A stretch of DNA of 64,000 nt. Origin: a virus (lineage: Duplodnaviria > Caudoviricetes). The position numbers and the translations under genes are program-made. The DNA lies in the IMG/VR virus record IMGVR_UViG_2562617096_000005; one strand, given 5' to 3'. Under the pieces are notes generated by a model. It had not been told where the DNA came from, made no database searches, and saw only the letters and a list, made by a program, of their open reading frames with translations. Of the stretch, positions 1 to 64,000 are shown in pieces. How positions within the stretch are numbered: the stretch's first letter is position 1; the number at the start of each line of letters is the position of its first letter.

Positions 1-1683
1 ATGGCACGAGCAAAAAACAGAGGGTATCAGCAGAGTTTCTCTCCCTCTTACACAATCCGCCGCTGGCGGCTGGGCATTTATATCCGGCTTTCAAAGGAAG
101 ATTTGAAAAAAGGAAAAGACGATAGCAACAGCGTAAAAAACCAGCGTGACCTACTGAACGATTTTTACCGACGCAACATTGACGAGTTTGAAAGTATCAC
201 GGAATATGTAGATGACGGACATACTGGAACGGACGCTAACCGTGAAGATTTTCAACGGCTCTTGGCGGATGTCATGAGTGGTAAAATCAACTGCGTTATA
301 GTAAAAGACCTGTCCCGCTTCGCACGAAATTATAGCGATGCAGGAAGTTTGATCGACAACCTGTTTGTTCAAATGGGTGTTCGCTTTCTCAGCCTTGCTG
401 AGAATGTGGACAGCTACAAGAACCCCGACAGCGTTTCAAATATCATCGTTCCCATTACAAACGTGATGAACGATAATTACTGCTATCAGACTTCCAAAAA
501 GATCCGGCAGGTATTTGATTACAAACGGCGCAACGGCCAGTATATCGGAGCATTTGCTCCTTACGGCTATGTAAAGCACCCAAAGGACAAGCACAGGCTG
601 ATTGTTGATCCCGATGCTGCTGAAAATGTCAAACTCATTTTCACAATGCTTATTCAAGGGTCATCAAAACGTGCTATCGCGTTGTACCTGAACGAACACG
701 GCGTACCGAGCCCCTCGGCTTACAAGGTACAAAAGGGCTTGCCTGTTTCTACAAGAGGGTATGACGATCCTATGTGGGGAGCCCGCATGATCCACTCCAT
801 TCTTACTAATCCGACCTACACCGGGGATTTAGCCCAAGGCCGGAGCCGAGTGAAAAGCTACAAGGTACACCAGATTGAAGCCGTTCCCCGTGAGGAATGG
901 GTGGAAGTGGCTGGAACGCATGAGGCCATTATCGACTATGAAACTTTCGACAAGGTACAGGCTCTCCTACAGCGTGATACCCGTACTTCCCCGAAAGGCC
1001 GTGAGGTACATTTATTCAGCGGCTTTCTGAAATGTGCCGATTGCGGGCGGGCCATTACCCGATGCGTTGGCAAGAACAACAATGTATATTATTCTTGCTC
1101 AACCTACAAGAACCGTTCCCGGACGGCCTGCACCATGCACTCAATCAAGCATGAGCGGCTGGAGGCTGCTGTTCTGTTCGCCGTACAACATCAGGTGCAT
1201 TTGGCTGTTTCCTACTCGGAAATCGTCACACAGATCAATTCCGCTCCAATCAAAAAAAGCCAGTCTTACCGACTGGACGATCTGATAGCTGCAAAAGAGC
1301 GGGAACTGACAAAGATAACACGCTACAAGCAGTCTCTTTATCAGGACTGGAAAGACGGTGAAATCACCCAGCAGGAATACCGGGATATGAAGGCCGATTA
1401 TGAACGGCAGACTTCTGATATTTCCGCAGTGCTTACCCGGCTGAACGCTGAACGCGCAGAACTGGCAAACGGTGTGGACAACGAGCATCCTGCACTGGTA
1501 GCCTTTATGAAGTATCAGAACATTGAAGCCCTCAACCGTGAAATCTTGGTTGAACTTGTGGACTATATCAAGGTCTATGAAAACGGCAATATTAGCGTGA
1601 AATTCAAATTTGCTGACGAGCTCCGCAAGATTGCCGAGTACATTGAAATTAACACTACGGAAGATACCGCAGTAGCGGGCTAA
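1..1683 (+). CDS. Large serine recombinase (resolvase + recombinase + Zn-ribbon + coiled coil)
   Basis: YIRLS catalytic Ser, DDGHTG, KDLSRFARN, APYGY, CADCG Zn ribbon. Confidence 0.95.
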   Translation: MARAKNRGYQQSFSPSYTIRRWRLGIYIRLSKEDLKKGKDDSNSVKNQRDLLNDFYRRNIDEFESITEYVDDGHTGTDANREDFQRLLADVMSGKINCVIVKDLSRFARNYSDAGSLIDNLFVQMGVRFLSLAENVDSYKNPDSVSNIIVPITNVMNDNYCYQTSKKIRQVFDYKRRNGQYIGAFAPYGYVKHPKDKHRLIVDPDAAENVKLIFTMLIQGSSKRAIALYLNEHGVPSPSAYKVQKGLPVSTRGYDDPMWGARMIHSILTNPTYTGDLAQGRSRVKSYKVHQIEAVPREEWVEVAGTHEAIIDYETFDKVQALLQRDTRTSPKGREVHLFSGFLKCADCGRAITRCVGKNNNVYYSCSTYKNRSRTACTMHSIKHERLEAAVLFAVQHQVHLAVSYSEIVTQINSAPIKKSQSYRLDDLIAAKERELTKITRYKQSLYQDWKDGEITQQEYRDMKADYERQTSDISAVLTRLNAERAELANGVDNEHPALVAFMKYQNIEALNREILVELVDYIKVYENGNISVKFKFADELRKIAEYIEINTTEDTAVAG

Positions 1684-1727
1684 CCCCCGCTACAAACCCC
1701 TTTGACAGTGTGTTTTCCTAATAGGCG
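1..1727. mobile_element. Right end of a higher-GC integrative (serine-recombinase) element inserted in the phage RNAP gene
   Basis: Sharp compositional shift near 1727 (GC-richer recombinase vs AT-rich phage DNA). The recombinase is followed by CCCTTTGACAGTGTGTTTTCCTAATAGG, and the phage RNAP frame stops within this sequence. Exact junction is approximate. Confidence 0.7.
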
Positions 1728-2239
1728 CTAATCATATGTAAATAGTCCATAGAAGTATCGTGATGCATATAATTTTTCTTTTCAGGATTGTAATATCCCT
1801 TTTCTTTCGCTAAAAAACCAAAGAAGAACGGCTTAATAACACGCCCTGTATCATCTCTCCGTATCCATTTTTCCTTTAATTTTCTTAACTCATCAGCGAT
1901 TGTAATATCAAATTCTTTTTTTGCAGCATCAATAGCAAGATTGCTTAACACGGCTAACTGGCAGATATCAAAATAGACTTCTTCAATGTCTTTATATTTA
2001 GCTCCATGATTTAACTGATGCCACATGTGAGTTTGAAGTTCCTGAGAGAGATTGATAATATCTCCGATTTTATTTACTGAAGTTTTAATATCTAAATCAG
2101 CTTTTTGCTCCGCTGTGTAGAACCTAGTTGTTTTTTTGGCTTTTACCATATTAGTAGGAACTTTAAATAGCTCATAATTCTTTTCGGCAGCTTTTATAAA
2201 TAATTCATTATTGGTAATCATAATTGTGTCTGAATCGAA
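1718..2239 (-). CDS. YonO-like single-subunit phage RNA polymerase, exon 2 (C-terminus probably truncated by the element insertion)
   Basis: Frame reads FDSDTIMITNN from 2239, completing GAD|FDSD; contains KIGDIINLS and AIDAAKK motifs typical of RdRP/YonO-like double-psi-barrel polymerases. Confidence 0.85.
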   Translation of the reverse strand, partial: FDSDTIMITNNELFIKAAEKNYELFKVPTNMVKAKKTTRFYTAEQKADLDIKTSVNKIGDIINLSQELQTHMWHQLNHGAKYKDIEEVYFDICQLAVLSNLAIDAAKKEFDITIADELRKLKEKWIRRDDTGRVIKPFFFGFLAKEKGYYNPEKKNYMHHDTSMDYLHMISAY

Positions 2240-3241
2240 CGTTTATACCCCATGTCACCATGTATTTAAATGGGCTTAGACTATCTCATCTTCCTCTTGT
2301 CTTCATAATAGAAGAGTAGGAGTCCGGCGCTTCCACATAGAGAATTTCACTCTACATGTACAGACTTCATCTTCTCTGAGAGAAGGTATGTCTTAGTCGT
2401 TACATCTTCAGGAAAATTGCTTTTCCAGCTTGACACGATATTGTCTTTATAAAATTTCGAATAAATAATTTTTAATATATTTTTTATTATTTGCAGATTT
2501 GGAAATATATTCTATCACGGTCCTCTGCGAAAAATTTTGGAATTCTGGGATGGTGTTATTACAATATTTTGCACAATCTTTTATACAGGGAAATATCTTT
2601 TCACTTTTGTTTGGGAAAATTAACTTTATTTGTTTCGCCCTTCCATTTGCACTGCCATGTCGGGCTAGTTTTTTCTTTTCATCAGGATTATTTTTATAGA
2701 ATTCTTTTAGTGTAGTATTTTTATAATTAGAATTATTACTACCGTAGCGTTTATAATGTCCAACTTTTGCACCATGTTGGATATTTTCTTTATGCGATGA
2801 CCATTCAAGGTTATTGACATTATTATTTGTGCGGTCATAATCTTTATGATTTACTTCAGGCAGGTTATTGGGATTTGGCAAGAAGTGCTCTGCAACCAAC
2901 CTATGTATTTTAACAGTTTTTGTTTTTCCTTCTTTACATAGTTTTCCTTGTAAATAACCATCTGAATTTGTGTTAAGTGCAATTAATATTCCATTTCGAT
3001 ATTGTGTAACACCATTTCTTTTTAAAATTGCTCTGTCTTTACTTCTGAGTTTTCCAGTATTACTGATTTCGTACAATTCTTCATATTCTTTTACTTCTTT
3101 CCAAATTTCTTCCATATATTCCTTTCATTTTTATAAAGAGTTTCATCGTTAGCATTCATTATTGAACACACCCTAGATTTCTAGGTTCACCGAATTTTTT
3201 ACTTACAGATTACTCCGTAAGGCGGACTTCGATTTTATCCA
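2240..3241 (-). ncRNA. Group I intron in the RNAP gene
   Basis: Exon 1 ends in U (GAT at 3244-3242) and the intron ends in G (2240). P7 elements ACGACTA (~2400) and AGATAGTC (~2280) on the minus strand. Splicing restores an in-frame DFDSD. Confidence 0.88.
2447..3115 (-). CDS. Intron-encoded NUMOD4-HNH homing endonuclease
   Basis: EIWK...YEISNTG NUMOD4; HRLVAEHF...VNHKDYDRTNNNVNNLEW HNH. Confidence 0.93.
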   Translation of the reverse strand: MEEIWKEVKEYEELYEISNTGKLRSKDRAILKRNGVTQYRNGILIALNTNSDGYLQGKLCKEGKTKTVKIHRLVAEHFLPNPNNLPEVNHKDYDRTNNNVNNLEWSSHKENIQHGAKVGHYKRYGSNNSNYKNTTLKEFYKNNPDEKKKLARHGSANGRAKQIKLIFPNKSEKIFPCIKDCAKYCNNTIPEFQNFSQRTVIEYISKSANNKKYIKNYLFEIL

Positions 3242-5098
3242 ATCCGCACCATTGAGTCTTTCCAATATATTCTCACCAATACTATTTATACATATAATTT
3301 CATCTGTTAAATTGAAATACTTATCAATTAATGCACATTCCACATTATTAGATAATAAGATATTTGAAACACATACGTGAGGCGACCTTGAACCAAGAAT
3401 TTTCTTTCCATAAGGAAATCTTGTGGTATGCACATTTCCTACCCCTAATATTGACTCTCCATAAAATTCACCTATCGTATTAAGAAGTAATTCGTATGGA
3501 TTACCCAACAAAGTAGAGTAGTTACCTTCAATCAGGACATGACCAGATTTTAAATTTCTCTTATATGATTTGATTAACTCATTCACAAAATCCTTATACC
3601 ATTTTGTTTCACAAAACTTATTGTTTAATCCCATGAGTTGATAAATGATTTCATTCTTTGTCTTGAGATTATTCGATTCAAACTCATGCTCATCTGAATA
3701 TTTTACATAATGACGAACTGCGGCAGGTTCAGTTTTAAGTAAGTACATATAATCCAGAGAAGGTTGAATAAATTCTCTCACCTGCTTTTTTGTGAGCTGT
3801 AGCGTATTAATCAACTGGTAGTGACTTTGCACCATTCGTCCATCAAAAAAGTGTGTTTTCTTTTCATGCTTAACAACACCAAAGGTACTGTCGATATTTT
3901 TTAACCACTGTTCAATCGTTCCAAATTTTAGATACTTAATACTACTTGGTGTAGTTATAAGTTTTATATCCTCAATGCTTTCTGCAAGAGTAAATCCATT
4001 AAGTTGACTAATATCACTTATATTATTATCTTTAAAAAATTGTTGAATGTTTGTGTTGAAGCAACACGATTTGAAAAAGTTTTTTCTGAGAAGTATCATG
4101 CCATATTTGTCATAGATACCCATAATAGATTTGTCAATAAGAGATAGTCCATCCCAGATTGAGTTAGATATTTTTACTTGCTTTTCACCTGTTTGTAAAG
4201 AATATTTACCATTTTCTTCTTTCATTTCAGTAGCAATTACCGTATCAGTAAATGTACTCTCATAATCATCTAAGATTAAAATATTTTCTGGTTTAATTTC
4301 AATAGTATCAATAATAGAAGATAGTGTAAGAGCAATATACGCTTCCAGTGCAGCTAAATCAACTTTATCTCCTTCTTTTAATTTAATACCGCACATTTCC
4401 CATTTGTGCATTCGCTTGTATAGCTTTTCATCAATAAATAAACATTTACCAACACGACTGCTTCCAGAAGAACGTTTAAATCGCACATAATGTATTCCGT
4501 TACACCAAAATCCATTTTTATAAAGTTCATATCTTAGATTAGCAACAGAGTTTAATGTACCATTTTTCTTTATTTTATAAACACCATCTTCATAAATAAA
4601 ATTGTCTTTAAGAAGAGTTTCAGGAACTATTTTATCAGGTGGAACGTATATACCTGTCTGTATAGCAATAAGTTCGCCGTTTGCTACGTATACACAGTTT
4701 GTAATACTGTTTTGACTTATTTCATAACCAAATTTTACATATAGATATTTTGGATATTTACATTTACCTTTTTTCTTTTGTTCCTCATTCTCTTTTATAC
4801 TTCCTATTTTATTGTATTCCTTATTAGAATATTTAAAAGTAACATTGATAACTCTATCAGTGTGTTCCATTTCATTGCGTTCATACCATGAGAACCGCTT
4901 ATTGCGATATTCTTTTAAATACACTTCTCTTAATTTTATTAAATCTAAACTATAGTCTAAGGTGTTTTTAAATTTGGCAATATTATATGAACCATCTTTA
5001 CGTTTCAGGTTATATCCCTGTTTAGGATATAAGTAATTAGCAATATAAATATCTTTTGCATCTAGGGATGGAATTTTAATACCATCCAGCTTAATCAC
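3242..5098 (-). CDS. YonO-like single-subunit phage RNA polymerase, exon 1
   Basis: RSSGSSRVGKCLF, WDG, RSPH, ERLNGAD motifs; spliced product about 790 aa. Confidence 0.85.
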
Positions 5099-5312
5099 CT
5101 ACTTTCTTAATTAATTCGTTATATTCTTTTACCCACTCTGGATCAATTTCGCAACTAGCATTAACATATCTTATAATAGCTGCTTTTAATCCTTCTAATC
5201 TCATTGAATCATGTATTTTTCTTGGCAATATACCAAGAGGAGGTTTTTTATTTTCCATTTTCATTGCCTACAATTTCTTCAAATGTTCTTGGAGTATATT
5301 CCATGTAATCCA

Positions 5313-5999
5313 TCATACAACCTCCTTCTCATATAATCCCTGTATTTCCTGTAACGCTGCAATTAGTCCCGGAAGATTTTCATGCTTAATACATATATAC
5401 TCTTCGTTGTCACTTGTGTTTTCAATGAAAATATCTCCATCATTATTTTCAGTTAAATATGTATTAGCATTTGGCTGAATTTTAATAGACTGTCCATCAG
5501 TTTCAATATTGTATATTTTACATTCTGATCCATTGCGCTCCCAAAGAATTAGCCTATCATTTAGTCCTAAACTCTTAGAAAAAGTATGTCCATAAACAGT
5601 AATAATTGCTACACTAGCAAGGGCTGTAAAGTCATCTTTAATATCATCTAAGCAGAAAGCGTAGTCATTTAATTTACTGTTAGCAACATCGAAGTAGTGG
5701 AAGAAGAGGTTACGTTTTTCTCCCATAGCAATTACAAACTTTCCACCTTTAAGTTGTAATAAATATCCCGGCTCAATTTCAAATTTTGTAAATCCTATTA
5801 AATCAGATATGTCAATACCCATTATTTTACAATGTTCTTTGAGAATATCATAATCTTTTATATCATCAAAACTGTAACAAAAGTTAGATGTGTTTTCTTT
5901 TAATGGACATCTGATACAAGGATACCCACTGCATTTTTTGCTTAGTCTTTCTGACATAATTTTCATTTGTTCTAATCTATCCATATATTCACCTCCCAA
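5313..5999 (-). CDS. Hypothetical phage protein
   Basis: Long ORF, co-directional and tightly packed. Confidence 0.6.
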   Translation of the reverse strand: MGGEYMDRLEQMKIMSERLSKKCSGYPCIRCPLKENTSNFCYSFDDIKDYDILKEHCKIMGIDISDLIGFTKFEIEPGYLLQLKGGKFVIAMGEKRNLFFHYFDVANSKLNDYAFCLDDIKDDFTALASVAIITVYGHTFSKSLGLNDRLILWERNGSECKIYNIETDGQSIKIQPNANTYLTENNDGDIFIENTSDNEEYICIKHENLPGLIAALQEIQGLYEKEVV

Positions 6000-6712
6000 G
6001 CTAAATATCCAACACGTATATCAGTATAAGGATATCTGTGCCCTAACTTTCTTTTTGTGTAAGACTCACTGAGCATGAACGGGAGATTTCTACGTTTAAT
6101 ATTTTCTTTATCTCCATTAAAAAGAACCAGTTCTTCATTTGAGATAACAACAGCATTTCCAACAGATATTAAATCACCTGAAGTAGTGCCTTTTTCTAAG
6201 TATTGCACTGTATCCCCTACATGAAGTTGTTCTCCGAATACATCTGTTTTATTTACAGGTGATCCTAATACTCCTAAGTCTTTTCCATTGATTTTGAGAT
6301 GTAAATGTTTATCTGCAACAGGAGCAGAAGTGTCAGTAGATTTATTTTCTCTATTAAATAATCTATCCATTACAACATTTACTCCAGTTTCAAAATCAAA
6401 AGTATCATCAGGATGTAGCTTAGCTTCAGAACGTTTTACGACTTTTCCATTCTCTTTGAGAATAGCAATAGTAGTAGTATCGTCAAGAGTGATGTGGATT
6501 TCTTTATTTGAAATTAATTCAAAGAACTGGTCTGTATTATCTACAGTAAAAAAATGACCAATAGTGTTTTTGTTTTCATGGTCTAATATTTTAATTTTCA
6601 TCATATTACCGGAAAGAATATCCGTTACAATTGCTTTTTTCATATCTTTATTCGTATGTAAATATCGCTTATTAATTCCTTTTATAATGTCACCTTTTTT
6701 AAATTCATTCAT
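5972..6712 (-). CDS. Hypothetical phage protein
   Basis: Long ORF with RBS. Confidence 0.65.
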   Translation of the reverse strand: MNEFKKGDIIKGINKRYLHTNKDMKKAIVTDILSGNMMKIKILDHENKNTIGHFFTVDNTDQFFELISNKEIHITLDDTTTIAILKENGKVVKRSEAKLHPDDTFDFETGVNVVMDRLFNRENKSTDTSAPVADKHLHLKINGKDLGVLGSPVNKTDVFGEQLHVGDTVQYLEKGTTSGDLISVGNAVVISNEELVLFNGDKENIKRRNLPFMLSESYTKRKLGHRYPYTDIRVGYLAWEVNIWID

Positions 6713-6770
6713 TATTTTTAATCCTTTCTTTTTATGTATTATTTGATGTATAACTTGCTATGCAAGTGTA

Positions 6771-6890
6771 ATTGCCCTGTCAGACTGATACCTACGTAAA
6801 GATTGCTAAAGCAACTTTACTACGGGTCTGACGGGTAATTTTTCTCCGTAGAACTCATGTTGCAAAGCAACAATCGTTCTTACTCGAATA
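6771..6890. other. Two tandem long hairpins with TTGC(T)AAAGCAA apices
   Basis: ATTGCCC-TGTCAGAC...GTAAAG-TTGCTAAAGCAA-CTTTAC...GTCTGAC-GGGTAAT, then GTAGAAC...TGTTGCAAAGCAACA...GTTCTTAC. Confidence 0.6.
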
Positions 6891-7044
6891 AATACAATGT
6901 ATTTGGTATTTTTATTTTTTTATTATTATATATTTATATACATATATCTTTTATTAAAGAGGAGTATGCTAAATATATAGTAAATATAAGGTTTTAGAAT
7001 TTACTTTAACACCGTCAAGATTGATACTTGGTGGTAAAATTCAT

Positions 7045-8283
7045 TTAAGCAAAAAATTCATTTAATAAATCTCTCATTCGCTTTGATGGGAGATATAAAA
7101 TTATAGGTTTATCTTCTCTAATTTGGCTTCTCCATATCCATTGAACTAATATTGAGGTAGCGTATTCATCTTGATTTAATTGGATATTATGTTGAGCAAA
7201 GAAATTTTTAATCACTGGATTTAAATAAACATTTACCATAAATGCTAATGATTTTTTGTTAGCATATTCATTTGTTCCTCTTGTATTAAATGGAACAAAA
7301 CATGGATTTTTCTTGCTTCCTGTGTATCCTTTTCCTTTAAGCTTTGATTGATAATCTTTGAATGTTACCCACATATTATCAATCATCAGTGTTTTAACTT
7401 TATTATGGAAATAATTATAAAGATGATTTTTTAATATTTTCATGTGCAGAGAGTTTACATTAGATTTGTACCAAGAGCTGCTTAATGGAATTTTAGATTT
7501 GTATTCTCGTTCACCTATTTGATTTAATTTCTTATCATCAAGAACAGTAATAAGCTGTTTATATTTCTGACGTTCAATTATATCATTTGATTTAGAATAT
7601 GGAGATAATTTTCCGTTTATAAGTGAACAATGTTGATATTCAATATTGTGTAATTTAAAATATGCTTCTTGTATATCGCCTGACCATAGATAGGTGAGAA
7701 TGTATATATTGTTGAAGTATTCAAAAAAGTTCGATGGATAATTCCAGATGAGCTTTACGGGAGTTTTGTCACTATCCTGATATGCCATTAGAGAATTCAA
7801 TTCAGCGTATTTTCTGATTTCTTTAACCCATTTTCCTTTATATTCTTTAGCGTTTTCATTCTCATTATTCCATATTACAAATCCATCATCAGAGATTTTA
7901 ATATATTCATTGTTTAAAATGATTTTGAGGTCGCTTTGAGGTATGTGATATTCTTCAATTACCTGCATTGCTTCATCTAATATTAGATTATAATTTTGAA
8001 CTTGCAATAGATTTAAACATTCTCTATCAATGTTTTTTAATAGAGCATGAGTTGTTACAATATTTCTGCCTGAAGCTACTAACTCTTTAAAATCTGATAT
8101 TTTTCCTCCGGGTTTGTTCCTTGGTTGAAAACCTTTAATGTTTTCTAAGGCAACTTCGTATCTGTTTACTTCACTAAGATAGGGGACGACTATTAAATAT
8201 TGTTGTTCAGGATGAGAATTGATATAGTTAATCATCCATGTTGATTTTCCTGACCCCATTATGGAGTCAATTACTTGTATCAT
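7045..8283 (-). CDS. SF2-like helicase/ATPase (possible origin-binding protein)
   Basis: N-terminal GSGKS Walker A, VTTH, LILDEA Walker B, QWIWRSQIR motif VI-like. Confidence 0.75.
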   Translation of the reverse strand: MIQVIDSIMGSGKSTWMINYINSHPEQQYLIVVPYLSEVNRYEVALENIKGFQPRNKPGGKISDFKELVASGRNIVTTHALLKNIDRECLNLLQVQNYNLILDEAMQVIEEYHIPQSDLKIILNNEYIKISDDGFVIWNNENENAKEYKGKWVKEIRKYAELNSLMAYQDSDKTPVKLIWNYPSNFFEYFNNIYILTYLWSGDIQEAYFKLHNIEYQHCSLINGKLSPYSKSNDIIERQKYKQLITVLDDKKLNQIGEREYKSKIPLSSSWYKSNVNSLHMKILKNHLYNYFHNKVKTLMIDNMWVTFKDYQSKLKGKGYTGSKKNPCFVPFNTRGTNEYANKKSLAFMVNVYLNPVIKNFFAQHNIQLNQDEYATSILVQWIWRSQIREDKPIILYLPSKRMRDLLNEFFA

Positions 8284-8947
8284 TAACTGCTTCCTTTCGT
8301 AAGTAATTATTTGTTATAAATAATATGAATTCTTCGTGCAACATTTGTTTCTCTCTTTGGACATCCATTTCCGATAAATTGATTACATTGATAGAAGCAG
8401 AAAATGAAAATGTGTATCTTCTTTCTGTGTGCTGACAGGTAATATATCCTTTGTTTACTAAGCTAGTAATAGCAGATTTTAATATTGATTCCATCTTCTG
8501 AATGGATAATGTCCGCTGTTCTTGTGTCATTTCTAATGTAGTACCATCAGTATTTTTGAAAACATACTTTTCATTATTGTCAATTTCTACAAGACCTAAT
8601 AGAACACAGATATCTTTAAATGTGACATTGCTAAATTGTTTCTCCGAGCAGTTGTTAATGACTTGAAGTAATATTTGACTTATATATCTTGTATATATAT
8701 TTCTGGGATTTTTATATCTTTTATCTCTTGGTTTTGATAGTGTGAATTTTAATGTTTTCTTATCGTAAACTTCTTTAATAATAAATGCGTGACCACTTTT
8801 TTGATAGCTAATCAATTCTTCGATTTCTTTTAATTGGCGAATTTTTGAATTGCTTGTTTTAGGTTCAATTCCTAAAATCTTACAAAGTTCTTTATAATTT
8901 TTTACTATCATTCCCGGATGTAGTTTACTGGTATCTATTCTTACCAT
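8267..8947 (-). CDS. Hypothetical protein, possibly DNA-binding
   Basis: ORF overlaps the helicase start. Confidence 0.6.
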   Translation of the reverse strand: MVRIDTSKLHPGMIVKNYKELCKILGIEPKTSNSKIRQLKEIEELISYQKSGHAFIIKEVYDKKTLKFTLSKPRDKRYKNPRNIYTRYISQILLQVINNCSEKQFSNVTFKDICVLLGLVEIDNNEKYVFKNTDGTTLEMTQEQRTLSIQKMESILKSAITSLVNKGYITCQHTERRYTFSFSASINVINLSEMDVQREKQMLHEEFILFITNNYLRKEAVNDTSN

Positions 8948-9147
8948 CTCCTTTTATGCGTACAGCTCAGTCAACTGTTTCTTATCTGAATTAGTTGCAG
9001 TAGTGGTTATCTGTGAGCGATTGTTTTGTTCTACCATTATAAGCAATTTCTTACTTATATCTAACGCACCCTTGATGTAATGTAAGTCGCTTTCTCCTGA
9101 AGATACTGTTTCGTAAAATGCTTTATATATTTGATTTTTATTTATCA

Positions 9148-9870
9148 TTATTCTTTCACCTCAAAATAGTATTTTTCAAGTCTTTCTTCACCAATCTCTT
9201 TAATTGCTTGCTGTGCAATTGTATCTGATGTGAAATAGATTTGTTCTGACAGAAATTGGGATACATCAAAATTATCAATCATTATACGGTTTCTCTCATG
9301 GTTAAAATATAGACAATACTTTTGTTCGTCATCGTTGCTCCAATCAATTTCTTTTTCATTGTGTTCCAGAGCAAAACGTTTTAACTCCATAATCACTTTC
9401 TGTCTTTCCAATGCAAATTCAGCCTCTTTTTTTGTTTTAAAGCAGTTACCGATAGCATATCTATTTTTATACATATTTCTATTATCACAAGTGGTTTTCT
9501 CGATATGACCATCGCTGTAACTATAATAATATGTTTCATTTTCTTCTGGTTTCCAAACTTTATTCTTTGGCTTATTAGCTTTCTCAATTAAAGACAGGAG
9601 AGTAGAGCGTTCTTCCGGAGATAAATTCTCCATATTTACTGTAATGTTGTTATTATCCATTTTATTTTCCTCCGTATCTTCAAACATTTCGTCCGTCCAG
9701 CGATAATTACCACAATCACCATAAATCAAATATCCATCACCTCTAATTTCACGTATTGTCTGCTCTCCTTTGAAATTATCCATTGCAGAAACATACACAT
9801 GATGTCCATACCGATTGTCTTTAACTAAATCACTTCGTACTTTAACTTTATCCCCAATTTTATATTTCAT
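9148..9870 (-). CDS. Hypothetical phage protein
   Basis: MKYKIGDKVKVRSDL N-terminus common in phage proteins. Confidence 0.65.
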   Translation of the reverse strand: MKYKIGDKVKVRSDLVKDNRYGHHVYVSAMDNFKGEQTIREIRGDGYLIYGDCGNYRWTDEMFEDTEENKMDNNNITVNMENLSPEERSTLLSLIEKANKPKNKVWKPEENETYYYSYSDGHIEKTTCDNRNMYKNRYAIGNCFKTKKEAEFALERQKVIMELKRFALEHNEKEIDWSNDDEQKYCLYFNHERNRIMIDNFDVSQFLSEQIYFTSDTIAQQAIKEIGEERLEKYYFEVKE

Positions 9871-10447
9871 ATAATTTTTCCTCTTTTGTAATAACTAAAT
9901 TAGAAGGTTTTAAATTTTTTAAATTAGCTTTTATTATTTCTATTACATTTAAGTGTTCCAATGGTTCGAAATAACTCCTGTAAAAAATTGTAACCATGTT
10001 TTTTGTAAAAGCTTTTATACCTTTTATTTCAATAATTTCTTTTGCTGCTGTTTCAATGTATGATTCAGTATTGAAAACCAAAGCAACAAGGGCATCATTG
10101 TCAATTTGGTAGGTCAAACCTCCGTAATCAAAAGATGATGCAATTTTATCTTCATTAGTAACAATATCGACAAGCAATTCTGGAATGTCATGTTCTAACG
10201 TTAGTATTGTCCCATAATTAGAAACAAACCAGTATTTCGGTAAACTGTGTCTTGCCTTGTAGAAAGGTTGCCCCTTAGCTGTTTCCGGCAAATAGCACTG
10301 CCGGAACTCCTCATCATCTTTCGGCTGGTAAATCAAAAGTCTGGGGATTTCCAGCGAAGTTCTTCTATTATTCCATTTTTCAAAAATTTCTTGATAGTAT
10401 TTGTGATTTCTTTTGTTGTTCATGTAATTTGTTTCCTTTCTTTTCAA
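9860..10447 (-). CDS. Hypothetical protein
   Basis: ORF in operon. Confidence 0.55.
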   Translation of the reverse strand: MKRKETNYMNNKRNHKYYQEIFEKWNNRRTSLEIPRLLIYQPKDDEEFRQCYLPETAKGQPFYKARHSLPKYWFVSNYGTILTLEHDIPELLVDIVTNEDKIASSFDYGGLTYQIDNDALVALVFNTESYIETAAKEIIEIKGIKAFTKNMVTIFYRSYFEPLEHLNVIEIIKANLKNLKPSNLVITKEEKLYEI

Positions 10448-10781
10448 ATATCTTCATTATATTTTTTACCTTGTAAAATCTTTTCTAAAGTCCATAAAAC
10501 TTTCTGGTATGCCAGAGCTGTACAGTTCTTCTGGATACATTCTTCTTTGGAAGTCGGAAGATTTTCATAAAGTAAATCAATTTGGTTATTTAAAACCTCT
10601 GTGAATTCTTTGAGGTTGTTTACTATTATTGCGTTTTTATCCATCTAAGTTATCTCCTTTAAATTAGTCTAAAAAAGTAAGTATGTATGGTATAGCAAAA
10701 ATACATAAACATTCTGGCTTACCAGTTATAATCATACCTGCAATTGCAGCAATAGATACTACAGTCCACATAATTCCAAAA

Positions 10782-11234
10782 TCACTCATTTTTCAATATC
10801 TCCTGTACAACAGTATTTACTAACTTTCCATCAGCCTTACCTTTTAAGCTAGGCGTAATTACTTTCATAATCTGACCTTTGTTCTTAGTAATGAGTTCAA
10901 TATTATTTTCTTCTACAAGCTGGATAACATATCTTTCAATTTCTGATTTATCCATCATTGTAGGAGCAATCTCTTTTAATATTTCAATTCTTAATGTGAA
11001 TTCCTCTAATTGTTCCAATCTGTCAGAAGGACAAGTATCTAACATTTCTGTTGCTGTTTTGAGTTCTTTAAGAATAGCAGCATTAACGATTTCTTCTGAA
11101 ATGTTATCCTTACATCCTTTTTCAATTGCCATGTTTTTAGCTGTTGAAAGGACAGAAGAGAGGACTTCTTTTTTTAATTTATTTCCTGCTTTCATTGCAG
11201 TAATCATTTGTTCTCTAAGTGTTTCTATTGTCAT
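10782..11234 (-). CDS. GatB/YqeY domain protein
   Basis: AMKAG N-terminus; GQIMK...LKGKADGKLVN C-terminus. Confidence 0.9.
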   Translation of the reverse strand: MTIETLREQMITAMKAGNKLKKEVLSSVLSTAKNMAIEKGCKDNISEEIVNAAILKELKTATEMLDTCPSDRLEQLEEFTLRIEILKEIAPTMMDKSEIERYVIQLVEENNIELITKNKGQIMKVITPSLKGKADGKLVNTVVQEILKNE

Positions 11235-11274
11235 TTTTATTATACTCCTTTTATTTTTGTGTATATTGTGAAAT

Positions 11275-11504
11275 ATTTCAATCCACTTATATATGTAGAA
11301 TGCATCAATATGATTAAAAAAATATCATTGGATTTTGAGGATTTCAATCCACTTATATATATAAAATGCATCAGATGCCAGAAAAGAAACACTGGTGGCA
11401 GATGTGATTTCAATCCACTTATATATATAAAATGCATCCTACGGATTTAAGCCTTTCCGTTGCCAAAAGTAGATTTCAATCCACTTATATATATAAAATG
11501 CATC
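11275..11504 (-). CRISPR. CRISPR mini-array 1: four 32-nt repeats, three 34-nt spacers
   Basis: Repeats at 11275, 11341, 11407 and 11473; minus strand GATGCATTTTATATATATAAGTGGATTGAAAT; the leader-distal repeat (11275) is the degenerate one. Confidence 0.93.
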
Positions 11505-11715
11505 AGCAAATATATATAAGACTTATCTATTATCATTGTGCATTTTATACATATTTGTGGTTATAAAAGCATTATCTGTTTTCGAATAATTAACATATTG
11601 CTATGATTAACTATCGTACTAACTGATTTCTTTTATCTACTTCTGGTGCGAATCTATTAAGAAATATATGTTCACTGTCTAATCGCACCAAGGTGGGGTT
11701 GAACCTCCTACCTAT
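11505..11715 (-). ncRNA. Leader / putative tracrRNA of array 1 with anti-repeat
   Basis: Anti-repeat at 11539-11560 matches 19/22 nt of the repeat; GGTGCGA...TCGCACC inverted motif; paralogous to 12067-12275. Confidence 0.65.
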
Positions 11716-11838
11716 ATTTTATATATAATATTTATAATATTTATAATATTAGTCATGTTATTTTACTTGTCTGAGATATAATAATCTTACCTATGTAAGT
11801 TCTATCTATAATTTATAGGCTACCGCCCTAGACAGGTA

Positions 11839-12066
11839 ATTTCAATACACGCATGTATGTAAATTACATCTCTATTGTTTTAAACGCTTTAGTGTACTAA
11901 AACTTATTTCAATCCTCACATATATGCAAATTACCTCGCAGCCAGAAAAAATACTGGTGGAACTTCTGATTTCAATCCGCACATATATATAAATTACCTC
12001 TAAAAAAGAGATATTCCATTTTAGCACCCCCTTGATTTCAATCCACACATATATGTAAATTACATC
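11839..12066 (-). CRISPR. CRISPR mini-array 2: four 32-nt repeats, spacers of 35, 31 and 34 nt
   Basis: Repeats at 11839, 11906, 11969 and 12035; consensus minus strand GATGTAATTTACATATATGTGTGGATTGAAAT. Confidence 0.88.
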
Positions 12067-12275
12067 AGCAAAAATACATAAATGTGACTATCATATTTTG
12101 TATAATTTACATAATGTTATGGTTATAAAAGCAATATTTTGTTTCGTATATATAGTGATAGTAATCATAGTATATATACTACTATCAAATTTCTTTTATC
12201 TACTTTAGTGCGAATTGCCATGTAATTTATGTGTACTTTATATTCGCACTTGGCGGCGTTGAACCTGCAACCATA
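12067..12275 (-). ncRNA. Leader / putative tracrRNA of array 2 with anti-repeat
   Basis: TAATTTACATA at 12103-12113 matches the array-2 repeat; AGTGCGAAT...ATTCGCACT hairpin; begins right after the nuclease stop codon. Confidence 0.65.
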
Positions 12276-12280
12276 TATTA

Positions 12281-13685
12281 TTAAGCAATAGATTTTTTAT
12301 ATTTTTTCTTTGAAATATTTAAAATATTTAAAATATTTATTGCTGCATTTATATCTCTATCATGTTGTATACCGCATTTGGGACAAATCCACTTTCTTAT
12401 TTTTGTATCTTTTACCTGAGTATTTACAAATCCACAGCTACTACATGGTTGAGTTGATTTATCGTATCTTCCGATTGCAACAACTGGAACATTATATTCT
12501 TCACCTTTTCTTTTTAACAGTGCTAAAATTTCTCCCATAGCTGCGTCTGATAAATTATTATGTTTCACTCTTGTTTTTCTTGACATTTTTCATCATATCC
12601 TTTACAGATAAATTTTCGATTCCTATAAAGCTTGACTGTCTGATAACATCTAAAACCATGTTCTCCATGTGATGTTTACGCTGTCTGGCTACTTTTCTTT
12701 CAAGCTTTGCGGCTTGTAGTTTGGTTTCCTGATAACGTTTTGATGGAAGAGTATCATGGTCAACTTTATATTTTTCTCTGAATTTAATATTTGCAAAACC
12801 TTCTCGTCTTGAAAGTTGTCTATGTAGCTGTTCTCTATGCTTTTGAACTTCGCCATGTTCTCCATTTTTAAATCTTGGATTACTATATTTTGTTCCATCA
12901 GATAAAATCATTAAATCAGTAACGCCAACATCAATTCCTATTTCTTTTTTATTATCACTGTCTTTAATAAGTTTATATACATTCTTTAAACAAATCTGTA
13001 TAAAATAATCTCCGCAGTTGTCTTTTTTAATAGTGAAGAGGTGAGCTGTACGCTTATGTAGTTCACAATATTCTTTGAATGTCATGTTGCAAGTTTCATC
13101 AAATCTTAGAATTCTAAGATAATTTTTCATTCCTCTTGCTTTGATCCGTCCAACTTTATTTAGGTTGAGATGTACTACATTGTCGTTAGTTTCATTGAAA
13201 ATAATTTTGCTTAATGTCTCCTGATACGTATAACTTCTTCTTGGATGCTTCTTTGAGTAATAAGGGGCTTTACTGCTTTCGATTGGTCGCTTTACACCTT
13301 TTCCATTTGTTTTCTTTTTCTGATTGCCTTCACTTACTTGAGCGTCTAGCCTTTTTGATAAGTCTCTTTTAAAAACTCCATTGTTACCGGATAGAGCAGA
13401 AGCAGGGATAATAGAAATACTAGGTCGTTCTTCTCTGAGTTTTTCTAAATAATCTTTTTTTATCATAGTATTAATATTTGGAAAGTGTATCTTTTGTTTG
13501 CTTTCCTTGTCTTCACGTTCAGTTGTATTTGTAAGATTAGTAAACATATCGTATACCGCTATGTTGCATGCTTTGTGAAGTTCATGAATAATGGTATCAA
13601 TAGTTTCTTTTTGAGAAGAAGTTGGGTACAATCTTAAATTAATTGTATATACAGGTAATTTTACGTACCGTTCAAACATTGTCAT
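12281..13685 (-). CDS. TnpB/Cas12f-like RNA-guided nuclease (~467 aa), split by a 1-nt frameshift at the A5 run 12586-12590
   Basis: LRLYPT N-terminus; RuvC-I GIDVG, RuvC-II GIENL, CSSC/CPKC zinc finger, RuvC-III HDRDINAAINI. Removing one A joins ORFs 12558-13685 and 12281-12586. Confidence 0.88.
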
Positions 13686-13872
13686 TTTCTCTCCTTTTAA
13701 ATTATCTATCCAATTTATTCCTCATTATACCAACTATAGATGCACCAAGAGCAGCTCCTATTGATAATGCAAAAGCTTTCCAGTCGTACAGATTTATAAT
13801 AGTGGTAAAACATGCAACTTCTAAGCAAAAACCTGCTATAAATAAAAATGTTTTCATTTTACATTTCTCCTT

Positions 13873-14220
13873 TTATTCAAATAATTCTTTTAATATTCTT
13901 GGCTTGTATTTTTTCTGTTTGGTTTTAGAGGCTTTTTCTAATTTACCATTAGCAATACTTTTTAGATTAAATCCATATATTTGACCAAGGATTTCTAATT
14001 CATTCTTAATTTCTCTACGTTCCTTTAATGTATCCTGTAGTAGCTTTGCCATTTTATATCCCTGACAGGCATTAAGCGGATGAAATTCTATATAATGGTA
14101 GATGTCAGTTATTTTCTGGTCTGCAACGGATAACTCATGGATGAGTTGTATTTTATATGCTTTAATGTTTTCTGAGTCTTTCTCTAAAGAGGAGAGTAGA
14201 CTTTTCATGTTTGACTCCAT
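13873..14220 (-). CDS. Conserved phage hypothetical protein
   Basis: DIYHYIEF...NACQGYK...RREIK...YKPR pattern. Confidence 0.7.
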   Translation of the reverse strand: MESNMKSLLSSLEKDSENIKAYKIQLIHELSVADQKITDIYHYIEFHPLNACQGYKMAKLLQDTLKERREIKNELEILGQIYGFNLKSIANGKLEKASKTKQKKYKPRILKELFE

Positions 14221-14239
14221 GTGAATACCTTTTTATTTT

Positions 14240-14563
14240 TTATTCTTCCTGCAATGTTATTTCTTCCAATGTATTTGTTGACGGATTATATTTATATGGC
14301 AATCCGTTTGGTGCGTAGTAGGGCGATGGAGCGGTTGAGCTATATTCGCTGGATATCTTCCCATTCCAGAAATACACGATATTTGTTGTTGCATCGTAGT
14401 ATAAATAGCCTTTATTTATTTTTTTAAGCTGTCCTATTCCCACTTGCATTACAGCATTTTCGTTATCAGAGCCAATGTTGATATTTGTATTGGTTTGATA
14501 ACAGCCTGTAAGTGCTGACAATGTAGCAACGAGTAACAGTGCAATCAATATTTTCTTTTTCAT
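14240..14563 (-). CDS. Putative lipoprotein
   Basis: MKKKILIALLLVATLSALTGC lipobox. Confidence 0.7.
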   Translation of the reverse strand: MKKKILIALLLVATLSALTGCYQTNTNINIGSDNENAVMQVGIGQLKKINKGYLYYDATTNIVYFWNGKISSEYSSTAPSPYYAPNGLPYKYNPSTNTLEEITLQEE

Positions 14564-14564
14564 T

Positions 14565-15251
14565 TTATTCTCCAATTTTAATAATACTGTTATATAAAAC
14601 TGTGTGCTCATCATCTATATCTTCATCAATATGGAAGTGACCAAAGTACCAATGTTTATAATCAACATTTTCTTTTATATTCTCTAAGTAGTTTGTTAGT
14701 TTATCAGGCGGTTTAATTTCTGGTATTAATTGATTAACAATTGAGGTAGGAGCAGTATGGGTAAGAATATAATCTACTTTGAAATTAGCTTTTTCTAAGT
14801 TCTTATTTGCAGTTTTATATTCTTCTGCTGAAGGCATTTCTTCAGCCCACCATGAGACACCTTCTTTCCTGAATTGCTTATCAACCGAAGCTGCTCCTCC
14901 CATAGTGAAGAAGGTTGTTCCGTCAATATTAAATATCTGACCTCTCATTAAATGCATTACTTTAGGTCTAATTTGATGCACAAATCCTCCATTCCACAGC
15001 ATAGGTTTCATTTGATTTAATAGGTTATGATTTTCGTGATTACCATCCACGAATAGAGTAGTGCATGGCTTTTCGTTTAACCAGTCAAGCCAGTAGTTTT
15101 CATCTGGTGAGTTATTCCATACTAATCCAAAATCTCCACATATAACAAGGTAATCATTAGAGGTGAGAGAGATGTTATTTTTATTTAGACTTGGTGTTGA
15201 TAGCTTGTATATATCGTAGTTTCCGTGTGTATCACCTGTTACGTAGAACAT
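14565..15251 (-). CDS. Calcineurin-like metallophosphoesterase
   Basis: GDTHG, GDFG, DGNHE, THT, GHFH motifs. Confidence 0.93.
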   Translation of the reverse strand: MFYVTGDTHGNYDIYKLSTPSLNKNNISLTSNDYLVICGDFGLVWNNSPDENYWLDWLNEKPCTTLFVDGNHENHNLLNQMKPMLWNGGFVHQIRPKVMHLMRGQIFNIDGTTFFTMGGAASVDKQFRKEGVSWWAEEMPSAEEYKTANKNLEKANFKVDYILTHTAPTSIVNQLIPEIKPPDKLTNYLENIKENVDYKHWYFGHFHIDEDIDDEHTVLYNSIIKIGE

Positions 15252-16026
15252 TATTCAATCACTCCATTCCATGAATTAAATTCTTGAATATCTTTTTCTT
15301 CTTCATTTTTATTATCTAAGTATTTTCCATAACGCTCAAAAGCTTCTTCTACTGCTGTTTTATAAGTATTATCAATTCTTTCTATGTAGTAACTTCTACT
15401 ATGAAGGCGATTGACTTTTCGAATTTTTACTTTATAGCAAAGTCCAATAAATTGACCAATATATTTGCTTATAACAACTTTGTACTTCTCATTTCGATAT
15501 ATGCATTCTTTCTTTAATGTTTTAAATGTTTTCATCAATCACTCCGTTCCATTCTTGTAAATCTTGATACAATTTTTTTGATTTCTCTTGACATAATATT
15601 ACATCTTCATACGTATGAAATATTTTTTTAATTAGGTCAGGATAGTCTGTAAACTCAGAGTAATCAGCATAGTCTCTAAATACAGGAAAAAACTTGTTTG
15701 TTTTGTATAGCTTTACTGTAATAAAGACTCCTGTTTTAATTACTGCACGATACTTTTCACCTTTATATTCTATATTCTTTTTAATTATCTTCATTGTACT
15801 GTTTCTCCAAATTTTTTTTCAGTTTTAATATATCCCCCGTACTTATGTTTCCTTTTGATAGGTGGTCATAAATGGTTTTGTTTATTTTCTTCTCTTTGCT
15901 TAAATACCAAAATAACTTATCATCTGAATCTAACATTACGAGTATTGACTCAGCTAAAACCTGATTACCGATTAACTTCGTTAAGTGTGCAATGCACACA
16001 GTAACTAGGGCATCATGGAGAGACAT
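15251..16026 (-). CDS. Three small hypothetical ORFs (15251-15538, 15522-15794, 15781-16026); the first two look paralogous
   Basis: Overlapping start/stop codons; both of the first two contain Y..EKY and end in W(N)GVI. Confidence 0.55.
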
Positions 16027-17195
16027 GGTTTACTCCTTTCAATAATGCGAGTTACTATTTTATTTTGGAGATAAGCGGGATTTATAGGGAATGTTTCATT
16101 TTCTAATATAGAAAGAATTTCTTCATCTGTAAGTTTGAAGTGTTTGCACATTTTATTTGCGGTTTCCTGTGAGAGATTTTTCATTTCGATTTTAACATCA
16201 AATCGTCCATCACGAATGAGTGCAGGGTCTAAATCTTCAATGTGGTTGGTAGTTGCAATGAAAACCGTATTTGGAATAGAGAATACACCATCAAGAAACT
16301 GGAGTAATAACTGTGCAGCTTTTTGCTGATTTTCAGTTTTGAGATTATCACGAGTAGAGAATATACAGTCAATATCTTCGAGTAGAATAATGCTTGTATC
16401 TTCATCGCAATCGTCCATTTCTATTTTTATTCGTTCTATTTGAGCTTCATTGAAATCCCCCATATTTACAACATACAGGTCTGTATTTAATTCTTTGGCA
16501 ATTGCTTTTGAGATGGAAGTCTTTCCTGTTCCGGGTGCTCCATAGAGTAGGATGCCTGTTTTATGAATAATATTTAGCTGTTCATATAAATCTCTATTTG
16601 TTTTCCACTCTTTTAAGAAGCTGCTTATATAGCTTATATCTGTATCAGAAAAGATTTCATCTAACCCCTTATTTGTTACTGATTGATAGCTTATTGCCCA
16701 ACTAGGCGTTTTTCTGTTCTTATCTAAATAAAGTGTATTAACACCTACTTTGTTATTTTGAACATAATTTTGTACATAGTTCATAGTGTTTATAAATTTG
16801 ATTTTAGCTTTAAGTGCTTCGATGCCTAAGAATGTAATGTAAAATCGGGGATAACAACCGGATAATGGATTATATACATCGGCTGTTCTGATGAACATGT
16901 AAGCGTTCATGTTGTCAATTTTTAGAAGTATAGTTTTATTGTGATTTAAATCTCCATTTTTGTTGCAGAATTTTTCAGCAGATTTTGCTGCTCTTTTTAT
17001 TGTGTTAGAAATAGTAGTGTATATCTGACGATTAGCACCAATATCTAATGTTGGATAGAAATTTTCTTTAAGTGAATTTGAGAAAAATCTCAATGTGTTG
17101 TTGGTGGCTGTTTCTAATTGTTTATTGAAAAATGCGTTTGAGATGGTACGAATTTTTCTTTGGGTGTTCGTTTTAAAAGTGTTTATTTTATTCAT
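16005..17195 (-). CDS. AAA+ ATPase (BCS1-like)
   Basis: GILLYGAPGTGKT, LLEDID, TTNH, DPALIRDGRFD. Confidence 0.92.
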   Translation of the reverse strand: MNKINTFKTNTQRKIRTISNAFFNKQLETATNNTLRFFSNSLKENFYPTLDIGANRQIYTTISNTIKRAAKSAEKFCNKNGDLNHNKTILLKIDNMNAYMFIRTADVYNPLSGCYPRFYITFLGIEALKAKIKFINTMNYVQNYVQNNKVGVNTLYLDKNRKTPSWAISYQSVTNKGLDEIFSDTDISYISSFLKEWKTNRDLYEQLNIIHKTGILLYGAPGTGKTSISKAIAKELNTDLYVVNMGDFNEAQIERIKIEMDDCDEDTSIILLEDIDCIFSTRDNLKTENQQKAAQLLLQFLDGVFSIPNTVFIATTNHIEDLDPALIRDGRFDVKIEMKNLSQETANKMCKHFKLTDEEILSILENETFPINPAYLQNKIVTRIIERSKPCLSMMP

Positions 17196-17223
17196 GATTA
17201 CGTCCTTTCTTTATTATATTGGT

Positions 17224-17252
17224 ATGCTATCACACTCTAAACGAAAAGTCAA
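17224..17252 (-). promoter_or_regulatory. sigmaA-like promoter for the leftward operon
   Basis: TTGACT-17-TAGCAT with TG extension. Confidence 0.6.
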
Positions 17253-17559
17253 TATATAAATGAAATATTATATTTTGGAGGATTTGATGTGAAGAATGAG
17301 AGAGGAGATTTAGGGGCATGAGAGATGAGCGAATGAGGGGATAATTGGGGAGATTGGAAGGGGACTAGGAAGAGTAAGGATGGTGGGAGAAAAGGGGGAA
17401 TATGGGGGTTTTAGAGGGGTTTAGAGGGTTAGAGTTTGTAGATGTACCAGCTAAGGGGTTATAGCCTGAAAAATGGTGTTTTTTGAGTTTTAAAGCACCC
17501 CCTAGACACGCAAAAAAGTAAGTAAAATACATATTTTGCAAAGAAATTTTAATTCTTGA

Positions 17560-17588
17560 TTGACTTTTTGGAAAGAGTGTGGTAATAT
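17560..17588 (+). promoter_or_regulatory. sigmaA-like promoter
   Basis: TTGACT-17-TAATAT. Confidence 0.55.
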
Positions 17589-17654
17589 AAGACCAACGAC
17601 AGGGGGACACCTCTTTTAGTTCTTCTGTTTGGCATATCGGGGAAAAAATCTTAT

Positions 17655-17729
17655 TTATCCACATTATCCACATTTCCCCAAACCAATAAATCATTAAATA
17701 ACTTCCAATTCTTATTGGAGTTATCCACA
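17655..17729 (+). promoter_or_regulatory. Three perfect DnaA boxes
   Basis: TTATCCACA at 17655, 17664 and 17721. Confidence 0.7.
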
Positions 17730-17837
17730 TTGCACTTTGATAACTTTATAAGGCTTTACACCTTGCCAAACCACACACACTGTATTATATTATAAGTAAC
17801 CATAAACAACGCTTATAATATAGAGGAGTGAGAAAGA

Positions 17838-17978
17838 ATGGGTGATTACATGACGGGAAAAGAGATAGTAAACCTAATTCGTAGACTGCGCGAAAAAGGA
17901 CTATCAAGTGATGAAATTCTGGATATTATAGAATACATTGAAACACATGAACCTAAAGAGCAAGTAAAGAGCAAGTAA
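17838..17978 (+). CDS. Small hypothetical protein (46 aa)
   Basis: GAGGAG RBS; MGDYMTGKEIVNLIRRLREKGLSSDEILDIIEYIE...; followed by a hairpin terminator. Confidence 0.6.
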   Translation: MGDYMTGKEIVNLIRRLREKGLSSDEILDIIEYIETHEPKEQVKSK

Positions 17979-18164
17979 CTAAATAACATTATTGGTTAAG
18001 GTGTAAGGTCTTATAAAATTATTAGGGTCTTGCACCTTTTTAATTTTATACTGCTATAACCGCATAGGCATTACACATAAATAAACCCTATACATATAGC
18101 AATATACCTACTCTGTATGGTATACTCTTTATATTATATTACATAATAGGAGAGGTATAAAAAC

Positions 18165-18371
18165 ATGACAAACAAAGAACTGTCAAACCTTGTAAATACT
18201 TATATTATCAATAATGGTATAAACAAAGTATTTCTAGCTGAAAAGCTGGGCATATCAAGACAAGCACTTGATAAGCTTTTAAATAAAAAGCAATTCAGCC
18301 TGGATGACGCTAACCGCATACTTAATATTATAGGATATGAAGTGTCAGAAGTATTGATAAAAAAAGTATGA
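18165..18371 (+). CDS. XRE/Cro-type HTH regulator
   Basis: LAEKLGISRQALDKLL helix-turn-helix. Confidence 0.8.
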   Translation: MTNKELSNLVNTYIINNGINKVFLAEKLGISRQALDKLLNKKQFSLDDANRILNIIGYEVSEVLIKKV

Positions 18372-18390
18372 TAAAAATAATAAAAAATGG

Positions 18391-18419
18391 TTGACAACTA
18401 CTTAAAACTGTGGTATTAT
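18391..18419 (+). promoter_or_regulatory. Strong sigmaA-like promoter ahead of a long non-coding leader
   Basis: TTGACA-17-TATTAT with TG. Confidence 0.65.
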
Positions 18420-19343
18420 AAAACCATGACAAGGAACGATACCAAATCTTGTAAAACGAACCTCTTTGTTAGGTCTAGGAATGGTAAACCCCTTGCAATA
18501 TGTAACTTGTAAACCAACACCAAAATGAAAGGAGAAAATAAGCACAAAAAAAATCAGAACCAACTAAAGATAGTCGGTTCTGACAGAAAACAGATAATAA
18601 TACCTGTATAAAAACTAGACACTTTTATTCTAGTGTATTTTATCTATTCTGTCAAGTCTGACTTATAATCCCAAACAAAAAACCTTTCCAATGAAGGAAC
18701 AACAATGCTGTATTATCCTAGATAGTATAAAACAGGTTGCGTGATAGTTGGATAGTATGCAATCCTATTAGGACTGTGCATATACAAATTTAATATAACG
18801 GATGTAGGGACTATCCAGAAAAGTCCTAAAGAGTGCAAAACATATTATATTTTATAATTGATTGCATGGCTTGACACGGCGAATAGAACAACTATTTTTA
18901 GACTTTATTCGGCGGTAGGGCAAGAGTAAACTTGCCAGAGAAAAGTAGTTTATCCTAGTTTATATTCTAGGCAGTGAACGTTGACAGATAAACGAAAAAA
19001 GCTCATTAAGAAATGCGAACCATTTCGTTAAAAATCACGCTATCACAAAAAAGCGTACTTGTTACTGAATTCATAACTCAAAAATGAGTAAACTTATAAG
19101 TAGCATACAATATATAAGAGATAGACAGTATAAACAAAGTGGCAGAGTGACAAGGTAACACTTGTACTTCTTGACGTTGGGTAACGCTAACTCGCATGAC
19201 CGTTGTTTCCCTACTGTCTATATAATCCTTTTAATGCTGGAAAGCAGTTGAAAAATCGACTGTTTTCCAGTGCTAAAAGCACAGTAACTATAATTATAAA
19301 TAATTGGCACGTCACGCCGTAAAGATGGCAGAAAGGTGATATT

Positions 19344-20153
19344 ATGACAACTTTAAACATCAATTTTTTATCTGAAAACGCTACTATTGAAATGAAAAAT
19401 GAGTTTTTCACAGCCGTAAAACATGAAGAAACATCTATGCTTATTTCCCAGAGTGAAGAAACTATTGAAAAACTTGAAAAATCTTTGAAAAAAGATGATA
19501 TTACCGAGGAAGAAATCAAAGCTTTAAAATCCAAACTGACAGCGGAAAAACAGGTATTAGAAACACTTAACACGAGTTTATTTGAAACAAAAGATACATA
19601 CAACAAAGTTATTGCTGATATGACCAAAAAGAACGAAGACCATTTCGGCAACAAACTCGAAGTAGTACGCAACGTATTGCGTGTACTGGCAACATGGGAC
19701 AACTCCAGACTTGTAAAATTCGCACTTGTAGAAACTTTTAAAGGGGAAGCTCTGCATGACGCTCTGGAAACAATCCATATCAATTCCAAATCTAATGATG
19801 ACGGCTGTCTTGTAATGAGTAAGGAAGTAAAAGAGGCATACAAGAAAGCCTCTAATGAATTAGAAAGCATTATCAAGAATACTTTCAGCTTACCTTTTGC
19901 CACATCTTACACTGACAAAACTCGTGTAAAAATGAACGCTGATGATAAAAAACTGCTTAACGATTGCTACGTTAAAGGTTTTAGAAATAAATTTAGTCAG
20001 AATGAAGCTACAGGGGTAGTAGACTTTGCCGGAAGACAGGTAAACACCTTAGTAAGAGGTAAAAAGGATAAAAAGACAGGTAAAATTACATATAACTACT
20101 CTGGATTGTATCAGACAGTATGCCAGATTGTTATGAAACACTATTTCAAATAA
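19344..20153 (+). CDS. Hypothetical early protein
   Basis: RBS, strong codon bias, followed by a hairpin. Confidence 0.75.
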   Translation: MTTLNINFLSENATIEMKNEFFTAVKHEETSMLISQSEETIEKLEKSLKKDDITEEEIKALKSKLTAEKQVLETLNTSLFETKDTYNKVIADMTKKNEDHFGNKLEVVRNVLRVLATWDNSRLVKFALVETFKGEALHDALETIHINSKSNDDGCLVMSKEVKEAYKKASNELESIIKNTFSLPFATSYTDKTRVKMNADDKKLLNDCYVKGFRNKFSQNEATGVVDFAGRQVNTLVRGKKDKKTGKITYNYSGLYQTVCQIVMKHYFK

Positions 20154-20162
20154 GTGTATAGT

Positions 20163-20192
20163 TTACGGGACTGAAAAATTTCAATCCCGTAA
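20163..20192 (+). terminator. Hairpin / putative terminator
   Basis: TTACGGGA...TCCCGTAA inverted repeat. Confidence 0.5.
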
Positions 20193-20226
20193 TAGTATAC
20201 ATTTATAAAGAAAGGGGACTTTAAAA

Positions 20227-23117
20227 GTGAAAACAGAATATTTATTACGCTCAACAGCAGTACGCAACAGAACTTTTCCAATAGGTTCTGTTATTTTATA
20301 CCTTGAAAATGGTATGGTTTTAGTATCCAATGATTTCCGGCATAAAAGAACAAAGAAATTAGAAATGTATTGCTATTTACCAAAACAGGGAAAATGGGTG
20401 CTCACGCACGATAAAAACGACTTGACGGAAGAAATATGGAATTGCTACCGCAAGAACCATATCAAGTATAAAAGAAAGGAAAGTTTCAATACATATAAAC
20501 GTATGATGAAACACGACAGGAAGCACAAAAGAGGTTCTGGAGGGCAACGCTTAGGCTTTTCAGGTACAGTGACAGATTATGAATGTTGTAAAGAACCAAT
20601 ACACGATTTCAGACGTGTATACAATTAAAAGAAAGGAAGTGTAAAATATGAACACTATCGAATTGATTGCTACTTTAAAGGAAATGGGGAAAAAAGCGGG
20701 AAAAGAAAATATAGTAGGTGGCATTATTGACGCAATTATTAACTACTACAACAATAAAGCTAATTTTTTTGAGGAGGATGCTATAAGAGTGTTTAAAAGA
20801 TTTTTGAAAACAGGTGTATTGCAGTTTTCATAAAATATATTTCAGGCTAGGCTTTTGCCTAGTCTTTTTTATGCCTAAAAATATTTCAAAGAAAGGGAAA
20901 AATATGACTATTTTAGAGGAAAAAGAAGCATTAAAGAAAGAATTGTTAAAAGCGAAATCAGAAGGACTGAGAGTGTTTATAAACAAATCACCAGATTATG
21001 CCTATGGACTTATGACAGATGGCATAAGCATGATTTACGTTGATATTACAAACTACCCCTACGGCTTTACAACTAGCCTTGAATACGTACCAAATAAAGC
21101 AACAGGCAGCGGATGCCATACGCTTGATCATGGCTATTATTATAAAGAATTAAATAAGGGAATTTTTCTTGAAGCAGTCAATGCAGGAAAGAAAAGAGCT
21201 TTTGTATATGGTGCAGAATGTTATAAAAGCTTTGAACACTATCTCAAACGACATCCTGATTTTTACAGGTTTTATAGAGAATTATAAAGGGAAAAGAGAA
21301 AATGAGAATACCAGAAAAATATAGAGAATTATACACCTGTCAACTACCTTTACGTTTGCAACAATCCATTCTTAATGCTGTGGAAAGAACATTTGAAGGT
21401 AGTTTTTTAACGGAAAGCGAAATTCAGGAAGCAGTAGAAAGTGTGGGCTGTGAACAGGTAAAAAATCTGACAGATACTATTTACATTGAATTTGTATAGA
21501 AAGGGAAAAGAATAGAATGAGAATGAAACAGCAAGCACAGTACCCTTGTAGAAATTGCATATATTTTCACACTTGCGGAGAAAATACACGTACTGAATAT
21601 TGTGCAGGACGCACGACTAAATCAGAAAAGAAAGCAGAAGATAAAAGAAACAGAAAGGATAAATAATCATGCCACAGGTATCAATCGTATTAGGTGTTAT
21701 GTCAATCCTCTTAAAAGGACTTGCAAAAATAGATAAAACAGACGTGAAAGGAACTTTACTTTGTGCAAAGATGGCAGAAGTAGGATTTTTTATTACAGGC
21801 TGTATAGCTTTGTTTTAAAGGGAAAATAGAAATACAGAAAGAGGCGTGAATTATCACGTCTTTTTTAATGTACAAAAGGAGATGAAAACTATGGAAGCAT
21901 GGACAAGTGATATTTTAGCAGCTTATGAGGAAGCAAAAGGAAACAATTATGAAGAGGAATAATGTTATGGAAAGCTATATTATTGGTATAAAAAACGGAA
22001 AGTGTGTTGTGGCAACGGAAACTGAAATAATTAACAATGCTTTAGAACAAGAGAAACAAGGGATAGAACCTCATTATGTGTATCAGCCAAATAAAGAAGA
22101 AAAGCCCATAGGAAATCCCGGTTGGCTGGTGTGGAATTCTTACAGTCATGGCTGTGGAGTTGTTCACAGAAGAGATGATGGAAAAATGGTTATATTTACA
22201 GGATTACAAGGAGATTTTAGCTATGTATGATAATGATGAAATAGTAACAAAGAAATTTCAAAAGGCTTGTTTTATTTTAACAATATTAACAGGCGTTATT
22301 TTACTATTATTGAATTTTACACTCTTCACATTCAGGCATTATAGTCATAACCAATTAAGGGGATTTGATGTTGAATATATTGAAACAACGGAAAATAGCA
22401 TAATACTGACTGTCGATAATCAGCAGCTTAATATCTCAAAAGAGAAATTAGAAGACAATCTCATAATTGATATTAGAGATATTGTAGATTGGAACACAGA
22501 CGGAACAGAAATTGCATTGTCTCTAGCAAACGGAAATGAACTTTATGCAACGCAAACCCAAAATATTTATGCTCCAAAATTTAAAAACTACGTGGGATTT
22601 AATGAAATCCAAAGCGTAGAAGAAACGGAAACAGAAATACATATCACTACTAAGGATGGAAATATATACACTATTAAAAAATAAAATATCTTTTATAATT
22701 GATTGAACCCATAAACGGAAATTTGTTTGTGGGTTTTATTGAATTATAAAAGAAAGGAGGAAAAGGAAAATGAAAACATTAACTCTTGCATTGTCTCAAA
22801 GTAAATACACTTACAATATTCCAGAAGCTATTGATGGTTATATTTTTGATTATACACCTGACATAACTGAAATTGTAGCATTGGAAAATAAAGCAGAAAT
22901 CAAACTTCTGGATATTTTGCATTCAAAAGGTTTCAAAAAGCGAAATTTCTTTTTCAAACCAGAAACTTACAAAGTGCATATCAATTTATATATGACAGGT
23001 TTTTCAAGTATGTTAATTAGTTTTTTGAATGTATGTTATAGCTATGGAATTCATGTAACTTGCTATCATTATAACAGAAAGGATAATCATTTCTTTGCTC
23101 AGGAAGTAGCAATGTAA
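20227..23117 (+). CDS. Run of small hypothetical early ORFs (20227-20628, 20648-20833, 20903-21287, 21302-21499, 21962-22230, 22223-22684, 22770-23117)
   Basis: Co-directional ORFs with AAAGG(G)A RBSs and interspersed terminators (e.g. AGGCTAGGC-TTTT-GCCTAGTCT-T7 at ~20844). Confidence 0.6.
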
Positions 23118-23144
23118 TTAAAAGTAATTGAAAGGGATATAGTT

Positions 23145-24015
23145 ATGAAAAGAATAATTGTAAATAATGAATTAGATAAAATGCGTTTAGCATTAGGTTT
23201 AACAGAAGAAACAATTCAAGGCGATGTAGAAAGACTTTTTAATATTGCAAGCCATAATAAAGTTGGCAATAAAATTATGGCAAATGTTCCATTATGTTTA
23301 ATTTATATTGATGACAGCTACCAGAGAACAGAAACTTTTTCAAAAGCAAAAGCAAGCGAAATTGCTGCTAATTTTATCGAAGCTGCTTATGATCCAATTA
23401 AACTGAATTACAGAGATGGACGTTTTTATTGTCCAGCAGGACAACACAGGATTTACGCTCACATGCTGATGCATAGGGAATATATTGGAGCTGAATTATT
23501 CCAGAGTGATTATGAAAGCGAAATTGATATTTTCCTGACACAAGATGACAATAGAAGTAAGCTTACCCCATACGATAGATATAAAGCTGGATTAGCTGCT
23601 GGGAAATATGAAGATGTTACTTTGACTAAGATTTGCAACGAATATGGAGTGAGAATTGGTACAAAGGCAAAAGCAAGTGATACACAAATAGGTAGTATTA
23701 CCACTGCTAAAAGGAATTCTTAATCAATATGGAGAAAAAGGTTTGATATGGATTTTTGATATTATTGAAAGTGCCGGATGGAAAAATCAAATAAGAGCAT
23801 TTGACTCACGAACTTTTAGAGCATTAAAGAGAGTATATTCTTTTAAGCCAGATGATTTGACAAAGCAAAGAATGATAAAAGCTATGTCTGAAACTACTCC
23901 TTTGAATTTGTGTGCATCAGCTCTTATTGCTTATCCATCTCATGATGTAGAGTTAGCGTTATCAAACTATTTATTGGATGCAGCAAAAGGGAAAAGTATT
24001 TCTAAAATGGCATAA
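23145..24015 (+). CDS. ParB-like (DUF6551-type) protein, frameshifted at the A4 run 23709-23712
   Basis: DDSYQR...GQHR motif; deleting one A joins it to the 23743-24015 frame (AKGILNQYGEKGLIW). Confidence 0.65.
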
Positions 24016-24033
24016 ATAATGGAGAATTAATAT

Positions 24034-24578
24034 ATGAAAGATTTTATTAAAGAATTTAAAAGAGATATTACTTCTTATGGCAAAGAACATTACACAGCTT
24101 GCGAAAAGGAAACAAATATAGATGATATTTACAGACAAGAAACATTAATCTGTGAACGTGGAAAGATTCTTTATAATTGCCTTGAAGTGAGAGATAGCAC
24201 TACATATCAAGCTTCTGGAATAGTTTCCAATGATGTAGAACAGTTTTTGAAACTTCCTATAAGCGAAATTGAAAGCATGTGTAATGTAATATATCACTAT
24301 AGCTTAGTAGAGGTAGAAGAATGAAACAATCACAAGTTGTGGCAGAATATGACTACTACACATTAGAACAGGCAAGAGAAATATTGTATCCAGAATTTAT
24401 AGCGAAAAGGCAAATGAAAAACAGATATAAAAGGAAAAAACTTATCAAGCAAAAATGTATAGGATTTGGTTTATCTTTATGCTCTATCATTGCAATATTA
24501 TGTGGTGATGGAGCTTTTATTTTACCATTATTGTTAAGTTTTTATATTATGCTTACAAATAAAATCATCATTATTTAA
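24034..24578 (+). CDS. Two small hypothetical ORFs (24034-24324; 24321-24578, membrane)
   Basis: Coupled ORFs; the second has a hydrophobic C-terminus. Confidence 0.55.
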
Positions 24579-24590
24579 TATAAAGGGAAG

Positions 24591-24956
24591 GCACATTCCG
24601 TATATAGCAAAGCTGTTGTATTTACCATTCATGATCCGGAGGCATATCACCCATTCATGCCTCCGGATCATGAATTACATCAATTCCATAAAGAAATGTG
24701 TTGTAACAGAACTGCTATATCAATCGTTGGCACAAGCGAAATGATAAGTAAACTGAATGATTTAATTTCATGTCAGGATAGAAGCACCACTGCTTCTACC
24801 CTGCATACAAATATCAATAGAATTAAGAAATGTGTTGTTGCAGAACACTTATCTAATAATCTAATAGTAAGCCTATTATATTTTAACTTATCCTACAGCA
24901 AGGCGTATCAATACGCCTAAGCAGTAGCATAGCATCACTACAATATAGAAATGTGT
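24591..24956 (+). ncRNA. Array A: three structured repeat units related to the RT-proximal units
   Basis: (A/T)AGAAATGTG at 24691, 24825 and 24946, each preceded by a different hairpin (perfect 19-bp IR 24627-24645/24657-24675; TAGAAGCA/TGCTTCTA; AGGCGTAT/ATACGCCT). Confidence 0.7.
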
Positions 24957-25009
24957 CGAGATAGGACTACTACAAAAAACAAATATAAAAAGTAAAGGGG
25001 AAAAGAAGC

Positions 25010-25852
25010 ATGACAAGAGAAGATATCATTAGAGAGTTAGAAGTAAAGGGATTTAATGTGGAAATGAAAGATACTGTAAAAAATGGAGTAATATGTAAAG
25101 GCATTTTAGTACATGATGAAAAAGACGTAAATCCGTTAATATATACAGAACAGATGATACAAGAGGCAGATAAACGTAAAAAGACACTAGAAGAAGTAGT
25201 AGATGAATTTATTAAGGTGTACGAAAATAGCAAGGACTGTATGAAAATGGAAATTCAAAGAAGGAGATGGATACGCTATTTAATGAATCGTGACTGGGTA
25301 ATGAAACATTTAAGTATTGCAATTCAAAAATCTTCAGATGAAAATTTAGTAAAACATGATTTAGATAATTTTACAGGAATGGAGGCATACTTGTTACTAA
25401 TGGAAAATGGAAAAGAAGATGAAAGTTATTCTATGAAAATTGAAACTTGTCATTTAAAACAATGGAATATTAGTGAGGAAGAAGCATGGAAAATAGCTTA
25501 TAAGCATATCTGCGAAGAAACTCATATTGTTGGAATGTCTCAGATGATGAGTGAATTAATCGGAGCACCAGTAGAAGAGGAAGAAGACGATATGATGTAT
25601 GTGATTTCCAATTCTGACAAAATGAAAGGTGCAAGTGCGATTTTGAATGAAAAAGCATTGAAAGAATTTGCACAGAAGAAAGGTGTCGCTAGACTTTATG
25701 TTTTACCTTCATCTGTACATGAGATGATTATCATACCGGATAACGGAGAATTTGATTTATCCGTTTTAAGTGAGATGGTATCAGAAGTAAACAATACAGA
25801 AGTAAAACCAGAAGAACAGCTTCCAAGTCGTGCATACTTGTTAGAATTTTAA
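25010..25852 (+). CDS. DUF5688-like protein
   Basis: KNG N-terminus; MYVISN...GASAIL...YVLPSSVHEMIIIP...MVSEVN...V..EEQL. Confidence 0.75.
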   Translation: MTREDIIRELEVKGFNVEMKDTVKNGVICKGILVHDEKDVNPLIYTEQMIQEADKRKKTLEEVVDEFIKVYENSKDCMKMEIQRRRWIRYLMNRDWVMKHLSIAIQKSSDENLVKHDLDNFTGMEAYLLLMENGKEDESYSMKIETCHLKQWNISEEEAWKIAYKHICEETHIVGMSQMMSELIGAPVEEEEDDMMYVISNSDKMKGASAILNEKALKEFAQKKGVARLYVLPSSVHEMIIIPDNGEFDLSVLSEMVSEVNNTEVKPEEQLPSRAYLLEF

Positions 25853-25877
25853 TCAATATACGAAGGGAGAAATTAAA

Positions 25878-26360
25878 GTGACAAGTGTTTTTAAAAAATT
25901 GTTAAATGCAGCCAAAAACGGAAGTTATAAAATTTCCCTGCAAGATAAAACTCTGGTCATTAACGGAAGAGAAGTAATTAAAAATGGAATATATTCCAGT
26001 GAAAATATTCTTATTGAGCCATCCGATTTGGATGGTTATTTTTATGAAGGAAATGAGATAGAAGAAATTAAAAGCGAACCGTGGAATTGTGTTCGTATGC
26101 TTTATGAATTATATAAGTATTCTATTCCAGATAAGAAATGGGATGATAGAAAAAGTGTATTCAAAGCTTTACCAATCGAGCTAATCTCAGAGGAAGATAT
26201 GGTACTAAATCATCCAAGATATATGGCTTGTGCAGTTTTAGAAGGTTACATCCTGTTAGCAGGTCTTCAAGGCTGGTTGAAATGGGAAAGGGAAGACCAT
26301 TGGTATTGGGTAAATAAATACGATAGAGAATGTATTGTATTGAAACAGTGGGTTATTTAA
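25878..26360 (+). CDS. Hypothetical protein between the ncRNA clusters (candidate RT partner)
   Basis: ORF with RBS; LYELYKYSIP and Trp-rich C-terminus. Confidence 0.65.
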   Translation: MTSVFKKLLNAAKNGSYKISLQDKTLVINGREVIKNGIYSSENILIEPSDLDGYFYEGNEIEEIKSEPWNCVRMLYELYKYSIPDKKWDDRKSVFKALPIELISEEDMVLNHPRYMACAVLEGYILLAGLQGWLKWEREDHWYWVNKYDRECIVLKQWVI

Positions 26361-26406
26361 ATAGGTAGTAATTTAAATTTATATATAATAAAAGGAGAAT
26401 GAAATT

Positions 26407-27252
26407 ATGAAAACATCTTTAAGCGAAATGATTAAACAGTTGGAAGAGCAGGGTATTGATACAAGTAAATTTAGTATTAATATTGATGGAAAGGATTTGA
26501 ATGAATTCTTAGACTTAGCAAAGAGAAATGTAGAGCAGGGCACAGTGGAACATAAAACATTTAGAAGATGGGTGCTCGCTCAAACTTGGAAAATGCTTAC
26601 AGAGTTAGTATACGATCCAAATGACAGAAGATTTGACGCAGGATGGGAAAGATACATGAGACTTAAATATGATTATAAATATCAGTTTACTGTGCTTATG
26701 GACGAACTGAAAGTGTTGGATAAGATGAAAAAGAGAAACAGCGCATCTGAAGAATATACAATCAGAAAATTGTTTTTTACCCAAGATGTTGTTTTGAAAA
26801 CATGTAATCATGCATTAGCAAGTTTTAGAAAGAATATTGCTTATTTTAGAGGATATTTTAGTGATACAGTAAATAGAATTTTAGAAGAAGCAGAAAGAAC
26901 ATATTCTCTGATGATATCTCGCAAGCGTAATGATTATCATTCTATGTATGTATTGTTAGATAGCTTTATTAAGACGGGGATTTTAAATCATATCAATAAT
27001 AGAGAGAGAAAGTGTCAGGAATGGAAAGATGCTTATAAAGCTGCTGGTGCATATTATAGCTTACAGAACATGATTTTGTATCATGATTGCATGTTGCCAT
27101 TGTGCGCTAAAAAAGAAAGCTATTTTGAATTAAATAGAATAACTACAAGATATTCACGCATAGGAGAATTATGGAGATTACATGCACTGATGCTTGAAAC
27201 TATTGATTATAATGATTTTGACTTAGTAAAGTCTATTTGTAAGCGAAAATAA
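26407..27252 (+). CDS. Hypothetical helical protein directly upstream of array B (candidate RT partner)
   Basis: ORF with RBS; FRRWVLAQ and WKDAYKAAGAYYSLQNMILYH segments. Confidence 0.7.
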   Translation: MKTSLSEMIKQLEEQGIDTSKFSINIDGKDLNEFLDLAKRNVEQGTVEHKTFRRWVLAQTWKMLTELVYDPNDRRFDAGWERYMRLKYDYKYQFTVLMDELKVLDKMKKRNSASEEYTIRKLFFTQDVVLKTCNHALASFRKNIAYFRGYFSDTVNRILEEAERTYSLMISRKRNDYHSMYVLLDSFIKTGILNHINNRERKCQEWKDAYKAAGAYYSLQNMILYHDCMLPLCAKKESYFELNRITTRYSRIGELWRLHALMLETIDYNDFDLVKSICKRK

Positions 27253-27540
27253 GATACAACCCTAGAGCAAGGGAATTGATAATAGATGTTGTATTTTTAT
27301 TATTTACAACCCGGTATTTCCATCGCCTCCTTAGCTAGCCCATGCTAGAGAGGAGATGCTTCATCCCTGGTTGTAATACATCATAAATATAAAGAAATGC
27401 TCCATACAACATAAATTATCAAACTCTCTGTGCAGAGAGTAAGGCAAATGGAATATATGATTTAATAGTCTCGCTGCTTCTGTCAGCCAACTGAAGCTGC
27501 AGCGATGCTAAATCAAAAAAATAAAGTAATGCACCAGATA
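27253..27540 (+). ncRNA. Array B: two structured units immediately upstream of the RT
   Basis: GAGCA...hairpin...TACATCA..ATAAAGAAATGCTC and GTGCA...hairpin...TAAATCA..ATAAAGTAATGCAC. Confidence 0.72.
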
Positions 27541-27566
27541 TTTAGTTTGTCGGAAAGGAAAATGGT

Positions 27567-28847
27567 ATGAAAGTAAGCAAATTATTAAAAATGATGTTTG
27601 AATTTGACAGATGGCAGGAATTAATTAACCATGCAACGGAAAAGGGAATACGTTTAGATGTATTGCATGAGTATTGTTTTGAAGAGAAAAGAGAAAAATT
27701 GTTTGCTGATATTTTAAGCAATCAATACAACATTTTTCCTCCTCATATAGCACGAATTCCAAAAGATAAGCCGGGAGAATTTAGAGAAGTATACGTAAAT
27801 GAAGCTTTAGATAGAATTGTACTTACTTTAATAAATGACTGTCTTTGTGATTTGTTTAAAGATATGGTACATCCAAATTGTAAATCATATCAAAAAGGCA
27901 CATCAACACAAAAAGTAGTATTGGAAGTGTCTCAGAAAATTGTAAGTCTTAATAAACAAGGAATTATTGGTTATAAATCAGATTTTTCTAAATATTTTGA
28001 CACAGTAAATATTGAAGTCATTGATAATATATTTGACGTATTGGAAAAAAGATTAGGATTTAAAAAAGATACAGAACCTGTTATTAATCTTCTTAGAAGA
28101 TATTATCATCAAGATTTATATTTCAACCTGCAAGGTAAACTTGAAGCAAGGTATCAAGGGTTGAAGCAAGGATGTGCTGTAGCATCTTTTTTAGCTAACG
28201 CTTGCTTATATGAACTTGATGAATATATGGCAAATAAATATGAAATTTATTATAGATATAGTGATGATACAGTTGTCATTGATAATCATGTTGAAAATGT
28301 TATTACAGACATGAACAACATTATAAGTAAATATGGAGTCACTTTAAATCCTAAGAAAGTAGAACCTTTGTATTCTGATAAATGGTTTAAATTCTTAGGA
28401 TTTTTGATTAAGGGAAATCAAATAACTCTAAGTGGAACAAGAGTGAAAAAATTTCAAAAGGAAGTTGAAAAAAGAAGCATTAAAAGACGAAAATGTTCTA
28501 GCAAACAAGCAAAAAATGCAATTACAAAATTCCTTTACGAAGGAGAATTTAACTGGGCTACATCATGTTTAAGTATTATAAATGTAGAAAAAGATATCAA
28601 TGAATTAAATGGTTTTATTATGGATTGTATTCGAGCTTGCGAAACAGGGAAAAAGAAAATTGGCGGATTAGGAAGTGTAACTAATCTTCCTGATAAAACA
28701 ATTCTTAGAGGTACAGGAAGAAATGTAAAAAGCAATAAGGCAAAAACAGGTTATATTGAAAAATATATATCTGTTGGATGTTTAGCTAAAGACGTAAAGC
28801 TGGCTCAACCAGTATTTGAAACTGTTGTAAGGAATATGTGGAGGTAA
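27567..28847 (+). CDS. Reverse transcriptase (standalone, unclassified)
   Basis: IPK..GEFR, DFSKYFD, GLKQG..VASFLAN, YRYSDD, LNPKK, FLGF: RT domains 1-7. Confidence 0.93.
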   Translation: MKVSKLLKMMFEFDRWQELINHATEKGIRLDVLHEYCFEEKREKLFADILSNQYNIFPPHIARIPKDKPGEFREVYVNEALDRIVLTLINDCLCDLFKDMVHPNCKSYQKGTSTQKVVLEVSQKIVSLNKQGIIGYKSDFSKYFDTVNIEVIDNIFDVLEKRLGFKKDTEPVINLLRRYYHQDLYFNLQGKLEARYQGLKQGCAVASFLANACLYELDEYMANKYEIYYRYSDDTVVIDNHVENVITDMNNIISKYGVTLNPKKVEPLYSDKWFKFLGFLIKGNQITLSGTRVKKFQKEVEKRSIKRRKCSSKQAKNAITKFLYEGEFNWATSCLSIINVEKDINELNGFIMDCIRACETGKKKIGGLGSVTNLPDKTILRGTGRNVKSNKAKTGYIEKYISVGCLAKDVKLAQPVFETVVRNMWR

Positions 28848-28851
28848 GAAT

Positions 28852-30207
28852 ATGAGCAATTATTGGGAATATAGAGATGTAAAAGTATTAATTGCAGAAA
28901 GACTCATGACAATGGACGGATGGAAAGTATATGGTTATCATCCAGACAATAGTGATGCTATGATAGATTACTTTGATCCAGCTTATTGGGATGGAATTGC
29001 AGAAAAGAATGGGTATGTTCTTTGTGTAGATGTATTCGGTGCTTCTGAAGCAAAGGAAATCAGAGAATATAATTATAATGGTACTGCAATTAATATGTCT
29101 ATCCAAGCTAAAATTGAAAAACTAGAACAAATGACTGTTGAAAGAGGAGCGAGTGAACAGGAAGAAGAATCTGCTAAGAAAATGATTGAAAATCTTCGCC
29201 AAAAGGCTGCAAAAGAAACTGAAACGGAAAAATATACAGTTGTTGGTATGATGCCGGGACACATGGCACATCCACCTAGAATGAACTGGCATATTGAAAA
29301 AGATGGCGTATATATTGCAAAAGGAAATGGATTATTAAAATTTCATGGAATTGATAGTTATTATAAATATCGTCAATATATGGAAGATTTATCAGACTAT
29401 AGAAAGCTGAGTAAAGAAAAATATAAAGAAAAATTTATGTTTGAACATAGAGATTCTTATAAGCCTGAAAGACTTAACGATGCTTTTGAATATCACTATA
29501 AAGAAATCTCAGAAAAGGCAAAGCTTTGCCAACAGTTTGATGCTCTTATAAATAAATTTGATACCACTTGCGGTGGACTGCTTGGAAGTGGAGATGGTTA
29601 TATTTATGAAGAAAAAACTGTAACCGAGTACAAAAAGGAAATGAAACCTTTTGAAACAGAAACAGGAGTTTTAAAAGAAGGACAATGTTTTATTCTGAAA
29701 ACTAGATTTAACTATGGTCATAACAAGGGACAAGTATTCAGGATACATGAGACAGAATACAATGGACAGAAAAACTATCATGCATATAAGCTAAATGGTA
29801 AATGCACAAAAGAATGCACAGGTAGAGCAAATTCTTCTAACTCTTGGAATTGTTTTAATGAAAAATTCTTTAAATGGATTGAAGAAGGATTTATTTCTTG
29901 GTGCGAAATAAGAGAAGTTAAAACCCCTTACGAGGTGAAAAAGGTAGTGAAAACAAAGATTAGTAACGCTAAAAATAATGAGGAGTCAAATAATAAAAGA
30001 AGATATACATATGATATTTCCGAAGATGTGGATACAAGAGATGGAAGTAAAATCTGGTTGGTAAAAGTGAAAGAGAAACTGTCTAAGGAAGAATATGTCA
30101 ATGTCAATCACTGGATGAAAGAATTAGGTGGTTATTATAGCAAATTTAAACACGCCTTTTTGTTTAAAGAAAATCCGGAAGCAAAGTTAAATATGGAGGC
30201 TGCATAA
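28852..30207 (+). CDS. Hypothetical multidomain protein (resembles polyvalent-protein-associated domains)
   Basis: SDAMIDYF, ERGASEQE, LSKEEY...LGGYYSKF..AFLF. Confidence 0.6.
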   Translation: MSNYWEYRDVKVLIAERLMTMDGWKVYGYHPDNSDAMIDYFDPAYWDGIAEKNGYVLCVDVFGASEAKEIREYNYNGTAINMSIQAKIEKLEQMTVERGASEQEEESAKKMIENLRQKAAKETETEKYTVVGMMPGHMAHPPRMNWHIEKDGVYIAKGNGLLKFHGIDSYYKYRQYMEDLSDYRKLSKEKYKEKFMFEHRDSYKPERLNDAFEYHYKEISEKAKLCQQFDALINKFDTTCGGLLGSGDGYIYEEKTVTEYKKEMKPFETETGVLKEGQCFILKTRFNYGHNKGQVFRIHETEYNGQKNYHAYKLNGKCTKECTGRANSSNSWNCFNEKFFKWIEEGFISWCEIREVKTPYEVKKVVKTKISNAKNNEESNNKRRYTYDISEDVDTRDGSKIWLVKVKEKLSKEEYVNVNHWMKELGGYYSKFKHAFLFKENPEAKLNMEAA

Positions 30208-30809
30208 TGAATGTAAAGATTAGTAATGGGAATTCAAAGATGGGAAAAATACCAAGCGTATCTTTTCCATCTTTATTGACTTGTATTAAATGTGATTGTA
30301 ATAAAATCTGTTATGCTCATAAATTGGAAAAACTACGACCTTCTGTGAGACAGTCTTATTTACATAATTGGAATTTATATAAATCAGATAGAGAAACTTA
30401 CTGGAGAGAAATCGAGGCAACGATTATGTTGTCTCGATTTTTTAGATTTCATGTATCTGGTGATATTCCAGATCAAGATTATATCCACAGAATGATAGAC
30501 GTTGCAAACAGACATCAGCATTGCGAAATCTTATGTTTCACTAAGAAGTTTGATATGTGCAATAAAGAAATATCTGAAAGAAAAGGCGAACTACCTAATA
30601 ATTTACATCTTATTTATAGTGGTTGGAAGAATTTAAAAATGAAAAATCCATACAATCTTCCAGAAGCTCATGTGAGATATAGAGATGGTACTACAACAGC
30701 AATGGAAGAAGCTATTGAGTGTGACGGAGATTGTACTGAATGTGCAATTACGGATAGTGGTTGCTGGGTATTGAAAAAGGGAGAACAAGTTGTGTTCACT
30801 CAACATTGA
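30207..30809 (+). CDS. Gp88-like phage protein
   Basis: GNSKMG, C..C..CYA, FRFHVSGD, C..C..C..C. Confidence 0.7.
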   Translation: MNVKISNGNSKMGKIPSVSFPSLLTCIKCDCNKICYAHKLEKLRPSVRQSYLHNWNLYKSDRETYWREIEATIMLSRFFRFHVSGDIPDQDYIHRMIDVANRHQHCEILCFTKKFDMCNKEISERKGELPNNLHLIYSGWKNLKMKNPYNLPEAHVRYRDGTTTAMEEAIECDGDCTECAITDSGCWVLKKGEQVVFTQH

Positions 30810-30823
30810 AAGGAGAGTTAAAA

Positions 30824-31484
30824 ATGAAATATATGATGATTTGTTATTCAGAGCATGACAACGAAATTGTAGAACATAAGTTGTTTGACTCTCTTAAAGA
30901 AGCTGTTGAATACATGACACATGATATAAATAAAACATACAGAACAGAAAAATTCATGATTGAATCAGATAGTTGTCACAAGGTAATTGAGGAGATGACT
31001 GGAATGGTTGAGTCCTGTGCAGGAGAATATAGATGGACATGGACAATTTTTAAAGTGGAGGTATAAACAATCAAATGTCAATTAGAGATTTTTTAGAAAT
31101 GTGTACAACGCAAGATAATGTTAATATAAGCATCTTTGATTGTGATGCAGAAGAGAGTACATTCAGAGGAACTATTGAAGATGCACTAAATTGTGAAGAA
31201 GATTGGCTTTTAGAAATCTTAGAGGAGTATATAACCTCATGGGATTTTGATCATTTCACAAGAGAAATCGGAATCAATTATTAGGAGAATACAAAATGGA
31301 AAGAAGTATTACAAAAGCAAAGGAATTATGGAAAGATTTTGGAAATGTGCCGATGAATCCAGAAACAGAATGTATTGAAGAAGAATGGAACGGGTTTCCG
31401 GCGGGAACACATAGAGAAGAAATCTGGCATTGGTTTGAAGAAGAGTTTGATTTAAGTGTTGCAGAAGATTTAATGGGATTGTAG
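30824..31484 (+). CDS. Three small hypothetical ORFs (30824-31066, 31075-31284, 31296-31484)
   Basis: Tandem ORFs with RBS; the last has FPAGTHREEIWHWFEE. Confidence 0.6.
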
Positions 31485-31501
31485 AAAGAGAGGAATATAT
31501 T

Positions 31502-32159
31502 ATGGGATTAGATATGTATTTAAATAAAGCGAAAAGATTTAATGATGCAAATATTAAAGAAATTATTAGTATAAATTGTTATTTACAATGGAAAGAACAA
31601 GATAACGAATATTCGTTATTAGAATGGTGTGGTGTTAAAGAAGAAAAAAATAAATAAAGACTTGCTGCCTTTATATGAAAGTGAATTTAATACAAGGTAT
31701 TATTCATGGGATGATGAGAAAAAATATGGTAGAAAGAGTATTATATCTTATCTTGCAGACTGGAGGAAGGCAAATCAAATTCACAGATGGTTCGTTGAAA
31801 ATGTACAAGATGGAAATGACGATTGTGAAATTTATGAAGTGTCTAAAGAACAACTGGAAGAATTACTTACATTATGTAAGATTGTTTTGGAGAATTCAAA
31901 ATTGATTGATGCACAAGTTAAGAATGGTCAAACCTATGTTGATGGAGAATGGGTAGATAATTATGAAGATGGTCAAGTTATTGAAAATAATGTTATAGCA
32001 AGGAAATTATTACCTACAGCTTCTGGATTTTTCTTTGGAAGTACAGAGTATGACCAATGGTATTTAGAAGATATTAAACATACTATTGCTGTTCTTGAAG
32101 ACTGTTTAAGAGATACTGATTTTGAACACGAAGTTGTTATGTATAGCAGTAGTTGGTAA
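31502..32159 (+). CDS. MGLDMY-type conserved phage protein, frameshifted at the A7 run 31644-31650
   Basis: MGLDMYL start at 31502; WRKANQIHRWF...GFFFGSTEYD...YSSSW in a different frame. Confidence 0.75.
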
Positions 32160-32201
32160 TAAGTATTTGCATAGTTGGAGATTGCAAGAAAGGATAAATA
32201 T

Positions 32202-34171
32202 ATGAGTTTTAGTAGAGAAGAGACAATATGTGAATTAAATAAATTCTGGGAAACCGAAATTAAATACTGGGAACATAAACTAGGTGTTACTTCCGATGAA
32301 TCGAAAGAACCATACATTAAGTCACTGGAAGAAATGGGGAATATGGAATTAAAGTATTCCCCAATGTATCCTTTTCCAGAAGAAAAATACAGACTTGATG
32401 TAGAGGGTGTAAAAGATTTCTTTAGGTACAAGAAAATGAATATCTATGGAAAAGATTGGAAAACAAAAACAACTGGTGGACGTAATTGGAAATAAGGGGG
32501 AAGAGCTATGACATTATATGAATATTTATCATTAGTAGAGTATAATGATGAAATTACTGTATGGGATAAAGGGTATTATGTAGAAATGTATTTTTATGGC
32601 GGCATTGAAGAAAGAGATAAGTGGTGGGATAAATCAATAAGTGAATTATCTAAATTATTAACAATAACTACTATTCATCCTACAGGTGTAACAGTTAATT
32701 ATTCAGAGGTTATAGAAAAACATTTGGAAGACTTGAAAAGAGCGAACCTGTTTGATGTAACCGAAACTGATTATATCATGGATATTATAGAGTCAATTAT
32801 GTCAGGTAATGTTTCAGAAGAATGGATGAAAAAGTTTGTAAATATATTGAAAAGTAATTAATAGGAGATGATAAATAATGGATTATGAAATGATTTTAGA
32901 TGAAATTATTAGATTTGAGAATTTAACTTCACAGGAAATACAGGATGAGTTAGTACCTATCATTAAAAGCTACGATATAAATTTCTTATCCAAGCTCGTT
33001 AATGTATCTAAGGACAATATTCATAGAATATGCAAAAGTTTATTTGTAAATAAAAATCAAAGAGTTTCTTTTAAGCTCTATATTAAGCTCTTAGCTCTTG
33101 GTAAAGCAAAGCAAAGTAATTAGGAGGAAACAAAAATGGAAGAACTTAAAAAGCTAAATGGAAAGAAAGTATCTTTGAAAACACTAGAAGAAGTTGAATG
33201 TTCAATGCACGTTTTAAGTATGGAATGTTTAGGGACTTCCGGAATGTATATCGGATTTAATTGGTATTCAATCGGTTTGGATGATGGAACAGAAATTGAT
33301 GTTTATTGTAGATATTAAGGAGGGAAGAAAAATGTTGGAATTATTAAATGAATTTTATATTGGAAGCGAAAAATATTGTACTGTACAAATTGGGAAAAAA
33401 CAAGAATGTGTCAGTTGTTCCAGAAAAGGAATATAAACTAATTTGGGGAAAATATAATCCAAACAGATGGGGAAACAAGGAAATAGCGTAGTAAGAATTG
33501 TTCTAGTAGGAGAATAGAGATGAATAAAATGGAATTTAAAAAATCAAAGGAATATAAAGATATATTTAAAAAAATTAAAAACTATCATGAAGGCTTCAAA
33601 TTTACGTTGCCCTACTACAAAATGACACAAGGACAGAAAAATGCAATAAATATTATCACAAGCGATTGTATTAAGGAAAGAATAATTGACTCTGTATCTA
33701 TTGGGTTAAATTTATCAGGCGAAATTACAGAAGAAACATTTATTAGATTGTAAAAGTAAGGGGAAATAACCTATGAAAAAATACAAAATTGATGATTTAA
33801 CAATGGAAAATATTGCTACATACATGAATGATGAAGTGAGAGAAAAAGTACATTTAAAAGAAGCACCATGTTCAAATGAACATTTTCTTGTCGCATATTA
33901 TGAAGAACTTCAATCAGGAGAATTTGAGAAACAAAGTGAATTTTATGATTTGTTGCTAAATGAATTCAATATTGATATTGAAGAATTACAGAATATTGAA
34001 AGAGTGACTACCTACAATAACCACGAAATCTCTTTAGAGTGTTTGCGAGACTTAGAAAAAGAGTATGTTGTTAAAGCATGTATAAAGAACGGGTTTAGTG
34101 GCTGTAAGATAGGAAAGATATGGTATACGCTGTGTTTAATAAATGGTACTGATGTGGAAGTATATGTGTAA
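32202..34171 (+). CDS. Run of small hypothetical ORFs (32202-32495, 32508-32861, 32878-33123, 33136-33318, 33520-33753, 33773-34171)
   Basis: Co-directional, with RBSs; 33136-33318 resembles the C-terminus of 33773-34171 (WY...DGT.I/VxVY). Confidence 0.55.
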
Positions 34172-34196
34172 TGTTAGGGAAAGGACAGGTAATATT

Positions 34197-34856
34197 ATGA
34201 ATTTAAATATCAGTAAAGAAAATGTAAAAATTGAAGGAAATACCATTGTAATTAAGATTACGGATGAATTAAAGGAAAGCTTAAAAGGGATTTTAAATAC
34301 CTCTGAAAAGCTTTTAAAAGATTGTAAAATCGGTGAAGTTGTCACTGACAATATTGGAGTCAAATGGATTGTAATAAGGCATGATGAGGATGAAACAACA
34401 AAGCTGTGGAGAAAAGAGTTGTTACCAGAAACTCGCAGGTTTGATAAGGAAAGTAATAATTTTTATGGGAGTGAAATTCAGAAATTTTTAAACGCCGAAT
34501 ATATTAAATATGTAGAAGAAGGTTTCGGAAAAGAAAATCTTTGTATACAGGAGGTTGATTTAACATCTCTTGATGGACTTACAACATACGGAGTTTGTAA
34601 ATGTCCGATAAGATTAGGTGGAATTGACGATTATAGAGCTGCAAGAAGGCAAGGATTATATAGAGAGAAAAACAACAACCCATTTTGGCTTGATACACCA
34701 GATAGTACAAATGAAGGTCATAATGCTTCCAATGTTCAGTTTGTCTGCTGCAATGGTTGCGTGGGCTGCGGCGGTTGCGGCTGGGCTGACTTCTCTGTTC
34801 GCCCGTTTATCTCTTTGAAATCTGATATCTTTGTATCTGTAGAAAACGAGAACTAG
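34197..34856 (+). CDS. DUF6273-like / C-type-lectin-fold protein with a DGR-like variable region
   Basis: S.IQKFLN, DLTSLDG, FWLDTP, C-terminal V..V..NG........VRP. Confidence 0.75.
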   Translation: MNLNISKENVKIEGNTIVIKITDELKESLKGILNTSEKLLKDCKIGEVVTDNIGVKWIVIRHDEDETTKLWRKELLPETRRFDKESNNFYGSEIQKFLNAEYIKYVEEGFGKENLCIQEVDLTSLDGLTTYGVCKCPIRLGGIDDYRAARRQGLYREKNNNPFWLDTPDSTNEGHNASNVQFVCCNGCVGCGGCGWADFSVRPFISLKSDIFVSVENEN

Positions 34857-34887
34857 TCCAATAAACAGGACTAGCACAAGCTAGTCC

Positions 34888-37126
34888 GTGAAGTATAGGA
34901 GAAAGAAAATGGATGGTTTTTATATTGTAAACACAGAAAAGTTTTTTAATACAATTACAAAAGATTTGAAAAGTTCAGGATATGAATGGATTGGGGTTAA
35001 TAAAAATCCTACGTTTTTAGAATGTAAAAAGCAGATTCATGGTAATGCAAAACTTATTATTCATGCTTTTTATAATGATATTACTGGAAAAAATGAAATT
35101 CAATTTGGAACAAAAAGAATATATAGATCATATCAACAATTTAAGAGAATAAAATACATAAATGACTTAACTGAAATAAGGAATAATGCAAAAAGTGTTG
35201 CGAAAAGAGATGGATATAATCAAGTAATAATTGAAGATAAAGATGGTTATTACTCGTTTAGTAGAAAATATGACGGATGTTGTCCATTGTGGTATGGGAG
35301 AATTATAGAAGAAATAACGATATAAAAAGATAATTTCAAACGGAGGAAATAATTATGGAAATTAAAAATTTATCACAGCTGAAAAAAGCAATCAAAGAAG
35401 GTCATAAATTTATTATCAGAAAACATTATATTAAACCAGAATATGAAGGGCAGATTAGAAAACCTAACTGGGTACTAACAAACGGATTCTATAGTATTGA
35501 AAATGAAAAACCTGACAGTGAAGTGACATTAGCAAATAATGGAAAAGGAAGTTGGATTGAGTATGGAAAAGCTTCAGATTGGGAGTTTGAAAATGGTGTT
35601 TGTAAACAATCTTTTCGTGGTAATAATGTGTGGGAAATTGAAATCATTTAATAATGAAAGAACGCTTTTATAAGGTGAGAGTGAATATGAATACAAGTGC
35701 AAGAAAGAGCCCAAAAACAGATAAGATGCTGCTAAGAAATAATGAACGCAAAATGGCTGGATTACCATTACATAGAAAGAAATGCAAAGGTCGTAGATGC
35801 TTGACAAGATGTGAAGCAGAGGAAAGTATAGAAGCATTTTTAGACTACTGTAACAGAGATTAAATTATGATTTTTAGGAGGAATACTATGAACTCAGATG
35901 ATAGATTTGAAATTTTAAATGAAATTGATAGTTGGGAAAAGGAATTAAAAAAATTGAAAAACTCAGATGAAGACGAGGCAGAACAGATTAGAGAAATTGA
36001 AGAAAGGATTTCTGATTTATATGAAGCTTTAGCAGATTGTGAGTAAGGGAGTGTCGAGGATGAAAGAATATATTGTTGTAATTACATATAATTTTGATAC
36101 AGATTTTGTTGCAATAAAATGTAAGACATACGAAGAAGCAGTTGAAAAGTTAAATGAACTGTTGAATGAAGAAATCGAAACAGTTAAAAGAGAAAATGAA
36201 TATGCACCTTCTGTTCTTAGATTTGCAGATGATGATGTAACCCTTGTTTATGGAAGCGGATATACTCTTGATTTGAAAAATGTATCTACAAGAGAATATT
36301 TGCTACAAGACTGTGCTTTTTATAAAATTATTGAAGTATAGAAAGAAGAGAGAACATGATGAAGGAATTAAAACAAAAATACATAGATATTTTAGAAGAA
36401 AATGATTGGAGTGTTTCTTCTTATACAGATGATGGTAGAGTTGAGCTTCAAAAGTATTCACCAGCAGGAGAAGATTTTTCTATCATTGTAGAAGTAGAAG
36501 ATTTTACAGAATCGGTAAGAAAGTACGCAAATGATTTTGATGCGGATGAACACGCAGAAATGTGGATTGAGGCAAGAGGTGAGGTAAACGGAGTGCCTGA
36601 AAGCATTAGAGAACTTATTGAGGACGCAGAAGCTATTCAAGAAATGCTTGATGGTTTGGCTGATGCGTTGGAAGCGGTATGAAGGAAAACAATTAGAAGA
36701 GTTAAAATTTTATAACGAAAGGTGTTCTATATGATAGAAGTTAAAAATGGTTTTGAGTGTACTGACGATGATTGTATGCAATGTCGTAAATATATAGGAG
36801 ATAGAAAGTATATGTTCATTCAGGCACTTTGGTTAGATGCAATAGATGATGAAGGTATATATAGTGTAGTTGCAGGTACTATAGACGTATCTAAGATGAC
36901 AACAGAGGATATTGAATGTGCCATCTATGGATATTATGATAGTATTAAAAACATGGAACAGAAATATGAAGCAGCATTAGAGGATTTAGACTGGCTTGTT
37001 GCGGAATGTGAGTTTGAAAGTAAGATTACTTGGGAATATGGAAGCAGGGTTGTCACTGAGAAAAGGGCAGAGGAAATTATTCAGAAATTCATTGATAGTG
37101 ATGGAGAGGTGTTTTTGAATGAATAA
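34888..37126 (+). CDS. Run of hypothetical ORFs (34909-35325, 35355-35651, 35654-35863, 36060-36341, 36356-36682, 36731-37126)
   Basis: Co-directional ORFs; 36356-36682 has the YSPAGEDF motif. Confidence 0.55.
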
Positions 37127-37199
37127 AATATTGTGTAAAAATTGTGTACAAATCATATTGACGTTACACAATAAATGTGTATAATATAATTGTAAGGAG

Positions 37200-37385
37200 G
37201 TGCAATTATATTTGAAGCAACGTGAGTTGATAAAGAGATTAGAAGATGGTGGGTTTGTTTTTGAAAGACATGGTGGAAATCACGATATATACAAACGAGG
37301 CAATGATGAAGAGAAGATACCACGTCATCGAGAAGTCAATGAACGGTTGGCAAAAGCAATATTAAGAAAATGGGGATTATTATAA
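37200..37385 (+). CDS. hicA: HicA toxin
   Basis: L...GF...RHGGNHDIY...IPRHRE; upstream TTGACG/TATAAT promoter. Confidence 0.9.
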   Translation: MQLYLKQRELIKRLEDGGFVFERHGGNHDIYKRGNDEEKIPRHREVNERLAKAILRKWGLL

Positions 37386-37421
37386 TCCCCTACCCATCTT
37401 TATATATAAGGAGGCAATAAA

Positions 37422-37862
37422 ATGAAAGTAGCATATCCAGTAATATTTACAGATGTTGATACGAATATTTTAATTGAAGTGCCAGATTTGGAAATATTAA
37501 CGGAAGCAAATGAGGAAGGAAAACCAAAAGGTACACTGGCAGATGCAATTATGATGGCAAGAGATGCCATTGGAATTGCTTGTATTGAAAAGGAAGATAA
37601 AGGAGATGAGATAAAAGAACCTTCTTTGCTAGAAAATATTGACATTACACAGTCTACTTTTGCAGGAGAAGGAAAGAATATAATTTCAATAGTTGATGTG
37701 GATTTAGTAGAATATAGAAGAAAGATTGACACAAAAGTTGTAAGAAAAAATGTTTCATTACCTAGTTGGTTGAATTATGAAGCAGATAAAGCAGGAATTA
37801 ATGTGTCAAGAGTATTACAAGAAGCACTTATTAGTGTTTTAGGTGTTTCACGTAGAGTATAA
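37422..37862 (+). CDS. hicB: HicB antitoxin
   Basis: YPVIF...VPDL...MARDAI; C-terminal VRKNVSLPSWLN...INVSRVLQEAL RHH. Confidence 0.92.
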   Translation: MKVAYPVIFTDVDTNILIEVPDLEILTEANEEGKPKGTLADAIMMARDAIGIACIEKEDKGDEIKEPSLLENIDITQSTFAGEGKNIISIVDVDLVEYRRKIDTKVVRKNVSLPSWLNYEADKAGINVSRVLQEALISVLGVSRRV

Positions 37863-37958
37863 AACAAAATAGAAAACATACGAAAAGCATTCAGAGAATA
37901 TATATCTGAGTGCTTTTTTGATATTAAAAAAATAAAATTATAGAAGAAAGGCGTTGTT

Positions 37959-40900
37959 ATGGCAGTGAAAGAAAAAATTGAAATAGCTAAAAATACAAAT
38001 GAGCTATTAGACCACTTAATAAAAATTGTAGAAAATAATAGTGAAAGGTTTTCTTTTGAGTGGGTTACAGGTGGCGAAGCTGCAAAAATGGAAATTTACG
38101 ATAAGGAAAAGAAAATAGGGTATGTAGTTAAACTTGAACCTATTGAGTATAATGAAAGTCACATTTCATAGAAAGGGAATTTATTATGAAAAATGTTAAA
38201 CGGTGGTTTGAGAATGATAATGAGGCTTATGAAATATCAGAAGGAAATGGGTTTTTAGATGCTAGAACAGATATAGTGCATTATTTGATTGTAGAGCCGC
38301 ATAGTGGAACAAATAATAGATGGATGCTTAGAATTACGACAAGAGTAGCTTTTGATAGATGGGCTAATTCAACAGGGTTTGAAAAATTTTTTACAACAGA
38401 AATAGAACTGTGTGAATTTTTGCAGGCAGCGCAACTTGATATTTACAAGGAATTATTAAGATATCTTTCTAAGGAATACGAAGAATTAGAAGAAGCGTTT
38501 AATATAGAGTGTAATTAGGAGGAAACAAACCATGAAACCAGACGGAAAATGTATATGGATATATTACAGAGGAAAATGTGAATACAGCGATTGTAGGAAA
38601 TGTCTTCATTATAGACCAGATTATAAAGGAGAGGAATAATAGTTATGAATAAGAATATTTTTTTAATTGACAAGGATACAAAAGAAAATTTAGGTAATAT
38701 TGATTTTATTCCTAAAAGAGAAGATAGAATGATTATTACAAGAAGCTGGAAAAGATTAGAATACAAAGTGAAATGCATTGTTCATTGTCCTGATGAAAAT
38801 GGTGTTATAGTATTTGTAGAATTGTCAGACAACTATTATGATAAAATAATTGAAAATATTAAATGGAAATAATCTGGCAAGAAACATAGGGACATGGTAT
38901 ACTATATATTACAGGAGACGAAAAGGATTATCTTGTGTTCCTATTACATACACTTGTCCGGTATGCAGAAAAGAGTTTCAAAGTTTAAGAGAAAAATACT
39001 GCCCAGATGAGTGCAGAAAGGTGGCAAGAAAAGAAATTCTACATGAAAATAATAAATGGTATTATGAGAATAGGAAGAAAGGCTGGAATTGATCCAGCAT
39101 AAATAGCAGAATACTTGGATGCAATACGTATTTCTGCAATGTTACATTGCAAAGATATTTATCCAGATGAAGCAAAAGTTGATGCTGTAAATTTTATAGG
39201 GAGGCAAGCAATGGCAAAGCATAATGAAACAAAAAAAGCATTAATGGAAATTTTTAAAGAACGAGAAGAAAAATGGTATTCAATAAGCGAATTAGAGGAA
39301 ATATGCAAAGAAGATTATGGGCTTAATTTTGATGATAAAAAAGAGAAAAACAACTTATATAATCAGTTATATAGGTTTAAACAAGATGGGATAGTCATAT
39401 GTAATAGAAGCCTTTATCGAATAAATGACAGAAAAATTGACAATGCACTACAAATTATAGAAGATAAAATTGAAAGTTATAAGAATTTCAAATGGTATAG
39501 TTGTTCAGATGAAGAGTTGGAAGAAGCTAGAAATACCTTGCAACGAATAACGGACTTATCCAGTAAAGTACAAAATTTAATAAACCAGATGAATGATGAT
39601 ACGATAAAAGTGACAGAAGATATTAAAGCAATGTGAATATGCTGAAGAAATATAGGTTTATTAGGATACAAAATTATTTCAAGGGAAATTATTGTAATAG
39701 ACAATGAAACAAGCAATGAGCTTGCGTTGTTAGAATATTTACCTAAGAAGGATGAACGTATTATATTGGGAAGAATGGAAGTGAAAGAAAAATCATTAAA
39801 TTGGATATTTTAATATAGTAATATTGTAGATATCAGGTTAAACTAACTACTGTTTATAAGGAGGCTTAAAAAAGTGAGATGGAAATGCCCTGTTTGTGGT
39901 AAAGAGTTTGAGAATTTTGGATTTAAAGAATTTTCACAGTGTCCTAAAACAACATTGTTTGGAAATTTTAAGAAAAAAACAGTGGATGGAGAATTTCAAA
40001 TAGTTAATAGATTGATAAATAAACCAGTGTGTTCTGAAGAATGTAAGAAAAGAAACGAGGATAAATATTTTGTAGAGGAATACAAGGGAAATAAAATCTA
40101 TTGTGTATATGGTGTATATTTACCATATCTTGAATGTGGCGATTGGTACAATAGTATCGAAGATATAAAAGAAAAAATTGATAATGCACGTATGAAAGAA
40201 TAGGAGTGTGCAATTATGAGGAATATATTTCATCGGCATAGATACAAAATTATTGGCACAGGTGATAGATTAAGTCTATTCACAAATGAAAAAGATGGTC
40301 TGGAAGTAGACATTATGTGCAAATGCGGAAAATGCGGTACAGTAATTGTTCCAGAGTCTCTTAGGGACAAGGTGCTTATACAAGCTGCTAAAGGGAAATA
40401 TTTTAATGCTCCGTACATTGTTAGTGCAGATCGGTTAATGTAAAAGATGATAAAATAAAACGAAACAGAAAGGTGATACTTAGGTATCATCTTTTTTTAT
40501 TACAAATGAAAAAGGGGTTTTAAATATGTGTAAAGAAGCAAAATATAAATTACAGGTTGGACTATGGTGGGGCGTTGACGGTCATGATATTAAAGTTATA
40601 TCCATTAACGGAAAAGAAGCGAGAGTCAGAGAAAAATGGATTTCAGAAGATACGTTGGAAGTTGTTATTCAAACAGAAGTTTACGACATTGTTGTTATAG
40701 ACGACTGTGAATATATACAAAGTAGGGATTATCCTAAGTTTAGATTGTGTGCTAATGCTGCATTTAATTATCCATTTGAAGAGGATACCTATATAACAAC
40801 TTCTGATTCTGGTTATAATTGTCAAAAAGGTGAAAAGAATGAATAATGTAATCTTTGATCCAGATGAATATATAAAGAGTGGAGGTGTTATAGAAGATGT

Positions 40901-41105
40901 AGAATTTTTAGAAATAAGAGAGAATATGAGGAAACATAAGAAAATTGATTTGCGAGAGCAAAAACGCTATGGAATAATGCTTTTGTTCATTTCTTATGGT
41001 ATAATGAAGTTAAGTAAAATAATACCTGAATTATTATTTTGGGTATTTATTTTAGGTACATTAGGTATTACCGCTATTTTAAGTAAAGAAAAAATTATAT
41101 TTTAA
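37959..41105 (+). CDS. Run of small hypothetical ORFs (37959-38171, 38186-38518, 38645-38872, 39210-39636, 39874-40203, 40216-40443, 40526-40846, 40839-41105)
   Basis: Co-directional ORFs, some with CxxC motifs. Confidence 0.5.
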
Positions 41106-41222
41106 AGGAGGAGAAAGTTATGTCATTTTATCCGGTAGTTTTAGGCTTACCTTATGAGTTAGGTTTTTTGACTCCATTTATATTGGTGATTTATTTAATT
41201 TATAAGTGTACTAAGAAATAGA

Positions 41223-41347
41223 GATAAGGGAAAATAAGACCTTAAATAAGAAAAATAAGGATTTTAAATAAGCTAATTAGCATTTCTTAAATAAGCTAAT
41301 TAGCTTATTTTTATTTTGCTCAAATAAGAGAAATAAGAAAAATAAGG
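41223..41347. repeat. AAATAAG iteron-like cluster with a 22-bp palindrome
   Basis: About ten ATAAG cores; AAATAAGCTAATTAGCTTATTT at 41289-41310. Confidence 0.7.
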
Positions 41348-41358
41348 AGATAAAGATA

Positions 41359-42294
41359 ATGGCAGCAAAAAGGATGTTCAATATTAAATTGATAAAATCT
41401 GATGCGTTTACATCTATGCCATTAAGCACTCAAGCTTTATATTTTCATTTGAATTTAGAAGCTGATGATGATGGATTTATTGGTAATCCAAAAGGAGTAC
41501 AGAGATTTGTAGGTGCTTCGGATGATGACCTGAATTTGCTTATATATAAAGGGTTTTTGATTAAATTTGACTCTGGTGTTGTGGTCGTAAAACATTGGAG
41601 AATGCACAATACATTGAAAGGTGATAGATATGTAGAGACGGCTTATCAGGAAGAAGGAAGTATGCTGTATTTGAAAAAGAATGGAGCATATACTTTTGAT
41701 GCAGAGCAAGCTGTTACTAGATTAGAAAATAAGTGGAACCAAAATGTTTCCAAAATGTTTCCACAGTCGAGTACAGTACAGTGTAGTGTAGTAGAGAGTA
41801 GTAAAGAGTTGTTGTTACCAAATAAGGAAAATAAGGGTGAGGCTTTGCCTCCACCTATAGCAACAGCAACAATAGAAACTGTTAAACAACAGCATACATA
41901 TATACCTCCATCTGGAATATACGTTGAGATACAAAATTTATATAACAATATTTGTATAAAACTTCAGCCAGTAGAGAGGATGACAAACAAGAGAAAGCGT
42001 TTTATCAATACATTGTTAGATAATGGGTTTATAATATCAGATTTTGAAAAAGCTTTCCGTAGAGTTGATGAGTCTGAATATTTTAACAGTCTGAAAGACG
42101 GTCAATGGAAACCAACGTTTGACTGGATCATTCAGGAAGATAACATGAGTGCGGTACTGGAAGGGAAATACGACAAAAGCTTTGATTTTAAAGGGGGAAA
42201 TGCTGAAAAGAAGAACAAATTTAACAACTTCAAAGGGAGAGGATATTCTTCTGACGAAATGCAGAACTTAGAGAGGAAGTTATTAAGTCAGTAA
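41359..42294 (+). CDS. Phage replication initiator / replisome organizer
   Basis: KRMF...SDAF.SMPLSTQALYFHL..EADDDGF; C-terminal W.PTFDW...VLEGKYD; NKFNNF. Confidence 0.88.
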   Translation: MAAKRMFNIKLIKSDAFTSMPLSTQALYFHLNLEADDDGFIGNPKGVQRFVGASDDDLNLLIYKGFLIKFDSGVVVVKHWRMHNTLKGDRYVETAYQEEGSMLYLKKNGAYTFDAEQAVTRLENKWNQNVSKMFPQSSTVQCSVVESSKELLLPNKENKGEALPPPIATATIETVKQQHTYIPPSGIYVEIQNLYNNICIKLQPVERMTNKRKRFINTLLDNGFIISDFEKAFRRVDESEYFNSLKDGQWKPTFDWIIQEDNMSAVLEGKYDKSFDFKGGNAEKKNKFNNFKGRGYSSDEMQNLERKLLSQ

Positions 42295-42341
42295 AAAGCG
42301 TTCCTATGTGAGCGTTTAAATAAAAACATTAAAAAGGAGAA

Positions 42342-43007
42342 ATGAACATGAGTGAATTAAAAATTTTTGAAAACAAAGAATTTGGACAAGTGAGAATAGT
42401 GATGATTGATGGAGAACCTTGGTTTGTTGGAAAGGATGTAGCAAGAGCACTTGGATATGGTGAAGGAAAATCCCTTAACAATGCGATTGCGAATCATGTA
42501 GATGATGAAGATAAAGGTGTCACTGAAATGATGACTCCCGGTGGAAAACAAAATATGACTATTATTAACGAGTCAGGTCTATATGCTCTTATCTTCGGCA
42601 GCAAGCTAAAATCTGCTAAAGAGTTTAAACACTGGGTAACGAGCGAGGTACTTCCATCAGTCCACAAAACAGGAAAATACGAAGCTAATAAAAATAACAC
42701 TATTATTCCAACTGTAGTCGGTAGTGTAACCCAAATTCCTCCTCTTGGTAACTGGTACGATAAAATGAAACTTCGTATTGATGCTTTATGTGAGATATAT
42801 GATACAAGCAGAAAACAGTTATATCACTTAATCCTTACTCAAGTACAAGGAAAATACAGTTGGGATTATGCAGTGATGGCATATATCAATGAGACTGGTT
42901 CTGCTCCGAGATATCCTATGGATGTTGTCGCTCATTTCCAGCAGCTTCAAACAGAAGCAGAGAATATAATTAATATTCTTTTAGAACATGCAGGATACAA
43001 TATTTAA
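42342..43007 (+). CDS. BRO-N family antirepressor-like protein
   Basis: FENKEFGQVR..EPWFVGKDVA..INESGLY..FKHWVTSEVLPS. Confidence 0.92.
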   Translation: MNMSELKIFENKEFGQVRIVMIDGEPWFVGKDVARALGYGEGKSLNNAIANHVDDEDKGVTEMMTPGGKQNMTIINESGLYALIFGSKLKSAKEFKHWVTSEVLPSVHKTGKYEANKNNTIIPTVVGSVTQIPPLGNWYDKMKLRIDALCEIYDTSRKQLYHLILTQVQGKYSWDYAVMAYINETGSAPRYPMDVVAHFQQLQTEAENIINILLEHAGYNI

Positions 43008-43072
43008 ATTTAATACTTACAGTGGAACAAAGAGTGAAAATACATAGTAAATAGAATTTAGGAGGATATATT

Positions 43073-44125
43073 ATGAGTTTAAGAAAAGCAAATATTACAT
43101 GGAACAGTAAACAAATATCAAAGATGATTGATAATGAAAAAGTTACTTTTGACAATGTTGTGCAAAGAGGAGATGTATGGGAAACAGCAAGGAGGTCTTA
43201 TCTTATCGACTCTATGATTACGGGATATCCTGTACCTCCAATTTACGCCAAGAGAGGAGATGAAAAAATCTATGATATTCTGGAAGGACAACAAAGATTA
43301 TTGACTATCAATAAGCTTCTTCATGATGAATTTGCTCTTACTGGATTAAATGATATTGTTATCATTGATGAAGTAACAGGAGAAATGAAAACTTATCAAT
43401 TGAATGGTCTTCGATTTTCAGAATTGCCTGAAGAAATTCAAGAGATAATAAATACATTTAACTTTACAATTTATTATTTCGATGATATTACGCCGGAAGA
43501 AGTGAGAGAAATGTTCAAGCGTTTAAATAACGGAAAACCATTGTCAACTAAAGAAAGAAATATTGCTAATTGTGAAGATATTGAGAATATTATGGAAATT
43601 GGTGAACACGAAATTTTTCATGAAATGATGAATAAGAAAGCTTATCATGCAAAGAAGTATGTTCCAATTATCGTGAAAATGTATTTAATGATTTACGAGC
43701 CATTAGATGAAGTTTCTTTTGAAGGAAAACATTTTAATCCAGTAATTGAAAAGCTTAGAATTACTGAGGAAGAGAAAAAGAAATTGATAGATGTATTTGA
43801 TTTAATAGAATATGTACACGATTCTATTGCCAGTGATACGGATAAGGCTAGTGCAAAGATTGCTAAGAAGATATATAAAGAAACACATTTAGTATCACTT
43901 ATACCATTTGTGAAAAAGGCAGTAGAAGAAAATCTAAATGCAGACATATTTACGGATTGGATAATGAAGTTCTTTTCTTCAACTGACGGAGCTAGTATTT
44001 CAGATGAATATAATCTTGCATCTCAAGCTGGTTCGGCAAAAAATGAAAATATCCAGAAAAGACATAGAGCTTTAGAGAAAAACTTTGAAGAGTTTTTCGA
44101 CAAAATTGAAAACATTGAAATGTAA
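43073..44125 (+). CDS. DUF262 (ParB/GmrS-like) domain protein
   Basis: QRGDVW, LIDSM, EGQQRL, FKRLNNG. Confidence 0.85.
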   Translation: MSLRKANITWNSKQISKMIDNEKVTFDNVVQRGDVWETARRSYLIDSMITGYPVPPIYAKRGDEKIYDILEGQQRLLTINKLLHDEFALTGLNDIVIIDEVTGEMKTYQLNGLRFSELPEEIQEIINTFNFTIYYFDDITPEEVREMFKRLNNGKPLSTKERNIANCEDIENIMEIGEHEIFHEMMNKKAYHAKKYVPIIVKMYLMIYEPLDEVSFEGKHFNPVIEKLRITEEEKKKLIDVFDLIEYVHDSIASDTDKASAKIAKKIYKETHLVSLIPFVKKAVEENLNADIFTDWIMKFFSSTDGASISDEYNLASQAGSAKNENIQKRHRALEKNFEEFFDKIENIEM

Positions 44126-44152
44126 TTAACGCAGCTTAGGCTGCTATTTTTT

Positions 44153-44500
44153 ATGGAGGAAAATATGTGTCAGAATAATTTTAATCCTTTGGAAGAATTT
44201 GCAAAAAGAGGAACAGGTTTTGTAAACGGAGAAAAGAGAATTCTAAAATTCTTTCAGGAAAACAAAAATAAAAAAGATAGGGTGGATTTTCTGAAAAATG
44301 AATTTGGAGTAGGAGGATTTAGTTTTTCTTCAACAGAAGCAAATTTGCTAACAAGAGGAGATACAAATGCTAAAGGAATCACGTTGAGATACAACAATGA
44401 TACAGATTTTGGCATTGAGAAAAAGTACACATGGAAGGAATTGGTTGATTGTATTGATGCAATGATTGAGAAGGAGGAATATGTAAATGAAAAAATTTAA
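44153..44500 (+). CDS. Hypothetical protein; standalone version of a domain seen in large helicase/methylase proteins
   Basis: RGTGF..G.KRI...FLKNEFGVGG...AKGI...TW pattern. Confidence 0.5.
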   Translation: MEENMCQNNFNPLEEFAKRGTGFVNGEKRILKFFQENKNKKDRVDFLKNEFGVGGFSFSSTEANLLTRGDTNAKGITLRYNNDTDFGIEKKYTWKELVDCIDAMIEKEEYVNEKI

Positions 44501-45251
44501 CTGGGAAGAATTTAAATATAAAAATAACAAGATTGCAGTGCATTGTAAAACAGAGGAGGAAGCAAAAGATTTCTGTAATCAGATGCATGAGCATGGGATG
44601 AAGTGGGGTGATGGTGATAGTTATTTGGAAAATATAAACTATAATAAATATCTTGGTAAAACGTGCTACAGCAATAGTTGTTTGTATGGCGGATATGATT
44701 TTTATGAACAAATAGGTTATAGAATTTTAGAGTGGAGTGATTACATGGGAGTTGGAAATAAAGAATTTACAAAGGCAGATTTAAAAGACGGTATGGTTGT
44801 TGAATACAAAAATGGAAAAAGAAGGCTTGTTATTGCAAATATGTTGATAGGTGAAGACGGATTTTTAACGTTAGACTCATTCCGGGAAAATTTAGAAAAT
44901 ATTAAATTTATGGACCATACAATTGTAAAAATTTTCAAAATAAAAGAAGCTATGACATTTAATTATATTCTTGATGATGATAACCTTAAACTCATCTGGG
45001 AACGTATTGAAGTCAAACACATGACTGTTGATGAAATGCAAAAGAAGTTGGAAGAGCTGACTGGAGAGAGGGTTGAGTTTGAGCCGAGTGTGGAAGAAAT
45101 GATTGGAGTTATTTGCAAATATTGTAGAAAAGCTAAATGCAATACGTGTGTTATACCAAGTGGAATGAGTTGTAATTTTGCTAACTATAGCAAAGACGAA
45201 GTAAAGAAAGCGTATGAGAAGGTGATGGAAGATGGACGAAAAGAAAGTTAG
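44487..45251 (+). CDS. Hypothetical phage protein
   Basis: AVHCKTEEEA; FTKADLKDGMVVE. Confidence 0.7.
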   Translation: MKKFNWEEFKYKNNKIAVHCKTEEEAKDFCNQMHEHGMKWGDGDSYLENINYNKYLGKTCYSNSCLYGGYDFYEQIGYRILEWSDYMGVGNKEFTKADLKDGMVVEYKNGKRRLVIANMLIGEDGFLTLDSFRENLENIKFMDHTIVKIFKIKEAMTFNYILDDDNLKLIWERIEVKHMTVDEMQKKLEELTGERVEFEPSVEEMIGVICKYCRKAKCNTCVIPSGMSCNFANYSKDEVKKAYEKVMEDGRKES

Positions 45252-45519
45252 AGAAGTGATAGAAGATTTTAAGGAAATAGTTTTAATGTCTTCTGCAATG
45301 GGATTTGATATTACTTCTGGACAGTGTGATTTAATAATCGAAGCACTTGAAAAGCAGTTGCCGAGGAAACCTAACTTTGAAGGAGATGGATACGCTCCTA
45401 ATGGAACATTTGTGTATGACACGTGGATATGTCCGAGTTGTGAGGGATACTATGAAGTTGACTATGATGATTACGTTTATTGCCCGCAGTGCGGACAGAA
45501 ACTTGATTGGTCGGAATAA
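45232..45519 (+). CDS. Zn-ribbon phage protein
   Basis: ALEKQ.P; CPSC; YCPQCGQKLDW. Confidence 0.75.
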   Translation: MDEKKVREVIEDFKEIVLMSSAMGFDITSGQCDLIIEALEKQLPRKPNFEGDGYAPNGTFVYDTWICPSCEGYYEVDYDDYVYCPQCGQKLDWSE

Positions 45520-45554
45520 ATGAGTTGAATTAGACTTAGAAAGGTGAAAGAAAT

Positions 45555-45722
45555 ATAGACGAACCAAAGAAATACCCGTTTTGCGGTGGGGAAGCTAAAA
45601 TATACAAATCGTTTAATTACATTAGCAAATACAGAGTGTAATGTGCAAAATGCGAGATGTGTTCACCAAATTACAACAAATCAGAAGAAGCAATCGAAGT
45701 ATGGAATAGGAGAGTGAAATAA
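45555..45722 (+). pseudogene. Degenerate Lar-family (restriction alleviation) gene
   Basis: YPFCGGEAK...V*CAKC...EEAIEVWNRR with lost start, first Cys and an in-frame stop. Confidence 0.6.
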
Positions 45723-47906
45723 ATGTCTATTTATAGAGAAGTAATAACAGAAGTTTACTGTGATGTATGCGGAGAAAAAGTTATAGGATGGAATAGCACA
45801 AGAAATGATGGAGTGAGTAAAATATGGGCGGGATATTATGCAAGATTAATGGGTTGCACAGTAGGAAAAAAGGTAGTGTGCAAACAGTGTCGAATAAAGA
45901 AACGTATAGAAAAATGCAATCTACAAAAGAGGTATGGATGCGTAGAAAAAGACAAGAACGGTGCTTGCTTGGGGATTGGTGAACAATGCAAACACTGTAT
46001 TGCGTGCGCTGCTTTTGACTGGGAAGAAGAAAGGAAACGGTTGAGTAAATGAAAAAATATAAATGCAAGAAGTCTTTTTATGTAGATAAATACGACAATG
46101 ATGGATTTTTGATAAACGATGGAATGGTAATTGAAGAAGGGAAAATTTACGAATTAAATGAAAGTGAGTACATGATAATTGGTGGGAAAGACCATGTTCA
46201 TCTTGACGCTGTAGATGATGGCTCATGGTTAGAAATCACAAAAGAGCATTTAGTAGAGTATTTTGAGTTCATGGAGGTAGAGTGATGGGTGATGCAATTT
46301 ATAACCAAGCTGTAAAGGAAATGAGAAGCCTTGCAGAACATGTGATGCAAGATATTCAAGAATTTGCAGATGAACATGACTATGAAAAAACGTGGGTTGT
46401 TGAAAGATTTAGAGAGGAATTTAACAGGATATCAAGAAAAGAGGGATAACATGAACGTACTAGAGAAGATTTTGGAAGAGATAAAAGAAGCAACATTTCA
46501 AGAAGATGCGCCTATTTATATGGGTGATATGGAAGTGGATGGATATGTGCGAGCAAGCAGGATAGAAGAGATCATTCGTTCTCACATGGATGATGGTAGC
46601 AAAAGTGATTGGATACCATGCAGTGAGAGGTTGCCTGAAAAACCTGTATTTGGAGAAGATTCGTATATTGTTCAAACAAATAATATAATAACCCCATTCT
46701 CTGCTTTTTGGGATGGAGAAGAATGGACAGATGTAAGTGATGACAAAGTAAAAGGGGTAATTGCATGGCAGCCGCTTCCAAAAAGATATAAAGGAAAATA
46801 AGATTATGAGTAGTGATTTAATTAGTAGACAGGCGTTAATTCGATCAATTGTTAAAGAATATGATACACAATTTGGACAATATTCTCTCATGGAAATGAT
46901 TGACGAAGTACAAAAAGAGCCGACTGCTTATGATGTAGATAAGGTTATAGAGCAGTTACAGAAAGCAAAAACCAGAATGTCGTGTTATCGGTTAAACAAT
47001 ATTGCAGACGATAGAATAAGTATTGATGAAGCAATTGAAATTGTACGAAAGGGTGGTATTGAGAAATGAAAAGACTGACAATTAGTGGAACTGGTGAAGC
47101 AAGAACAGATGTTACGATTAAAGAAGTGCTAGATAGACTGAGATTTTATGAAGACTACGATGAACGAGAAGAATTGCTGATACACGCTTTTACCATCGAA
47201 ACTACAGTTTTATGTTCAGAATGTGGACATTCGCGAAGTGCAGTGTCAGAAACATGGATTAGACCTGATTTGTTGAAGTGTGATAGATTTTACACAACAA
47301 AAGAAGAAGCAGAAAAAGCACTAGAGCAGATGAAGAAAGATGAGGAATAAAAACATGCATATAAGTTATCAGGGAATTTCTGAACCGAAAAAAGAGCCAA
47401 AAGATATGCTTATAGAGTGCTTGAAAGATGTAAGAGCTGATATCAGTCAAGCATGTAATAGGATTGAAGATAAAAATTTATATAAGGCAATGGGAAGGAT
47501 TGATAATTTTCTTACAATCCTCAGCTATTTAAATAACGCAGAGGAGGTTGAATAGATATGGGGTATGTAATAATGCTATTTCTTTTAATCGGTTGGGTAT
47601 TCAGCAGAGGAACAAGTGATGTTGCTTTAGTGGCTGCTGGATTATTTGCAATTGCTGGAGCTATCAGTTTTCATGAGTAGAGGATGGTGATATAATATGA
47701 GTAAAGAAGCAAAAAGTCTTAGGTGGTTAGCAAATATGTTTCCGCTTACCAATGTTCCGTTAGATGAGACTGATAAAATATCAAATGCAATTCATATATA
47801 TTGCACTGCTGGCGCAGAAAAAATTGACCAGCTTCAAAAAGAAAATGAAATACTTTTGGAATATTTAAAGAACAAAGGAGTTGATTTGAATGACCGGAAG
47901 ATTTGA
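45723..47906 (+). CDS. Run of small ORFs including a DUF551-like protein (46451-46801)
   Basis: WIPCSERLPE...VIAWQPLP in 46451-46801; the others are hypothetical. Confidence 0.6.
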
Positions 47907-48903
47907 GCATAAGCTTGCCATAGAAGAAAAGCTTGAAAACCATATAAAAGAGAAACCGATATGGTTAAGAGATTATTATTATAGTATGGCGAATAACACT
48001 GCTGCGACAAAAAGGAAATACCTTGGAGATGTAGAAATGTTTTTGAATAGTATTGCTGATGGAATGGGAGTTGAAATTGCAGAGCTTAAATTAGAAAACA
48101 TCACTACATCTGTAATTAACCGCTATTTTACTAAAAGAAATCAGGAGTTAATTTCTGGAAAACCAATATCTAACGCAACAATCGCAACTCAAATCAGCAG
48201 CTTACATAATTTCTTTGATTTTCTTTATAGATTTGAGTATATATCAGAAAATCCAATGGAAAAAGCGATTAAAAGACCTTCTGTAAAGCTTAAAGACGAA
48301 ATTTCATATTTGACAGAAGATGAGATTTCGATTATTATAAAAAATCTCAATGAGGGAGTTGGGTCAAAACACGCCAGAACGTCTCAAAAGAAATATCAGG
48401 ATAGAGATAGGTTGCTGTTCCTTATTCCTCTATCAACTGGATGTAGAGTATCAGCATTGAGTGAAATCAATGTGAGTGATATTGATTTCGAAAATTGTTT
48501 AATACATACAATTGATAAGAGAGATAAAGAATTTGAGTACGAGGTCACAAAAGAACTTATGGATATCATTCGTAGATGGTGCGATAGGAGGAAACTAATT
48601 CCGGGAATAGAAGCAACAGATGCTTTATTTGTTTCTAAAAAATCTGATGGATGTAAAAGGCTCGGAGTTGGCGCAATTCAAAAAATTATTGCAAAATATT
48701 CTGAGGGGATAGATAGAAAAATAAGCCCACATGAGTTGCGTAGAACATTTGGTACAAATGTATATCGAATGAAGGGAGATATATATTTGACATCAGAATT
48801 GCTCGGACACAGTAGTCCTACAACCACGAAAAGGTACGCATCGGTAAACAAACAAGAAATGAAAGAAGTAAGAGGAGCGATAATCAATAACCTGCTAAAA
48901 TAA
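47890..48903 (+). CDS. Tyrosine recombinase/integrase
   Basis: TGCRVS, K, HELRR, LGH and Y catalytic residues. Confidence 0.93.
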   Translation: MTGRFEHKLAIEEKLENHIKEKPIWLRDYYYSMANNTAATKRKYLGDVEMFLNSIADGMGVEIAELKLENITTSVINRYFTKRNQELISGKPISNATIATQISSLHNFFDFLYRFEYISENPMEKAIKRPSVKLKDEISYLTEDEISIIIKNLNEGVGSKHARTSQKKYQDRDRLLFLIPLSTGCRVSALSEINVSDIDFENCLIHTIDKRDKEFEYEVTKELMDIIRRWCDRRKLIPGIEATDALFVSKKSDGCKRLGVGAIQKIIAKYSEGIDRKISPHELRRTFGTNVYRMKGDIYLTSELLGHSSPTTTKRYASVNKQEMKEVRGAIINNLLK

Positions 48904-48982
48904 GTTTATTTACATTTACTGGAAAAAATTTCCAAAAGATGATAATATACTACTGTACATAACAGAAAGTTGAGGAAAGCCT

Positions 48983-49981
48983 ATGTATAATGAGGATGTG
49001 AAAAATAGCTATGTAAAAAAATTAAAATATAAGGTCGATACGAAAGAAATGATGGATGTACTTACATTGTTCCAAAAATCTTCTATATTGGAAGAAAAAT
49101 ACAATTGTGATTTAGCGTACTTTAATAGAGAACAGTTAATAGAGTTGATAAAAATGTTCAACTTTACATCTATTTATAGGGTGAGGGAAATCCAAAGAAG
49201 AATAAACCGTTATGTTGTATATTGTTCAGAAGAATATGACAAATCAATCAAAAAAACGACCATAAGCCAAGATAAAATAAGAGAAATAGCAAATAGCGGA
49301 AATAGCAAATTGGCAGTAATTAGTAAGGAAATGTTTGAAATGCTTGTAGATAAAATGCTTAAAAATAACAATGCTCAAGGAGCATTTGCGCTCGTAGCTG
49401 CATGGTCTGGATTGTCTGGCTATGGACTTTCGGAAATTACTCTTGTCAAATTGTCTAATATAGATTTTAGCAATAAAAAGTTGAAAATATACGAATACGA
49501 CCCCGTGAGCGATAAAATCATTTTTACCAGAACGACAGTAGTCTCTGACTTATTTATTAAAGTAGCTGAGTTGGCTGATAAAGAGATAGAGTACATAGAT
49601 AATATTGGTAGAGCAATAGGTATATACGAAAATAGCGAATATGTTATTAAAACAAGGATTACAAGCAGAAATTTAGATACCAGCGAAACTAAAGATTTGA
49701 GATTATTTATCGAAAGAAGAAGAAAAAATATCCAAGATAGATTGATGAGGTTGAGAAATAGTGATGATTTTTATTTTCCAAACCTTAATTTTGAAAGCAT
49801 AAGGCGTTCCGGTATAGCTTCTGTAACAATAGATGTAGCAAACGCTTTAGGCGTTCCGTTAAGCAAACTTGAAGAAGATGATAGTAATTTTGTTATCAAA
49901 CCGATACTGGACAAATTTAATATTGACATGACTTATATGCGTAGTATAATTAGTACACATATTTTAAAATATAGCCAATAG
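48983..49981 (+). CDS. Degenerate tyrosine-recombinase-fold protein, MrpR/YopR-like repressor
   Basis: MYNEDVK..., EEKYNCDL..FN, IRRSG; lacks the canonical catalytic set; follows the integrase as in SPbeta-like phages. Confidence 0.6.
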   Translation: MYNEDVKNSYVKKLKYKVDTKEMMDVLTLFQKSSILEEKYNCDLAYFNREQLIELIKMFNFTSIYRVREIQRRINRYVVYCSEEYDKSIKKTTISQDKIREIANSGNSKLAVISKEMFEMLVDKMLKNNNAQGAFALVAAWSGLSGYGLSEITLVKLSNIDFSNKKLKIYEYDPVSDKIIFTRTTVVSDLFIKVAELADKEIEYIDNIGRAIGIYENSEYVIKTRITSRNLDTSETKDLRLFIERRRKNIQDRLMRLRNSDDFYFPNLNFESIRRSGIASVTIDVANALGVPLSKLEEDDSNFVIKPILDKFNIDMTYMRSIISTHILKYSQ

Positions 49982-50099
49982 GCTATATTTTTTTACCATA
50001 TCACAAGTTTGACAAAAAGGTTATATATCAGGTTGATATTCTAAAAGTGTTATGGTACAATAATTAAACAGAACATATATTCGATTAAAGGAGATAACC

Positions 50100-50354
50100 A
50101 TGTTTAAATTGATAACTTTATTAAAAGAACACAAAATGTCTTGCGTAAATGTAGAATTTATTGGAAATTGGATAAAATATTGTAAAGATAGTTGCTTGAT
50201 TGATGTATTTGACAATGAAACTAATATTGCACTAGTAATTTCAGGAGCAGGCGTGATATTGGATAAAGAGAAAATCGAGGATGTTACTTATGAGAACGAC
50301 TGTATAAACATAGTATCAAATACAAATGAAAAAATAATTTTAAAAAAGTGTTGA
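50100..50354 (+). CDS. Hypothetical protein
   Basis: RBS AAGGAG. Confidence 0.5.
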   Translation: MFKLITLLKEHKMSCVNVEFIGNWIKYCKDSCLIDVFDNETNIALVISGAGVILDKEKIEDVTYENDCINIVSNTNEKIILKKC

Positions 50355-50379
50355 CATTTCGGCGAGAGTGTGATAAATT
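50351..50379 (+). promoter_or_regulatory. sigmaA-like promoter for the ligase
   Basis: TTGACA-17-TAAATT with TG. Confidence 0.55.
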
Positions 50380-50408
50380 ATACCCATAGCAACGGAGGAC
50401 ATTAGAAA

Positions 50409-52343
50409 ATGAATGAAATGAGAGCTATCATAGAACAATTAAAAGCAGCTAACGTTGCTTACTATCAGGAAAGTAGAGAAATCATGTCTAACTATGATTA
50501 TGACAAACTCTACGATAAGCTGGTAGATATGGAGAAAGAAACAGGAGTTATTTATTCCGATTCTCCAACACAATCTGTAGCAAACGATTTTTTAGACTTC
50601 TTGCCAAAAGAAAAGCATGAAAAGAAGATGCTTTCTTTAGACAAAACAAAAAGTGTTGAAACTTTAAAAAGCTGGATAAGCGATAAAGATGGAATTTTGT
50701 CATGGAAATTAGATGGACTAACTGTTGTTCTTACTTACGACAATGGCGAGCTGCAAAAAGCCGTGACAAGAGGAAACGGTACAACAGGTGAAATTATCAC
50801 TCAAAATGTATCAAGATGTAAAGGAGTACCATTGAAAATTCCATATAAAGAGAAACTAATTCTTAGAGGTGAAGCAGTTATTTCATATACTGATTTTGAC
50901 AGAATTAATTCTCAGATAGAAGATGTTGGAGCAAGATATAAAAACCCAAGAAATCTTGCTTCAGGAAGTATTCGCTTACTTGATGCATCCGAAAGTCAAA
51001 AAAGAAATGTCCAAGTCATTATATTTAGACTAATCTCTGGTAGTAAATTTAAGACAATGGACAAACAATTTAATTGGCTTTCTGAAATAGGATTTAATGT
51101 TGTAGAACATTATCCTGTAAATAAAGACAATATAGAAGAATGTGTAAAATTTTTTAAAAGAAAAATCGAAAATAATGACATTCCGACAGACGGTCTTGTA
51201 GTTTCATATAACAATACTGATTATGGCAATTCTCTTGGCAATACTTCGAAATTTGAAAGACATTCGTTTGCTTTCAAATGGAAAGATGAAGTTGCGGAAA
51301 CTACTTTAAAAAAGATTGAATGGAGTCCTTCACGAACAGGCTTACTTAATCCGGTAGCAATTTTTGAGCCGGTAGAGCTGGAAGGGACTACGGTAAGTCG
51401 TGCCAGTGTGCATAATATCAGTATTATTAAAGAATTGAAACTCGGCATAGGAGATACAATCAAAGTTATCAAGTCTAATATGATAATCCCCCAAATTGTT
51501 GAAAACAGCACAAAGAGCAACAATTTAGATATCCCAAAACAATGTCCTATATGTGGAGGAGACACTAATATAATTTGCTCTAATGATACAGAGGTTCTAA
51601 TGTGCATGAATACACACTGTCCAGAAAAGCTTATTGGAAAATTTGTACATTTTTGTGAAAGAGACGCAATGAATATTGAGGGAATGTCAGAGGCTACTGT
51701 TGATTTTCTCGTGAAAAAAGGATGGTTAAAGACATTTAAAGATTTTTACAATTTATCTCAGTATAAGGCAACTTGGATGTCAATACCGGGATTTGGTAAA
51801 AAATCTGTTGAAAAATTATTCCTGTCAATAGAGAAAAGTAAACAAGTAAGTCCTGAAAGATTGTTGTATGCATTAGGAATACCTAAAATTGGAAGAAGTC
51901 AATCAAGAGAGATATTTAATCATTTTGATACATGGGATGATTTGATAAAATCCATGAAAGAGAAATTTGATTTTAGTAAATTAGACGGTTTTGGAGATGT
52001 ATTAAATAAATCTATATACGATTGGTTTAAAGAAGATTATAAATCAGAAGAAATTGAGCAACTTGTTAAAATTCTTGTGTTTGAAGAAAAAATAAAAACG
52101 GAGGAACTCCTTTCATTAACCAACAAAACATTTGTGATTACAGGAAGTTTGAATAAGTTCTCAAATAGAAATGATTTAAAATCTACAATTGAAACTCACG
52201 GAGGCAAAGTAACAGGGAGTGTGACTTCAAAGACACATTATCTGATTAACAATGATACAACGTCAAATTCTTCTAAAAATAAAAAAGCAAAAGAGCTTGG
52301 TATTCCAATTATAAGCGAAGAAGAATTTCTAACACTTTTGTAA
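50409..52343 (+). CDS. ligA: NAD-dependent DNA ligase
   Basis: MLSLDK, KLDG, TRGNG, NPRN, DGLV, SRASVHN, CPIC zinc finger, BRCT FVITG. Confidence 0.96.
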   Translation: MNEMRAIIEQLKAANVAYYQESREIMSNYDYDKLYDKLVDMEKETGVIYSDSPTQSVANDFLDFLPKEKHEKKMLSLDKTKSVETLKSWISDKDGILSWKLDGLTVVLTYDNGELQKAVTRGNGTTGEIITQNVSRCKGVPLKIPYKEKLILRGEAVISYTDFDRINSQIEDVGARYKNPRNLASGSIRLLDASESQKRNVQVIIFRLISGSKFKTMDKQFNWLSEIGFNVVEHYPVNKDNIEECVKFFKRKIENNDIPTDGLVVSYNNTDYGNSLGNTSKFERHSFAFKWKDEVAETTLKKIEWSPSRTGLLNPVAIFEPVELEGTTVSRASVHNISIIKELKLGIGDTIKVIKSNMIIPQIVENSTKSNNLDIPKQCPICGGDTNIICSNDTEVLMCMNTHCPEKLIGKFVHFCERDAMNIEGMSEATVDFLVKKGWLKTFKDFYNLSQYKATWMSIPGFGKKSVEKLFLSIEKSKQVSPERLLYALGIPKIGRSQSREIFNHFDTWDDLIKSMKEKFDFSKLDGFGDVLNKSIYDWFKEDYKSEEIEQLVKILVFEEKIKTEELLSLTNKTFVITGSLNKFSNRNDLKSTIETHGGKVTGSVTSKTHYLINNDTTSNSSKNKKAKELGIPIISEEEFLTLL

Positions 52344-52376
52344 AATAAAACCATCGTAGCATAAGCTGCGATGTAA

Positions 52377-52450
52377 GGGGCTTTAGTTCAGTTGGTTAGA
52401 ACGCTCGGCTCATAACCGAGAAGTCATAGGTTCGAGTCCTATAAGCCCCA
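52377..52450 (+). tRNA. tRNA CAT (Ile2 or Met)
   Basis: Full cloverleaf, CTCGG-CTCATAA-CCGAG. Confidence 0.9.
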
Positions 52451-52593
52451 TTAGGCTGATAGATTAAATCAATTGCCATAAAAACAGAGTAGATATAGTT
52501 TTTACTGTAATGCGTACCTGTACAAGTAACAGTTTTTACTAAGGTTTTATCCCTTACTCATGAGAGGTAATGAGCCTTTGAGTCTACTAATTT

Positions 52594-52742
52594 TGATAAG
52601 CATACTCAACAGAAATCTTTGGAACGTGCACGAACTAAGGAAAGTATGATATGGAACGAGTAAAATATGATGCGATGAATGTGGAATGTGCACATGAAAC
52701 AGACTTTACATTATAGAGATGGTTCAAATCCATTGCTTATCT
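52594..52742 (+). ncRNA. tRNA-like element with a large internal region
   Basis: GATAAGCA/TGCTTATC acceptor-like stem plus T-arm ATGGTTCAAATCCAT. Confidence 0.4.
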
Positions 52743-52789
52743 CTCTACTATTTGCTTTATGATTTTTTTCAAATAGTAGACTCCTTTCT

Positions 52790-52861
52790 TGGGGTATCGC
52801 CAAGCGGTAAGGCACAGGACTTTGACTCCTGTATTCGCTGGTTCGAATCCAGCTATCCCAG
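52790..52861 (+). tRNA. tRNA-Gln(TTG)
   Basis: TGGGGTATCGCCAAGCGGTAAGGC...CTTTGAC...GGTTCGAATCC. Confidence 0.95.
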
Positions 52862-52944
52862 TTTTATCTTTACTCTGTATTTTTAAACACCCCTAACACA
52901 CCCCCAAAAATGCAATACTCTACAGGGTAAAGGTAAAAATAAAT

Positions 52945-53054
52945 GCAATGATAGTTCAGTTGGGAGAACGGCTGGCAAAAACAATGTTGTTAAAAATACA
53001 TTGTAGACAGCAAAACAAACCAGCAGGTCGCAAGTTCGACTCTTGCTCATTGCA
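52945..53054 (+). ncRNA. tRNA-like RNA with an insertion replacing the anticodon loop
   Basis: Acceptor GCAATGA/TCATTGC, D arm, GCTGG/CCAGC stem, T arm; insert has an ACAATGT/ACATTGT hairpin followed by AGACAGCAA. Confidence 0.7.
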
Positions 53055-53125
53055 AGCTCCTTTGTTGGAGAGGTTATCTTTTTTATTTACTTTTAAATGA
53101 GTTGCAGGAATAACTGCAATTCTGA

Positions 53126-53199
53126 TGCGGAGTAGAGCAGTCTGGAAGCTCGTTAGCCTCATCAGCTAAAGATCAGTGGTTCAAATCCACTCTCCGCAA
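53126..53199 (+). tRNA. tRNA-Met(CAT), initiator-like body with an atypical anticodon stem
   Basis: GCGGAGTAGAGCAGTCTGGAAGCTCG-TTAGC-CTCATCA-GCTAA...GGTTCAAATCC. Confidence 0.8.
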
Positions 53200-53427
53200 T
53201 TCCTTGAGCTATAACTTTAAAATTTTGAAATATATTTTCAAACATATAAATCACTTCCAAATAAATTTACTCAAGGACATGCCCCAATCGTAAAAGGAAA
53301 CAATATTTCTAATTCGTAGCACTCTAAGTAGAGGTAAAGAGAATAGGGTAAAACTGCATTGTGAAATGCAGAAGTTCATAAGAGAACTGCAATAAAGTAA
53401 CGATTTATTGTGAATGAAAAATTCAAA

Positions 53428-53527
53428 TCAGTTACATACAGCAAAATATAAAACAAATGGTTAAAGAAAGTATTATGACAAAATATTTCGAGATGGTTCA
53501 AATCCATCACAATTAAATGTAGCTGAG
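53428..53527 (+). ncRNA. Permuted tRNA-like RNA with TACAGCAA module
   Basis: TCAGTTACA/TGTAGCTGA closing stem, TACAGCAA, internal T-arm GATGGTTCAAATCCATC. Confidence 0.55.
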
Positions 53528-53539
53528 AAAATTTAATAT

Positions 53540-53667
53540 GCAGGACATAGCTCAATTGGCTAGAGCACGTAAACTTTGTAGTATTGTTATAAATATGTTA
53601 CATACAGCAATTATTTCTAATGCGCTTTTAACGCCGTGGTTATCGGTTCGAGTCCGGTTGTCCTGCA
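53540..53667 (+). tRNA. tRNA-Lys(TTT)-like with a 52-nt insertion in the anticodon stem
   Basis: Removing 53570-53621 gives CGGCG-CTTTTAA-CGCCG. Confidence 0.7.
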
Positions 53668-53673
53668 AAATAT

Positions 53674-53800
53674 GCGGAGAATAGCTCAGATGGATAGAGC
53701 ACTGTTAAAATTGTAGCGATGTAAAATATTCGTTACATGCAGCAACATACATATTGCTTAGGGAGCCAGATGTCGCAGGTTCGAGTCTTGCTTCTCCGCA
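53674..53800 (+). tRNA. tRNA-Pro(AGG)-like with a 51-nt insertion in the anticodon stem
   Basis: Removing 53705-53755 gives CTGGC-TTAGGGA-GCCAG. Confidence 0.7.
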
Positions 53801-53803
53801 CAA

Positions 53804-53877
53804 CAGAATATGAGAGTAATGGGTAACTCGGTTAGTGTTGGAAGCTTTCGTTCTAGGTTCGAGTCCTAGTGTTCTGA
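53804..53877 (+). ncRNA. Degenerate tRNA-like element
   Basis: CAGAATA/TGTTCTG acceptor, CTAGGTTCGAGTCCTAG T arm, poor anticodon arm. Confidence 0.5.
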
Positions 53878-53917
53878 TAGGTGTAAAATCTAAAATACAA
53901 AGAAAGGGAAATTAAAA

Positions 53918-55537
53918 ATGCAAAACAATTTTATAAAAGATTTTGTAGCAGATGGCGAATTATATTTGAAACCAAAAGGATTAAATTTTGCAGAAGCTGT
54001 AAAAGAAACACTAAATGAATTGCCATATAATGTGTCCATAAGTGAAAACGGTGCAATTGGATATAAGTCTTCAGGTCATGTTTTGGTAGATATTAACTAT
54101 ATGACAAGTTCGCTACGAAAGAAAACAGACAAAGAATTAATCAACTTGTTCCAAGCTGCTTATTATGAAAACCCAATGTATGCATGGAAATGGCTATTCT
54201 TCTTACGTGATATTAGAGGTGGGATGGGTGAAAGAGATACTTTTCACAGAATTATCAAGTATATGGCTGACTTTAGACCACATGAGATGACACTATTTAT
54301 TCCATATATAGCAGAATATGGACGATATGATGATACATGGGTATTGCTTGATACACAACTTAACAGTATAGTAATTAAAATGATAAACGCACAGCTTCAA
54401 GAAGATATTAAAAATTATACTGAAGATAAACCAATATCATTGCTTGCGAAGTGGCTACCAAAACGTAATGCAGAAAGTCATATATCAAGACATTATGCAA
54501 GACTTATTATTGAAGGGTTAGAACTCGATGATAAGACATACAATCGTATGTTGGTGAAATTGCGTAAGAAACTCAATTTGGTAGAAACTTTTATGTGTGC
54601 AAATCAATGGTCAGCAATTGACTACAATTCAGTACCTTCTAAAGCAAATCTATTATATCGAAACGCTTTTCTTAAACACGATCCAGAAAGAAGACAACAG
54701 TATCTTGAAGATTTGGCTAACGGAAAAGAAGGAGTAAAAATCAATGCTTCTACTAACTTTCCTCACGATATTGTGCATCAGTATGTTACTGTAGATGGAT
54801 ATGGTTGGAGTTATAAATTAAAAAAATATGATGAGACATTAGAACAACTTTGGAAAAATCAAAAAGATACTATTCAGTCAGCAGAAAATATTATGGTTAT
54901 TCAAGATGGTTCTGGAAGTATGTATCAACCAATAGATAGAAATTCTTCAGTGCAAGCAGAAGAAGTTGCAACAGCACTTTCTATTTACTTTGCTGAGAGA
55001 TGTTCTGGTCAATTCAATAATAAGTTTATGACATTTGGAAATAGACCAAGGTTTGTTGATATTAGCAACTGTCAAAATCTTAAAGAAAAAATTCAGATTA
55101 CTTTAAAAAATACAGATTGCAGTAATACGAATATTGAAAGAGTATTCCAGTTATTATTAGACACGGCTGTAAAAAACAACATGAAACAATCTGATTTGCC
55201 AAACACGCTATTGATGATTTCGGATATGGAATTTGACTGTATGACTTCAGGAAGAACAGATAAAGCAATGTTTGATGAATTTGCTAAAGAATATGAACGA
55301 TACGGATATAAATTACCAAGACTGGTGTTTTGGAATATTTGTTCAAGAACAGGAACAATCCCTGTTAGAGAAAATGCGAATGGAGTAGCACTTGTATCAG
55401 GATATTCTGTAAACATAATGAATATGGTATTAAGTAATGAATTAGACCCGTACAAATGCCTATTAAAACAGCTTAATACAGAAAGGTATCAGATTATTGA
55501 AGATAGATTTAAAGAACTGGAGGGAAAAAGCAAATGA
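53918..55537 (+). CDS. DUF2828 family protein (TROVE-like N-terminus + vWA)
   Basis: SENGA, RDIRGGMGER, YGRYDD, SLLAKWLP, VPSKA, DGSGSM, ISDMEFD, FWN, VSGYS. Confidence 0.85.
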   Translation: MQNNFIKDFVADGELYLKPKGLNFAEAVKETLNELPYNVSISENGAIGYKSSGHVLVDINYMTSSLRKKTDKELINLFQAAYYENPMYAWKWLFFLRDIRGGMGERDTFHRIIKYMADFRPHEMTLFIPYIAEYGRYDDTWVLLDTQLNSIVIKMINAQLQEDIKNYTEDKPISLLAKWLPKRNAESHISRHYARLIIEGLELDDKTYNRMLVKLRKKLNLVETFMCANQWSAIDYNSVPSKANLLYRNAFLKHDPERRQQYLEDLANGKEGVKINASTNFPHDIVHQYVTVDGYGWSYKLKKYDETLEQLWKNQKDTIQSAENIMVIQDGSGSMYQPIDRNSSVQAEEVATALSIYFAERCSGQFNNKFMTFGNRPRFVDISNCQNLKEKIQITLKNTDCSNTNIERVFQLLLDTAVKNNMKQSDLPNTLLMISDMEFDCMTSGRTDKAMFDEFAKEYERYGYKLPRLVFWNICSRTGTIPVRENANGVALVSGYSVNIMNMVLSNELDPYKCLLKQLNTERYQIIEDRFKELEGKSK

Positions 55538-58152
55538 ATTTGAATGGTTTAAATGACCAGCAAGTAGAAAAAAGCAGACAAAAATATGGTAGCAATAAGC
55601 TGCCAGAACCAAAGCAAAAGACGTGGTTTAATTTTTTTACAGACGGATTAAAGGATAAAATCACAATTATTCTAATCATGATGGCTGGAGTTTTCTTTGC
55701 TCTTGCATTTCTAGGAGTAGAAAGTTTTAGTGAGCCTGTTATTATTTTAGCAGTGTTAGCAATTGTGAGTGGAATTAATGTTAGAACAAATCTATCAATA
55801 CAGAAATCAAATAATAGTCTAAGAGCAAAAACGGCGGTTAGATATTGTAATGTAATTAGAAATGGTTCTGTTGTAAAAATCAATAAAGATGATATTGTAG
55901 TTGGCGATATTATATGTCTTGAAATGGGACAGGAAATCTTTGCAGATGGTTACATTGTTGAAGGTGAAATTGCTGTAAGTAACGCTGCAATTAATGGTGA
56001 AACAAAAGAATGTAAAAAACATTACATTTCAGGATTTAAATATCCAGAAGAAATAACTACAGACCATTATACAGATGAAACGTGCGTATTTGCCGGAACA
56101 ACTGTTATGTCTGGTGAAGCAAAAATGTTAGTACAGACAGTTGGTATTAACACTGTCAATGGAGACACACTGGTAAAAATGCAAACATTAGAGCCTACTA
56201 AAACTGCTTTAGATATTGCATTAGATAAGTTAGCTGATTTTATTTCTAAATGGGGAACAGTGGCAGCCTTTGGAGGATTTTTAATCGCAACAGCAACAGG
56301 TATCTTAGAAGTTGGATTTAGAGAATACTTTTCAGGAGATGTGTTACAGATAATAAGAACAATCGCTGAAAACATTTCAGTAGCCCTGACAATTATTGTA
56401 GCTGCTGTACCAGAAGGATTACCAATGATTGTAAAATTTGTTACTAAAATGAATGTTAAGACAATGGAAAAGGCAAATATTCTTACAAAAAATCCTTCAA
56501 AGATACCAGAATTGGCTTATGTGAATTACGTATGTACAGATAAAACAGGAACATTGACAACAGGTGTTATGACACCAAAAGAAATTATTACTGGTGACAT
56601 GAAATCTCAAAAAATAAATAAAGATAATCTACCAGAAATTCTTAAAGAAAATATAGCTTTAACAAGCGGAAGCTTATTTGATGAAAAAGGAAAAATTACT
56701 GGTGGCAATTCAATAGATAGAGCAATGCTTAGTCTTCTTAATCAATCTGAATTCAATTCTATTTTGACTCAAAACCCAAAATCTAAAAAACAGCCTTTCA
56801 ATAGTCAATTTAAGTATTCAGCGTTTTCTACAAGCTGTGAGTTTGGAGATACTTCCTATTATAAGGGTGCTCCTGAAAAGATTTTATCCAATTGTAAATA
56901 CAGACTAGAAAATGGGAAAATTGTCGAAATGACAGATGAGGATAGAATAAATATCTTGAGTGAAATCTATGACCTTACCACGAAAGCAATGAGATGTATT
57001 GCATTTGCATACAATATGGAAGCTTTAGAGGAAAATGTAATACCAGAAGATTTAGTATTCACAGCAGTAATTGGAGTACAAGATCCAGTTCGTAAAGAAG
57101 TTCCTGATGCTGTTAAGACAGCAAAAGAGGCTGGAATTACAGTAGTAGAAATTACAGGAGACTGTATTGAAACAGCAGTTGCAGTAGCTCAAGAAGCTGG
57201 TATTTATGAAAAAGGTGATATGGCTTTAACTGATGCAGAGTTTTCTGGAATGACAGATGAAGAAATTAAAGACATTATTCCACGTTTAAGAGTTATTGCT
57301 AGATGTTCTCCTACAACAAAATTGAGACTTATTACATTAGCTCAGGAGCTTGGATATTCCACAGCAATGACAGGTGACGGTACAAATGATGCACCAGCAT
57401 TAACAAAATCTGACGTTGGTTTCGCCATGAATAGTGGCACTGATGTGGCAAAAGAAGCTGGTGATATTATCCTTGTAGACGATAACTTTGCTTCTATTGT
57501 AAAAGGAGTAAAACTTGGAAGAACATTTATGCACAATATTCTTATGTTCTTGAATTTCCAGTTGCCAATCAATTATTCACTTCTTGCTATGAACTTCTTA
57601 TATCCAGTCTTTTTAACAGGCTCTTTCTTAACATCAGCTCTTATTCTTATTATCAACATTATTATGGACTCTTTGAACTCCTTATCATTTGGTGGTGAAC
57701 CTCCAAAAGATGAATATATGAAAGAACAACCTTTAAAGAAAGGTGAAGGATTATTTGTAAATGGAAGTAAAAAACATATTGCTATTAACGCATGTATCTT
57801 CTCTTTAGCGTTTGGTTTAATGATTTTTAGTCCAATTAAGCATTTATTTGCAACTGAAGCCGCTGGATTATCAGCGAGATTTGCTTTACTTTGCTTTATG
57901 GCGGTATTAAATGGCTTTACTCTTAGAACAGATAGTAGAAACCTGTTTAAAGGATTAAGCAAGAATAAATTATTCTATCGAATTGCTATTGGGATTTTCG
58001 TAGGAACTATTGCTCTTGTACAGTTTGGGGGAAGCGTATTACATACAGCTTCATTGAACTTAACTCAGTGGTTAGCAGTAACAGCATTATCCACAATCGT
58101 TCTGTTAGCAGATTTTATTAGAAAAACAATGAAGAAAAGGAGAAATAAATAA
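55534..58152 (+). CDS. P-type ATPase (Ca2+-transporting type II-like)
   Basis: VPEGLP, DKTGTLT, KGAPE, TGDGTNDAPAL, transmembrane helices. Confidence 0.95.
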   Translation: MNLNGLNDQQVEKSRQKYGSNKLPEPKQKTWFNFFTDGLKDKITIILIMMAGVFFALAFLGVESFSEPVIILAVLAIVSGINVRTNLSIQKSNNSLRAKTAVRYCNVIRNGSVVKINKDDIVVGDIICLEMGQEIFADGYIVEGEIAVSNAAINGETKECKKHYISGFKYPEEITTDHYTDETCVFAGTTVMSGEAKMLVQTVGINTVNGDTLVKMQTLEPTKTALDIALDKLADFISKWGTVAAFGGFLIATATGILEVGFREYFSGDVLQIIRTIAENISVALTIIVAAVPEGLPMIVKFVTKMNVKTMEKANILTKNPSKIPELAYVNYVCTDKTGTLTTGVMTPKEIITGDMKSQKINKDNLPEILKENIALTSGSLFDEKGKITGGNSIDRAMLSLLNQSEFNSILTQNPKSKKQPFNSQFKYSAFSTSCEFGDTSYYKGAPEKILSNCKYRLENGKIVEMTDEDRINILSEIYDLTTKAMRCIAFAYNMEALEENVIPEDLVFTAVIGVQDPVRKEVPDAVKTAKEAGITVVEITGDCIETAVAVAQEAGIYEKGDMALTDAEFSGMTDEEIKDIIPRLRVIARCSPTTKLRLITLAQELGYSTAMTGDGTNDAPALTKSDVGFAMNSGTDVAKEAGDIILVDDNFASIVKGVKLGRTFMHNILMFLNFQLPINYSLLAMNFLYPVFLTGSFLTSALILIINIIMDSLNSLSFGGEPPKDEYMKEQPLKKGEGLFVNGSKKHIAINACIFSLAFGLMIFSPIKHLFATEAAGLSARFALLCFMAVLNGFTLRTDSRNLFKGLSKNKLFYRIAIGIFVGTIALVQFGGSVLHTASLNLTQWLAVTALSTIVLLADFIRKTMKKRRNK

Positions 58153-58898
58153 TGGGATTTTTCAGTTTTTTAAATGGAAATAAAAATGAAACTGAGTCTG
58201 GGCACAATAGTGCACCAGCTCAGGAAACTAAAAAAGTATGTATTGATATGTCAAAAGAGAATTTGAATAAAGTTTTAATTAACATGTCAAAAGATAACAA
58301 GATTGATATGACAAAACATACGGCAAGAGTTGCAGTTGCAATGGATTATAGTGGAAGTATGAGCGATGAATTTAGAGAAGGAAAAGTACAGGATGTAATT
58401 ACAAGACTTCTTCCTATTGCCTTGAGGTTTGATGATAATAAAGAACTGGAATGTTGGCTATTTTCAAATGGAGAAGAAAGACTTGAAGTTATTACTGAAA
58501 AGAATTATGAAAACTATGTAGATAAAGTAATGTTGAAAGCACGTATGGGCATGGGAGGTACGGAATATGCACCTGTATTAACAAGTATGGTTCATCACTA
58601 TAAAGATATTGAGCCTAGCACAATTCCTGCATTTATCATGTTTATTACAGATGGAGATAACTGGGATAAAGAAAAAACAAATGACATTATCAGGGAATTA
58701 TCCGCATACAACATATTTGTCCAGTTTGTAGGAATTGGAAATGATAATTTTAAATATCTGAAATCTTTGGACGACATGAAAGGCAGAGAGAATGATAATA
58801 CAGGGTTTATCTCTGTAAAAGATATTGCAAAATTAGATGATGAGCAGCTATATACAGAGCTTTTGAGACAATATAAAGATTGGTTAGCGAATAAATAG
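58152..58898 (+). CDS. vWA domain protein (Ter-associated)
   Basis: DYSGSM, GGTEY, FITDG, QFVGIG, DNTGF. Confidence 0.88.
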   Translation: MGFFSFLNGNKNETESGHNSAPAQETKKVCIDMSKENLNKVLINMSKDNKIDMTKHTARVAVAMDYSGSMSDEFREGKVQDVITRLLPIALRFDDNKELECWLFSNGEERLEVITEKNYENYVDKVMLKARMGMGGTEYAPVLTSMVHHYKDIEPSTIPAFIMFITDGDNWDKEKTNDIIRELSAYNIFVQFVGIGNDNFKYLKSLDDMKGRENDNTGFISVKDIAKLDDEQLYTELLRQYKDWLANK

Positions 58899-58910
58899 GA
58901 GGAAGAAAAA

Positions 58911-59552
58911 ATGCCAGTAATTGATATGAGTAAAAATCAAAAAATTAACATGACAAAAGAAGATGGAAGCAACATTAAAAATATTTTCATTGGTGTGCGT
59001 TGGGATATGAATAGATTTTCCGGCGAAGGAGATATTGATTTTGATATACATGGGTTCTTAACAAACAGCGATAAAAAAGTTCAATATCCTTCAGATATCG
59101 TGAATTTTAGTACATACGGAGATGGAAAAAATTATCCGTGGGTTGAATACTCTGGAGATAACAGAACAGGCGATGACTCACAGGGTATTGAATTTAATGG
59201 GAGACATTTTGATGAGTATTTTATTGTTCACGCTGATAAGTTTCCAGCAAACAAAACAGACTTTACAATTTGCTTAACAATTTTCAGAGCAATTCAACGA
59301 TTGCAGAATTTTGGCATGGTAAATAATGCAATGGTTACAGTATATGACTATGACAATCCGTCAGGTTTTGAAGCAAACTTTGATTTATCAGAAGATGAAA
59401 AGTTTGAAAAATTAAATGCTGTGGAGCTTGGAAGATTATACAAGCATAACGGTGGATTTAAATTTCAGGCAATTGGTTCTGGTTATACAGGCGGTATGGT
59501 TGAATTATTTAAAACATTTGATTTAGACATTGATGAAGGTAGGGATGCTTAA
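58911..59552 (+). CDS. TerD family protein
   Basis: GVRWD...DFD, SGDNRTG, QNFG, ELGRLYKHNGGFKFQAIG. Confidence 0.88.
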   Translation: MPVIDMSKNQKINMTKEDGSNIKNIFIGVRWDMNRFSGEGDIDFDIHGFLTNSDKKVQYPSDIVNFSTYGDGKNYPWVEYSGDNRTGDDSQGIEFNGRHFDEYFIVHADKFPANKTDFTICLTIFRAIQRLQNFGMVNNAMVTVYDYDNPSGFEANFDLSEDEKFEKLNAVELGRLYKHNGGFKFQAIGSGYTGGMVELFKTFDLDIDEGRDA

Positions 59553-60295
59553 TGACTTTCGCAACGGTATTACTTTTATTAACTGTTGGTATTGTTGGAG
59601 GAATTCTTTTGTTTACAAAAATAGGCAAAAGAATTCGCCTTAGAGCAACAGGAACAATCAATGAAAAATTAAGTGAAGATGCATCTACTCCTGAAGGTGC
59701 AAAAGCATATTTTAATGCTGCTATTGAAAAGAAAGAAGAAGATTATTCTAAAGCAAGTGCTAACTATAGTCAAATTCTTGGAAAATTATCTGCATTTGAA
59801 AAAGATTTAAGAACACTCCAAAAAGATGAAATGAAAGTTAATATGGATATTGACTCTTGCGTATCTCGTGGTGATGATGAAGGGGCTAAAACATATTTGA
59901 AAATGCAGCAAGAAATTACAGATAAGATGGAAGTTCTCAAAGAAGGTATTAAGGATTTGAAAGAGAACGAAAGGTTGCAGAAAGAGACAGTTGATAAGCT
60001 CTATGATGATTTGGCACAGTTAAAAGCTGAAAAAGAAAAAACCGTATTCACTTTGGAAACAGTAGAAGCTACAAAATCTTTGAAAGCTGATACCACAGTG
60101 TCTTCAAATGAAGAAGATAAAATGTTAGAAAAAGTCAGAGATGGAGTCAGAAAAGCAAGAGAAGAGTCTGAAGGAAACAGAATAGCTTATGAAAATTCTG
60201 CTAGCGTGCAGAAAAAACGTCTGGATAAAAAAATGAAAGACGAAGAAATCAATAAGAAGTTAGCTGAACTGAAAGCAAAGAAAGGAATGAAATAA
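59552..60295 (+). CDS. PspA/IM30-like coiled-coil protein with N-terminal TM
   Basis: TM helix, long coiled coil, KKLAELKAK end. Confidence 0.65.
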   Translation: MTFATVLLLLTVGIVGGILLFTKIGKRIRLRATGTINEKLSEDASTPEGAKAYFNAAIEKKEEDYSKASANYSQILGKLSAFEKDLRTLQKDEMKVNMDIDSCVSRGDDEGAKTYLKMQQEITDKMEVLKEGIKDLKENERLQKETVDKLYDDLAQLKAEKEKTVFTLETVEATKSLKADTTVSSNEEDKMLEKVRDGVRKAREESEGNRIAYENSASVQKKRLDKKMKDEEINKKLAELKAKKGMK

Positions 60296-60436
60296 TATGT
60301 GGGTTCTATTTCTTTTAGCGGTTTTAGGATATGCAGTGTTGGGATTGATAATTGTATGGATTGGAAATAAAGTTATCAATTCAATCAAAAAAGATGACAA
60401 AAAGATAGAAAAAGAATTGGAGGAAGACCATAAGCC

Positions 60437-61327
60437 ATGAAGAAAAAAGTTATAGCTAGTATTGTTTTAGTAGTTGCATTGGCAGGCGGAGTTTTTACAG
60501 TGAGCCAGATGGAAAAAATTCCAACAGGAAGAGTAGGAGTTCAATATTCATTGAATGGTGGAGTAAAAGATGAAGTATTGGACATGGGAGTACATTTTGT
60601 TCTTCCTGGTATTCACGTAAAAGAATTTACAATTGGAAATGAACAGTTAATTCTATCAAAAGATAAGAGAGAAGGAAGTGAAGGGGACGACTCTTTCAAA
60701 GTTGCTACTTCTGATGATGCAAGTATTTCTATTAGTTTTCAGATGTCCTATAGATATATTCCTGAAACAGTAGTAGATACATATAAGAAATTCAAAGGTA
60801 TGGATGGAGAAGATATTGTTGAACAGCGTGTGAAAACAGTGTTAAAATCAAAGATTTCTGAAATTACAACAGATTACAGTATGATGCAGTTATATAGTGG
60901 AAATAGATCAGAAATCAACGACAAAATCACTGAATATTTAAATGAAGAATTTGGCGAAGCGTATGGCATTGAAGTTTTGGATGCATCCATTATTGACGTT
61001 CATCCTGACGATAAGTTAAAGGCAGCAATTGATGATAGAGTGAAAGCTTTGCAGGAAAAACAGCAAGCGGAAGCAGAGCAGGAAAAAATTAAAGTTCAAA
61101 AAGAAACCGAAAAAATGCAAGCGGAAGCAGATGCTCAGATTGCAGTAACACAGGCTCAAGCAAAAGCAGAAAAAATGCGTATCGAAGCTCAGGCGGAGGC
61201 AGATGCAAATAATTTGAAATCTAACTCCATTACACCAGAACTCATTCAGATGAAAGAGGCAGAGGCAAGATTACAGCATGGTTGGGTAACTGTTCAGGGT
61301 GCAAATGCAGTAGTTAAGGAGGAATAA
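60437..61327 (+). CDS. SPFH/prohibitin domain protein
   Basis: TM, IPTGRVGV..., AEAEQ coiled coil, SITPELIQ. Confidence 0.9.
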   Translation: MKKKVIASIVLVVALAGGVFTVSQMEKIPTGRVGVQYSLNGGVKDEVLDMGVHFVLPGIHVKEFTIGNEQLILSKDKREGSEGDDSFKVATSDDASISISFQMSYRYIPETVVDTYKKFKGMDGEDIVEQRVKTVLKSKISEITTDYSMMQLYSGNRSEINDKITEYLNEEFGEAYGIEVLDASIIDVHPDDKLKAAIDDRVKALQEKQQAEAEQEKIKVQKETEKMQAEADAQIAVTQAQAKAEKMRIEAQAEADANNLKSNSITPELIQMKEAEARLQHGWVTVQGANAVVKEE

Positions 61328-61461
61328 AGTGAAAGAAAAATTCGCAAAAGTATTTACGGATACAGTAATTGTATTGCTAGGAACAATGACCGCTACATTC
61401 GCTGTAGATAAAGGCATTGCTATATATAAAAAAATCAAAGAGAAAAGAAAGGAATTAAAAA

Positions 61462-62436
61462 ATGTTGACAATGAAGAATACGAAACAGGAACTTTTTGAT
61501 GCATATTCAGAAGCATTGAAAAAAGTAGAGGAAGTTCAGAAAATGAAAGAAACGCCAGCGGATATGGCTGAAAATAAAAGAAAAGTAGCGGTTGAAGAAA
61601 ATGCTGCTCAGGCTGTAGAGAGCAATATTTTCAGTGATGAAATTACTCGACAGTACGAAGACTTAATGGAAACCATTGAAAATAAACAGAAAGAATTGCA
61701 AGAATTATATGATATTGAAGTAGAAGCATCTTCTCTGGCAGCTATTATTAATGCAGCTAAAGAAAAAGACTATCAATTAGAGGAAGAATTTAAAGCTAAA
61801 AGAGAAAAACTCATGGCTGAACACAAAGAGCTGATTAAAGTATATGAAGCTGAGTTAGATGACTTGATTTCTCAAAAAGACTCCGTGCGAGAAGAAGTAA
61901 GAGCTGCGAGAGCAGAAGAAATTGCAAAAGTAAAACAGGAACGTCAACGTGAAGAAGAAGAGTATGGATACAATCTGACACGTCAGCGTAAGATTGAAAA
62001 TGATAAATGGGAAGATGAAAAAGCAGAACGTGAAAAAGTTTTAAATGCAAAGGAAGAGGCTGCTGACAATATGTTTGTAGAAGCAGAAAGCAAATTAGAC
62101 GAACTGGAAAGATTGCGTGAAAAAGTTGCAGAAATTCCAGAATTGATTGCAAATGCTGAGAAAGAAGCAAAAGAACTTGGTCAGAAAGAAGCTGCAAAAG
62201 AGTATGGTTATAAGAAAACCATGTATGAAAAAGAAAAAGAATATGAAATTGCAAAATTGGAAGACAAAGTTTCTATGCTTGAAGAAAAATTAGAACAGGA
62301 AGAAAGTAAAACAACTACATTACAGTCTAAGTTAGATGATGCTTATACTAAAATGAACACACTAGCATCTGAAACAGTTAAAGCAAATGGTGCAGTTCGT
62401 ATTGTATCATCTGGTACAACTCCAGCTTCTAAATAA
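61462..62436 (+). CDS. Coiled-coil hypothetical protein
   Basis: TKQELFDAY; R.REEEEY.Y pattern. Confidence 0.7.
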   Translation: MLTMKNTKQELFDAYSEALKKVEEVQKMKETPADMAENKRKVAVEENAAQAVESNIFSDEITRQYEDLMETIENKQKELQELYDIEVEASSLAAIINAAKEKDYQLEEEFKAKREKLMAEHKELIKVYEAELDDLISQKDSVREEVRAARAEEIAKVKQERQREEEEYGYNLTRQRKIENDKWEDEKAEREKVLNAKEEAADNMFVEAESKLDELERLREKVAEIPELIANAEKEAKELGQKEAAKEYGYKKTMYEKEKEYEIAKLEDKVSMLEEKLEQEESKTTTLQSKLDDAYTKMNTLASETVKANGAVRIVSSGTTPASK

Positions 62437-62438
62437 TC

Positions 62439-62603
62439 ATGTCTTACAGAGAAATTCTAAAACAGTCTGAATATTCATTTCTTAGAGAAAACCCACATTT
62501 AGGAAATAACATCTGCTTGATTGGTATGGGAGGTTCTATTGCTTATGGAACTAACCTGCCAACAAGCGATGTGGATATTAACAGGGGTAAACATGCACAT
62601 TGA
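62439..62603 (+). pseudogene. 5' fragment of a pol-beta-superfamily nucleotidyltransferase
   Basis: MSYREILK...GGSIAYGTNLPTSDVDINRG then stop. Confidence 0.7.
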
Positions 62604-63762
62604 TAGGATAAAAAATTTCATTTCTATGTATCCACAAATATATTCAGATGAAAATACAGATAAAATAAATGAAATCAAAACAAACCGAAAATATATATGG
62701 ATTTGCAACAAAGGACATAAATTTGAGGCATTGCCATCGAACATTATAAAAGATGATGGATTTCATTGTACAGTATGTAGCAATCATACGGTTTTACAGG
62801 GGTATAACGACATGGCTACAACACATCCAGAATGTATGAAATATCTTTTGAATTTAGAAGATGGATATAAATATACTTTTGGTTCTAATAAAAAAATCTA
62901 TTGGAAATGTCCTGATTGTGGATATGTAATGTATAAAGCTCCAAACAAGTTTCTTACCAATAAGAATAAATGCAATAACTGTAATGATTTTATTAGCTAC
63001 GGTGAAAAATATGTGTCAAAATTTTTAGATTTAATGAATACTAATTACACTAAACATGTATCTTTTAAATGGTCTGGGAAAAAATCATACGATTTTTATT
63101 TAAAAGATTATATGTGTATTATTGAAGTTCACGGGAAACAACATTACATAGAGAGCGGTTTTACAGATTTAGGTGGAAGAACATTAAAACAAGAAAAAGC
63201 AAATGATGATTTCAAAAAAGATATTGCAAGTAAAAATGGAATACAACACTATATAGAAATAAACGCTCGTAATTCAGATGCAGACTATATTAAAAACAGT
63301 ATTTTACAAAGTAATATCGAAACAGTTTTAAACCAAAAAATAACATTATCAGATGAACAGTGGGAGCTATGTCATGTGGCTACCTGTAATAATATGTTAA
63401 AAACAGTGTGTGATATTTATGAAAATAAAACTAAATCAATAAAAGAAATATCCAGAGAAGTGGGATATTGCAGAAATACTATTGTATCTTGGTTAAAAAA
63501 GGGAGCTAAAATTGGATGGTGTTCTTATGATTCTAAAGAAGCGGTTTTAAAGGCAAACAAGGAAACTTCAAAACGTACAGTAAAAACCATGTCAAAGCCG
63601 ATTTTTCAGATGACGAAAGATTTAAAAATAATTGGTGAATATCCTAGCATTAACGAAGCACAACGAAAGTTGCATATTTCACATATATGGGATGTCATAG
63701 TTGGAAGAAGGCAATCAGCAGGAGGATATATATGGGGATATCAAGAGCTTGACATGAATTGA
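62593..63762 (+). CDS. Zn-ribbon / PD-(D/E)xK-Vsr-like homing endonuclease with NUMOD1-like tail
   Basis: WICNKGH...CTVC, WKCPDC, ISYGE...YDFYL...IEVHGKQHY, YPSINEA...SAGGYIW. Confidence 0.75.
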   Translation: MHIDRIKNFISMYPQIYSDENTDKINEIKTNRKYIWICNKGHKFEALPSNIIKDDGFHCTVCSNHTVLQGYNDMATTHPECMKYLLNLEDGYKYTFGSNKKIYWKCPDCGYVMYKAPNKFLTNKNKCNNCNDFISYGEKYVSKFLDLMNTNYTKHVSFKWSGKKSYDFYLKDYMCIIEVHGKQHYIESGFTDLGGRTLKQEKANDDFKKDIASKNGIQHYIEINARNSDADYIKNSILQSNIETVLNQKITLSDEQWELCHVATCNNMLKTVCDIYENKTKSIKEISREVGYCRNTIVSWLKKGAKIGWCSYDSKEAVLKANKETSKRTVKTMSKPIFQMTKDLKIIGEYPSINEAQRKLHISHIWDVIVGRRQSAGGYIWGYQELDMN

Positions 63763-63804
63763 CTTTAACTTAATTAAACATAGATGAAAAGAGGTGAGTG
63801 AAAA

Positions 63805-64000
63805 CTGAGTATATTACCCAAATTATTTATGATGATTGGTATTCCCGGTAGTGGAAAATCACAAGAAGCAGAGATAATTGCAAAAGAACATAACGCAGTA
63901 ATTCATGCTTCTGATAGATTGCGAGAAGAGTTGTTCCGAGATGTAAACCACATGGGAGATAATGGCTTTCTTTTTAATGAACTTCATAAAAGAATTCAGA
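63805..64000 (+). CDS. Polynucleotide-kinase-like P-loop protein (partial)
   Basis: LFMMIGIPGSGKS...SDRLREEL; runs off the window. Confidence 0.7.
   Translation, partial: MSILPKLFMMIGIPGSGKSQEAEIIAKEHNAVIHASDRLREELFRDVNHMGDNGFLFNELHKRIQ

Follow-up and report, generated by a model that had tools for sequence, protein, structure and literature searches.

The TranC class of CRISPR effectors was reportedly described by Jin and colleagues (Cell 2025, doi 10.1016/j.cell.2025.09.004) as a step that had been missing on the way from transposon TnpB to CRISPR-Cas12. Here, this class and other related systems are compared with a locus at positions 11275–13685 of a 64,000-nucleotide stretch of phage DNA (the window), part of an IMG/VR provirus record of 92,035 bp (IMGVR_UViG_2562617096_000005; Caudoviricetes). 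TranC, including LaTranC from a Lachnospiraceae bacterium, is represented by PDB entries 9jfo/9jfq and covered, at least in part, by two preprints (bioRxiv 10.64898/2026.03.27.714800 and 10.1101/2025.09.28.678669). LaTranC and the window locus both have a TnpB-sized RuvC effector and, after the gene, a tracrRNA followed by a short CRISPR array. The likeness to TranC extends to the lack of adaptation genes, an origin in gut Clostridia or phage, repeats of 32–36 nt with a median of 4–5 repeats, an adjoining array on the strand of the effector and a guide split into a predicted tracrRNA and a crRNA. However, identity to LaTranC is only ~30%, and the window effector is naturally encoded as two conserved ORFs; further features of the window locus are a leader of the type I-C kind and a set of two cassettes for one effector, each with its own covarying repeat/anti-repeat pair; a sister lineage has three cassettes. 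ISDra2 TnpB (PDB 8h1j/8exa; omega/reRNA) shows the same fold, RuvC D-E-D residues and zinc-finger TNB domain, and in IS200/IS605 TnpB systems the RNA scaffold likewise begins at the 3' end of the gene and carries the guide at the RNA 3' end. In contrast to these, the window locus lacks tnpA, is single-copy and holds a fixed place in phage synteny, and its guides would come from a CRISPR array through an anti-repeat rather than from flanking DNA. Cas12f likewise combines a miniature effector with a tracrRNA located between gene and array, and a short unpaired segment separates its anti-repeat:repeat duplex from the guide, but the fold similarity to it (TM ~0.5) is lower than that to TnpB or TranC.

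The window locus is a variant of the published TranC class with a split effector and I-C-type cassettes. Taken as a whole, it is read here, with a probability of about 0.75, as a TranC-type split nuclease of a phage with two I-C-derived tracrRNA/array cassettes, most likely serviced by the host and likely defensive in role. On the minus strand throughout, a TnpB-like gene (13685–12281) is followed by two guide cassettes, each composed of a structured 'leader' of ~215 nt and four 32-nt repeats, as the original prediction had it in describing two tandem leader and four-repeat cassettes on the same strand downstream of the gene. The absence of tnpA, cas1 and cas2, also claimed there, held for the entire 92-kb record, in which PF01797 (Y1 transposase) gave 0 matches and no Cas1, Cas2, Cas4 or Cas8c was found, the Cas8c search having been validated by a positive control. 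Nor was cas1 present in five records of related phages, of which two have a completeness of at least 90%. The TNB gene occurs once in the 92-kb record and the position of the locus is syntenic among related phages; given this and the missing Y1 transposase, an IS200/IS605 TnpB transposon was rejected. Gene, scaffold and mini-array follow one another in this order at about 30 related loci, spanning 40–100% protein identity, a recurrence far beyond chance. Wherever the sequence of a related locus reached far enough past the gene, an array of 1–6 repeats was present, and homologues without arrays, which had been named as evidence against the prediction, were not encountered among the ~30 loci, all of which carry gene, scaffold and mini-array.

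The effector family was characterized through P0016, a fused homologue 72% identical to the window effector. Its sequence matched LaTranC with an E-value of 1.9e-64 and ISDra2 TnpB with 1e-26. An AlphaFold2 model of P0016 (pLDDT 91.7) ranked LaTranC above all TnpB and Cas12 chains in Foldseek (E 4.7e-36, TM 0.82/0.79, 30% identity), with fold TM values of 0.57–0.61 against TnpB and ~0.5 against Cas12f, the Cas12f chains ranking below TnpB. LaTranC is thus the closest solved relative of the family in both sequence and predicted fold, which supports placing the effector with the published TranC class of transposon-to-CRISPR intermediates, and the proposed TnpB-to-Cas12 intermediate is borne out to that extent, with ISDra2 TnpB and Cas12f behind. 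Membership of Cas12f (type V-F) was rejected on the Cas12f2 profile of NCBIfam (33.5 bits against a cut-off of 450) and the low fold TM, and that of type V-U2 (C2c8) on the V_cas_c2c8 profile (57.9 bits against 350). The two ORFs scored 90.6 and 78.2 bits with IS200_TnpB (cut-off 425) and 90.6 and 74.4 bits with guided_TnpB (cut-off 100), scores that the split itself lowers. No effector homologue was found at 1e-30 in 401 genomes of the Lachnospiraceae-type family, and an alignment scan of species genomes returned only distant TnpBs of Poribacteria. One relative sits in a genome of Blautia caecimuris, and proteins P0003, P0006 and P0007 are encoded on contigs of 447–681 kb.

The effector is encoded by two overlapping ORFs. 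ORF1 (12558–13685, 375 aa; Pfam OrfB_IS605, E 2e-15) contains the WED/REC region, RuvC-I with D252 (codon 12930–12932) and RuvC-II with E357 (codon 12615–12617), and ORF2, in the +1 frame (12281–12586, 101 aa; Pfam Cas12f1-like TNB, E 2e-19), contains the zinc-finger TNB domain (CSSC, CPKC) and RuvC-III with D78 (codon 12353–12355). All three catalytic residues and the zinc ligands of ORF2 are intact, so the RuvC acidic triad reported earlier is indeed present; the ~467-aa protein described with it corresponds to the joined length of the two ORFs but is not encoded as one frame. The 'frameshift' is a 29-nt overlap (12558–12586), which maps in the model to a loop of lower confidence that links the RuvC-II strand to the helix after it. 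Dozens of independent assemblies show the same 375-aa/~100-aa split at identities between 99% and ~50%, both ORFs evolve under purifying selection (ORF2 dN/dS 0.03–0.2), and the ATG start of ORF2 is kept in all split relatives. A Blautia-type clade is split at the same place but in the other frame, stop and start codon overlapping there in the classic ATGA, and the N-terminus of ORF2, MS(R/K)(K/I)(T/A)R, is conserved in both split types. In P0016, the loss of 1 nt within the overlap fuses the ORFs, making the sequence a chimera of both frames. Since the split is conserved to ~50% identity and ORF2 is constrained, the frameshift is, judged from sequence, a conserved split gene and not damage, and the frame repair called for in the original prediction is not needed. 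A literature search found no published report of a naturally split or frameshifted TnpB/Cas12. Most likely, the two products would assemble into one RuvC nuclease.

Cassette A begins directly after ORF2. Its leader (214 nt, 12280 to 12067) contains scaffold hairpin 1 (GGTTGCAGGTTCAACGCCGCC, 12252–12273), which starts 8 nt past the ORF2 stop, hairpin 2 (GTGCGAA...TTCGCAC, 12206–12251) and an anti-repeat (12100–12123) that pairs with the 5' two-thirds of the A-type repeat; mini-array A (11839–12066) follows with four repeats of 32 nt and three spacers of 34, 31 and 35 nt. A promoter-like site (11734–11761), a consensus match only and weak in AT-rich DNA, precedes cassette B, whose leader (~11720 to 11505) carries hairpin 1 (11691–11713), hairpin 2 (11644–11690) and an anti-repeat (11537–11560; duplex z −4.15) that covaries with the B-type repeat. 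Mini-array B (11275–11504), with four 32-nt repeats and three spacers of 34 nt, adjoins the ribosome-binding site of a yqeY-like gene. Each leader carries GTGCGA(A/T)...ATTCGCAC. The repeats have the 3' end G(T/C/A)GGATTGAAAT; GGATTGAAAT terminates seven of the eight in the window, and the exception, the degenerate fourth repeat of array A, ends in GTATTGAAAT. Rfam gave 0 matches within 11000–14000, and the scaffold pattern gave 0 matches in 185,579 species genomes.

A consensus structure drawn from eight cassettes was 95.6% paired, with 15 pairs changed on both sides; slid controls reached 33–46% pairing, and none of 500 shuffles scored as high for the whole structure. Computationally, the anti-repeat and repeat form 18 pairs, 9 of which are changed on both sides. 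Single folds of the two window cassettes gave z-scores of −2.6 and −5.05. The anti-repeat is missing from host I-C leaders: duplex z-scores ranged from −1.7 to −4.7 in the cassettes, against a mean of +0.43 in host I-C leaders, with 1 of 45 below −3. These data support a role of the leader as a tracrRNA-like scaffold whose anti-repeat covaries with its own repeat; the ~210-nt leader originally described is present, but appears to be more than a leader. In the proposed mechanism, each cassette would be transcribed as a ~215-nt scaffold, the anti-repeat of which would base-pair with the 5' two-thirds of each repeat (acting in cis on repeat 1 and in trans on the rest), leaving ATTGAAAT single-stranded ahead of the spacer as in the tracrRNA:crRNA guides of Cas12f and TranC. 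The ribonucleoprotein would then cut DNA matching the spacer beside a 5' PAM.

The leader and array module resembles Bacillota type I-C arrays in its leader hairpin, the leader–repeat junction (T)TTTGCT|G, 32-nt repeats ending in GGATTGAAAT and spacers of about 33–35 nt, and this combination supports its derivation from a type I-C CRISPR locus. A covariance model (R1) built only from 40 host I-C leader hairpins matched hairpin 2 of both window leaders (A: 38.0 bits, E 5.6e-8; B: 37.6 bits, E 7.4e-8) and nothing else in the window. The hairpin was found in 46 of 63 Bacillota I-C leaders, in line with the claim that leaders with GTGCGAA...TTCGCAC are typical of Firmicutes I-C; it had 0 matches in Rfam and no publication on it was found in a literature search, so that it is apparently a conserved element not described before. 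From hairpin to repeat 1, the distance is 141 nt in both window cassettes and 127–152 nt across cassettes, compared with 92–137 nt, mostly 113–137, in I-C leaders. The window junctions scored 6.9 and 7.4 bits (I-C mean 6.5, control mean −5.7). A sister clade (L025–L032) retains an I-C-like GC-rich repeat, the pattern of which matches more than 119 long Bacillota arrays, and Cas8c was found in five of the five genomes tested among those with this pattern. Together with the R1 and junction matches, this favours the earlier proposal of a co-opted type I-C array. The window differs from I-C loci in having its own effector and no adjacent I-C cas genes, in a leader that has gained an anti-repeat and further stems, and in a repeat whose 5' two-thirds carry AT-rich sequence in place of the GC-rich I-C stem, which is lost. 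A search of 185,579 species genomes gave 0 matches to this window-type repeat pattern, leaving no host array in that set that shares the repeat.

Several other explanations of the effector gene were weighed against two assembling ORF products. A single ~467-aa enzyme could be made if ribosomes underwent programmed +1 frameshifting at the stop of ORF1, or if transcription slipped, so that ORF1 and ORF2 were fused; the free ORF1 product would then be a by-product or have a regulatory role. The exact P0016 reading is recovered in three diverged lineages once the first base of the ORF1 stop codon is skipped, and the region is A-rich; however, the P-site codon before the stop varies (ACA, AAA, CAA), no Shine–Dalgarno-like stimulatory element is evident, and both the ATGA overlap of the Blautia-type clade in the other frame and the conserved start and N-terminus of ORF2 count against such joining, which leaves this route unlikely. 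Cas12m, Cas12c and TldR act by RNA-guided DNA binding. A comparable, mainly non-cutting function, in which DNA binding by ORF1 would block transcription or replication and ORF2 would add cleavage under some conditions, is less probable again. Like the nuclease-dead systems, a sister lineage (P0028–P0034) has lost catalytic residues and the zinc finger while keeping its guides. Nested in the split clade is a fused lineage in which the zinc finger and the aspartates of both RuvC-I and RuvC-III are gone but the scaffold and arrays persist and spacers still turn over, so binding alone is a viable function in the family. Unlike them, the window genes retain every catalytic residue, D252 and E357 in ORF1 included, and ORF2 keeps its zinc ligands under strong constraint.

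A frameshifted pseudogene in a decaying locus, suggested by the stop after 375 aa when one sequence is read naively, is hardly credible in view of the same split in dozens of assemblies, the selection on ORF2 and arrays that keep changing, and is refuted as far as the sequence data reach. An error in sequencing was rejected as well, there being no homopolymer at the break in the window version and agreement among many independent assemblies. Only slightly more plausible, and in our view improbable, is that plain viral mini-arrays feed a host I-C Cascade, the neighbouring TnpB-like gene being an insertion-sequence remnant that is unrelated to them or in decay. The use of host Cas proteins by viral mini-arrays is well known (PMC11656645), this phage carries no cas genes, and the likeness to I-C covers the leader hairpin, the junction, the length of the repeat and its 3' handle. 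This reading was rejected on the linkage of gene, scaffold and array in all ~30 loci across the full range of protein identity, the covarying anti-repeat that host I-C leaders lack, a repeat without the I-C stem and matching none of 185,579 genomes, and two ORFs under purifying selection with intact catalytic residues. Dual use of the GC-rich sister-clade arrays by Cascade is possible.

Beyond the TranC-type split nuclease with I-C-derived cassettes, a more far-reaching reading can be offered tentatively and at less than even odds: a natural split-RuvC nuclease joined to a captured I-C leader-array turned tracrRNA and serviced by host I-C Cas1-Cas2-Cas4, that is, a class 1/class 2 hybrid phage CRISPR. 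If this were true, type V arrays could arise by capturing the leader-array of another system and not only by splitting of an omega RNA. That a foreign array was captured, and that the I-C adaptation machinery of the host is parasitised, become concrete hypotheses through the I-C leader hairpin, junction and repeat end and the 5'-TTC PAM reported for LaTranC, which is also the I-C PAM; as a PAM of the window system, TTC is only a lead, by analogy. The retention of two ORFs over deep divergence means either that this member of the Cas12 superfamily is a naturally split enzyme or that frameshifting is regulated, and a split effector is relevant to the regulation of phage nucleases and to split-editor design. 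The pairing of one effector with two or three cassettes of different covarying repeat/anti-repeat pairs bears on guide orthogonality.

By analogy, the system would likely defend the lysogen or the phage against rival mobile elements. None of ~50 spacers could be matched to a protospacer in the 92-kb record, in records of related phages, in INPHARED or in IMG/VR. The individual searches came out empty or no better than chance: blastn-short with 39 different spacers as queries on the 92-kb record and every locus retrieved, pattern scans of IMG/VR, exact or degenerate, for B1, A2/B2 and spacers of two relatives, back-translated KKYWW and KKHWW motif searches, one JGI metagenome scan, and blastn of five arrays against 50,697 INPHARED phages. 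In the whole records of five related phages no protospacer was accepted, and a single marginal match in related phage records, with a 2-nt gap and 3 mismatches, was rejected.

Spacer content changes between close relatives. Contigs L286, L287 and L288 encode an identical N-terminal ORF product (P0015), differ in their proximal spacers and share one distal spacer, and the pattern is repeated in L016/17/19/23 and L159/160/161. These scaffold-proximal differences indicate ongoing acquisition without phage cas1/cas2, although they could in principle arise by recombination between phages and not by integrase action. Most likely, host I-C Cas1-Cas2-Cas4 would insert new spacers in trans, given that the phage lacks cas1, cas2 and cas4 while sibling phages differ in proximal spacers. 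Polarised spacer turnover among near-identical phages without cas1 thus gives circumstantial support to the host-borrowed adaptation that had been suggested for this locus.

The effector gene lies on the minus strand as two overlapping reading frames, followed by the two cassettes on the same strand. ORF1 (13685→12558, 375 aa) matches Pfam OrfB_IS605 (E 2e-15) and NCBIfam guided_TnpB (90.6 bits) and carries the catalytic residues D252 (RuvC-I) and E357 (RuvC-II). ORF2 (12586→12281, 101 aa), in the +1 frame relative to ORF1 and overlapping it by 29 nt, matches the Pfam Cas12f1-like TNB domain (E 2e-19) and holds two CxxC motifs and D78 (RuvC-III). Cassette A starts 8 nt past the ORF2 stop with a 214-nt structured stretch and four 32-nt repeats (12066→11839); cassette B, ~120 nt beyond it, consists of a ~215-nt stretch followed by four repeats (11504→11275). 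The cassettes can be aligned end to end, and their repeat variants and spacers differ. No Y1 transposase, Cas1, Cas2, Cas4 or Cas8c was found in the whole 92,035-bp IMG/VR provirus record. The architecture originally noted, a RuvC protein with three catalytic acidic residues and two tandem leader and four-repeat cassettes, lacking tnpA and cas1/cas2, is thus present. Large ORFs of the window match phage families, two integrases among them, and relatives occur in a Blautia caecimuris prophage and on IMG/VR contigs of 90–220 kb.

Among 5.8 billion proteins searched, 167 relatives were found. The fused relative P0016 (457 aa, 72% identical) matches LaTranC, the characterised TranC of a Lachnospiraceae bacterium (PDB 9jfo/9jfq), at E 1.9e-64, versus 1e-26 for ISDra2 TnpB and 1e-10 for Cas12n/Cas12m. 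LaTranC is also the best fold match of its AlphaFold model (pLDDT 91.7, pTM 0.84), with TM 0.82/0.79 at 30% identity, versus TM 0.57–0.61 for TnpBs and ~0.5 for Cas12f. These matches favour the proposed TnpB-to-Cas12 transitional effector, and homology and architecture place the system in the TranC class, reportedly described by Jin et al. (Cell 2025) as "transposon-CRISPR intermediates". An IS605 transposon was rejected because tnpA is absent and the locus is a fixed, single-copy phage locus, and Cas12f because its profile and fold scores are lower. According to two preprints, TranCs are small effectors whose tracrRNA lies between gene and array; their repeats measure 32–36 nt and number a median of 4–5, adaptation genes are not linked to them, and some members are phage-borne (bioRxiv 10.64898/2026.03.27.714800; 10.1101/2025.09.28.678669), a description that the window locus matches. 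It differs from those descriptions in the conserved split of its effector gene, in having two cassettes per effector (three elsewhere), whose repeat/anti-repeat pairs are distinct and covary, and in a leader-array module of demonstrable type I-C ancestry with live spacer turnover.

The effector had been thought to need frame repair, a view contradicted by the persistence of the split: ORF1-sized products (368–380 aa) recur at 99, 91, 71, 62, 55 and 51% identity, and an ORF2 with a TNB domain follows the ORF1-sized gene at every such locus examined. ORF2 has a dN/dS of 0.03–0.2, indicating purifying selection, and all its zinc and catalytic ligands are intact. In a tree of 88 relatives, with the ORF1-sized class set by length and absence of the zinc motif, 27 of 29 such products fall in one clade of 35 (SH-aLRT 100%), which also includes the fused forms P0016 and P0037, read here as re-fusions, and six to seven fused forms with a dead nuclease. 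What separates P0016 from its split sister is a 1-nt deletion within the overlap. The split point corresponds to model residues ~364–372, the loop of lowest RuvC-lobe confidence (10-residue block means 68 and 76). On this comparative evidence the "frameshift" is a conserved split gene, and its two products would assemble as subunits into the effector (probability roughly 0.6). The rival, a +1 frameshift product in place of two subunits, we consider unlikely, and other explanations share the remainder. In the window-type split ORF2 is read in the +1 frame and overlaps ORF1 by 29–32 nt; in the Blautia-type split it uses the other frame, and the stop and start codons overlap as ATGA. ORF2 of both types has an ATG start and reads MS(R/K)(K/I)(T/A)R...NLSDAAMG.

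The same RNA-like element stands immediately 3′ of the gene in all related loci. RNAalifold, run on eight diverged cassettes aligned together, gave a consensus of five helices: hairpin 1, hairpin 2 (GTGCGAA...TTCGCAC), a long-range stem (GATAAAAG with CTTTTAT) and two helices that form an 18-pair duplex between the scaffold anti-repeat and the 5′ two-thirds of repeat 1, leaving ATTGAAAT unpaired ahead of the spacer. Pairing holds in 95.6% of cells, with both-side changes in 15 of 40 pairs overall and 9 of 18 anti-repeat pairs; none of 500 shuffles reaches any of these measures, and sliding the partner by 1–3 columns lowers pairing to 33–46%. The repeat and anti-repeat of cassette A have GTAAATTA in common and those of cassette B ATAAAATG; folded singly, the two cassettes show the same architecture (z −2.6 and −5.05). 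In L029 (5370–5400) and L030 (5350–5380), loci of a sister clade, a perfect TTGACA-17-TATAAT sigma-70 promoter lies directly 5′ of hairpin 1, so that the scaffold RNA there would have its own start and not be a 3′ UTR product. The predicted "leader" stood as to its I-C element but not as a plain leader, since the covarying anti-repeat identifies it as a tracrRNA-like scaffold.

Repeats of the sister clade (L025–L032) have the form GTCGCA...GTGCGTGGATTGAAAT, and in Bacillota genomes the pattern derived from them matches more than 119 long arrays, the longest with 120 repeats; Cas8c/Csd1, the I-C signature protein, is present in 5/5 genomes tested. At 63 such I-C loci, (A/T)(A/T)T(C/T)GC(T/A) closes the leader right before repeat 1; the window leaders end in TTTTTGCT and ATTTGCT, with scores of 6.9 and 7.4 bits, where I-C junctions average 6.5 and controls −5.7 (1.2% of control windows score at least 6). 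A conserved ~43-nt hairpin, GGTGCGAAT..AAGCGAACAT..ATTCGCACC, occurs in 46 of 63 Bacillota I-C leaders (e.g. L180:1781–1827), 92–137 nt (mostly 113–137) before repeat 1, beginning directly after the upstream stop codon where readable; its extended stem covaries. The window's copies gave no Rfam match and a literature search found no paper describing the hairpin, a possible signal in I-C adaptation or in transcription of the leader. When a covariance model was built from 40 host hairpins, its hits in the two window cassettes coincided exactly with hairpin 2 (38.0 and 37.6 bits; E 5.6e-8 and 7.4e-8). Every related locus searched was also hit, at the corresponding element, and all other hits in 223 kb were palindromic echoes on the opposite strand. 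Host I-C leaders show no anti-repeat (leader:repeat duplex z mean +0.43, 1/45 below −3), whereas window-family cassettes range from −1.7 to −4.7. Together with the shared hairpin, this marks the anti-repeat, hairpin 1 and long-range stem as additions to a leader of I-C type whose length has not changed. Only the 3′ end of the window-type repeat is still that of I-C, and the repeat's AT-rich 5′ part was found in 0 of 185,579 species genomes. Cas8c genomes, junction score and hairpin model all agree with the proposed I-C likeness of repeats and leaders, making a type I-C derivation of the module demonstrable from sequence. The reported LaTranC PAM, 5′-TTC, equals that given for I-C in PMC8406640, which makes TTC a lead, and no more, for the PAM of the window locus.

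At three loci (L286, L287 and L288) the N-terminal ORF encodes one and the same product, P0015 (91% identity to that of the window), and both cassette types are retained with spacers that differ. In L286 and L287 the distal spacer of the B array is shared and the scaffold-proximal ones are not, a polarity repeated in L016/L017/L019/L023 and in L159/L160/L161; such differences are the mark of new spacers entering at the first repeat, as expected of live arrays. All 6 phage records searched, two of them at least 90% complete, lack cas1. In a sample of 121 genomes from the family to which a Lachnospiraceae MAG belongs, 19 have Cas8c, so hosts with I-C do exist. From these observations, our best inference is acquisition in trans, in which host I-C Cas1-Cas2-Cas4 would insert new spacers at the first repeat. 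The proposed borrowing of host adaptation thus gains polarised turnover in phages without cas1, the part played by the host proteins being presumptive. Spacers A2 (11938–11968) and B2 (11373–11406) are related: read in reverse complement they could specify KKYWW and KKHWW, as would suit guides against diverged versions of the same gene. A scan of IMG/VR with the back-translated motif gave no match, and no family spacer had a protospacer in the provirus record, related phage records, INPHARED or IMG/VR.

A fused sister lineage, P0028–P0034 (429–448 aa; L159:3445–6700, L160:3775–6700, L161:585–2280), lacks the RuvC-I aspartate, zinc finger and RuvC-III aspartate and retains as many as three cassettes of scaffold plus mini-array (two 5′ of the gene, one 3′) with spacer turnover; it is probably a phage-carried RNA-guided DNA binder of Cas12m/TldR type. 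Between the TranC cassette and a yqeY-like gene lies a variable cargo site whose gene content differs among related phages (L001:7715–10708; L002:9543–10133 and 11441–11929; L286:5420–6250; L291:820–2961). The L001 cargo comprises isochorismatase-like, phosphoribosyltransferase and NAMPT/NAPRTase genes, resembling an NAD-reconstitution set; LemA occurs in L001 and L002, SIR2 and Macro also in L002, and Thg1 in L286, and L291 has a GmrSD-like gene 5′ of the effector. A related 157-kb phage carries an additional scaffold-like element, remote from the effector, and a second, distant TnpB-like gene (~31–32% identical) just 5′ of the TranC gene (G407:C1:10739–10828; L018 and L021:3209–3775). A C-terminal remnant homologous to the window's 115-aa ORF, which lies 5′ of the effector (13873–14220), is found 3′ of the array in L002 (7704–7828) and L003, a displacement that points to rearrangement around the cassette.

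What the first reader, a model, noticed from the sequence alone, without database searches (positions are those of the whole stretch)
11505..12275. Anti-repeats inside each leader co-vary with their own repeat (tracrRNA or natural single guide)
Seen: ~35 nt from the leader-proximal repeat, array 1 has TGCATTTTATACATATTTGTGG (its repeat: TGCATTTTATATATATAAGTGG). Array 2 has TAATTTACATA-ATGTTATGG (its repeat: TAATTTACATATATGTGTGG). Each anti-repeat follows the changes in its own repeat. The repeats lack the GC-rich hairpin typical of I-C repeats. The two leaders share blocks GGTTATAAAAGCA, TTTCTTTTATCTACTT, GTGCGAAT and GTTGAACCT. Inference: selection maintains a repeat:anti-repeat duplex, giving two paralogous, possibly orthogonal guide scaffolds for one nuclease.
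Basis: partly seen in the sequence, partly recalled or inferred. Interest (0 to 1): 0.8.

Follow-up and report, generated by a model that had tools for sequence, protein, structure and literature searches.

The report
Twin tracrRNA–array cassettes of phage TranC

Summary
On the minus strand a TnpB-derived nuclease gene (13685-12281) is followed by two tandem cassettes. Each cassette has a ~150-nt folded scaffold, a 22-nt anti-repeat, a 34-nt linker and a four-repeat array.

Each anti-repeat pairs best with its own repeats: -22.3 kcal/mol against -14.3 or weaker for cassette 1, and -17.7 against -7.6 for cassette 2.

In 13 homologous cassettes from related phage contigs, 95% of the proposed base pairs hold. 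Seventeen pairs show compensatory changes, six of them among the 13 pairs of the main repeat:anti-repeat helix. Shifted controls give 1-5 such pairs.

The nuclease is closest to LaTranC: sequence E = 1.9e-64, and TM 0.81 for a model of a 72%-identical intact homologue. TranC systems are already known to use a tracrRNA plus a CRISPR array, so the anti-repeat is a tracrRNA-type element, not a new principle. This scan has already noted several phage TranC-like mini systems on other DNA.

What differs here:
- Two old, diverged, partly non-cross-pairing cassettes serve one nuclease.
- The nuclease is encoded as two conserved ORFs under purifying selection.
- The repeat ends, and less certainly the leader ends, resemble type I-C arrays.

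RNA ends, targets, PAM and activity remain untested.

The parts
12558..13685 (-). Effector ORF-A (375 aa): N-terminal region with RuvC-I (GIDVG, D252) and RuvC-II (IENL, E357)
   Evidence: Pfam OrfB_IS605 2.1e-15. 72% identical to the intact homologue P0014. P0014 matches LaTranC with E = 1.9e-64 and TM 0.81. dN/dS 0.06-0.23.
12281..12586 (-). Effector ORF-B (101 aa): zinc-finger TNB domain (CxxC...CxxC) and RuvC-III (HDRDINAA). It lies in another frame, overlaps ORF-A by 29 nt, and starts with a conserved ATG (MSRKTR)
   Evidence: Pfam Cas12f1-like_TNB 2.4e-19. Frame analysis. The same split occurs in 7 lineages. dN/dS 0.06-0.21.
12123..12275 (-). Cassette 2 scaffold (tracr-like): P1 12251-12273 with invariant loop GGUUCAAC; P2 12207-12250; P3/P4 12125-12199
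   Evidence: RNAalifold consensus and pair counts. Single-sequence fold z = -2.8. Coordinates.
12101..12122 (-). Anti-repeat 2 (CCATAACATTATGTAAATTATA)
   Evidence: Pairs with array-2 repeats at -17.7 to -12.7 kcal/mol, against -7.6 for array-1 repeats. Covarying helix, alignment columns 158-184 with 232-254.
12067..12100 (-). Linker 2 / leader end (34 nt), ending in the conserved ...TATTTTTGCT
   Evidence: Alignment A1, columns 185-229. The leader end resembles B. halodurans I-C GATTTTCGCT.
11839..12066 (-). Array 2: four 32-nt repeats (12066-12035, 12000-11969, 11937-11906, 11870-11839) and three spacers of 31-35 nt. The repeats differ from each other at 3-5 positions
11716..11838 (-). AT-rich spacer between the cassettes, with a weak promoter-like site (11761->11734) about 10 nt before scaffold 1
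   Evidence: The number of promoter-like sites is not above the shuffled expectation, so this is only a candidate.
11561..11715 (-). Cassette 1 scaffold (tracr-like): P1 11691-11713; P2 11645-11689; P3/P4 11563-11636
   Evidence: Single-sequence fold z = -4.75. Coordinates.
11539..11560 (-). Anti-repeat 1 (CCACAAATATGTATAAAATGCA)
   Evidence: -22.3 kcal/mol with array-1 repeats, against -14.3 or weaker with array-2 repeats. It is the best sense-strand partner of repeat 1 in the 64-kb window.
11505..11538 (-). Linker 1 / leader end (34 nt), ending ...TATATTTGCT. It contains a weak promoter-like site (11536->11509)
11275..11504 (-). Array 1: four 32-nt repeats (11504-11473, 11438-11407, 11372-11341, and a degenerate terminal repeat 11306-11275) and three 34-nt spacers

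Best explanation
The stretch holds the guide-RNA genes of a phage-borne TranC-type (TnpB-derived, type V-like) RNA-guided nuclease.

Layout (shown). Reading the minus strand, the effector gene is followed by two paralogous cassettes. Each cassette encodes four parts:
- a ~150-nt scaffold with four helices (P1-P4);
- a 22-nt anti-repeat;
- a 34-nt linker;
- a four-repeat mini CRISPR array.

Mechanism (inferred).
- The scaffold plus anti-repeat acts as a tracrRNA.
- The anti-repeat pairs with the 5' two-thirds of a repeat. It pairs in cis with the first repeat, giving a long hairpin that is in effect a natural single guide. It pairs in trans with the later repeats.
- The invariant repeat end GGAUUGAAAU stays free next to the guide, possibly pairing with the invariant P1 loop GGUUCAAC.
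- The spacer 3' of the repeat is the guide.
- One nuclease binds both scaffolds through the blocks they share. Those blocks are P1, the base of P2, AAGUAGAUAAAAGAAAU and AUUGCUUUUAUAACC.

The nuclease (two ORFs shown; how they are expressed is inferred). It is probably made as two polypeptides from two overlapping ORFs. It would then cut DNA next to a 5' PAM, by analogy with LaTranC (5'-TTC).

The two repeat:anti-repeat pairs have diverged together, so each tracr prefers its own array.

Spacer acquisition (inferred). Spacers turn over at the leader end between near-identical phages (shown). The repeat ends are I-C-like, and the leader ends may be too. The host's type I-C Cas1-Cas2-Cas4 probably does the acquisition, because the record has no adaptation genes.
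For: Strand, layout and blocks.

RNA structure (on alignment A1 of 13 cassettes from the window, L001, L003, L004, L005, L008, L010, L012 and L014):
- 95.3% of cells are paired.
- 17 pairs have two-sided changes (0 of 500 shuffles reach this).
- Slid controls give 1-5 such pairs and 36-43% pairing.
- In the R:AR helices, 7 of 17 pairs show compensatory change.
- G.U cells outnumber A.C cells 42 to 14, so the paired molecule is an RNA of the effector's strand.
- Single-sequence fold z-scores are -4.75 and -2.82.

Own versus cross pairing.

Orthologues are closer than paralogues, and the L008 cassette is a mosaic.

Effector:
- Pfam OrfB_IS605 plus Cas12f1-like_TNB.
- The intact homologue P0014 matches LaTranC with E = 1.9e-64.
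- AF2 model pLDDT 90.9; Foldseek top hit LaTranC 9jfq, TM 0.81.
- The catalytic D/E/D residues and the zinc finger are invariant.
- Both ORFs have dN/dS 0.06-0.23 with dS 0.8-3.
- There is one effector and two scaffolds in the record.

Array turnover with a shared trailer-end spacer in L001/L002 and in L014/L015.

No Cas1, Cas2, Cas4 or TnpA in the 92-kb record.

Published TranC/compact Cas12 guide layout (three to four stems, then the anti-repeat:repeat stem, then a short unpaired stretch before the guide), clade 11 repeats of 32-36 bp, no adaptation genes of their own, and a 5'-TTC PAM: bioRxiv 10.64898/2026.03.27.714800 and 10.1101/2025.09.28.678669.
Against: - Transcript ends, processing, and the choice between cis and trans pairing are all unknown.
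- No protospacer was found for any of about 39 spacers. Targets and PAM are therefore untested.
- Promoter-like sites are not above chance.
- AR2 on its own is not an outlier in the window scan.
- Array 2 has heterogeneous repeats, which hints at low turnover in this phage.
- One related cassette (L014_u2) pairs better with a sister cassette's repeat than with its own.
- The effector is not one open frame. Activity of a two-piece form is inferred from conservation only.
- The P1-loop/repeat-end pairing never varies, so covariation cannot test it.
- The record is only about 53% complete. Absence of adaptation genes or of a second effector is not proven.
Confidence: 0.8

Rival explanations
1. 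Decayed relic. The effector gene is frameshifted and dead. The anti-repeat complementarity is only what remains of a once-working tracrRNA. The cassettes are no longer under selection in this phage.
For: The effector is in two frames. Array 2 repeats differ from one another at 3-5 positions. No targets were found.
Against: The same two-ORF layout recurs in seven lineages at 91% to 51% identity, with a conserved ORF-B start codon. In L010, L012 and L043 the ORFs show a 4-nt stop/start overlap. Both ORFs have dN/dS 0.06-0.23 at saturating dS. All catalytic and zinc-binding residues are invariant. Leader-end spacers differ between near-identical phages.
Confidence: 0.07
2. DNA-level element. The inverted repeat formed by the anti-repeat and the first repeat acts as a DNA hairpin, cruciform or protein-binding palindrome at the leader, for instance for spacer integration. 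It would not act as an RNA duplex.
For: An inverted repeat in DNA would show the same two-sided covariation. It sits exactly at the leader-repeat junction, where integrases act. The linker end is conserved.
Against: G.U pairs outnumber A.C pairs 42 to 14 on the effector's strand, an asymmetry expected for RNA and not for double-stranded DNA. The anti-repeat continues directly from four covarying upstream helices that have no DNA rationale. The closest characterised relatives use exactly this RNA layout.
Confidence: 0.05
3. Hijack of host type I-C interference. The arrays are processed and used by the host's I-C Cascade. On this reading the anti-repeat is an antisense regulator that masks the first repeat.
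For: The repeats are 32 nt long and end in GTGGATTGAAAT, like I-C repeats. The leader end resembles the B. halodurans I-C leader. The sister group L016-L020 carries I-C-like repeats with their own hairpin.
Against: The window's repeats lack the GC hairpin that I-C repeats carry: -3.5 to -6.5 kcal/mol against -10.8 to -15. Selection acts on pairing with the scaffold-linked anti-repeat. A cognate nuclease gene is always adjacent.
Confidence: 0.06

Closest known systems
TranC (transposon-CRISPR intermediate) systems, in particular LaTranC / TranC clade 11. Source: Jin et al., Cell 2025;188:6283, doi 10.1016/j.cell.2025.09.004. The paper is not held in the library; it is cited in PMC13565253 and described in bioRxiv 10.1101/2025.09.28.678669 and 10.64898/2026.03.27.714800
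   Same: - TnpB-sized RuvC effector homologous over its full length (E = 1.9e-64, TM 0.81, about 31% identity).
- tracrRNA-type scaffold between effector and array, ending in an anti-repeat.
- Repeats of 32-33 nt in short arrays.
- No adaptation genes of its own.
- Firmicutes/gut and viral settings.
   Different: - Two tandem scaffold-array cassettes with co-diverged repeat:anti-repeat pairs, and three cassettes in relatives.
- The effector is encoded as two conserved ORFs.
- Repeat ends, and possibly leader ends, resemble type I-C arrays.
- The anti-repeat lies only 34 nt from the first repeat, so the first guide may be made as one RNA.
- Clade membership, PAM and dual use of reRNA were not tested here.
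Cas12f (type V-F) with tracrRNA, for example Un1Cas12f1 and AsCas12f
   Same: - Miniature RuvC plus zinc-finger effector.
- Long structured tracrRNA whose 3' end pairs with the repeat.
- The guide lies 3' of the repeat.
   Different: - Structural similarity is much lower (TM 0.50-0.57, 14-16% identity).
- No curated Cas12f model reaches its cut-off.
- No cas1/cas2/cas4 next to the locus.
IS200/IS605 TnpB with omega/reRNA (ISDra2)
   Same: - Same protein fold and catalytic layout (E about 1e-26; TM 0.56-0.60).
- The scaffold RNA starts at the 3' end of the gene.
- The guide follows the scaffold.
   Different: - No TnpA and no transposon ends.
- The guide region is replaced by exchangeable spacers in arrays.
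- The scaffold is separated from the repeat by an anti-repeat and a linker.
Type I-C CRISPR arrays (B. halodurans, Roseburia hominis)
   Same: - 32-33-nt repeats ending in GTGGATTGAAAT.
- Leader end ATTTT(C/T)GCT directly before the first repeat.
- Spacers of 31-36 nt.
- A 5'-TTC PAM, which the TranC relative shares.
   Different: - No GC-rich repeat hairpin.
- No I-C cas genes in the record.
- The repeat body pairs with a tracr instead of folding on itself.

Membership tests
TranC (transposon-CRISPR intermediate) systems | TnpB-derived RuvC effector homologous to characterised TranC proteins | tested here: met
   The intact homologue P0014 is 72% identical to ORF-A. It matches LaTranC with E = 1.9e-64 over its full length. 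Foldseek top hit 9jfq, TM 0.81/0.77. Placement in numbered clade 11 was not tested, because no reference tree was at hand.
TranC (transposon-CRISPR intermediate) systems | CRISPR array adjacent to the effector, with spacers that change | tested here: met
   Two arrays of four repeats. Leader-end spacers differ among L001/L002/L003 and between L014 and L015, while the trailer-end spacers are shared.
TranC (transposon-CRISPR intermediate) systems | Guide RNA split into a tracrRNA (scaffold plus anti-repeat) and a crRNA | tested here: inconclusive
   Scaffold and repeat:anti-repeat pairing are supported by covariation. It could not be tested whether the RNA is physically split or made as one hairpin with a 34-nt loop, because no RNA data were available.
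TranC (transposon-CRISPR intermediate) systems | RNA-guided DNA cleavage with a short 5' PAM (TTC for LaTranC), and ability to use both CRISPR RNA and reRNA | not testable with these tools
   No protospacers were found. Activity needs an assay.
Cas12f (type V-F) | Match to a curated Cas12f family model above its cut-off | tested here: not met
   In NCBIfam only CRISPR_Cas12f2 matches, at 33.5 bits against a cut-off of 450. The best family is guided_TnpB, at 197.7 bits against 100. PADLOC Cas12f profiles do hit (5.6e-37), but they have no curated cut-off.
Cas12f (type V-F) | Adaptation module (cas1, cas2, cas4) in the locus | tested here: not met
   No Cas1, Cas2 or Cas4 match in the 92-kb record. 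The record is about 53% complete.
IS200/IS605 TnpB transposon | TnpA (Y1 transposase) and/or transposon ends, with one fixed guide set by the flank | tested here: not met
   No Y1_Tnp match in the record. The scaffold is followed by arrays with exchangeable spacers.
Type I-C CRISPR array | 32-nt repeat of the form GTCGC-GC hairpin-GCGTGGATTGAAAT, with I-C cas genes | tested here: not met
   Length and the last 12 nt match. The hairpin is absent: repeat self-fold -3.5 to -6.5 kcal/mol against -10.8 and -15.0 for true I-C repeats. The adaptation genes shared by I-C (Cas1, Cas2, Cas4) gave no match in the record; I-C-specific genes such as cas3, cas5d and cas8c were not searched.

The most novel reading that the evidence does not exclude
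A phage weapon built from three co-adapted parts:
- a TranC nuclease that is naturally made as two polypeptides;
- two (in relatives three) co-evolved tracrRNA-array cassettes that are partly orthogonal, so separate arrays can be kept side by side without cross-talk or recombination;
- arrays whose repeat termini and leader ends mimic host type I-C arrays.

On this reading the host's Cas1-Cas2-Cas4 loads TTC-flanked spacers that the phage's TTC-reading nuclease can use directly.
Probability: 0.25. Interest if true: 0.75.

Novelty: new variant of a known kind. Interest (0 to 1): 0.5.

Why it matters
TranC systems were described in 2025 as the step at which a transposon guide RNA split into tracrRNA and crRNA. 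This family shows that step in several states among close relatives:
- a scaffold fused to the first repeat by a 6-bp hairpin (L016-L020);
- a single fixed guide (L042);
- an anti-repeat 34 nt from the array (the window);
- multiplied cassettes (two here, three in L014).

It therefore gives a natural series for testing how guide RNAs split and multiply. The co-diverged repeat:anti-repeat pairs offer ready-made, possibly orthogonal scaffolds for one compact nuclease, which would be useful for multiplexing.

The conserved two-ORF effector would be a natural split site for a miniature editor.

The I-C-like repeat ends, and the weaker leader-end resemblance, suggest how phage systems that lack cas1/cas2 still gain spacers.

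Tried and rejected
Searches and tools that gave nothing:
- Rfam at a permissive threshold: no family matched.
- INPHARED phage blastn of the locus: no match.
- IMG/VR search with the effector protein: nothing confirmed.
- Genome-contig pattern scan: only two chance hits, in GC-rich MAGs.
- Promoter and terminator scan: no more sites than in shuffles.
- Host genomes could not be searched for I-C arrays. The Blautia record behind L012 is not held, virus records have no 'relatives', and a genome handle was required.
- The TranC paper itself is not held.
- A literature search for naturally split TnpB/Cas12f found nothing relevant; this was a limited search.

Protospacer hunts, all negative:
- All 39 distinct spacers against the phage record and all fetched loci: only a 21-of-34 chance-like match.
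- Window arrays against phages at E <= 5: only chance-level hits.
- Arrays of L002 and L014 against phages.
- Exact spacer cores in IMG/VR.
- Exact spacer cores in metagenome contigs.

Readings rejected:
- A sequencing-error or pseudogene reading of the frameshift. The split is conserved and both ORFs are under purifying selection.
- A -1 programmed frameshift. The required shift is +1 or -2. In distant relatives ORF-B has its own start codon overlapping the ORF-A stop.

Full report
**1. What is there**

The sense strand is the minus strand. From high to low coordinates the locus runs as follows.
- A TnpB-like gene in two overlapping frames. ORF-A is 13685-12558 (375 aa, Pfam OrfB_IS605). ORF-B is 12586-12281 (101 aa, Cas12f1-like TNB zinc-finger domain).
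- Directly after the stop codon, cassette 2: scaffold 12275-12123, anti-repeat 12122-12101, linker 12100-12067, array 12066-11839.
- A 123-nt AT-rich gap.
- Cassette 1: scaffold 11715-11561, anti-repeat 11560-11539, linker 11538-11505, array 11504-11275.
- A YqeY-like gene.

The repeats are 32 nt long (GATGCATTTTATATATATAAGTGGATTGAAAT and GATGTAATTTACATATATGTGTGGATTGAAAT). The terminal repeat of array 1 is degenerate, which fits a leader on the anti-repeat side.

The window belongs to a 92-kb IMG/VR provirus record that is about 53% complete. That record holds one effector, two scaffolds, and no Cas1, Cas2, Cas4 or TnpA.

**2.

The four shared blocks each occur exactly twice, about 561 nt apart.

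The two 'anti-repeats' are inverted copies of the repeats, each 34 nt from the first repeat. Calculated duplex energies:

| Anti-repeat | Own array | Other array |
|---|---|---|
| AR1 | -22.3 kcal/mol | -14.3 to -8.7 |
| AR2 | -17.7 to -12.7 | -7.6 |

Against every 26-nt window of the 64 kb, AR1 is the best sense-strand partner of repeat 1. AR2 ranks only about third or fourth for repeat 2. The window alone is therefore suggestive rather than conclusive: two repeat positions show full compensation.

**3. Comparative evidence**

Homologues of ORF-A are common in gut and animal metagenome contigs. I fetched loci at 91% (L001-3), 72% (L004), 71% (L005-7), 62% (L008-9), 59-60% (L014-15, L038-41), 56% (L042) and 51-55% (L010-13, L043) protein identity. 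I also fetched a more distant IMG/VR group (L016-21).

All carry the same scaffold after the gene, or before it, followed by an anti-repeat and an array whose repeat differs from locus to locus.

An alignment of 13 cassettes (A1) gives a consensus of four scaffold helices plus a two-part repeat:anti-repeat helix. Pair counting shows:
- 95.3% of cells paired;
- 17 pairs with changes on both sides, a value reached by 0 of 500 shuffles;
- only 1-5 such pairs, and 36-43% pairing, when the partners are slid by 1-3 columns.

In the main repeat:anti-repeat helix, 6 of 13 pairs have compensatory changes.

G.U cells outnumber A.C cells 42 to 14. This says the paired molecule is an RNA of the effector's strand, not double-stranded DNA and not the opposite transcript.

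The single sequences fold better than shuffles (z = -4.75 and -2.82).

The invariant P1 loop GGUUCAAC could pair with the invariant UUGAA of the repeat end, but neither ever varies, so this cannot be tested.

**4. Two cassettes, one nuclease**

The cassettes share P1, the base of P2, AAGUAGAUAAAAGAAAU and AUUGCUUUUAUAACC. They differ in the hairpin tips, the anti-repeat, the linker and the repeat body.

Each has an orthologue in L001-3 that is closer (82-83%) than its paralogue (63-67%). The duplication is therefore older than the split of these phages. The L008 cassette is a mosaic of the two types.

Multiplication of cassettes is not unique to this phage. L014, L015, L038, L039 and L041 have three each.

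Orthogonality is asymmetric and rests on energies only.

**5. The arrays are alive**

Near-identical phages differ in their leader-proximal spacers and share the trailer-end spacer (L001 against L002; L014 against L015). This is the signature of polarised acquisition.

In the window, array 1 has uniform repeats. Array 2 has repeats that differ at 3-5 positions, so it may be less active.

**6. The effector**

ORF-A and ORF-B together carry the RuvC D/E/D residues and the CxxC...CxxC zinc finger, all invariant in the family.

Compared with the intact 457-aa homologue of L004, the split forms have one extra base after AAG AAA AAC AAG. The evidence that this is not decay:
- The split recurs in seven lineages.
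- ORF-B always starts with ATG (MS[RK][KR][TS]R).
- In L010, L012 and L043 the ORF-A stop and ORF-B start overlap by 4 nt; the L010 and L012 junctions, which I read, are ATGA, with an AGGAG upstream in L010.
- Both ORFs have dN/dS 0.06-0.23 at dS 0.8-3.

I read this as a naturally two-piece nuclease made by translational coupling (inference). A +1 or -2 frameshift is not excluded.

An AlphaFold2 model of the intact homologue (pLDDT 90.9) places the split in a low-confidence loop. That loop lies between the RuvC-II strand and the next helix.

The closest solved relative by sequence and by fold is LaTranC (E = 1.9e-64; TM 0.81). TnpB (TM about 0.6) and Cas12f (about 0.55) lie well behind. No curated Cas12f model reaches its cut-off. 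The NCBIfam 'guided_TnpB' model does.

**7. Comparison with what is known**

TranC systems are TnpB-derived effectors with CRISPR arrays in which the transposon guide RNA has split into tracrRNA and crRNA. The source is Jin et al., Cell 2025, cited in PMC13565253.

Two preprints describe related systems. For compact Cas12 guides, with TranC clades 3 and 11 searched in the same way, they report three to four stems, a final anti-repeat:repeat stem, and a short unpaired stretch before the guide. For clade 11 they report 32-36-bp repeats in arrays of 3-17 repeats and no adaptation genes of its own. For LaTranC they report a 5'-TTC PAM.

The anti-repeat found here is therefore the expected tracrRNA element of such a system. 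The finding is a new variant, not a new kind. Earlier notes of this scan report several phage TranC-like mini systems on other DNA, including multi-cassette and leader-embedded forms. I did not test those.

**8. The type I-C resemblance**

True I-C repeats end in GCGTGGATTGAAAT:
- B. halodurans: GTCGCACTCTTCATGGGTGCGTGGATTGAAAT, preceded by the leader end GATTTTCGCT (PMC6519985).
- Roseburia hominis: GTCGCTCCCTGTGAGGGGAGCGTGGATTGAAAT (PMC4645204).

The phage repeats have the same length and the same last 12 nt. They are preceded by ...TAT(A/T)TTTGCT. The GC hairpin is replaced by an AT-rich body that pairs with the tracr.

With a TTC PAM in the nearest characterised relative, and TTC as the I-C PAM (established knowledge), borrowing of the host I-C adaptation machinery is an attractive inference. 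It is untested: no protospacer was found, and no host genome could be searched.

**9. What remains open**

- The transcript ends.
- Whether the first guide is made in cis.
- Processing of the precursor.
- PAM and targets.
- Activity of the two-piece nuclease.
- Real orthogonality of the two cassettes.

Noticed in passing
window 12281-13685 (-); also L001, L005, L008, L010, L012, L042, L043: The TranC-like effector is encoded as two overlapping ORFs of about 375 and 92-101 aa. The split sits at the same site in seven lineages. ORF-B has a conserved start codon, and both parts are under purifying selection. The split maps to a flexible loop after the RuvC-II strand. The effector is probably a naturally two-piece nuclease.
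   Followed up: partly
L014 3001-4347 and L015, L038-L041 (proteins P0026, P0030): A sister effector has lost the RuvC-I Asp (GIDVG -> GVRIG), the zinc finger and the RuvC-III Asp (HDRDINAA -> HDKAVNQA). It still keeps three scaffold-array cassettes, and their spacers differ between L014 and L015. This looks like a nuclease-dead, still-guided derivative, possibly a repressor or blocker.
   Followed up: partly
L016-L020 (e.g. L020 8170-8510): A more distant group has an intact 439-aa effector (LaTranC E = 8e-85). A consensus TTGACA-17-TATAAT promoter sits directly before the scaffold. The scaffold is fused to the first repeat through a 6-bp hairpin, so this is a natural single guide. The downstream repeats (GTCGCAACTTGCGTGTGTGCGTGGATTGAAAT) look like true type I-C repeats with their own hairpin.
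   Followed up: partly
L042 4398-4660: One relative has a scaffold, an anti-repeat and a single repeat followed by one guide-length stretch, with no second repeat. This is a fixed single-guide state within the same family.
   Followed up: no
window 11373-11406 and 11938-11968 (-): The second spacers of the two arrays are similar (CACATCTGCCACCAGTGTTTCTTTTCTGGCATCT and CAGAAGTTCCACCAGTATTTTTTCTGGCTGC). The first and third spacers are unrelated. This fits separate acquisitions from variants of one target gene rather than duplication of a whole array. No target was found.
   Followed up: partly
window 12067-12076 and 11505-11514; alignment A1 columns 219-229: The last ~10 nt before the first repeat (TAT[AT]TTTGCT) are conserved in all 13 cassettes. 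They resemble the leader end of the B. halodurans type I-C array (GATTTTCGCT). This may be a leader-anchoring signal for a borrowed integrase.
   Followed up: partly
L008 4408-4650: This cassette is a mosaic. P1, the anti-repeat, the linker and the repeat resemble the window's cassette 2 (91-92% in P1 and the anti-repeat). The middle P3/P4 part resembles cassette 1 (88%). This suggests recombination between cassette types.
   Followed up: no
window 1-1683 and 1684-5098: A serine recombinase gene with clearly higher GC (46% against about 30%) sits at the left edge, next to a NUMOD4/HNH homing-endonuclease-like ORF (2447-3115). This looks like an inserted element in the phage.
   Followed up: no
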